Source: Octopus sinensis (Eukaryota). From it: a stretch of DNA of 31,365 nucleotides. A model generated the notes under the pieces. That model saw only the letters and a program-made list of their open reading frames with translations, did not search any database and had not been told where the DNA came from. The translations under genes and the position numbers were made by a program. The stretch is taken from NCBI RefSeq assembly GCF_006345805.1, contig NW_021832185.1, positions 1 through 31,365 on the forward strand, given 5' to 3'. Below, piece by piece: positions 1 to 31,365 of the stretch. Numbering within the stretch: position 1 is the first letter of the stretch; each line of letters opens with the position of its first letter.

Positions 1-310
1 ACACATACACCACACACACACACACCACACACACACACACACACACATATATACACACACGTACACTACCACCACCACCACCACCACCACCACCACTAGT
101 GTCACCCCCCCCCTCTCGCCACCAGCATCCCCGCTGCCACCATCACGACTGTCGCCACGGTCCACACAACTTTTTGGATCTTTATTTGTTTCATTTCACG
201 ATATACGATTTGCACTCGCTGACATTTCACCGAATTATACAGTAGTGGTGGCGGCGGTGGTGACTTGGTGGTGGAGGCGGCGACGGTGGGTGGTGGTGGT
301 GGTGGTGGGC
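1..310. repeat. (CA)n and (CCA)n/(GGT)n low-complexity tracts
   Basis: CA repeats at 1-60, ACC triplets at 66-96 and GGT/GGC triplets at 244-310; these explain the Pro-rich ORF 102-476. Confidence 0.9.
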
Positions 311-480
311 GTAAGTATGCTGAGCGCGCGGTGTGAGGTGGTGGCTTAAATATCATCCCATCAACTCTCTTAATGTATGCGCATCTACTTATCGAGTCGT
401 ACACATAGACATTACACACAATAAATAATAAACATGCCACATATAAATATATGTATACACATACACACGCACGCACACAT

Positions 481-839
481 TCTTTTATTCTTTTCTTTTT
501 TTTTTTTTTTTTTACTAGTTTCGGTCATTTGACTGTGGCCATGCTGGAGTACCGTCTTGAAAGGTATTGGTCGAGCAAATCGACCTCAGGGTTCATTTCT
601 TAAGCCTAGTACTTTTTCATTCTATCGGTCTCCTTTGGCAAAACCGCTAAGTTATGGGGACGTAAACACACCAACACCGGTTGCCGAACGGTGATGAGGT
701 GAGACACACACACACACATGCGACTGGCTTCTTTCAGTTTCCGTTGACCAAATCCACTCAAAAGGCTTTGGTCGGCTCCAGACTATAGTAGATGACACTT
801 GCCCAAGGTGTCACGCAGTGGCACTAAATCTGGAACCAT
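481..839 (-). mobile_element. SINE family A copy, 5' head truncated
   Basis: Collinear with the full copies at 5310-5723, 15806-16242 and 18268-18740; A-rich tail appears as a T-tract at 481-513. Confidence 0.9.
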
Positions 840-870
840 ATGTATATATATATATATATATATCATAAAT

Positions 871-911
871 ATACATACATACATACATACATACATACAT
901 ACATACATACA

Positions 912-942
<31 letters not shown>
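871..942. repeat. (TACA)n microsatellite
   Basis: Perfect tetranucleotide tract. Confidence 0.98.
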
Positions 943-944
<2 letters not shown>

Positions 945-945
<1 letters not shown>

Positions 946-1421
946 CCAATCTCTAAATACCAATCTTGAGAAATTAGGCTTCTTAAAACCAGAGAAGAGA
1001 AAGCTAATTCAAAGACTACAGATCCAATCCATCACAAGAACTGTGAAAATCTGTAAAGCTTACCCAGAAGTTTATCATTTAAATATATATGATATAAAAG
1101 TATATGCATGAGAATACATACATAAAACATACAAATCTGCACATACATGCACGCATACACACACATACATACATACATACATACATACATACATACATAC
1201 ATACATACATACATGCATACATGCATGCATGCATACATGCATGCGTACATACATACATGCATGCATACATACATACATACATACATACATACATACATAC
1301 ATACATACATACAAGAATACCCTGTTGGTGATGTTGATATTCCAATGAAGGAACCTTGGATCTAGGTTTGAAACCGGTTCTTTCTCTATTGGCAAGAAAC
1401 CTTGAAATAAACTGAATAATG
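945..1421 (+). mobile_element. 5'-truncated R4/Dong-like non-LTR retrotransposon: ORF C-terminus plus 3' UTR
   Basis: From 953 it reads LNTNLEKLGFLKPEKRKLIQRLQIQSITRTVKICK, like the C-terminal LQ...GT.KI motif of R4-clade ORFs. The 3' UTR has an internal (TACA)n and a stem-loop (ccaatgaaggaacc / ggttctttctctattgg). (TACA)n lies on both flanks. Confidence 0.7.
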
Positions 1422-1449
1422 ACATACATACATACATGCATACGTACAT

Positions 1450-1577
1450 AGACTTTGTGGAGTTAACACCGAAGATATCACCCACATCATAAGCAGTTGT
1501 CCAAAAAGGTCACGGTATTATCTACCGATATGATGTTATAGCTAGGACACTCTATAATGAAATCCGTCGGAATAAGA
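1450..1577 (+). mobile_element. R4/Dong-like fragment encoding the CCHC zinc-knuckle region
   Basis: Reads RLCGVNTEDITHIISSCPKRSRYYLP, then after a frameshift DVIARTLYNEIRR, matching the CxxC-x7-H-x4-C...RHD.VA pattern (first Cys lost). Confidence 0.8.
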
Positions 1578-1699
1578 CATACATATATAAATGCGTACAT
1601 ACACGCACATATGTAGGGTGTGCCGTTTTTGGTTGTTATAGCACAGACGTATAAGTTACATATATGTAATATGATGAATTGGAAAACTCCATTTAACTG

Positions 1700-2300
1700 A
1701 GATTATCTAAGTAATAAGAAGACTAAAACTCTCTAAAGGGAATTGAAATCTGAAAAGAAATAGCAAAGGAGATAATTCTTAAAAGATTAGTTAATAGATA
1801 TTTTAGGATAATATAGTCTATGCAAATCGCAGTAGATATGATTCACTGCAATCTTTATAGACCAAGCACCACTAGAAGGGTGGTTTGTTTACTAAATGCA
1901 TGGATGATCTTTGTTGATAGAAGTTTTTCAAGTGATTATAATAAAAATGGGAAATCCTACCTTTTTTTACTTAGGATGTGGTTTCACAGACAAAAAACTA
2001 TATACTTTATAGACAATATCGAACACATATGCATAAGATATGTGTTTTGCTAGTTCGTGGGTAGGCTGCGCTTATAGGCGTAGGAGAATATATTCTCATC
2101 AATGCACATGGTGTTAAAACACCTGGAAGTCATAGACAAGCGAGATAACTCGCATCAGATTCCATTCAAAAGCGATAGACATCGATGTTTCGTCATATGG
2201 TATTGACTAGTCAATACCCTATACCCGAAACTAGGCCCGACGCAAGATATATTGCAGTCAATGACGATATGCAAAATGGTGTAAGAACCATCTGCAGGTA
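1700..2300 (+). pseudogene. Possible highly decayed piggyBac-like transposase remnant
   Basis: Scattered peptides AVDMIHCNLYRPST, LLNAWMIF, FRHMVLT and PDARYIAVND...RTICRY loosely resemble the C-terminal half of PGBD transposases; many stops and frameshifts. Confidence 0.3.
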
Positions 2301-2489
2301 TGTCCCATCGTTTCATACCACGAAAAGAAAAATCTATATATACTCTTTTACTTGTTTCAGTCTTTCATCTTCTCCGGAGTCGATAAAATAATTGAGTCTC
2401 CAGGTTTTGATATAACCGTCAGTCAAATTTAAAGGTGGTGCTCCAGAATGACAGTAATTCAACGATTGAAACCGGGCAAAAAATAATTT

Positions 2490-3305
2490 TAGCATGTGGA
2501 GTAACTATCTAAACCTTGGATTAAAGAACAATAATGAGGTAGAGCAATTTAGCAACTATTTCTAGCATTTGAAGTGACCACCTAAGCGATCTCATATATT
2601 TCACTTAAGTTTAAAAAAAGGAAGAGTGGAAAAATTTAGCTGCTGTTTCTAGCATTTGGAATGACCACCTAAACGGTCACATACATTTGACCTAGGGCTA
2701 CATTAGAGCAATGATCATTAGAAGGACTTGTATTCTGTTTCCAGCAACAACGTGCTAGAAATAACAGTCAAATCTGCCTACTTAGAATTGTTCTTTAATC
2801 GTAGGTCCAATGTTTAAAATATTTCAGGTGGGCACTTTATACGCTAGAACTAGCAGTCAAATCTCTTCGCTTATTTTTCTATCGCTAGAGGTTATATATG
2901 AGATCGTTTAAGGAATCGCTTCGTATGATAGAAATAACACTCAAATCTCCACCTACATTATTGTTCTGAAGCACAGGCCAGCTGTATGAAAACGTTTAGA
3001 TGGTCCTTGTTTGTGCAAGAAATAACTTTCCTAATTTTGCCACAAAACCAGTTATTTTGAGGGGAGGGGGAAAGTCAATTGTATTAATCCCAGTGCTCAA
3101 CTGTACACAGTTCATCGATCTCGAAAGGATGAGAAGCAAAGTCAACCTCGATGGCATTTGAACTCAAAACGTAAAGCCAACAATAATGCTATCAAGCATT
3201 TTGTCTGGCGCGGTAACAACTCTGCCAGCTCGCTACTGTTTATGCTAGAAATAACAGCTAAATTCTCCTGATAATCATTGTTCTTTGGCAGTAGGTCAAA
3301 TGTAC
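2490..3305. repeat. Diverged ~90-bp tandem array that switches orientation near 2745
   Basis: ttctagca-type units near 2560, 2648 and 2739; reverse-complement tgctagaaataacag-type units near 2753, 2843, 2926, 3014 and 3243. Confidence 0.75.
3027..3236 (-). mobile_element. SINE family C copy (C2 tail), diverged
   Basis: Matches family C body (aaaggatga..gcaaagtcaacctcg..atttgaactca). Imperfect flanking duplication tgtttgtgcaagaaataac (3008-3026) / tgtttatgctagaaataac (3237-3255). Confidence 0.8.
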
Positions 3306-3437
3306 CGCCATCTGGTCCTTGGATAACTTTAGCTGATCCATTCTGTTGGACAGTTCTATGGTCTGGGCGATAACTTTGGCCTTGTCCCTCTTAATCCTGG
3401 CGAGCCTGGAAGAATGATAGGCGCTGCTCTTCCTTCT
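3306..3437 (-). CDS. Candidate internal coding exon (132 nt, phase 0/0) of an unidentified gene
   Basis: Long polypyrimidine tract plus CAG acceptor ending at 3438, GTACAT donor at 3305; the only stop-free frame encodes RRKSSAYHSSRLARIKRDKAKVIAQTIELSNRMDQLKLSKDQMA; more GC-rich than flanks. Confidence 0.55.
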
Positions 3438-3966
3438 CTGATTAAGTCGTGAAAAAAACAAAAAACAAAAAACAAAACGCTGACTGGAGATGATATTCAA
3501 AGCAATTACAATAACAAGAAAATCAACATTATATCTAAGGGTGTGTTACAGTCGGAAAACTCTCCGCTTGATTCTAAAAGTGCAAAAAAGCAAAAAAGTA
3601 AAAAAAAAAAAAAAATACATCGGTGTAAACTTCAGACCCCTTCCCACCCCTGCTTTATTTTTGTTTAAATCGTAATTAAGAAAAACAAGTAAGTGGACTG
3701 AACTTCATAAGACGAGTCCTTTATTAGGAAAATCTATGAATAACTTAGGCCATCTGTTCTTCACACCATTATGTATTGGAAGGAGATGAGGGAGGAGGAG
3801 GGGGAGGAGAACTCCTTAAACAAACACAGCTACTATTAAAGACTTTATCAAGAACATATAAGCTATCATCCTCCCACACTGACACACACATACATACATA
3901 CACACACAAGCACTCGTCCTTGGTTAATCCTGCCTTCTGACAGGCAACAGATAAATATCTACGTAC

Positions 3967-3990
3967 TTTTTCACTCTGATGCCGAACCAT
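3967..3990 (-). CDS. Candidate first coding exon (MVRHQSEK)
   Basis: ATG at 3990, 8 codons, then GTACGT donor at 3966-3961; splices in frame to the 3437-3306 exon across a 529-nt GT-AG intron. Confidence 0.4.
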
Positions 3991-4121
3991 CTGTCTAATT
4001 CTTCACAACTTCTTACTATCTGACACATAGATATTTTGGTACCAGTAGCTTTTTCTTGCTGGATTTGTTCGTTTGCTAAGCTCGATGCTGTTCCTCCTCG
4101 TATTTTATTTGTCTTTAAAGT

Positions 4122-4140
4122 CTCTTTCTCACTCACTCAC

Positions 4141-4200
<60 letters not shown>
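4122..4200. repeat. (CT)n/(GA)n microsatellite just upstream of the candidate start exon
   Basis: Visible dinucleotide tract. Confidence 0.95.
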
Positions 4201-4201
<1 letters not shown>

Positions 4202-4845
4202 TTTTTTGTCTATCTTGACACACAAAAGTTTTAAAAGTTCATCCACAATTTTGACAGAAGCAGTATTAATACCCAAAAAGTAATCTTTATCCCCACTTAA
4301 ATGTGTTTGTGTGTGAGAACACAAAATACTGCGATAGTTATTACGTGAAAACCTCTCCTATAAGCTTTTGGTGCATATAATCACTTTTGTTTACATCACT
4401 AGTGGGAGATAATCTTCCGCAATCTCCGTTGGAACTATCAGATCATGTGATTTCAGCCTTCCTTGGACGTGTCAACGGCATATGAACCCCGGTTGAAAAC
4501 CACTGTATTAGAGTGTCGGAGCATACGACCGTCTGATGAGATATTTTAGAATTTTTACCGGAAATCGATGAAGTTAGCAGTAATTTCATTATGGTCGCCG
4601 AATGTTATTTTACTGTTTCCTGCAAGGGAAGTTATAAACGATGGACTTGGACTTGTCAACACACCACGTGTGTTTGAGCAACCGGGTTGTTATTACAGAT
4701 AAAGATGAATATATTACGAAAATATGAATGATTGGGTTTTACCTTTTCGAATAACGGATCACAAAGAACTCTATTTTTTTTTGGAACAGTGCATCTCGGG
4801 ATACACCATTCAATAAATAAATGAATAGATAAATAAAATAAAATA

Positions 4846-5170
4846 GGCGTTCCTTCGTTTTAACTCGACAAAACCATAACAAGACTTCGGTTGTTTCCGT
4901 GACAACTCGACAATTCACTTCGGATATTTTCGTGACCTCTGAAAATTTGCGGATTTTATATACACACATGAAGCAGGTAAGAACAAATATGCAAGGCTTT
5001 TTGCTGGCATAATTTCGTCATATCTACATTCCACAACACATGAATACATAAAAACAAAACACGGCACACTGTCACGGAGGTCACGAAGAGATCCGAAGTG
5101 AATTGTCGAGTTGACGCGGAAACAACCGAGGTCTTGTTATGGTTTTGTCGAGTTAAAACGAAGGAACGCC
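4846..5170. mobile_element. MITE with ~94-bp terminal inverted repeats
   Basis: 4846-4939 (ggcgttccttcgttttaactcgacaaaaccataacaagac...) is the near-perfect reverse complement of 5077-5170; ATAAAATA on both flanks (4838-4845, 5171-5178). Confidence 0.85.
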
Positions 5171-5309
5171 ATAAAATAAAATATAATAAAAATAAAAAAA
5201 GTAAATAAAATAGAAATAGGATAAAATAAAGGAATTATTTCACGTTCTCCCGCAAGCGTATAAAATTTTTATAAACTTATATAAATGATATTTCATGATG
5301 ACAACAAAT

Positions 5310-5723
5310 TCTTTTACTCTTTTACTTGTTTCAGTCATTTGACTGTGGCCAAGCTGGAGCACCGCCTTTAGATGAGCAAATCGACCCCAGGACTTATTCT
5401 TTGTAAGCCTAGTACTTATTCTATCGGGCTCTTTTTACCGAACCGCTAAGTTACGGGGACGTAAACACACCAGCTTCGGGTTGTCGAGCGATGTTGGGGG
5501 GACAAACACAGATGCTCTAACGTATACACACACATACATATATATACATATACATATATACGACGGGCTTCTTTCAGTTTCCGTCTACCAAATCCACTCA
5601 CAAGGCTTTGGTCGGCCTGAGGCTGTACTAGAAGACACTGCCCAAGGTGCCACGCAGTGGGACTGAACCTGGAACCATGTGATTCGTATGCAAGCTACTT
5701 ACCACACAGCCACTCCTACGCCT
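5310..5723 (-). mobile_element. SINE family A, full length (tRNA-like head, CORE-like segment, internal microsatellite, GTAAAAGA-repeat tail)
   Basis: Minus strand starts aggcgtaggagtggctgtgtggtaag (A box), then ggttcagtccc (B-box-like) and cttgggcagtgtcttc (CORE-like); near-identical to other copies. Confidence 0.92.
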
Positions 5724-6066
5724 ATGTTGATAAAAAAAAAACAAAAAAAAAACGATAGTCTTCTCATCTAAAAGTGAAACTAAATAAATTGATTACTGTC
5801 GTTCACGTTCTAGCAGGATCTATTCTTTCCCAGATGAGAAAGGGCTTAGTGTGTGAACCTGAGAGGGGAATGTATTCAATAAAATCGTAGTTAATTGATT
5901 CTCCTGTACTTACTTTTACCCAAAGCCAGTAACTTTTCAGCACCCCTTCGTATATCTATGGCGGTTTTAATACTTATAAAGCAAATAGCCGTTTCATAAT
6001 GTTTATATACATGTGCACAGAATCTCCAAAAGTCTAAATAACATCATTAAGAAAGATATACAAAAG

Positions 6067-6185
6067 CAGAGGTTCTCAACCATTTAAAAAACCTATAAAC
6101 CATTTTGATTCTTATTTTATTTGTATGAACCCTCATATCCACTCGTTGCTTAAGAAAGCTTCTGTTATATTTGTATCATTATATA
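6067..6185 (+). mobile_element. hAT-like MITE left end (family E)
   Basis: Starts cagaggttctcaacc (hAT/Charlie-like terminus); interior resembles 15710-15800 and 16775-16860. Confidence 0.45.
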
Positions 6186-6186
6186 T

Positions 6187-6470
6187 AGGCGCAGGAGTGG
6201 CTATGTGGTAAGTAGCTTGCTTACCAAACACATGGTTCCGGGTTCAGTGTGTTTATGTGTACATGTATATATATGTACATACACACACACATATATATAT
6301 ATACAAGCATGCATATATGTGTGTGCATGTATGTATGCATATATGTGTGTGTATGTATGCATGTATGTATGTATGTGTGTGTGTATGTATATGCACATAT
6401 ACATATACACACATATATATATACACACACATACGCATACACATACACATGTACACACGCATATATGTGT
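6187..6470 (+). mobile_element. SINE family A head running into an expanded (TG/TA) microsatellite
   Basis: aggcgcaggagtggctatgtggtaagtagcttgcttacc...ggttcagt at 6187-6249. Confidence 0.85.
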
Positions 6471-7624
6471 CAGATGAAAGCCTTCTCACATTGTGAGACA
6501 TCTGTAAGTCATTGGATTTTAGTGGCAGATTTGTACAGCACATTTACCATTCTCTCAGTCGCCATAAATAGGGATCAGTGGAAAGAACTGCAAGATGTCT
6601 GATACTATATCGACTGCAAGATTTATATTAGAGTATCTTTCTCCTAGCAGAGCTTCCCCCCCACCCCCACGGCTTTGTTCAAAATAACGAGAGCCTTCTC
6701 CACTTCTGGAAAGTCTGTTTAACTCATAGATAGGACCCTGACAGATTCTACCGTTCCGAGTCAGAACGGAATTGGGAGTAATGGTAAGGGATGACTCCAC
6801 ACTTCTCCACAACCTCAGAATTCACGAGCTGGAGCCTTATCACCAGATGCATTTTGAAATGTATTAACTGACGAAAGACTTACGTAAAGGATGAATTTTC
6901 TGTTATCCATTACGTAATGATCTAAAACGTACACACTAAACGGTTTCAAAATATTGATATTTGGATTGAATTTGTTATAATACTCTGTGTGTGTATGTGT
7001 GTGTATGTATGCATATATGTATGTGTGTGTATGTATGTGTGTCTATATGTGTGTGCATGTGTATGTGCATGTGTGAGTGTGTATGTGTGTGTATGTGTGT
7101 CTATCAAAACTGATCAAGCCCATTGATAAAAGTTGCATATTAATCTGAAAATACAAAGATTTTTTAAAATTTCTTATTTTCCTCATTTTGCGTCTAGCTT
7201 TAGCCAATCAGCTGAATTGTCTCAAGAGTACGATGGTTACGATAAACCAATAGATCAATTACGATGTCGTCTGCCGATAATACGTCCTGGGAGAAAGCTA
7301 TCTAAGTTTCAGCAAATTTTTGTGTAATGCATATGTTTCTGAAAAACACAAAATCCCAACTTTATTGCAATTAATTACGGTGGTTGGAAATAATTTGTCG
7401 ACTTTTTAACAAAGTGACTGAAATTCGATTGTAAAAAGAAAGGAAGTATATTACCATTGAGACGTCGATGACACTGGAAATTCATTTTCGTGTAGAATTT
7501 TCCTGAAGAATGGTTCCCTTAGCCCGTAGTGAATATAACCTGTATAATTAGAATATAATAAATCTATTTCTTTGTGTTACACATCTTTATTGTGGAAGTT
7601 TAAAGGAAAACGAGAATTATTATC

Positions 7625-7777
7625 GCAAGCATGGTTGTCTGGCTCTGAAGATCGCTTTGCAATTACGTGATTTCAGATTCCATCCCACTGCGTGGCACCT
7701 TTGGAAGGTGTTTTCTTCTAGAACACCAGGTTAATTAATGCCTTGTGAGTTGGTAGATGGAAACTGCGTAGAAGCCC

Positions 7778-7781
<4 letters not shown>
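7625..7781 (+). mobile_element. SINE family A 5' half, diverged
   Basis: cccactgcgtggcacctttgg...gccttgtgagttggtagatggaaactg..gaagccc matches family A. Confidence 0.75.
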
Positions 7782-7811
<30 letters not shown>

Positions 7812-7903
7812 TAGATAGATAGAGAGATAGATAGCAAAGGTAAGACAACAAAAGAATGAAAGAGATTTCGATATTATATAAATAGAGGAATTTTTCTCTA
7901 TAT

Positions 7904-8082
7904 ATATATGTGACAATTATTCGGTACCATGATAAAACTCCGAGTTTCGGATGTCGAGGGGAAACCCACGCCGCCATCTCTTCAGTTATCGGGCCATCGA
8001 AAAAAAGATGGCGGCGTGGGTTTCCCCTCGACATCCGAAACTCGGAGTTTTATCATGGCCACCGAATAATTGTCACATATAT
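7904..8082. mobile_element. Near-perfect ~76-bp-arm inverted repeat, probable Penelope-type inverted pseudo-LTR pair
   Basis: 7904-7979 is the reverse complement of 8006-8082 except at one site; contains a hammerhead motif. Confidence 0.75.
7931..7990 (-). ncRNA. Type I hammerhead ribozyme motif
   Basis: Minus strand: GATAA (stem I) - CTGAAGA - GATG...CATC (stem II) - C GAAA - CTCGGAG TT (short stem III, GUU site) - TTATC (stem I). Confidence 0.75.
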
Positions 8083-8086
8083 TTAC

Positions 8087-8140
<54 letters not shown>

Positions 8141-8185
8141 AATATATAATATTATATATATATATCTATCTATGAAAAGAAGAGA

Positions 8186-8566
8186 GAAGACATAGAAAAT
8201 TCTTTAACACATCTTTAATTATAAGTTCACATGTTTCCATACTATCTCCATTTGCAACGCCCATTTATGCGAAAATTTTAAAAGAAAAATTTCCTAACAT
8301 ATGCGGTTTTAGGCATTGGAGAAGCACTTCCTCTGACTTGCATCAGACCTTCTATACTTTCATTACATCAAGGTTTGACAAACACACGCTGTAATAGTAT
8401 GACTTTGATGCAAGTTTGAGGAAGTGGCTCTCCAAACTCCAAAACCGCATATATTAACTAATTTTTCTTTTAGAATTTTCGTGAAAACTGGCATTTCAAA
8501 TGGAGATGGTGTGGAAGCATGTGTAACTTATAATAAAGGACGTGTTAAAAAATTTTCTTTGTCTTC
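8186..8566. mobile_element. Old foldback/MITE-like element with ~160-bp imperfect inverted arms
   Basis: Paired segments include ctccatttg/caaatggag, atatgcggtttt/aaaaccgcatat, cacttcctc/gaggaagtg and acttgcatca/tgatgcaagt. Confidence 0.8.
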
Positions 8567-8743
8567 CTTTCATTGGGTTATTTACTCTTCGCCAAACCAT
8601 ATGAGAGAATAATCGTCATGAAACTTGGATTTTCTGCACCAGAAGTATTCCGGTCTTGGCTTGGATCCCGACAGTGTTGATAGCCCAGTATTCGTGTTGA
8701 GTGCTTCTCTGGAAATACCCCAGCTTCACATCCAACTGACTTT

Positions 8744-8747
8744 ATAT

Positions 8748-8778
<31 letters not shown>

Positions 8779-8976
8779 GTATTTGTGTGTGTGGTGTGTG
8801 GTGTGTGTGTGTGTGTGTGTGTTGTGTGTGTGTGTTGTGTGTGTTTGTGGTGTGTGTTGGTGTGTGTGCGTGCGCGCGCATACTAGTTGAGCACAGGGTC
8901 GATGTAATCGTCCTTACCCACGCTCAGAAGTTTGCTAGCCTTGAACCGAAATTTGAAACCAAACTCTCTCTCTCTT

Positions 8977-9008
<32 letters not shown>

Positions 9009-9434
9009 CATACATGCATACATACATACATATACATACACACACACACACACACACACACTATATATATATATATATGTATATATCTCTCTCTATCTAT
9101 CTATCTATCCATATATCTATCGATACATATATACATACACGCAAACATGAAACATTCTCCTACTGTCCATGTCTATCCGACGTTGTGTATGGCTCCGTCT
9201 CATGGAGTGTTTGAGCGCGACGCACAGCAAGTTATTACCAAACGAGATATTTGGAAGTGCTTTTGCTCTGGTTTGTATGTTTAATTTCCTGGCAGGTGGA
9301 AACATGATCTCGTCGGCACACCAGTATATATATATATAACTCACTCACACAAACAGGGTCTGTATGTGTATATGTATATAATACACATTCCATTCATGAA
9401 TATATAATATATATATATATATATGTGTGTGTGT

Positions 9435-9485
<51 letters not shown>

Positions 9486-9580
9486 CATTCCATTCATGCA
9501 TATTTATTTTCACACACACATGAGTGTATGTATATTACACACACAGACACAGACACAGTTACACACACACACACAGATTG
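8744..9580. repeat. Cluster of (TA)n, (TG)n, (CT)n and (CA)n microsatellites with a SINE C 3' fragment at ~8882-8962
   Basis: Visible tracts; agttgagcacagggtcgatgtaatcg matches the family C 3' part. Confidence 0.9.
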
Positions 9581-9763
9581 TTCTGGTACAATGATAAAAC
9601 GTCTGTCATGTAGACAGATAACGTGGGATTCACTACTTCCATACAAGGTTCTTCTTCTTTAACTTAGTACAAATTTACACGCTTTATAACTTCAGCTATT
9701 TCGCGTTCCACCGTTAAAAACGATTTATTTCATGTTTTTGAAAGTTTCTATATTATGACCTAA

Positions 9764-10081
9764 GTGAAGGCGCGTGGCTTAGTGGTTAGGGCATTCGGCT
9801 GACGATTGTAAGGTCGTCAGTTCAATTCCCGGCGACGAGTTGTATCCTTGAGCAAGACACTTTATTTCACGTTGCTCCAGTCCACTCAGCTGGCAAAAAT
9901 GAGTTGAACCTGTATTTCAAAGGGTCGGCCTTGTCACACTCTGTGTCACGCTGAGAACTGCGTTAGGGGTACACGTTTCTGTGGATTGCTGAGTCACTTG
10001 CACGTTAATTTCACGAGCAAACTGTTCCGTTGATCGTATCAGCTGGGACCCTCGTCGTCGTAACCGACGGAGTGCTCCTCT
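9764..10081 (+). mobile_element. SINE family B, full length, with target-site duplication
   Basis: A box tggcttagtgg, B box gttcaattccc, CORE-like tccttgagcaagacacttt; flanked by tattatgacctaa (9751-9763) and tattatgacgtaa (10082-10094). Confidence 0.9.
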
Positions 10082-10151
10082 TATTATGACGTAAAATATA
10101 TATACACGTACATAAAGGATGATACTAATGACGTAAGCACAAGTTACTCCT

Positions 10152-10325
10152 TACATATATACGATGGGCTTTTTTCAGTTTCCGTCTACCAAATCCATTC
10201 ACAAGGCTTTAATCGGCCTGAGGCTATGGTGGAAGACACTTGCTTAAGGTGTCACGCAGTGGGACTGAACCCGGAACCATGTGCTTGGTAAGTAAGCTAC
10301 TTACCACACAGACATTCCTACGCCT
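10152..10325 (-). mobile_element. SINE family A 5' half
   Basis: Matches 5555-5723. Confidence 0.9.
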
Positions 10326-10334
10326 ATCTTAATT

Positions 10335-10436
10335 ATCTTAACAAAAGAAACGAATGGAAAACAAGACAAGTAACATAAAGAACGACCCTTCATCAGTTGT
10401 CAGCTGCTTTATCTACTCCACATTTCGAGCAATTAC
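10335..10436 (-). mobile_element. Repeat fragment with hammerhead-like cores (related to 27718-27960)
   Basis: Minus strand ctcgaaatgtggagtagataaagcagctgacaaCTGATGAagggtcg parallels 27721-27765. Confidence 0.5.
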
Positions 10437-10510
10437 GACAATTTCACGAGCAGGCTGTTCCGTTGATCAGATCAGCCGGAACCTTCGTCGTCGTACCCGA
10501 TGGAGTGCCA
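10437..10510 (+). mobile_element. SINE family B 3' fragment
   Basis: aatttcacgagcaggctgttccgttgatcagatcagccggaacc...ggagtgcc. Confidence 0.85.
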
Positions 10511-10816
10511 CGATAAGTGTCCATGTGTATAGATAGATAGCTATGTATGTATGTGTGTATATATATTCATATATATATATATATATATAGTAAAGTATAT
10601 TACACGTGCATATATAAAGTGTATGCTCGTACTGTATATATAATATATATATATAATAAGATGATATATATATATATATACAATATATATATATAATATT
10701 ATTAATATATACAGATATATATATCTATATAGATAGACATACATACACGACATAACATACACACCTATCTATCTATTTTATACTATCTATCTATACACAC
10801 ACACACACACACACAC

Positions 10817-10855
<39 letters not shown>

Positions 10856-10938
10856 CATACTACACGCACATACATACACACCTATCTATCTATTTATTAT
10901 ATATATCTACACATGGACACATATCATGGACATATCAT

Positions 10939-11319
10939 GGCACTCCGTCAGTTACGACGACGAGGGCTCCAGTTGATCCGATCAACGGAACTACCTGCTG
11001 GTGAAATTAACGTGAAAGTGACTGAGCACTCCACAGACACGTGTACCATTAACGTAGTTCTCGGGGAGATTCAGCGTGACACAGAGTGTGACAAGGTCGG
11101 CCCTTTGAAATACAGGTACAACTGAAACAGGAAGGAAGAGTGAGAGAAAGTTGTGGTGAAAGAGTACATCAGGGTTCGGCAGCACCACCTGCCGGAGCCT
11201 CGTGGAACTTTAGGTGTTTTCGGTCAATAAACACTTACAACGCCCGGTCTGGGAATATGAAACCGCGAACCTACCACCGCAAGTCTGCTGCGCTAACCAG
11301 TAGACCATTGTGCCTCCAC
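10939..11319 (-). mobile_element. SINE family B (long variant), full length
   Basis: Collinear with 22205-22590; tRNA-like head at ~11245-11319. Confidence 0.9.
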
Positions 11320-12435
11320 TACATGCACACATATACATATACATACATACATACATACATACATACATACATACATACATACATACATAAAACTTACAAA
11401 TCTGCAGATACATACATACAACATACATACATACATTCAACATACATACATACATACAACATACATACATACATACATACATACATACATACATACATAC
11501 AACATACATACAACGTATATACATGCATACAACATACGTACATACATACATACATAAATACATACATACATAAACACATACATACATACATATATATGTA
11601 TACAGACTTATATGTAAATATATTCGTATACGTATAAACCGACACGTTCATAATATACCCGTTTACCCCCAGAGGGGAGACTAAACCATTTTTCCTAAAT
11701 TTCGCTGTTTACGTTACTCTACCCCCCACCAGTACACACATAACATAACTATAACCATAACTATGTATGTATACGTGTGTGCGCTCGTGCACGAGCGGAT
11801 CGTGTGCGCGTTTGCATGTACATACATTGACACACGTCCACACACATATATATATATGTATATATGTATGTATATATGTATGGTAGTATGGATGATTGTA
11901 TGTGTGTGTGTGTATGTGTGTGTGTGTGCGCGTGTGTGTGTGTGTGTATGTGTGTGTGTGGCGCGCGTGTGTGCGCGCGCGCGTGCGCGCGCGCGTGTGT
12001 GTGTGTGTGTGTGTGTGTGATGTGTGTATGTGTGTAATAAGCTAGACGTAGGCAACTTTCACTGACGAGCCAAAATGGCGTCGACAAGTCATTGAAGCAG
12101 GAGACTGTACTGAATGGTGTTAGCAAAGAGAGATGCTCGTTCCAGTGAGTTCCTTGCTACCGCCCCCCCCCCCCCCCCCCGATGCCCCGCCCCATCTTTC
12201 TTTGACGCCGCCAAAACATAACATGCTACTTCCTATCATACTCTTCAACAACAGCAACAACAGGACGACAAAAACAACAACAATTATAACATTAATTATA
12301 CAACATTAAACACATCATCATTATTGTTGCTGTTCTTCGTCTTTTTCATCTCCATCATGTATGTGTGTTTATATGTATGTCTATACATACAGTGTATGTA
12401 TGTATGTATGTATGTATGTATGTATGTATAATATA

Positions 12436-12481
<46 letters not shown>

Positions 12482-12840
12482 ATTTAATAAGTAAAATATA
12501 TGCATACATACATACTGTATGTACGTACCTACATCTACATGTATAAATATCCATGCATATATATATTTATATATATATATATATATATATAAATATATAT
12601 ATAATATATATAATATATTATATATATATATATATATAGTCTATATATATATATATATATACCACACAGATATATTTTGTATGTGTAATACCGAACCAGG
12701 ACTTAGTTATCTAATTCTAATAATATATCTATGTATGTGTTATATATATATATATACATATGTATGTATGTTTATATATATGTATGTATGTATATCTATG
12801 TGTGTGTGTGTGTCTGTATGTATGCATATATATGACTATG

Positions 12841-12872
<32 letters not shown>

Positions 12873-12930
12873 GAGAGAAAGATACATATATAGATAGATA
12901 AATATACATATACATATACGTGTGTGTATA
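11320..12930. repeat. Extended microsatellite field: (TACA)n, (TG)n, (CG)n, poly-C, (TATG)n, (TA)n
   Basis: Visible tracts with short unique spacers. Confidence 0.9.
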
Positions 12931-13170
12931 TTTATTAATTTATATTTATTTACTGCTCTATTCCCTTTATTTTACAGAATAGCTCCCATCCCCCACTCAA
13001 ATTAGAGGCTATAATTTATGCCAGATAGATTCGTGGATTCGTTCCTCGTCAGTGGAACTAAAATTGCCGCTTCTCATATATCTAATTGCATTTACATAAT
13101 TAATATCCTCACAGTTAATTCTTTACGCATTAGTCGTTTGAATTTGATCTGCAACCACTTCTACATCTTG

Positions 13171-13178
13171 AATAATAA

Positions 13179-13246
<68 letters not shown>

Positions 13247-13303
13247 GTAATAGTAATAGTAATAATAATAATAATAATAATAATATAATATAATAATAAT
13301 AAT
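13171..13303. repeat. (AAT)n microsatellite
   Basis: Trinucleotide tract. Confidence 0.98.
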
Positions 13304-13680
13304 AAATATAAAGACTTGCTAATAGAAATTGAAATAATGTGGCATCTCAAGGCGACTACAGTACCGTTGATTGTAGGAGCTCTAGGAATGATAATAAAAG
13401 GTACTGAAACCTATTTGAAAATGATACCAGGCTTACCATCCCTACAGGAAGTGCAAAACATCGTGTTAATTGGAACGGCTCATGTACTGAGAAGAGCATT
13501 ATCGCTGTGAATACAACATCCATTCATGAATTTATTTATTAATTTTTTAAATACATATTTTACCTGTGAATTTGCGTGTGTAATCTGGGAATGCATACAA
13601 TGAGCTTCTCTGCCCTAGGTGTACGGAAAACGCTCGGCGAGAAACGGAAGAAAATTTGAAGACGGAAAATAAAATAATGA
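13304..13680 (+). mobile_element. 5'-truncated Dong/R4-clade retrotransposon (endonuclease C-terminus plus 3' UTR) in a (TAA)n tract
   Basis: 13304-13510 encodes KYKDLLIEIEIMWHLKATTVPLIVGALGMIIKGTETYLKMIPGLPSLQEVQNIVLIGTAHVLRRALSL*, the characteristic KY.DL..E...MW...P.I.GALG...GTAH.LR tail; followed by 3' UTR and (TGA)n. Confidence 0.92.
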
Positions 13681-13734
13681 TGATGATGATGACGATTCTG
13701 CCAGCTCACCGCATTTCTAACCAACGAGGTTTCT

Positions 13735-14250
13735 AACCAACAGAACTGCCTCCTCGCAAAATTAACATGCAAGTGGCTGAGCATTCCACAGAACGTGTAC
13801 CCTTAACGTAGTTCTCAGGGAGATTCAGTATGATACAAAAAGTGACAGGCTGACCCTTTGAATTATAGGTACAGCTCATTTTTGCCAGGTGAATGGATTG
13901 GAGCAATGAGAAATAAAGCGTCTTGCTCAAGGACACAACGTGTTGTTGAGTATCGAACTCACGACCTTGAGCCGAATACCTATTTCTTTATTACCCACAA
14001 GGGGCCAAACATAGAGGGGACAAACAAGGACAGACATAGGTATTAAGTCAATTACATCGACCTCAGTGCGTAACTGGTACTTTAATTTATCGACCCCGAA
14101 AGGATGAAAGGCAAAGTCGACCTCGGCGGAATTTGAACTCAGAACGTAACGGCAGACGCAATACCGCAAAGCATTTCGTCCGGCGTGCTAACGTTTCTGC
14201 CAGCTCGCCGCCTTTGAGCCGAATACCGTAACTACTAAACCACGCATCTT
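13735..14250 (-). mobile_element. SINE family B copy interrupted in its tRNA head by a family C SINE
   Basis: Body 13735-13980 matches 9764-10081; the remaining head (aagatgcgtggtttagtagttacggtattcggctc) lies at 14214-14250. Confidence 0.85.
13981..14213 (-). mobile_element. SINE family C (C1 tail), full length, with 14-bp TSD
   Basis: Perfect direct repeat ttgagccgaatacc at 13967-13980 and 14214-14227; central gcctttcatcctttcggggtcgataaa..gtacc resembles the Nin/Deu SINE domain. Confidence 0.93.
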
Positions 14251-14795
14251 TACACGGGGCTCGAAAAAAGAAAAAAATACTAACTCAAGCTGCCGCACCG
14301 TGGAACTGAACCCAAGTAGTTGCAAAGCGAGCTTCTTAAATAATACAACTTTACCTGGCATCTGTGTACCCATTCCACATACGCTTTCTCGACACTTAAC
14401 AACAAACTAAAAAGGAAGTCACTTAATAATTTCACTTCATTATTTTCAATTTCCTTTTCCGGCCGTTTGTAATCCACCAGAGCGAGGCTTTATCTTTATA
14501 TCAGCTTTCAATGACGTTAGACATATTGAAGTTAAAGGCGCTTAGTAAAGATTTCCACACTCGTTGGATCACTTTTACACGACTGTCGTTGCCCACAGCG
14601 ATAAATTACATCACCCTGTAGTAATTACACGCAGTCGAGTCGTCTCAACTGGAAATACCACAAACCACGGCTCACTCAGCTGGTTGTCCAAAGCTAAATA
14701 GTTCAAACATCCACGTCCTCTGTTGATAACAGTAATCTAATATTTATTATCTGCGCATACACGCACACATAGTGTCATGTGAAACTGCAATTGGT

Positions 14796-14857
14796 CACGT
14801 TGTCGCTACCTAGAGTTCCTCACTGTGACACGTTGTCGCTACCCAGAGTTCCTCACT
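14796..14857. repeat. 33-bp-period tandem duplication
   Basis: cacgttgtcgctacc(t/c)agagttcctcact at 14796-14824 and 14829-14857. Confidence 0.9.
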
Positions 14858-14984
14858 ATGTGTAATATTCGTTCTTATGTGAGAAAGGTGTATTATCTAT
14901 TGATCGCCCGAAAGATCGTATGCTGCGACGAAGTGAATAGTTATCATATAGTCCGTGATTAAACTCTACTACATATATCGAATA

Positions 14985-15196
14985 CAGGAATCCTTCGCCA
15001 TATCGTGGTTCACTTATCGCGGTTTATTATTTAATCTTCCGTCGATTCCTCCGTGGTGTTGTTTTGCATTTATAATAAGAAAAATTATTTACAAATGATA
15101 AAAATATAAAGTAACAATACTGTTTTTAGTTCGCGGATTTTCACCTATCGCGGGGAGTTTTGGAACGTAACACTCGCGATAGTCGATGGATTACTA
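14985..15196. mobile_element. pogo/Tigger-like MITE with TA flanks
   Basis: Left TA-caggaatccttcgccatatcgtgg; right cgcgatagtcgatggattacta-TA; CAGTAATCC-type termini. Confidence 0.7.
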
Positions 15197-15237
15197 TACC
15201 TTTCCCTCATGTGTATTGCCAAACGTGTGTGTGTGTG

Positions 15238-15271
<34 letters not shown>

Positions 15272-15299
15272 AGAATGTGTTTGTGTGGGCGCATATAGA

Positions 15300-15536
15300 T
15301 ATTCTTTTATTCTTTCACTTGCTTTAGTCATCTGACTGTGGCCATGCTGGAGCACCGCCTTCAGGAGAACAAATGGACCGGAGAACTTATTCTTTATAAG
15401 CCTTGTACTTGTTCTATTGTTCTCTTTTGTCGAACCGTTAGCTAACGTGAGCATAAACTCACCAACATCGGTTGTCAATTGACGGTGGGGGGACAAACAC
15501 AGACACGCAAACATATACATATACGTACACACACAC

Positions 15537-15570
<34 letters not shown>
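15300..15570 (-). mobile_element. SINE family A 3' half
   Basis: gactgtggccatgctggagcaccgcc...ggggacaaacacagacac. Confidence 0.88.
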
Positions 15571-15572
<2 letters not shown>

Positions 15573-15805
15573 ATATGAGAAACGAAGATAAATATAAGTT
15601 TATATTATAGTCCCCAGGCGCGTTTCCCCATTATGGTTGTTTGGAGCCCTGCAATATGTGTTTCTTGTGTATTTAGGGGACAAAATTCAAAGAATGTGCA
15701 CCTCATTCCCATAATGGACCTCTTCGACACCTATTTTATTTGGGTGGACCCTCATAGCCAGTCGATGTTTAAAAGAGACCTCATTGTATATCTATAATTA
15801 ATTAT

Positions 15806-16014
15806 TCTCTTTAACTCTTTTACTTGTTTCAGTCATTTGACTGTGGCCATGCTGGAGCACCGCCTTTTAGTCGAGCAAATCGACCCCAGGACTTACTCTT
15901 TGTAAGCCTAGTACTTATTCTATCGGTTTCTTTTGCCGAACCGCTAAGTTACGGGGATGTAAACACACCAGCATCGGTTGTCAAGCGATGTTGGGGGTCA
16001 AACACAGACACACA

Positions 16015-16050
<36 letters not shown>

Positions 16051-16242
16051 CACACACACACAGATATATATCTATATATATACATATATACGACGGGCTT
16101 CTTTCAGTTTCCGTCTTCCAAATCCACTCACAATGCTTTGGTCGGCCCGAGGCTATAGTAGAAGACACTTGCACAAGGTGCCACGCAGTGGGACTGAACC
16201 TGGAACCATGGTAAACCATCTACTCACCACACAGCCACTCCT
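15806..16242 (-). mobile_element. SINE family A, full length
   Basis: Near-identical to 5310-5723. Confidence 0.93.
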
Positions 16243-16872
16243 AAATTATTAAGAATTTATAGATATATGAGAGAGTCGTCATACAAAGAGCTGAGTGTAT
16301 CGATATCGTATCTTTCAAATTCCAGTGGCATTTATTTAGCGCGCTTCTGTTTAATCAGTATCTCTTCTGCCTAGCATTCTTCCAATGTTCCATTGAACCA
16401 GATAATGCTACAATTCCCTGCATCCTAATGCATTTTTATTTCTGTCTTGTTCAGAGTAAAGACAGCCACTCCATTGCTTGGTAACCTGGACGACGTTGGA
16501 CCCGTCACACTTTTGACTTACGGCCATTATTTGGTATGGTTGCTTGTAAGGAATTCAAGTGCAAGCACATTGGCGTTAGAAGTAACACCTTGTCAGGGCA
16601 CTATTGTATGCACCATAGATAAGGAAGACTGAAAACATCCACAACGTGGACGTATCTCGGCTCATTTGAGGATTTGCCACAAAGTAGCAGCTTGTCGGTA
16701 CTGGATAGACATTGAGACTTACAGTCAACTGGACAACTTATAAAAATGGCGTTCAACGACTTTTTTGTCTTTTGCTATGGACCTCTTTGATCCTTATTTT
16801 ACGCGGGAGGACCCTCGTAGTCTTTCGATAATCAAACGAAACTTTATTGTATATATTTATAATTTAAATATT

Positions 16873-16987
16873 ACAGTTCTATATTCAAGGATATGGCGTA
16901 GTGGTTAAGAGCGCGGGCTGCTAATTATGAGTTCTACTCCAGGCAGTGACCTGAATGATGATAATAATATTAATAATAATAATAATG

Positions 16988-17042
<55 letters not shown>

Positions 17043-17209
17043 CAACAACAATAACAACATCGAAAAATACCCTAGGAATGAGAACCCAGGTTCGAAATTC
17101 CCCCAAGACACCCGACGAAGGCTGGAAGTCATATCAGCCGAAACGTTGTGTTAGCAACAAACAAGATGAGGACAAATATCCGTCAAATGTAAATAATGTA
17201 AATAATGTA
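16873..17209 (+). mobile_element. ORF-less Penelope-derived unit: short inverted end, tRNA-like head, (AAT)n, hammerhead motif, aatgtaaat tail
   Basis: Collinear with 25716-25996; A box TGGCGTAGTGG at 16894-16904; flanks taatttaaatatt / taattaaatatt look like a TSD. Confidence 0.85.
17107..17152 (+). ncRNA. Minimal type I hammerhead motif with one core change
   Basis: GACAC-CCGACGA-A-GGCTG...CAGCC-GAAACGTT-GTGTT; core U4 is C; palindromic AACGTT stem III as in Penelope hammerheads. Confidence 0.7.
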
Positions 17210-18267
17210 ATTAAATATTATTAGGAATTGTAGAAAAAATATTGGAATATTTTGTGTATTGTAGAAGTACGAGAACCAATTTATTGAACATAAATTTTAA
17301 GAACCACATCTTGTATGGACTCCAGTTGAGAGCCACTGACCCAGAAAATGGAGAATATATCTGCGTGGCGGATTTATTTTTCTTCCCTTAGGGTTTCCAA
17401 TAACCACACGCATTAGCACGTAGACCTGGCTATGTTGCTCGTTTATCCACTGCTAACGGCCCGACCTCATTCAGGTTGTATTGGCTTACACGATTACTTG
17501 TAGTTGATCTCTATCTAGAGATATATATGATCTTAATTGTCTGTGACTTTTCCACTTCAAAATCCCCTCGATATTTATATACACTATATTCTTCTTACAT
17601 CTCTTTCTTGGACTACCTCTTTCTCTCTTTCAATCTCTTCCTCTGGCCTTCCCCTGCAAAGTTATGAATAGCTACCCCCGGCAAGCTACGGATTAGTTAT
17701 AACCTCCTGTCAACCCTTACGACCACATGTGACCTAGCAACACCATACCCACATTACTACCATCACCACCACCACCCACCACCACCACAAATACACGTAA
17801 ATCTCGAAAGCTCCTGACACAGAACAAGATATGTCACACTATGTAGCGTTATAGACACAGTCGTCACACAGAACCACCCAGAATACCTTCTCACACAACA
17901 CCCTCCCCATATTTCTACATTTGAGTAGACAATCTTATGCGAAGCCCCTCCTTCTATACACTCACATACACACATGTACAAATATTATATATATATATGA
18001 TGTGTGTCTGAATAGACCTATATATATATATACATATAGACATATATGCACACACACACACGTATACTCATACGCACCCATATGGGTGTCTTTGAGTGTA
18101 CCTATCTATATATCCATATCTGTATATATGTATGTACATATATTCATACATGCATACATACATACATACATACATACATACATACATACATACATACATA
18201 GATACATACATGCATATATATATATAATATATATATATATGATATATATATATACACATGTATGTAT

Positions 18268-18430
18268 AGTGGTAGGAGTGGCTGTGTGGTAAGTAACTGC
18301 TTACCAACCACATGGTTCCGAGTTCAGTACCACTGCGTGACACCTTGGGATAGGTGACTTCTACTATAGCCTCGGGCCGACCAAAGCCTTGTGAGTGGAT
18401 TTGGTAGAAAGAAACTGAAAGAAGCCCATC

Positions 18431-18474
<44 letters not shown>

Positions 18475-18740
18475 AGTGTATATATATATATATATATAAT
18501 ATATATATATGTGTATGCGTGTATATATGTTTATGTGTCTGTGTTTGTCCCCCTCTTGACAACCGATGCTGGTGTGTTACGTCCCCGTAACTTAGCGGTT
18601 CGGCAAAAAGAGACCGATAGAATAAGTACAAAGCTTACAAAGAATAAGTCCTGGGGTCGATTTGCTCGACTAAAGGCGGTGCTCCAGCATGGCCGCAGTC
18701 AAATGACTGAAACAAGTAAAAGAGCAAAAGAGTAAAAGAG
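18268..18740 (+). mobile_element. SINE family A, full length, with expanded internal (TA)n
   Basis: ggagtggctgtgtggtaag head through gtaaaagag tail. Confidence 0.93.
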
Positions 18741-18944
18741 TATACATATGTGCGTGCGTGTGTGTGTGTGTGCATATGTTGAGGCTCGCACGCACACACA
18801 CACACAACACACACACACACACACACACACATACACACACTCATACAAACCCTCAAACACTCACACAGCCTCGCACGCATACGCGCACGCTCACGTGTAC
18901 GCCCACACGCGCGTTCACACGTATGCGCACGTACACATACATGC

Positions 18945-18977
<33 letters not shown>

Positions 18978-19269
18978 TACACGTCACATCCGAATATCAA
19001 TACCGCCTCTTACTGAGTTTTAAACCTTGTTTGTTAGCTCAGAATCAGGCAGTCTTTTAAGAGTTTGATCAATGAAGCGGGATGAAGTACTTCAAAGTTA
19101 TTAAAAAAAACAAAAACAACCTCAATGGGAGTTAAAAGACATTCTTATACAAAGCCCTCAGTCAAGCAATAGAAATATTACATTTATTTCTTGTTTCCTT
19201 TCTTTCCTAGAGTTATTACTGTTCTTGTTATTGCTGCTGATGTCGTGGTTTTGTTGTTGCTTCAGTGTG

Positions 19270-19414
19270 TTAGATCTAGATCAGTTCTGATATACGAAAC
19301 CCATGATCAAAGGCACTTCGGCTGCGACTATGCTGTAGTCTTTCCTTTCATCTCTTATGAAGGTAGGTGTAATTTTAGGGAGATTTCGTCGCTATTTCTA
19401 GCAGGTTGAGCGAC
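19270..19414 (+). repeat. Dispersed repeat family D (other diverged copies ~20145-20320, ~21050-21220, ~28450-28505)
   Basis: Shared tgatcaaaggca.tc.gc.g.gac.at and gggagattt.g..gctatttctagcagg motifs. Confidence 0.55.
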
Positions 19415-19416
19415 TA

Positions 19417-19924
19417 CCGTAAATTCTTGAGTGTACTATATACGAGGTTAAAAGTGAAAAATATTTTCTAAGCAATATCCGAGTCTCTATTTGCTGTCCG
19501 GCAATGTTTATTCAGACGCATTTTGTAATGTTTGGCGCGAAAATACCTTAAGCTAAGGTATTTAGCTTAAGGCAATGAAGTCATAAAAGGCAATGAAAGC
19601 AATGAAGTCATAAAGGGATCATCCATAACTTGCAGCAAGCAACATTTATTAAAATAAAAGTATTCAGAACGCAGAATAACATATAACAAAAAATATTTGC
19701 AAACATATCTACATTCCCATATAACAGTTAAGAACATCACCATTATTGTATTACGCATGCGCGGAAGTGTTTGTTCGACTAGGCGCTGCTGGCTTAATTA
19801 CGCACGACTCAAGTTAGAGAAGGAGTGCGTATTATACACAAGGTTTATGTTTTTCAGAGGGACAGCCCCCTAAAAATCCCCTGCATATTATACTCAAGGG
19901 CGGACTATACTCGCAGATTTACGG
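19417..19924. mobile_element. Tc1/mariner-pogo-type non-autonomous element with TA TSD
   Basis: TA-ccgtaaattcttgagtgta ... tatactcgcagatttacgg-TA imperfect inverted termini. Confidence 0.7.
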
Positions 19925-20361
19925 TATATAGAGACTTCCGCATTTGATGTATAGCTCAGTGCCCCACAGCTGGTATGCTGTGGCACACTGGTGTGTCACG
20001 AGACGATGCTAGATGTGCCGCGGTGTAGCCTGAAAATGATTTTTTCCCTATACTTTTAGTTACATTTCTAGTTCAGGATTTGCTGCTGAATTTTGAAAAG
20101 AATATAAGTGTACCGCAAGTGAAAAAAGGTTCTCGTCTCCTACCGTGTAGACTTATGATAAGATATGTTCTAGCCGTGACCATCCCGCCTGCTTTTCTTC
20201 AACGATGATGTATTTGCCGAATTACATTATTCAGAGGGACTTCTCATTTTGGACATAATAAGCTAATGGTTTAATGGTGAGTTAGCTGCTTTATCTAACA
20301 GATCGTGTGGTGACATAGATGCTCCATCATTGAGTCACTTCTATCCAATTTACTGTTGCTG

Positions 20362-20536
20362 TCTTCTTCTTCTTCTTCTTCTTCTTCTTCTTCTTCTTCT
20401 TCTTCTTCTTCTTCTTCTTCTTCTTCTTCTTCTTCTTCTTCTTCTTCTTCTTCTTCTTCTTCTTCTTCTTCTTCTTCTTCTTCTTCTTCTTCTTCTTCTC
20501 TTCTTCTTCTTCTTCTTCTTCTTCTTCTTCTTCTTC
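20362..20536. repeat. Long (TCT)n/(AAG)n trinucleotide tract
   Basis: About 175 bp with a single 1-nt slip near 20499. Confidence 0.98.
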
Positions 20537-20821
20537 CAATCAGGACTCACGCTATTAGCCACAAAGAATAATTTCTAAATCGAGCCTACTCTAATCTACT
20601 AAGAATGCGTGTGGCAACTTGAAGAACCACCCACCACACGCGATAGACTGGCGGTTGTACAGGCGCAAAAGCTACGTTGTTATCCTCATTCCGTAAACGG
20701 TGGCTTTTAACGGGTGGAGAGCTGAACCATCCTGAGGTACAGAGGATTCGCAATCTAGACTAGGGTCTGAAAGTTTACCACACCATAGTGGGTTACACCA
20801 TGGTTCCTCTGCTTTGTGGCA

Positions 20822-21013
20822 GAAGTAGAAAGAAAGAGTGAGAAAAAGTTATGGTGAAAGAGTACAGCGCGGTTCACCTCCCCCATCGCCGGAGCCTTGT
20901 GGAACTTACGTGTTTTTGCTCAATAAACACTCACAATGCCCGGTCTGGGAATCGAAACTGCGTTCTTACGACCGCGAGTCCGCTGCCCTAACCACTGGGC
21001 CATTGCGCCTCCA
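20822..21013 (-). mobile_element. SINE family B long variant, 5' half
   Basis: Head ggaggcgcaatggcccagtggttagggcagcggactcg...gtttcgattccc. Confidence 0.9.
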
Positions 21014-21547
21014 CGCTGTTGCTGTTGTTGCTTTGTTTAGCTCCATCATGGTCCTACAGGAATAGACCTATGCTCGAAGACAAATCCGTTGTAACCATCC
21101 TACCGTTTCTATATCTAGTACAATTCTGATGTGACCTTGCGTTATGCTATTTTTAAAAAGAAGGGTGTAGTTTGAAAGAAGTTTGGCTGCTTTTTTCTTG
21201 CGGGCAGAATGATCTCATAGGATACTTTTCTTTCGTTTTCTGACGTAGTTAAGCTGACTCAAAGTTTTCTATATCTGGTTTCGCAGCACATCATCTTGTG
21301 ACTTATACTTACTCATTTATATGGAGTTCTCACTAGATCACCCGGCCTTGAGTTTGTAAGAATAGAATAGGGGCTCTCAACGTTTTGAGTCACAACAGAC
21401 CATATTTCATTTAAATTAATTTTATCACGAATCGTTAGGCTTTGGGGTCTGTAAGAAAGGATTGTATCTTGAACAAGCAGATTTTGATAACCAATAGCAA
21501 ACTCCTTTCTCGTCAACCGAAAGGTACACATAAACGGAATGCAAAAA

Positions 21548-21880
21548 TATTTCGGCCAGAATTGTCTCAGGTTAAGTCTAATGTAATAGTACCACCTGAT
21601 AAAAACTCTTAAGCAATTTTTAAAGCTAAGTAAGGAATTGTTGATTGAGATGTATCCTGGTATAGCTGGTTTGTCTGGTATCTCTTGAAGAAATTTGTCA
21701 GGGTTTTAAAGGAATGGGATATTTTTCTTTTTAACGGGGGTGAAGTTGCGTTGATGAATCACGCTGGTTTGAGTTCCAATACTCATGTGCATGGAGAAAA
21801 GATACTGGGATACATCTTGAAATATACTATTGGAAAGTATACAGATGGTTTCTCACGCAGTTGGTACATGATGTATGCAG
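21548..21880 (-). mobile_element. CR1-like LINE 3' end (ORF2 C-terminus plus 3' UTR), decayed
   Basis: Minus strand encodes PDKFLQEIPDKPAIPGYISINNSLL, like the LD.FL..IPD.P..PGY...NSL tail of invertebrate CR1-group ORF2; 3' UTR caggt...acctg stem. Confidence 0.7.
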
Positions 21881-22204
21881 TGTAGTACAGGTAAACAAAT
21901 ACGTGACATATCTTCTGCTAGAAGACAAGAACAGACGTACGCGTCGAAGGCTTCCTGCGGAAAAAGCTTCCTCTCTGCCGAGATCCGAACTCGACCGCGA
22001 AAACCCACCTCACTAAAAAAATAACAGGAAAGGTTTCCTTATATTCCCAGCGAATAGACATAAATTCCCGCATTCGGCTGGTCTGTCATGTGATGTGATG
22101 ACAGCCTGCGTGAAGCTAGAAGCCGATATGCGCCTATTTAAAGGTAAACACGCAAACTGTGAACATATATCTACAGCACCTTTGATTTGTGTTGTGATGA
22201 TATT

Positions 22205-22590
22205 GGGATGGAAGCACTCCGTCGGTTACGACGATGAGGGTTCCGGTTGATCCGAATCAACGGAACAGCCAGCTCGTGAAATTAACGTGTAAGTGGCTGA
22301 GCACTCCACAGACACCGCACCCTAACGTAGTTCTCGGGATATTCAGCGTGACACAGAGAGTGACAAGGCCGGCCCCTTGAAATACAGGTACAGGAAAACA
22401 GGAAGTAGAGTGAGAGAAAGTTGTGGTGAAAGAGTACAGCAGGGATCACCACTATCCCCTGCCGGAGCCTCGTGGAGCTTTTTAGGTGTCTTCGCTCAAT
22501 AAACACTCACAACGCCCGGTCTGGGAATCGAAACCGCGATCCTATGACCACGAGTCCGCTGCCCTAACCACTGGGCCATTGCGCCTCCAC
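22205..22590 (-). mobile_element. SINE family B long variant, full length, with TSD
   Basis: Flanks tgtgatgatatt (22193-22204) and tgggatgatatt (22591-22602); A and B boxes in the head. Confidence 0.92.
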
Positions 22591-23328
22591 TGGGATGATA
22601 TTAGAGAAGGTATATTGAAGAAAAGTAATTGTGTTGCAATGCGATTATGTGTTGTAGTCCTGAATTGCGTATGACACGAGGCCCAGCTTTATATGAATTG
22701 TGAACTTGATGTTAAGGTCATTCGAGCAATGCTGGTGGTATATTTTCCACATTGTGCAATAAAATAAATAGTAAAATTATGTAAAGTATTTATGCTCAAA
22801 AAGATATTTGATTCTGTTTTTGCTAATATTATGTTCCAAATTTCATTCTCAATAACAGCGAGTTTTAAATAATCGTCCAAAATTTTAGATTAGTCTGAAA
22901 TTTCGAAAATTTCTCTTTATCAGCCTTATAAATAATTCAAATTTTTACACTACAGCATATTGAAATTTTAAACTTAGCTCATGGATCTTGCATTGCGGAG
23001 CCTTAATGATTGCGAATCATGAGACGACAAACGCTGGAGTAGGGCATGTTCAAATAAATCAAGTTACATTAATACAGCCGCGAGCAGAATGATTATGACA
23101 GAGGGTTTGTAACAAAGGCACAAGGACAGCGTCTTTAAGGGGGCTAGTGGTGTTGGTCGTGTAGAAGTTTAATCAATTATATCAACCTCAGTGCTTGACT
23201 CCAAAATTTTATTACTGAAGGATGAAAGGCTAGATTCATCTGAGTAAGATTTGAAATCAGAACAAATAGGCACATAAATGGCTGTGTCGTAAGAAGCTTG
23301 TTTTCCATCCACATGGTTCCAGGTTCAA

Positions 23329-24053
23329 CATTTTGGGGGGAGGGAACCAGTCGATTAGATCGACCCCAGTACGCAACTGGTACTTAATTTATCGACCCCG
23401 AAAGGATGAAAGGTAAAGTCGAACTCTGCGGAATTTGAACTCGGAACGTAAAGACAGACGAAATACCTATTTCTTTACTACCCACAAGGGGCTAAACACA
23501 GAGAGGACAGACAAGGACAGACAAACGGATTAAGTCGATTACATCGACCCCAGTGCGTAACTGGTATTTATTTAATCGACCCCGAAAGGATGAAAGGTAA
23601 AGTCGACCTCGGCGGAATTTGAACTCAGAACGTAGCAGCAAACGAAATACCTATTTCTTTACTACCCACAAGGGGCTAAACACAGAGGGGACAAACAAGG
23701 ACAAACAAAGGTATTAAGTCGATTACATCGACCCCAGTGCGTAACTGGTACTTAATTTATCGACCCCGAAAGGATGAAAGGCAAAGTCGACTTCGGCGAA
23801 TTTGAACTCAGAACGTAACGGCAGACGAAATACCTATTTCTTTACAGGGGCTAAACACAGAGGGGACAAACAAGGACAGACAAACGGATTAAGTCGATTA
23901 CATCTACCCCAGTGCGTAACTGGTATTTAATTTATCGACCCCGAAAGGATGAAAGTCGACCTCGACGGAATTTGAACTCAGAACGTAACGGCAGACGAAA
24001 TACGGCTACGCATTTCGCCCGGCGTGCTAACGTCTCTGCTAGCTCGCCGCCTT
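23329..24053 (-). mobile_element. Head-to-tail tetramer of SINE family C (one head, three C1 bodies, one C2-tailed body)
   Basis: Junction aaatacctatttcttt at 23461, 23645 and 23828; periods of 184, 183 and 170 bp; single head at 24000-24053. Confidence 0.93.
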
Positions 24054-24296
24054 CACGATCCAGCAATTCTGCCATTCCACAGCTCGCGACCGGGAATTTA
24101 TTTGTCCTAGAAGCACGAAAAGGTAAAGTTGACTGTAGCAAGATTTGAACTTGTAACGCAAGGACCTGTATAAATACTACGAGACTGTTACGATTCTTTC
24201 TGAATTCGCCATTTACTTACAGAGTGTTTGGTAACAGGTGTAAGTAATTTTAGAAATACCCCACCATTTTCTAAACGGGCACCATAAACAACTTTC

Positions 24297-24310
24297 AGAG
24301 AGAGATATAG

Positions 24311-24399
<89 letters not shown>
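24297..24399. repeat. (GA)n/(GATA)n microsatellite
   Basis: Visible tract. Confidence 0.97.
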
Positions 24400-24403
<4 letters not shown>

Positions 24404-24814
24404 TAAACAAATAAATATATACCAATATGATAATAAAGAATTTCGAAAAGTCTCAAGAATTTTCGAAATACGTCCAAAGGTGCCTTGACAGACAGATGTA
24501 TGTTTATTCTAAAGAATTTCTTGGGGCTTTCATATATTCTTCCACCATTTCGCTGAAATGACCATCATGTCGAGTGTTCAGTATTAAATAAACAGAAAAG
24601 AGAAAGAAACAAACATCCGAATTATAGCCAATTTTTTTTTTTTCAAAACGTTTCACCGTGGTTAAGGCAGCGGCGAAGGAGATGGAGGATGGCGGAATTT
24701 GTTGAGTGTCTGTGTATTTAGTTGCGTACCTTTACGTTTCGTGTTCTAATCTCGCTCTGAGGCGGATTTTATTTTGCGGCCTTACTTGGTCTGACATAAA
24801 GCAGAGAGCTACAT

Positions 24815-25022
24815 AATCGTTAGTATATCGGGTAAAATGCTTAGCGGCATTTTCGTCCTTTTTAAAGTTCTGTGTTCAAATTCCTCTGAGTTGACTTTGC
24901 CTTTCATCCTTCGGGATCGATGAAATAAGATCAGTTGAGCATTAGAGTTAATGTAATCGACTTTATCCACCCCATCACCGCCGAAATTACTGGCTTTGTG
25001 TCAAAATTTGAAGCCAAATATC
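24815..25022 (+). mobile_element. SINE family C (C2 tail), diverged
   Basis: gttcaaattcc...gactttgcctttcatccttcgggatcgatgaaataag. Confidence 0.8.
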
Positions 25023-25043
25023 ACAGATCGATATGTGTCTGAA

Positions 25044-25290
25044 GTGAAGACGTGTGGTCTAGTGGCTACATCATCGCACTCACGACCGCAGGATCATGGT
25101 TTCGCTTCCCAGACAGGACGGTGCGTTGTGTTCTTGAGCAAGACACTCCGTTTCACCTTCCTCCAGTGCTCTCAGCTGTGAATGAATAACACTGCGATGA
25201 ACTGGCGTCACGTCCAGGGGGAGTGTGGTGACCCTACTTTCTTATATGCAATGGAAAGTAGTCTTGTGGGTCCCAGGGCTCAAGACAGTA
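25044..25290 (+). mobile_element. SINE with family B head and a different, V-domain-like 3' part
   Basis: B-type head and ttcttgagcaagacact, then ctgcgatgaactggcgtcacgtccaggggg. Confidence 0.65.
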
Positions 25291-25387
25291 ATGTCGCTAT
25301 ACGTTCCTTCCTTCGAAGATGTTTTGGTTTACAGTTCTATACTTAAGAGATGAGGAATTATGTACATTATTTACATTATTTACATTA

Positions 25388-25684
25388 TACAAAGGTGAAA
25401 CATGCCACCCCCTCAAGATAAGGGTAGACGAACATCGCAAAGCTGTGACACAAGGAGACATTCATAAATCGGGTATAGCTGATCATGTGTGGAAAAATGG
25501 AAACCACCTCCCTCTGTGGGATGAAGTTAAAATAATAGACAGAAAACACTACTGGAAAATACGAAAACTAAATGAAGCAGCACATATGCTAGGACACAAC
25601 AACCTCCTAAGCAGACCGAGTGCAGATATGGGCAGCATATGGGAACCGGTACTAAGGAAGGATAGGAGAATATTAGATTTATAA
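25388..25684 (+). pseudogene. GIY-YIG endonuclease C-terminal portion of a Penelope-like element
   Basis: YKGETCHPLKIRVDEHRKAV...KSGIADHVW...HLPLWDEVKIID...RKLNEAAHM matches Y.G.T.R.L..R..EH...S.IA.H...H...W....I...R...E..I. Confidence 0.92.
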
Positions 25685-25902
25685 GCCCTAAAATTCACTC
25701 CATAATTGCCCACTGGCATATGGCATGTTTCACCTTAAGAGCGCGGGCTACTAACCCCAAGATTCCGAGTTCGATTCTAAGCAGTGACCTGAACAATAAT
25801 AATAATAATAATAATAATAACAATAATAATAATAATAATAACAACAACAACAACATCGAAAAATACCTTAGGAATGGGAACCTAGGTTCGAAATTTCCCC
25901 AA

Positions 25903-25948
25903 GACACCTGAAGAAAACTGGAGGGTATATCAGCCAAAACGTTGTGTT
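25903..25948 (+). ncRNA. Degenerate hammerhead motif in the Penelope 3' repeat
   Basis: GACAC-CTGAAGA-aaactg...cagcc-AAAACGTT-GTGTT; G12 is A and stem II is partly broken. Confidence 0.6.
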
Positions 25949-26102
25949 TACAACAAACGAGATGAGGACAAATATCCGTCAAATGTAAATAATGTATGTT
26001 TTAGTTTGTGTTGCACTTGCTAATCAGTATTTACCATGCTTAAGGCGACGTGTAGTGTTCTTGAGCAAGACACTTCATTTCACGTTGCTCGAGTCTTTCT
26101 TT

Positions 26103-27717
<1,615 letters not shown>

Positions 27718-27960
27718 CCTTCGAAACGTTTAGTAGATGAAACCTTAGCGACTGAAGAAGGGGATTTTTCGTTGTGCTTATTGTCCTGTATCTCTTTTTT
27801 TGCTTGTCTTGTTCCTTGGTTTGTGTCTAAGTTTTTCGTCTCTCTATGTGTTCGACGTCTTTTTGGTGTCCTGTACACATATATGCGTGTATATGTACAT
27901 GTAGAGGTAGGTACGTACATATATGTTTATATATATGCATATGTTCTATTTTATTAACTT
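27718..27960 (+). mobile_element. Dispersed repeat with hammerhead-like cores, probably Penelope-related
   Basis: ccttcGAAACGTTtagtagatgaaaccttagcgaCTGAAGAagggg; its 3' part (tacatgtagaggtaggtacgtacat) recurs inverted at ~12519-12545. Confidence 0.55.
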
Positions 27961-28600
27961 ATATATATATATATATATATAAAGGCGTGTATGTCTGTGT
28001 ATGTATTTCCAATTTCGATTTGTTTCATTTTCTCTTTATCAGTACGCTCCAACTGTGAAGCTGAAGGGTCATATATTCCAGTGAAGGATCCCTGCTACGA
28101 ACCAGCAACATCTAGCCGGCAACTAGCCTCTCTGCATGTGGCTTGGCAAACGTCGCATTAGATTCGAAGAGGTGGATGGAGACGAGAGTCAATGCCAGAC
28201 GTCAAATACTTCAACGTATAAGCGTTTTAACAAAAGATTAACAAGAGATTAGAAATTACTAGAACCGTGGTGTGTTAATTTTAGAGATAATTTTAGGGAA
28301 CTCACACCAAAAGATATAGATTGCCCGTCCACTTAACATTACTGGTGTTTGGATGAAAAAAAAATGGCGTCGGTGTATCTTCATATCTTTGGTATGAAAT
28401 TCCCTAAGGATATCCCGTTGTTTTTGTTGTTGTTGCTGTTGTTGCTTATCCTTGATCAAGCTGACTTATATTGAAAGGTATTCCAGCCGTAATTTATTCC
28501 GTCTTCGGGCTTTTTAAAAAATATATATTCTTTTTTATTTATGAGATACACGGTATATAGGTCTAAAATATCAGACATGTTTTTAATTTTCTTTTTGAAA

Positions 28601-28666
<66 letters not shown>

Positions 28667-28748
28667 ATCTATCTGTCTGTCTGCCTATCTGTCTGTGTAT
28701 ATATGTATTTACGTGTGTGTGTGTGAGCGTGCGTGTGTGTGTGTGTGT

Positions 28749-28802
<54 letters not shown>

Positions 28803-28815
28803 TGTGTGTGTGTGC
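28601..28815. repeat. (TATC)n then (TG)n microsatellites
   Basis: Visible tracts. Confidence 0.97.
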
Positions 28816-28989
28816 ATAACTGAATAATTATGTGTAACTGGGTAGTTATGACAAACACAAACATGCGGACACTATTGCATCCTAACTCAGAGACGATCCT
28901 GAACAAATTCAGCCGATTTTGCTTTGTTTTGTTCGGCAGTTTCTTTTACGTCTGTACAAAACTGTGGACGAAAGTTGTTAAGAGTGGCA

Positions 28990-30218
28990 CCAAGTGGCAC
29001 CAAATGGCCAAAAGTCTTCTTGGTTTAAGCAGGAAGTTTAAAATACCATCTAAGCAAAAGAAGCAGGCTTGTTTCCAAGCTTGTAGACTTTTGTTTCGTA
29101 CTTTTGCGCAGGTGGTCGCGAAAAGTTTCAACAGAGACAGTAAAACGTCTAAGGTTTGGTGTTTAGCTGGATCCTGATCGGCATATAAAGCATTCTGGCA
29201 GACAATCTACCAGGATAGTAAGTCTCATAATAAGAAATCCTTTCCCACATCTACTATTAAGAACTCAGCTAGGGTTCTTCTCTCTACGGAGAAAGCATTC
29301 TTGGGAGGTGGAGAGAATACTTTACTAATCTCTTAAATTCAGTCACAATAAAATTTTATGATAGGCACGAGGTTCAGCTAAGAGCGAAGACTAACCTTTA
29401 AAATGCTTGAATGCGGAACTGGGGAAGGGGAAATTCGGCCTGAGATGCTAAAAGCTTTCAATAAAGAAGGTATTTTCTGGCTGACTCGTGTATGCCAGTT
29501 TGCCTAGACCTCAAGAAGGAAACCTAAGCAATGGCTATCCGTGCTGATAATCCCAATTTTATTTTAAGGGGAGACGAGAGAGAGTGCTCTAATTTTAGAG
29601 GAATCTCCTTGTTAAGTCTTCCCCTTGGGGTATACGCTATGTGTCTGGATAAGAGATGAAGCAAAATTATCGAGCAACAAGCTAGCTGAAAAACAGTGCG
29701 ACTCCCGCTGTGAACGCAGCTCAACAGATCTGATATTGACACTGTGCATGTCTTTAAGAGATCCTGGGAATATTCTTTTCTACTCTAGGCACAAGGCCCG
29801 AAATTCTTGGGGGAAGGGGCCAGTCGATTAGATCGACTCCCGTACGCAACTGGTACTCGATGGAATTTGAGCTCAGAACGTTAAGACAGACGAAATAGCC
29901 TGGCGTGCTAACGTTTCTGCTAGTTCGCTGCCTTGAGATCCTGGGAATAATACCAAGAGGTGTAGGTTTGCTTAGAATGTCTCAGGAAAGAATTACAAGA
30001 CAGATTCTTCAAGCCAAGTCAACCAGCAGAAGACCTAGGGGTGGATCAACAATGGGATGGTTTGATAGAATCCATAGTCTCAGACGGTCACGCTTGGGAG
30101 TCCAGACAGAAGGTGTAATGACGTTTTCTTCTGGTAGAAACTTATGGTGGAAGTGCCTGCGGACTCCATCACAAGAACCTCCAACGATTAATGGGTAGCA
30201 GAGATGGACAGATGGATG
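28990..30218 (+). mobile_element. Decayed RTE-clade (Expander/Rex3-like) LINE with internal deletion and a SINE insertion
   Basis: Peptides across frames: KAFWQTI, ILGRWREYFTNLLN, EIRPEMLKAFNKEGIFWLTRVCQFA, ECSNFRGISLLSLP, EKQCDSRCERSSTDLILTL, RSWEY, then C-terminal RMSQERITRQIL...RRPRG...W...SRLGV; GATG-like tail at ~30203-30218. Confidence 0.88.
29773..29934 (-). mobile_element. SINE family C (C2 tail, internally deleted) with 15-bp TSD
   Basis: gagatcctgggaata at 29758-29772 and 29935-29949. Confidence 0.88.
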
Positions 30219-30494
30219 CAGTAATTATACATTTTACACTTCATCGGGTTAAAAATTTGAACACAGCTCACGGATCCTTATTGCTTCTTTAACCGTCTAC
30301 CCCTGCGCCAATCAAATTTATGTAGCTTATAGTCTGAGAACCGTTGAACATAAATACTTTCTTCATTGACTTACCGCATAACAATGTACACACGTAGCAG
30401 CGTAATATATTAGCGGTGGTAATAAAAACTTCAGACCATAGGAAAAACTGCAATGCCCTACATTTAGTTAGCAATATCATTTTACGTTCTGAGA

Positions 30495-30897
30495 CAGCGA
30501 GTGGTAGATACGTTAGCACGCCGGGCGAAATGCTTAGTGATATTTCGTCTGCCACTACCTTCTGAGTTCAAATTCCACCGAGGTCGACTTTGCCTTTCAT
30601 CCTTTCGGGGTCGATTAAATAAGTACTACTTACGCACTGGGGTCGATATAATCGACTTAATCCGTTTGTCTGTCCTTGTTTGTCTTCTCTGTGTTTAGCC
30701 CCTTGTGGGTAGTAAAGAAATAGGTATTTCTTCTGTCTTTACGTTCTGAGTTCAAATTCTTTCGAGGCTGACTTTATCTCATATCCTTTCAGGGTCGATG
30801 AAATAAGTAGCAGTTGAGCACTGGGGTCGGTGTAATCGACTTATCTACTCCCCACCATCGAAAATACTGGGCTTGATGCCAAATTAGAAGCCAATAT
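30495..30897 (+). mobile_element. SINE family C dimer (C1 unit followed by a headless C2 body)
   Basis: Junction gtaaagaaata|ggtatttc at ~30722; second body ends aaattagaagccaata. Confidence 0.88.
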
Positions 30898-31228
30898 CAG
30901 TTTACGTTCTAAGTTCAAATCCCGCCGTGATCAAATCCGGTACGGCTGTTGATTTTGTGCAGTGTGTAGGAAATATACTACTCTCACCTCCCAAAAGTGT
31001 CTGGCCCTGTGCCATGCCGAGAAATCGTTTATAACGTTGTATGATGTCTACATATTTATTTAGTATCTATTGGTGTATGTTTTGAGATAATGTTTACATA
31101 ATTATTAATTGTCTATATATTATATATGCTGGTGGATCACTGTCAAAAACATAATTAACTAAATAATTTACAGAGTAAAGCATAATAATCTTACAAATCT
31201 GGTCTACATCCAACGTATACAAACATGA

Positions 31229-31266
31229 TATCTATCTATCTATCATCATATCTATCTATCTATTAT

Positions 31267-31330
<64 letters not shown>
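31229..31330. repeat. (TATC)n microsatellite
   Basis: Visible tract. Confidence 0.97.
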
Positions 31331-31365
31331 GGAGCCGTAACACTGCTGAAGAAAGATCTAAACAA

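What the first reader, a model, noticed from the sequence alone, without database searches (positions are those of the whole stretch)
13967..14227. SINE C1 inserted at GGTATT in the tRNA head of another SINE: possible site-specific SINE
Seen: a full C1 copy with a perfect 14-bp TSD starting GGTATT (minus strand), just 3' of the host SINE B A box. GGTATT is on both sides, so it pre-existed at the target. The same AAAGAAATA|GGTATT junction occurs three times at 23329-24053 and once at ~30722, so all five C1 3' ends in the window share it. C2-tailed copies (3027, 29773) sit at unrelated sites. Inference: the C1 tail recruits a sequence-specific retrotransposase or primes by microhomology, making C1 a parasite of Pol III SINE heads.
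Basis: partly seen in the sequence, partly recalled or inferred. Interest (0 to 1): 0.75.

Follow-up and report, generated by a model that had tools for sequence, protein, structure and literature searches.

The report
SINE lineages with inherited landing motifs
A very common short jumping repeat (SINE) in this animal genome lands mostly at short motifs that differ between its lineages (GGTAT, AGAAA or TATA); two of these motifs are the spots in its own head where related long jumping genes (LINEs) insert, so it likely borrows their enzyme and likely picks sites with a few read-through RNA bases, and its landing inside another SINE here is incidental.

Summary
The 14-bp duplication is real and GGTATT is target sequence. 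But the window's other four junctions join the tail to base 49 of the SINE's own head, so they are not independent targets. Genome-wide, 93,741 tails: 36,529 precede GGTATT, 23,529 of them exact self-junctions. Only 12 exact-pattern insertions lie at the SINE B site, used about 2-3 times as often as a generic GGTATT. Lone copies do have a target motif, 5 bases long and lineage-specific: the focal lineage GGTAT (46 of 57 start GG), a sister lineage AGAAA or TATA, split by body variants far from an identical tail. A young 5.35-kb L1/Tx1-type LINE shares the tail and sits at base 49 in about 97 of 100 listed copies; a sister LINE sits at base 16 (AGAAA). The LINE takes C- and G-type sites; the SINE takes almost only G. 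I favour RNA-tag priming on a Tx1-type nick (0.5) over several partner endonucleases (0.35). The scan noted this system before on other DNA of this genome. New variant of a known kind (SINEU/Tx1-Mar).

The parts
14228..14250 (-). Host SINE B, 5' piece with A-box-like motif (14242-14232; box label from recalled consensus)
   Evidence: aligns to intact B at 9766
14214..14227 (-). Upstream target-site duplication GGTATTCGGCTCAA
13981..14213 (-). Full-length C1 SINE, young 'alpha' lineage (diagnostic TAATACCTATGTC at 14045-14033, TAA tail variant)
14160..14165 (-). C1's own GGTATT at base 49: the self-junction site and the landing site of the partner LINE in other copies
14194..14198 (-). C1's own AGAAA at base 16: second self-junction site; landing site of a sister LINE and ORF1-only elements in other copies
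14128..14140 (-). B-box-like motif of C1 (label from recalled consensus)
13981..14015 (-). 3' tail shared with the LINE (31 of 35 bases identical), same predicted hairpin, not more stable than shuffles
13967..13980 (-). Downstream target-site duplication
13737..13966 (-). Remainder of host SINE B (B-box-like 13960-13948, body); end approximate
23330..24053 (-). Multimer: C1 head (C at base 49) + three tails joined to base 49 (G), last unit with another tail type; end approximate
30497..30897 (+). Dimer: C1, tail joined at 30722/30723 to base 49 of a C2-tailed unit; end approximate
9766..10075 (+). Intact SINE B copy used as empty-site reference; weak tRNA match at 9775-9833 (18.1 bits, below the 29-bit cut-off)

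Best explanation
This is a young copy of a very abundant SINE that landed at a GGTAT motif lying by chance in a SINE B head; the SINE likely borrows the enzyme of L1/Tx1-type LINEs that insert into its own head, and likely chooses among nicks by pairing a few bases read through beyond its tail. Shown: lineage-specific 5-base motifs at the start of the duplication, a shared upstream bias (G/A-A-C), a LINE sharing the tail and sitting at head base 49, and multimers bounded by one duplication. Inferred: (1) the LINE protein binds the tail and nicks with a weak preference after C; (2) site-specific events at head bases 49 and 16 put GGTAT or AGAAA behind the tail of source copies, and landings in TA repeats put TATA there; (3) transcripts run into that flank, the nicked strand anneals to it and primes copying from the tail; (4) daughters land at the same motif, so the preference is inherited through the duplication; (5) many multimers are copied whole from multimer source RNAs.
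For: Motif tracks lineage: non-self starts GG/AG/TAT are 46/2/2 (alpha, +7 other), 3/41/24 (beta, +16), 14/4/2 (gamma, +3), 8/4/11 (delta, +5), p=3e-20; hand counts of listed matches agree: GG in 65 of 85 TAA tails against 2 of 91 CAA tails. The motif is in the upstream duplication of alpha: G 32, G 30, T 35, A 28, T 27, then T 13 of 36. Within beta, AG and TAT landers have the same tail consensus but differ in the body (22/0 against 2/9, p=1.4e-6), with overlapping ages (6.0% and 5.1%); alpha-GG and delta-TAT are both 2.7%. The upstream bias is shared by all classes (-1 C 25 of 64, -2 A 36, -3 G 28) and -2 G, the base in both head sites, is not enriched (9 of 64, p=0.52). The LINE lands on C-type and G-type heads (55 and 43 of 100 listed; base matches on both sides in 20 of 20; no link to LINE lineage, 11 of 20, p=0.33), whereas alpha targets start G 32, C 2 although CGTAT is as common as GGTAT (613 and 554; p=8e-9). 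Self-junctions are G in 23,529 and C in 242; C-headed multimers have a G junction in 9 of 12; 15 of 39 multimers with a non-self end have one duplication around the whole.
Against: No RNA end was seen. The up/down asymmetry test was null: downstream copy nearer the motif in 15, upstream in 10, tie 3 of 28 (p=0.42). An ORF2-bearing sister LINE sits at base 16 (1 of 30 loci), so each of GGTAT and AGAAA has a matching LINE, as the rival needs. Beta-AG and beta-TAT ages differ slightly (p=0.016), so lineage could stand in for time. The sampled LINE family (median 0.5% pairwise) is younger than most SINE copies, and its star-like tree gives the lineage test little power. The G-dominance of self-junctions is explained by copying of multimers under either model. 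The tail hairpin is not better than shuffles.
Confidence: 0.5

Rival explanations
1. Endonuclease only: several sister Tx1-type LINEs, each with its own site (head base 49, head base 16, TA repeats), mobilised different SINE lineages at different times; lone copies mark near-cognate cuts, and the RNA carries no tag.
For: LINE at base 49; a sister LINE (72% ORF2 identity over 425 aa) and ORF1-only elements at base 16; other tail-bearing fragments next to microsatellites; null asymmetry test; Kojima 2015 argues the same for SINEU/Tx1-Mar.
Against: Same tail, different motif within beta. Lone sites lack the -2 G of both head sites. The known LINE accepts C at base 49, including its 1-2% diverged relatives (L230, L232, L234, L240, L248 and the rearranged L237 all on C), while alpha avoids C. 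No TA-targeting partner with ORF2 was found, though the search for one was not direct.
Confidence: 0.35
2. One reading: C1 is a site-specific parasite of the Pol III heads of other SINEs, recognising GGTATT after the A box.
For: 12 real B-head insertions at the same base; single landings in other SINE heads (L022, L171); B-type site used at 0.59% against about 0.2-0.3% for generic GGTATT.
Against: 12 against 93,741 tails. The sixth base is near background (T 13 of 36). C1 also lands in SINE bodies and unique DNA. The generic rate rests on 2-3 of 27 tails, and local SINE density could give a 2-3-fold excess.
Confidence: 0.05
3. The arrays are only DNA-level tandem duplications between GGTATT microhomologies, and the motif in lone copies is a separate weak bias.
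For: Some adjacent units share private changes (L016); SINE-derived satellites are known.
Against: One junction in 23,529 exact cases; units within arrays belong to different lineages; a LINE uses the identical base; lone copies show the same motif in true duplications.
Confidence: 0.1

Closest known systems
SINEU and Tx1-Mar of crocodilians (Kojima 2015, PMC4494074; passages and section 16 read)
   Same: SINE and Tx1-type LINE share a target inside another repeat; SINE families differ in strength of preference; two sites in the target, attributed to different LINE families; tandem SINE insertions.
   Different: There the target is a Mariner DNA transposon. Here it is the SINE's own head, SINE and LINE share a 3' tail, and lone SINE copies carry lineage-specific 5-base motifs.
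Xenopus Tx1 in Tx1D; Keno (U2), Kibi and Koshi (microsatellites) (as summarised in PMC4494074)
   Same: Site-specific Tx1-clade LINE inserting into a multicopy element.
   Different: Target is a tRNA-like SINE head that also depends on the LINE.
RTE-related SINEs incl. AfroSINEs; RNA-target pairing in I factor, R1Bm, R2Ol (Nishiyama and Ohshima 2018, PMC6007223; passages and section 18 read)
   Same: The RNA 3' end is proposed to pair with the nicked strand and to set the first bases of the duplication; near-identical SINEs with different ends give different patterns.
   Different: There the pairing bases are a terminal microsatellite that is part of the element and matches 1-2 bases in animals. 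Here the 5-base motif is not in the element and would be inherited from the flank.
SINE-derived satellites of squamates (PMC10702118, passages) and tandem SINE arrays of bivalves (PMC11481361, passages)
   Same: Head-to-tail units derived from part or all of a SINE.
   Different: Those papers point to recombination and repeated insertion; here the junction coincides with a LINE target site.
Octopus OK, OR1, OR2 SINEs (Ohshima and Okada 1994; seen only as citations) and MetaSINEs (PMC4824008, passages)
   Same: tRNA-like SINEs of molluscs; the C1 body resembles the Meta domain from recall only.
   Different: No sequence comparison was possible, so no family name is assigned.

Membership tests
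tRNA-derived SINE | Short, interspersed, high copy number | tested here: met
   233 bp; 93,741 exact 24-base tails
tRNA-derived SINE | Variable target-site duplications | tested here: met
   92 of 201 non-self ends; mostly 12-20 bp, mode 15 among the 64 with identical first five bases
tRNA-derived SINE | tRNA-related head with A and B boxes | tested here: inconclusive
   No ARAGORN call; Rfam tRNA only for SINE B, 18.1 bits, below cut-off, none for C1; boxes seen by eye from recalled consensus
tRNA-derived SINE | 3' tail shared with a LINE | tested here: met
   31 of last 35 bases identical to L268
tRNA-derived SINE | Transcribed by Pol III | not testable with these tools
   No run on record as RNA; contigs only
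Strictly site-specific SINE (SINEU-3 type) | Near-exclusive insertion in one target | tested here: not met
   46 of 79 unselected tails are non-self, with GG, AG or TAT starts at unrelated sites
Tx1-clade LINE (partner) | ORF2 with APE-type endonuclease, RT and C-terminal zinc motif; ORF1 with zinc knuckle | tested here: met
   PF03372, PF00078, PF13966; ORF1 PF00098; best solved structure human L1 ORF2p, E 2e-64
Tx1-clade LINE (partner) | RT phylogeny within Tx1 | not tested
   No tree with named Tx1 elements; best named hit is a TX1 149 kDa protein, 31% identity
Tx1-clade LINE (partner) | Target-sequence specificity | tested here: met
   About 97 of 100 listed 3' ends (140 found) at head base 49; both ends in the SINE in 20 of 20
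MetaSINE / octopus OR1, OR2, OK | Conserved central domain | not testable with these tools
   Consensus is in figures; 2 supplementary files had no match and file 1 was not searched

The most novel reading that the evidence does not exclude
Target-site memory: each SINE lineage inherits its landing motif through a read-through RNA tag copied from its source copy's own target duplication, not through any base of the element. The tags were seeded by LINEs that home into the SINE's head, closing a loop in which the SINE multiplies the LINE's landing sites and borrows its enzyme; a C variant at base 49 may be a step in an arms race.
Probability: 0.4. Interest if true: 0.75.

Novelty: new variant of a known kind. 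Interest (0 to 1): 0.58.

Why it matters
Target choice of non-LTR elements is usually ascribed to the endonuclease, with RNA-target pairing as a minor helper. Here are roughly 10^5 natural insertions in which lineages with the same tail land at different motifs, next to intact, young partner LINEs. That makes the share of enzyme and RNA directly testable, and bears on programmable retrotransposon insertion. It also gives a route from SINE to tandem array, and an example of a LINE whose safe haven is its own dependent. The single insertion in the window is ordinary.

Tried and rejected
GGTATT as part of the tail: rejected; 39% of tails precede it (36,529 of 93,741) and it is in upstream duplications. 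B heads as a preferred target: rejected. Partner search through the best RVT_1 hits: none of 50 loci read (30 small-contig, 20 chromosomal, of 150 listed) ended in the C1 tail; the partner came from tail-only hits. Up/down asymmetry test for RNA-templated bases: null, and some rows were misaligned. LINE lineage against base 49: no link, low power. Tail folding: not beyond shuffles. tRNA scans: nothing above cut-off. Sequencing runs: no RNA holder listed, contigs only, so no reads were laid. Anzai 2005 was not held. Two searches with a final D exclude junctions with C at the 14th base, so their self-junction shares are biased and were not used. Literature: 8 searches listed no paper on a SINE-targeting LINE or lineage-specific SINE motifs in octopus; subscription journals and Repbase reports are not covered.

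Full report
Observation. The focal element is a 233-bp SINE on the minus strand between two copies of GGTATTCGGCTCAA. It splits a SINE B head just after the A-box-like motif; the rejoined site aligns to the intact B at 9766. All five C1 tails in the window are followed by GGTATT. But four of them continue GGTATTTCGTCTG..., which is C1's own sequence from base 49, in tandem units of period 184. So the window holds one independent target, not five. The host is a repeat-rich animal genome of 2.7 Gb; 'likely an octopus' rests on my recall of octopus repeats and on earlier scan notes, not on a call.

Genome counts. An exact 24-base tail occurs 93,741 times; 36,529 precede GGTATT; 23,529 are exact self-junctions; 4,918 precede GGTA plus A, C or G; 16 precede the B-type GGTATTCGRCT. 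Of those 16, 12 are in B heads including the focal copy, 3 are mutated self-junctions and 1 is unique DNA (read by eye). The B-type 11-mer occurs 2,206 times, so 13 non-self insertions give 0.59% per site, against about 0.2-0.3% for generic GGTATT, 0.05% for GGTAV and 0.001% for any site. The generic figure rests on 2-3 of 27 sampled tails and on k-mer rates from 40 regions of 9.9 kb. B heads are thus incidental. In loci chosen without regard to downstream sequence, 33 of 79 exact tails were self-junctions.

Lone copies have a real motif. I classed 298 tails, leaving out LINE-selected loci L227-276, small-contig RT loci L177-206 and the central matches of searches that fixed the downstream bases; lineage proportions are not representative because 140 loci were picked by tail variant, 80 of them as non-self. 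97 were self-junctions (85 at base 49, 12 at base 16). Among 201 others the start of the flank depended on lineage: alpha, the focal lineage, 46 GG, 2 AG, 2 TAT, 7 other; beta 3, 41, 24, 16; gamma 14, 4, 2, 3; delta 8, 4, 11, 5; unassigned 3, 2, 3, 1. Hand counts of the 100 listed matches per tail variant agree. A duplication was called for 92 of 201. In alpha's upstream copies the motif is GGTAT and the sixth base is near background (T 13 of 36). Upstream of the duplication all classes share a G/A-A-C bias. Beta tails in multimers join base 16 (AGAAA) in 10 of 14 cases, and alpha, gamma and delta tails join base 49 in 70 of 72, so the motif of lone copies equals the lineage's self-junction.

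Partner LINE. Top RT hits did not share the tail. Tail-only hits led to a LINE 3' end joined to base 49 at two loci. Its exact tail occurs 140 times; about 97 of the 100 listed continue into head base 49, 55 on C-type and 43 on G-type junctions (hand count). All 20 copies fetched at length have the SINE head upstream and the SINE remainder downstream, with base 49 the same on both sides. The element is about 5.35 kb, median 0.5% apart, with ORF1 zinc knuckle and ORF2 endonuclease, RT and zinc motif; nearest structure human L1 ORF2p, best named hit a TX1 protein at 31%. Its last 35 bases match the focal tail at 31. Of 30 loci read from 78 matches at base 16, 17 were non-SINE elements: mostly ORF1-like, and one with an ORF2 72% identical to the base-49 LINE.

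Mechanism. Two readings fit. For RNA tags: beta copies with the same tail split into AG and TAT landers by body variants (22/0 against 2/9) at overlapping ages, and alpha-GG and delta-TAT are both 2.7% diverged; lone sites lack the -2 G of both head sites (9 of 64); the LINE takes C and G alike and independent of its own lineage, whereas alpha targets start with G 32 times and C twice though CGTAT is as common as GGTAT. For endonucleases only: each of GGTAT and AGAAA has a LINE at that head site; the asymmetry test for RNA-templated bases was null (15 against 10); ages of the beta groups differ slightly (p=0.016); no RNA end was seen. I put these at 0.5 and 0.35. Multimers are often copied whole: C-headed ones carry a G junction in 9 of 12, C junctions are 1% genome-wide (242), and 15 of 39 have one duplication around the array. 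The 242 C junctions had C heads in most of the loci read, so true self-insertion also occurs.

Comparison. Closest is SINEU with Tx1-Mar (PMC4494074: passages and section 16), where SINE and LINE share a target in a DNA transposon. RNA-target pairing at the 3' end is discussed in PMC6007223 (passages and section 18). Tandem SINE arrays are described in PMC10702118 and PMC11481361 (passages). PMC13282606 (part 1 of 3) lists recently active L1-Tx1 families and many unclassified SINEs in Octopus vulgaris but, in the part read, no target analysis; its supplements were not seen. PMC4824008 and PMC4758252 (passages) cite octopus SINEs without sequence; one supplementary file of the first could not be searched. 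Eight searches listed no account of this system.

Earlier scan notes. I had found the LINE before the first look-up. Notes on other DNA of this genome report the same LINE-in-SINE system and one proposes read-through pairing; they are unchecked and are not counted as support. They led me to the base-16 search and to two papers.

Verdict. The insertion is real and ordinary; the system behind it is a new variant of a known kind. Interest 0.58; 0.75 if inherited RNA tags are shown.

Noticed in passing
L377-L405 (e.g. L380-L382, L388-L390, L398-L402): About 1.7-kb ORF1-like elements in head-to-tail chains at SINE head base 16, sharing the tail; one ORF2-bearing sister LINE (L380) in such a chain.
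   Followed up: partly
SINE head base 49; window 24053-24000 carries the C type: Two head variants (AGCC and AGCG). The young LINE uses C heads in 55 of 98 against 37 of 144 available C or G heads (p=2e-6); could be an escape variant since overtaken, or an age effect.
   Followed up: partly
L058, L175, L209, L089: Fragments of other elements with a similar hairpin-plus-AATAAA tail; L058 and L175 end at TATC microsatellites. Possibly further Tx1-type families with their own targets.
   Followed up: no
L177-L206 (small contigs): The best RVT_1 hits are near-identical young RT elements confined to small contigs, ending in short repeats; flanks of L181 and L188 look like rDNA from recall. May be rDNA-linked elements or DNA of another organism.
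   Followed up: no
L208-L223; L207, L209, L210: A young LINE family ending in a hairpin plus (TTA)n, CR1-like by recall, and an RTE-like family ending in short repeats; neither shares the C1 tail.
   Followed up: no
L015, L111, L237: Junctions with the last 5-6 tail bases copied twice before GGTATT or CGTATT, suggesting slippage at priming.
   Followed up: no
window 3027-3240, 24797-25020, 29773-29934 and many loci: At least two other tails on the same SINE head and body, each with a CCTTGTG-centred hairpin-like motif; many multimers end in one of them. Their target motifs were not tabulated.
   Followed up: no
window 13966-13970: Host SINE B has an 8-bp gap at the far end of the duplication relative to the intact copy at 9766.
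   Followed up: partly

Follow-up and report, generated by a model that had tools for sequence, protein, structure and literature searches.

A decayed Penelope terminal repeat in Octopus sinensis and its tRNA-derived head, a likely RNA polymerase III promoter

The insert at positions 16873-17209 of the window (the whole 31,365-nt stretch of Octopus sinensis DNA analysed here) is a dead, decayed two-armed pLTR copy of a Poseidon-type Penelope family, and its identity as a pLTR is near certain. This family encodes its own enzymes, and its terminal repeat starts with a tRNA-derived head that likely serves the short copies as an internal Pol III promoter and probably does so for the entire element; we give this reading as a whole a probability of roughly 0.6. 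Taken separately, the proposal that the head would act as a working Pol III promoter is strongly favoured. The fullest form of the model stands at about an even chance: an autonomous coding element of ~2.9 kb that would be transcribed end to end by Pol III from a captured tRNA promoter, that would have purged its ORF of terminators and that would act as its own SINE.

The initial annotation had described the insert as an ORF-less unit with a tRNA head, an (AAT)n tract and a hammerhead, and had proposed a SINE- or retrozyme-like RNA mobilised by Penelope machinery. It is partly supported: what it observed was mostly right, and what it made of these observations was half right.

The window insert and its target site

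The motifs named beforehand are all present in the insert, at their positions. The insert starts on the minus strand (16873..16890) with a reversed tip, ACAGTTCTATA.., which recurs at 25331. The inverted terminus that the two elements had been said to share is thus real, and it is the family's own 3' end in reverse complement, an ordinary Penelope feature; this inverted tip of the Penelope tail (the 'long' end) constitutes the second arm of the insertion. All the remaining parts are on the plus strand. The tRNA-derived pLTR head (16891..16955) starts 3 nt before the A box (16894-16904) and includes the anticodon-loop-like CTGCTAA (16918-16924) and a damaged B-box-like motif (16931-16940). It is followed by an (AAT)n/(AAC)n microsatellite (16956..17058, with (AAT)n proper at 16961-17054), the length of which varies throughout the family. 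The A box and the (AAT)n tract were found exactly where they had been placed. Downstream, positions 17078..17209 correspond to codons 1-44 of the Penelope ORF, so that 'ORF-less' does not strictly apply. These codons include a minimal type I hammerhead motif (17107..17152, predicted cut after 17147) and the 3' end of the pLTR (17153..17209), which terminates at the 'short' end point.

The window copy has diverged from the family by 7%, and its head has lost 8 nt. The position of the B-box-like motif was confirmed, but the A/B-box pattern failed in this copy whereas the family passed it. Similarly, the hammerhead motif is present but its core is mutated: it reads CCGACGA, with a T at the second place in 93% of copies. 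When ARAGORN and Rfam were applied to the insert, neither a tRNA nor a hammerhead was called.

The suggestion that the insert interrupts a hAT-like MITE was upheld. Alignment to other MITE copies delimited a left part (16744..16872, plus strand), with a decayed left TIR near 16744-16758, and a right part (17210..17338, plus strand), with its TIR at 17325-17338. MITEs of the hAT type carry short TIRs beginning with CAG, an 8-bp TSD and no ORF. Since the ends of this MITE are CAGTG..CACTG and one clear copy (L066) is flanked by an 8-bp TSD that contains a single mismatch, the host was classified as hAT-like. Empty-site comparison located the target-site duplication of the insert itself at 16862..16872 on the left (10 bp and one extra T) and 17210..17219 on the right, both on the plus strand. 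Among 11 other host-MITE copies, six displayed a single ATTAAATATT between both flanks, two had their own insertion at that point and three could not be resolved. Thus the flanks of six copies are joined across one ATTAAATATT, which bears out the TSD of the initial reading and sets its length at 10 bp. Insertions recur at this point of the MITE (16862-16872), which is a hot spot: in L067 it is occupied by an independent copy of the same Penelope family, with a different structure, and other repeats break the MITE there in L064 and at ~15800 of the window (15790-15800).

A coding Penelope family with a tRNA-derived head

A 25-mer from the tail had 4,148 exact matches in the genome (control: 0), which suggests an estimated ~2x10^4 family fragments when decay is allowed for. 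The scripted consensus contains an intact 834-aa ORF, the ATG of which directly follows (AAT)n. The hammerhead and tail therefore constitute the first codons of the ORF. Indeed, in some copies the tail continues straight into coding sequence, and the N-terminal 44 codons resemble the start of a protein that comes from another source and is 56% identical (E 4e-05). Walking upstream from the endonuclease led to a reverse transcriptase (PF00078, RVT_1; E 3e-08), and the family has a GIY-YIG-like C-terminus, so the part of the initial proposal that invoked Penelope machinery holds. A Pfam search with the 97-aa endonuclease fragment of the window gave no GIY-YIG match; homologues of the ORF carry PF00078 and, in some, PF01541.

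In copies selected through the endonuclease, an A or B motif directly follows the stop in 32 of 38 cases (39 loci requested, one without ORF end; two are repeats of others). The tRNA-derived head also lies upstream of the ORF start in ORF-bearing copies. The overall layout is head-(AAT)n-ATG/hammerhead/tail-RT-EN-stop-22 nt-head; in other words, a pLTR made of head, (AAT)n, ATG, hammerhead and tail is present at both ends of the element and overlaps the ORF start. Judged from its sequence, by all structural features tested, this is an EN+ Penelope-like element (PLE) of the Penelope/Poseidon type, a clade name that is based on motifs. The hammerhead consensus of the family combines a CUGANGA/GAAA core, an extra base before helix II, a G10.1-C11.1 pair and a palindromic 15.2-16.2, with helix III absent; these are the features of minimal type I PLE hammerheads as described in PMC4209133.

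The window holds a second copy of the family (25331..25996, plus strand), with a 12-bp TSD containing one mismatch. It consists of an inverted tail (25331-25388), an endonuclease fragment (25391-25684) and a small inversion (25721-25736), then a head remnant, (AAT)n, hammerhead and tail. The inversion is a 16-bp piece of the endonuclease (25392-25407), reversed just inside the head, where it replaces the A box; we read this as a template switch at the edge where 5' ends usually lie. Elsewhere in the genome, another LINE-like element often lies within the (AAT)n tract of the family or is joined to it (L010, L021, L053, L056, L098, L099), which suggests a retroelement targeting (AAT)n.

The tRNA origin of the head was assessed against 20 distinct own-genome tRNAs from 30 loci, a set containing no Ser tRNA. 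The best match of the family head was tRNA-Arg(TCT), with z=7.3 vs shuffles, in line with the derivation proposed at the outset. CTGCTAA does occur as first reported, yet it is a minority variant (about 10 of 117 short copies) and the family reads CTACTAA. An origin from Ser(GCT), considered on the basis of CTGCTAA, is disfavoured for this reason. The head was also tried as a foldable tRNA gene, and this was rejected (z 0.93; no call by ARAGORN). In the family consensus, the A and B boxes are intact and 45 nt apart. The A/B-box pattern search, used with a positive control, retrieved none of 80 related control loci (metagenome contigs) on the sense strand. Unrelated A-box/B-box heads of the ordinary tRNA-SINE type are also present in the window, at 9775-9830 (plus strand) and near 22578 and 21002 (minus strand).

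If short units formed an independent, non-autonomous SINE or retrozyme family parasitising Penelope enzymes, as the initial annotation had supposed, they might be expected to differ from ORF-bearing copies. ORF-poor short units with TSDs are indeed the commonest form, and schistosome hammerhead SINEs and PLE-derived retrozymes offer precedents as far as these have been described. A tRNA-SINE would form a separate lineage with a head absent from its partner, whereas here the head is built into the ORF-bearing partner. The same consensus and variants were common to 117 short and 80 ORF-linked copies, with no diagnostic difference, and there is thus no separate SINE lineage in this sample. The CTGCTAA variant of the short copies could be viewed as a mark of such a lineage, but its excess is confounded because the window copy was the search query. 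Head-to-tail tandem units with at least two hammerheads were seen neither in the window copy nor in the copies inspected, which are single or inverted pairs. An independent family is therefore largely refuted and in our opinion very improbable.

5' ends, T-runs and transcripts

The 5' ends were mapped, as had been advised with the initial annotation, on the first 100 position-ordered tail matches of contig C1, a sample unselected for 5' ends. While 22 copies start after (AAT)n and 25 within it, 53 reach the head; 14 of these 53 begin within the head and 25 between -24 and +1 relative to the A box, and the other 14 continue into the ORF (four of them extending past the reference end). Expressed per 1000 nt at risk, 5' ends amount to 37.4 at -24..+1, against 5.5 within the head and 1.6 in the ORF (p 7e-9 and 3e-18), the peak window having been picked after the data were inspected. 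A stricter two-strand alignment retained 68 fragments with an anchor at +8..+30. Among them, 54 start at -15..+8, including 10 at -15..-13, and the other 14 start at -101 or beyond, leaving none at -16..-100; one copy starting at -47 has no such anchor and hence falls outside this set. The ends thus form a peak at the head, with an abrupt edge 14-15 nt ahead of the A box.

Copies containing the ORF start were analysed in a set of 60 with a tail-ORF junction (56 fetched of 57 exact matches and 5 earlier loci, duplicates dropped). The same 5' edge is respected by 17 of their 21 head fragments and passed by four. Since 14 of the 53 tail-selected and four of the 21 ORF-start head fragments lie beyond the edge, longer RNAs (tandem or read-through) must also be copied, which counts against the Pol III reading. 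Many copies with the tail-ORF junction also seem to stop 40-270 nt into the ORF (L488-L513, L458-L487); these internal stops may mark breaks in the alignment or additional RT start sites.

The edge falls on the 5' side of a 5-bp hairpin (-14..-3), and fold-back palindromes centred there are frequent. Rotifer pLTRs, for which no tRNA head is reported in the available text, also begin at palindromes (PMC3846280), so that Pol III is not the only explanation for a sharp edge at a hairpin. The head could then be a passenger, an old fragment of a tRNA-SINE with no promoter role, and the edge could result from fold-back of the cDNA on the hairpin or from a Pol II start as in other PLEs. The palindromic starts of the rotifer elements fit this explanation (PMC3846280, as far as described there). 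It is difficult to reconcile with the many edge copies that are joined to flanking DNA without fold-back, and with the consensus A and B boxes, which are intact, normally spaced and at a normal distance from the edge. We consider a passenger head quite unlikely. On the preferred reading, Pol III would start at about -13/-14 relative to the A box.

Metazoan Pol III terminates at runs of at least four T on the non-template strand. The 2,622-nt consensus contains no TTTT on the sense strand, compared with a mean of 2.95 in synonymous shuffles (P 0.027; other nulls, P 0.005-0.022). In real copies (49, each of at least 1 kb), 23 T4 runs were counted in 74.3 kb, i.e. 0.31/kb. Controls came from 80 related loci in metagenome contigs, 55 of which had an ORF of at least 300 codons: all 55 ORFs contained T4, at 3.04/kb in the 27 whose T content was similar. 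A search of the genome for a second Poseidon family as a further control returned 20 loci, all 20 of the same family. Another, distant Penelope-like family of the genome served as control (L303-L327; ~25-33% protein identity, inverted ends and a hammerhead-like core near the 3' end). It has 8 T4 runs in 1.8 kb, and no tRNA head was seen in it. In the consensus ORF, A5 runs are also low (9 vs 14.1 expected, P 0.024), and part of the T4 loss may thus reflect general avoidance of homopolymers. We regard the T4 depletion as indirect but specific support for the idea that Pol III would read the whole ORF.

The labour might instead be split, the head serving as a Pol III promoter for short SINE-like RNAs only, while Pol II or host-gene read-through would supply the full-length RNA. 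Short copies do dominate the exact matches (4,148 in the tail vs 582 for the sequence directly preceding the head and 57 for the tail-ORF junction), and copies crossing the edge require a longer RNA. Such a division also agrees with known limits of Pol III, whose processivity is regarded as too poor for autonomous elements, an argument against Pol III transcription of the whole element (PMC10886601, in the text available). It leaves unexplained the tenfold loss of sense-strand T4 over the 2.5-kb ORF, as well as the same 5' edge in copies with the ORF start, and we find it rather unlikely. The strand-specific T4 loss is not accounted for by a passenger head either.

RNA reads came from three runs, all produced in a single study on a related organism. 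Their depth mirrors genomic copy number, with equal mate directions; in run X21 it was about 1,700 over the pLTR and below 25 over the 5' part of the ORF. Moreover, 75-87% of the reads continue into unlike sequence. In these three runs, which do not distinguish polymerase or strand, no discrete transcript start was detected at the head; that no Pol III transcript was seen in them fits a passenger head. Promoters of characterised PLEs resemble Pol II LINE promoters (PMC2377424, as far as reported there), which also counts against Pol III.

Insertion mechanism and comparison with known elements

The 3' ends are bimodal, with two points about 26-33 nt apart that correspond to the optional tail of PLEs. 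An inverted arm was found in 52 of 97 non-redundant tail matches (two-armed copies from L031-L060 and L133-L202). Their arms pair as long/short in 25 cases, short/long in 23, short/short in 3 and other in 1, never as long/long (p 1.5e-11); the window copy is short/long. A TSD was detected in 37 of the 52, being 11-15 bp long in 29. For the green anole element PAc, two internal RT start sites and extension of both strands are reported (PMC11167929, in the text available). The long/short pairing matches these two start sites and two-strand extension, and we infer that both arms are primed on one RNA. The strict pairing provides genomic support for priming of the arms at two RT start sites known in vitro.

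In the mechanism that we propose from these sequence features, Pol III would read across the terminator-free ORF, whereas a transcript begun in a solo repeat would halt at the first T-run of the flank. The endonuclease of the element would nick both strands of AT-rich target DNA, and the two arms would be primed by the RT on a single RNA, one at either tail site. After running off the start of the RNA, the cDNA would either form a fold-back at the 5-bp hairpin there or be linked to the other arm through microhomology. Short copies would thus be SINE-like in behaviour, yet represent the element's own front end.

The closest counterparts are the Penelope/Poseidon PLEs PAc of the green anole (PMC11167929) and Pen2a_Av of rotifers (PMC3846280). 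As described in the available text, these share with the present family a single ORF of about 830-840 aa with RT and C-terminal endonuclease, a pLTR overlapping the ORF start with the hammerhead located there, an optional ~30-nt tail on one inverted pLTR, an inverted 5' arm, AT-rich targets and short TSDs. Unlike here, no tRNA-derived head or Pol III promoter is mentioned in these portions of the two papers. Penelope of D. virilis also differs, in that a LINE-like internal promoter with a DPE and an intron are described for it (PMC2377424, partial text).

A Pol III promoter derived from a small RNA within the terminal repeat of a retroelement is known from TRIMp3 elements (Helenus, Ajax and Cassandra; PMC10886601, partial text). 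Those are non-coding LTR elements of 0.3-1.3 kb, whereas the present repeat is that of a coding Penelope, and the same source argues, in its available part, that the autonomous partners of TRIMp3 must use Pol II. No tRNA-headed coding PLE was found in the open literature; a prior description is possible in Repbase, Dfam, SINEBase, subscription papers or supplements, which were outside the scope of the search. Pol III promoters are thought to be limited to short non-coding retroelements, and a coding Penelope that has a tRNA head and an ORF devoid of terminators would, if true, break this rule. It would also offer one route by which a SINE may originate from its own partner element, and would raise testable questions on how an uncapped RNA is translated and on what role the PLE hammerhead plays.

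Schistosomes harbour hammerhead SINEs known as Sm-alpha and Sj-alpha, of which Sm-alpha is of tRNA origin. These SINE-like elements likewise consist of a short retroposed unit in which a Pol III promoter precedes a hammerhead (PMC6765202, partial text). They differ in being non-coding and often tandem, with a canonical active hammerhead, and in the available text they are not presented as a coding element's terminal repeat. Animal non-LTR retrozymes are also short hammerhead units related to the pLTRs of PLEs; according to the accessible text (bioRxiv 10.64898/2026.07.22.740005; PMC7761336), they are defined by tandem repeats and circular RNA, whereas the copies described here are single or head-to-head and have a fixed 5' edge.

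Two further features of the window were observed. A long inverted repeat lies at about 7920-8066, with a match resembling a hammerhead core on the minus strand near 7985. Finally, a tandem array occupies 23349-24003 (3.6 copies, 89% alike, of a 184-bp unit), and this unit presumably represents a common retroposon 3' end, which it resembles.
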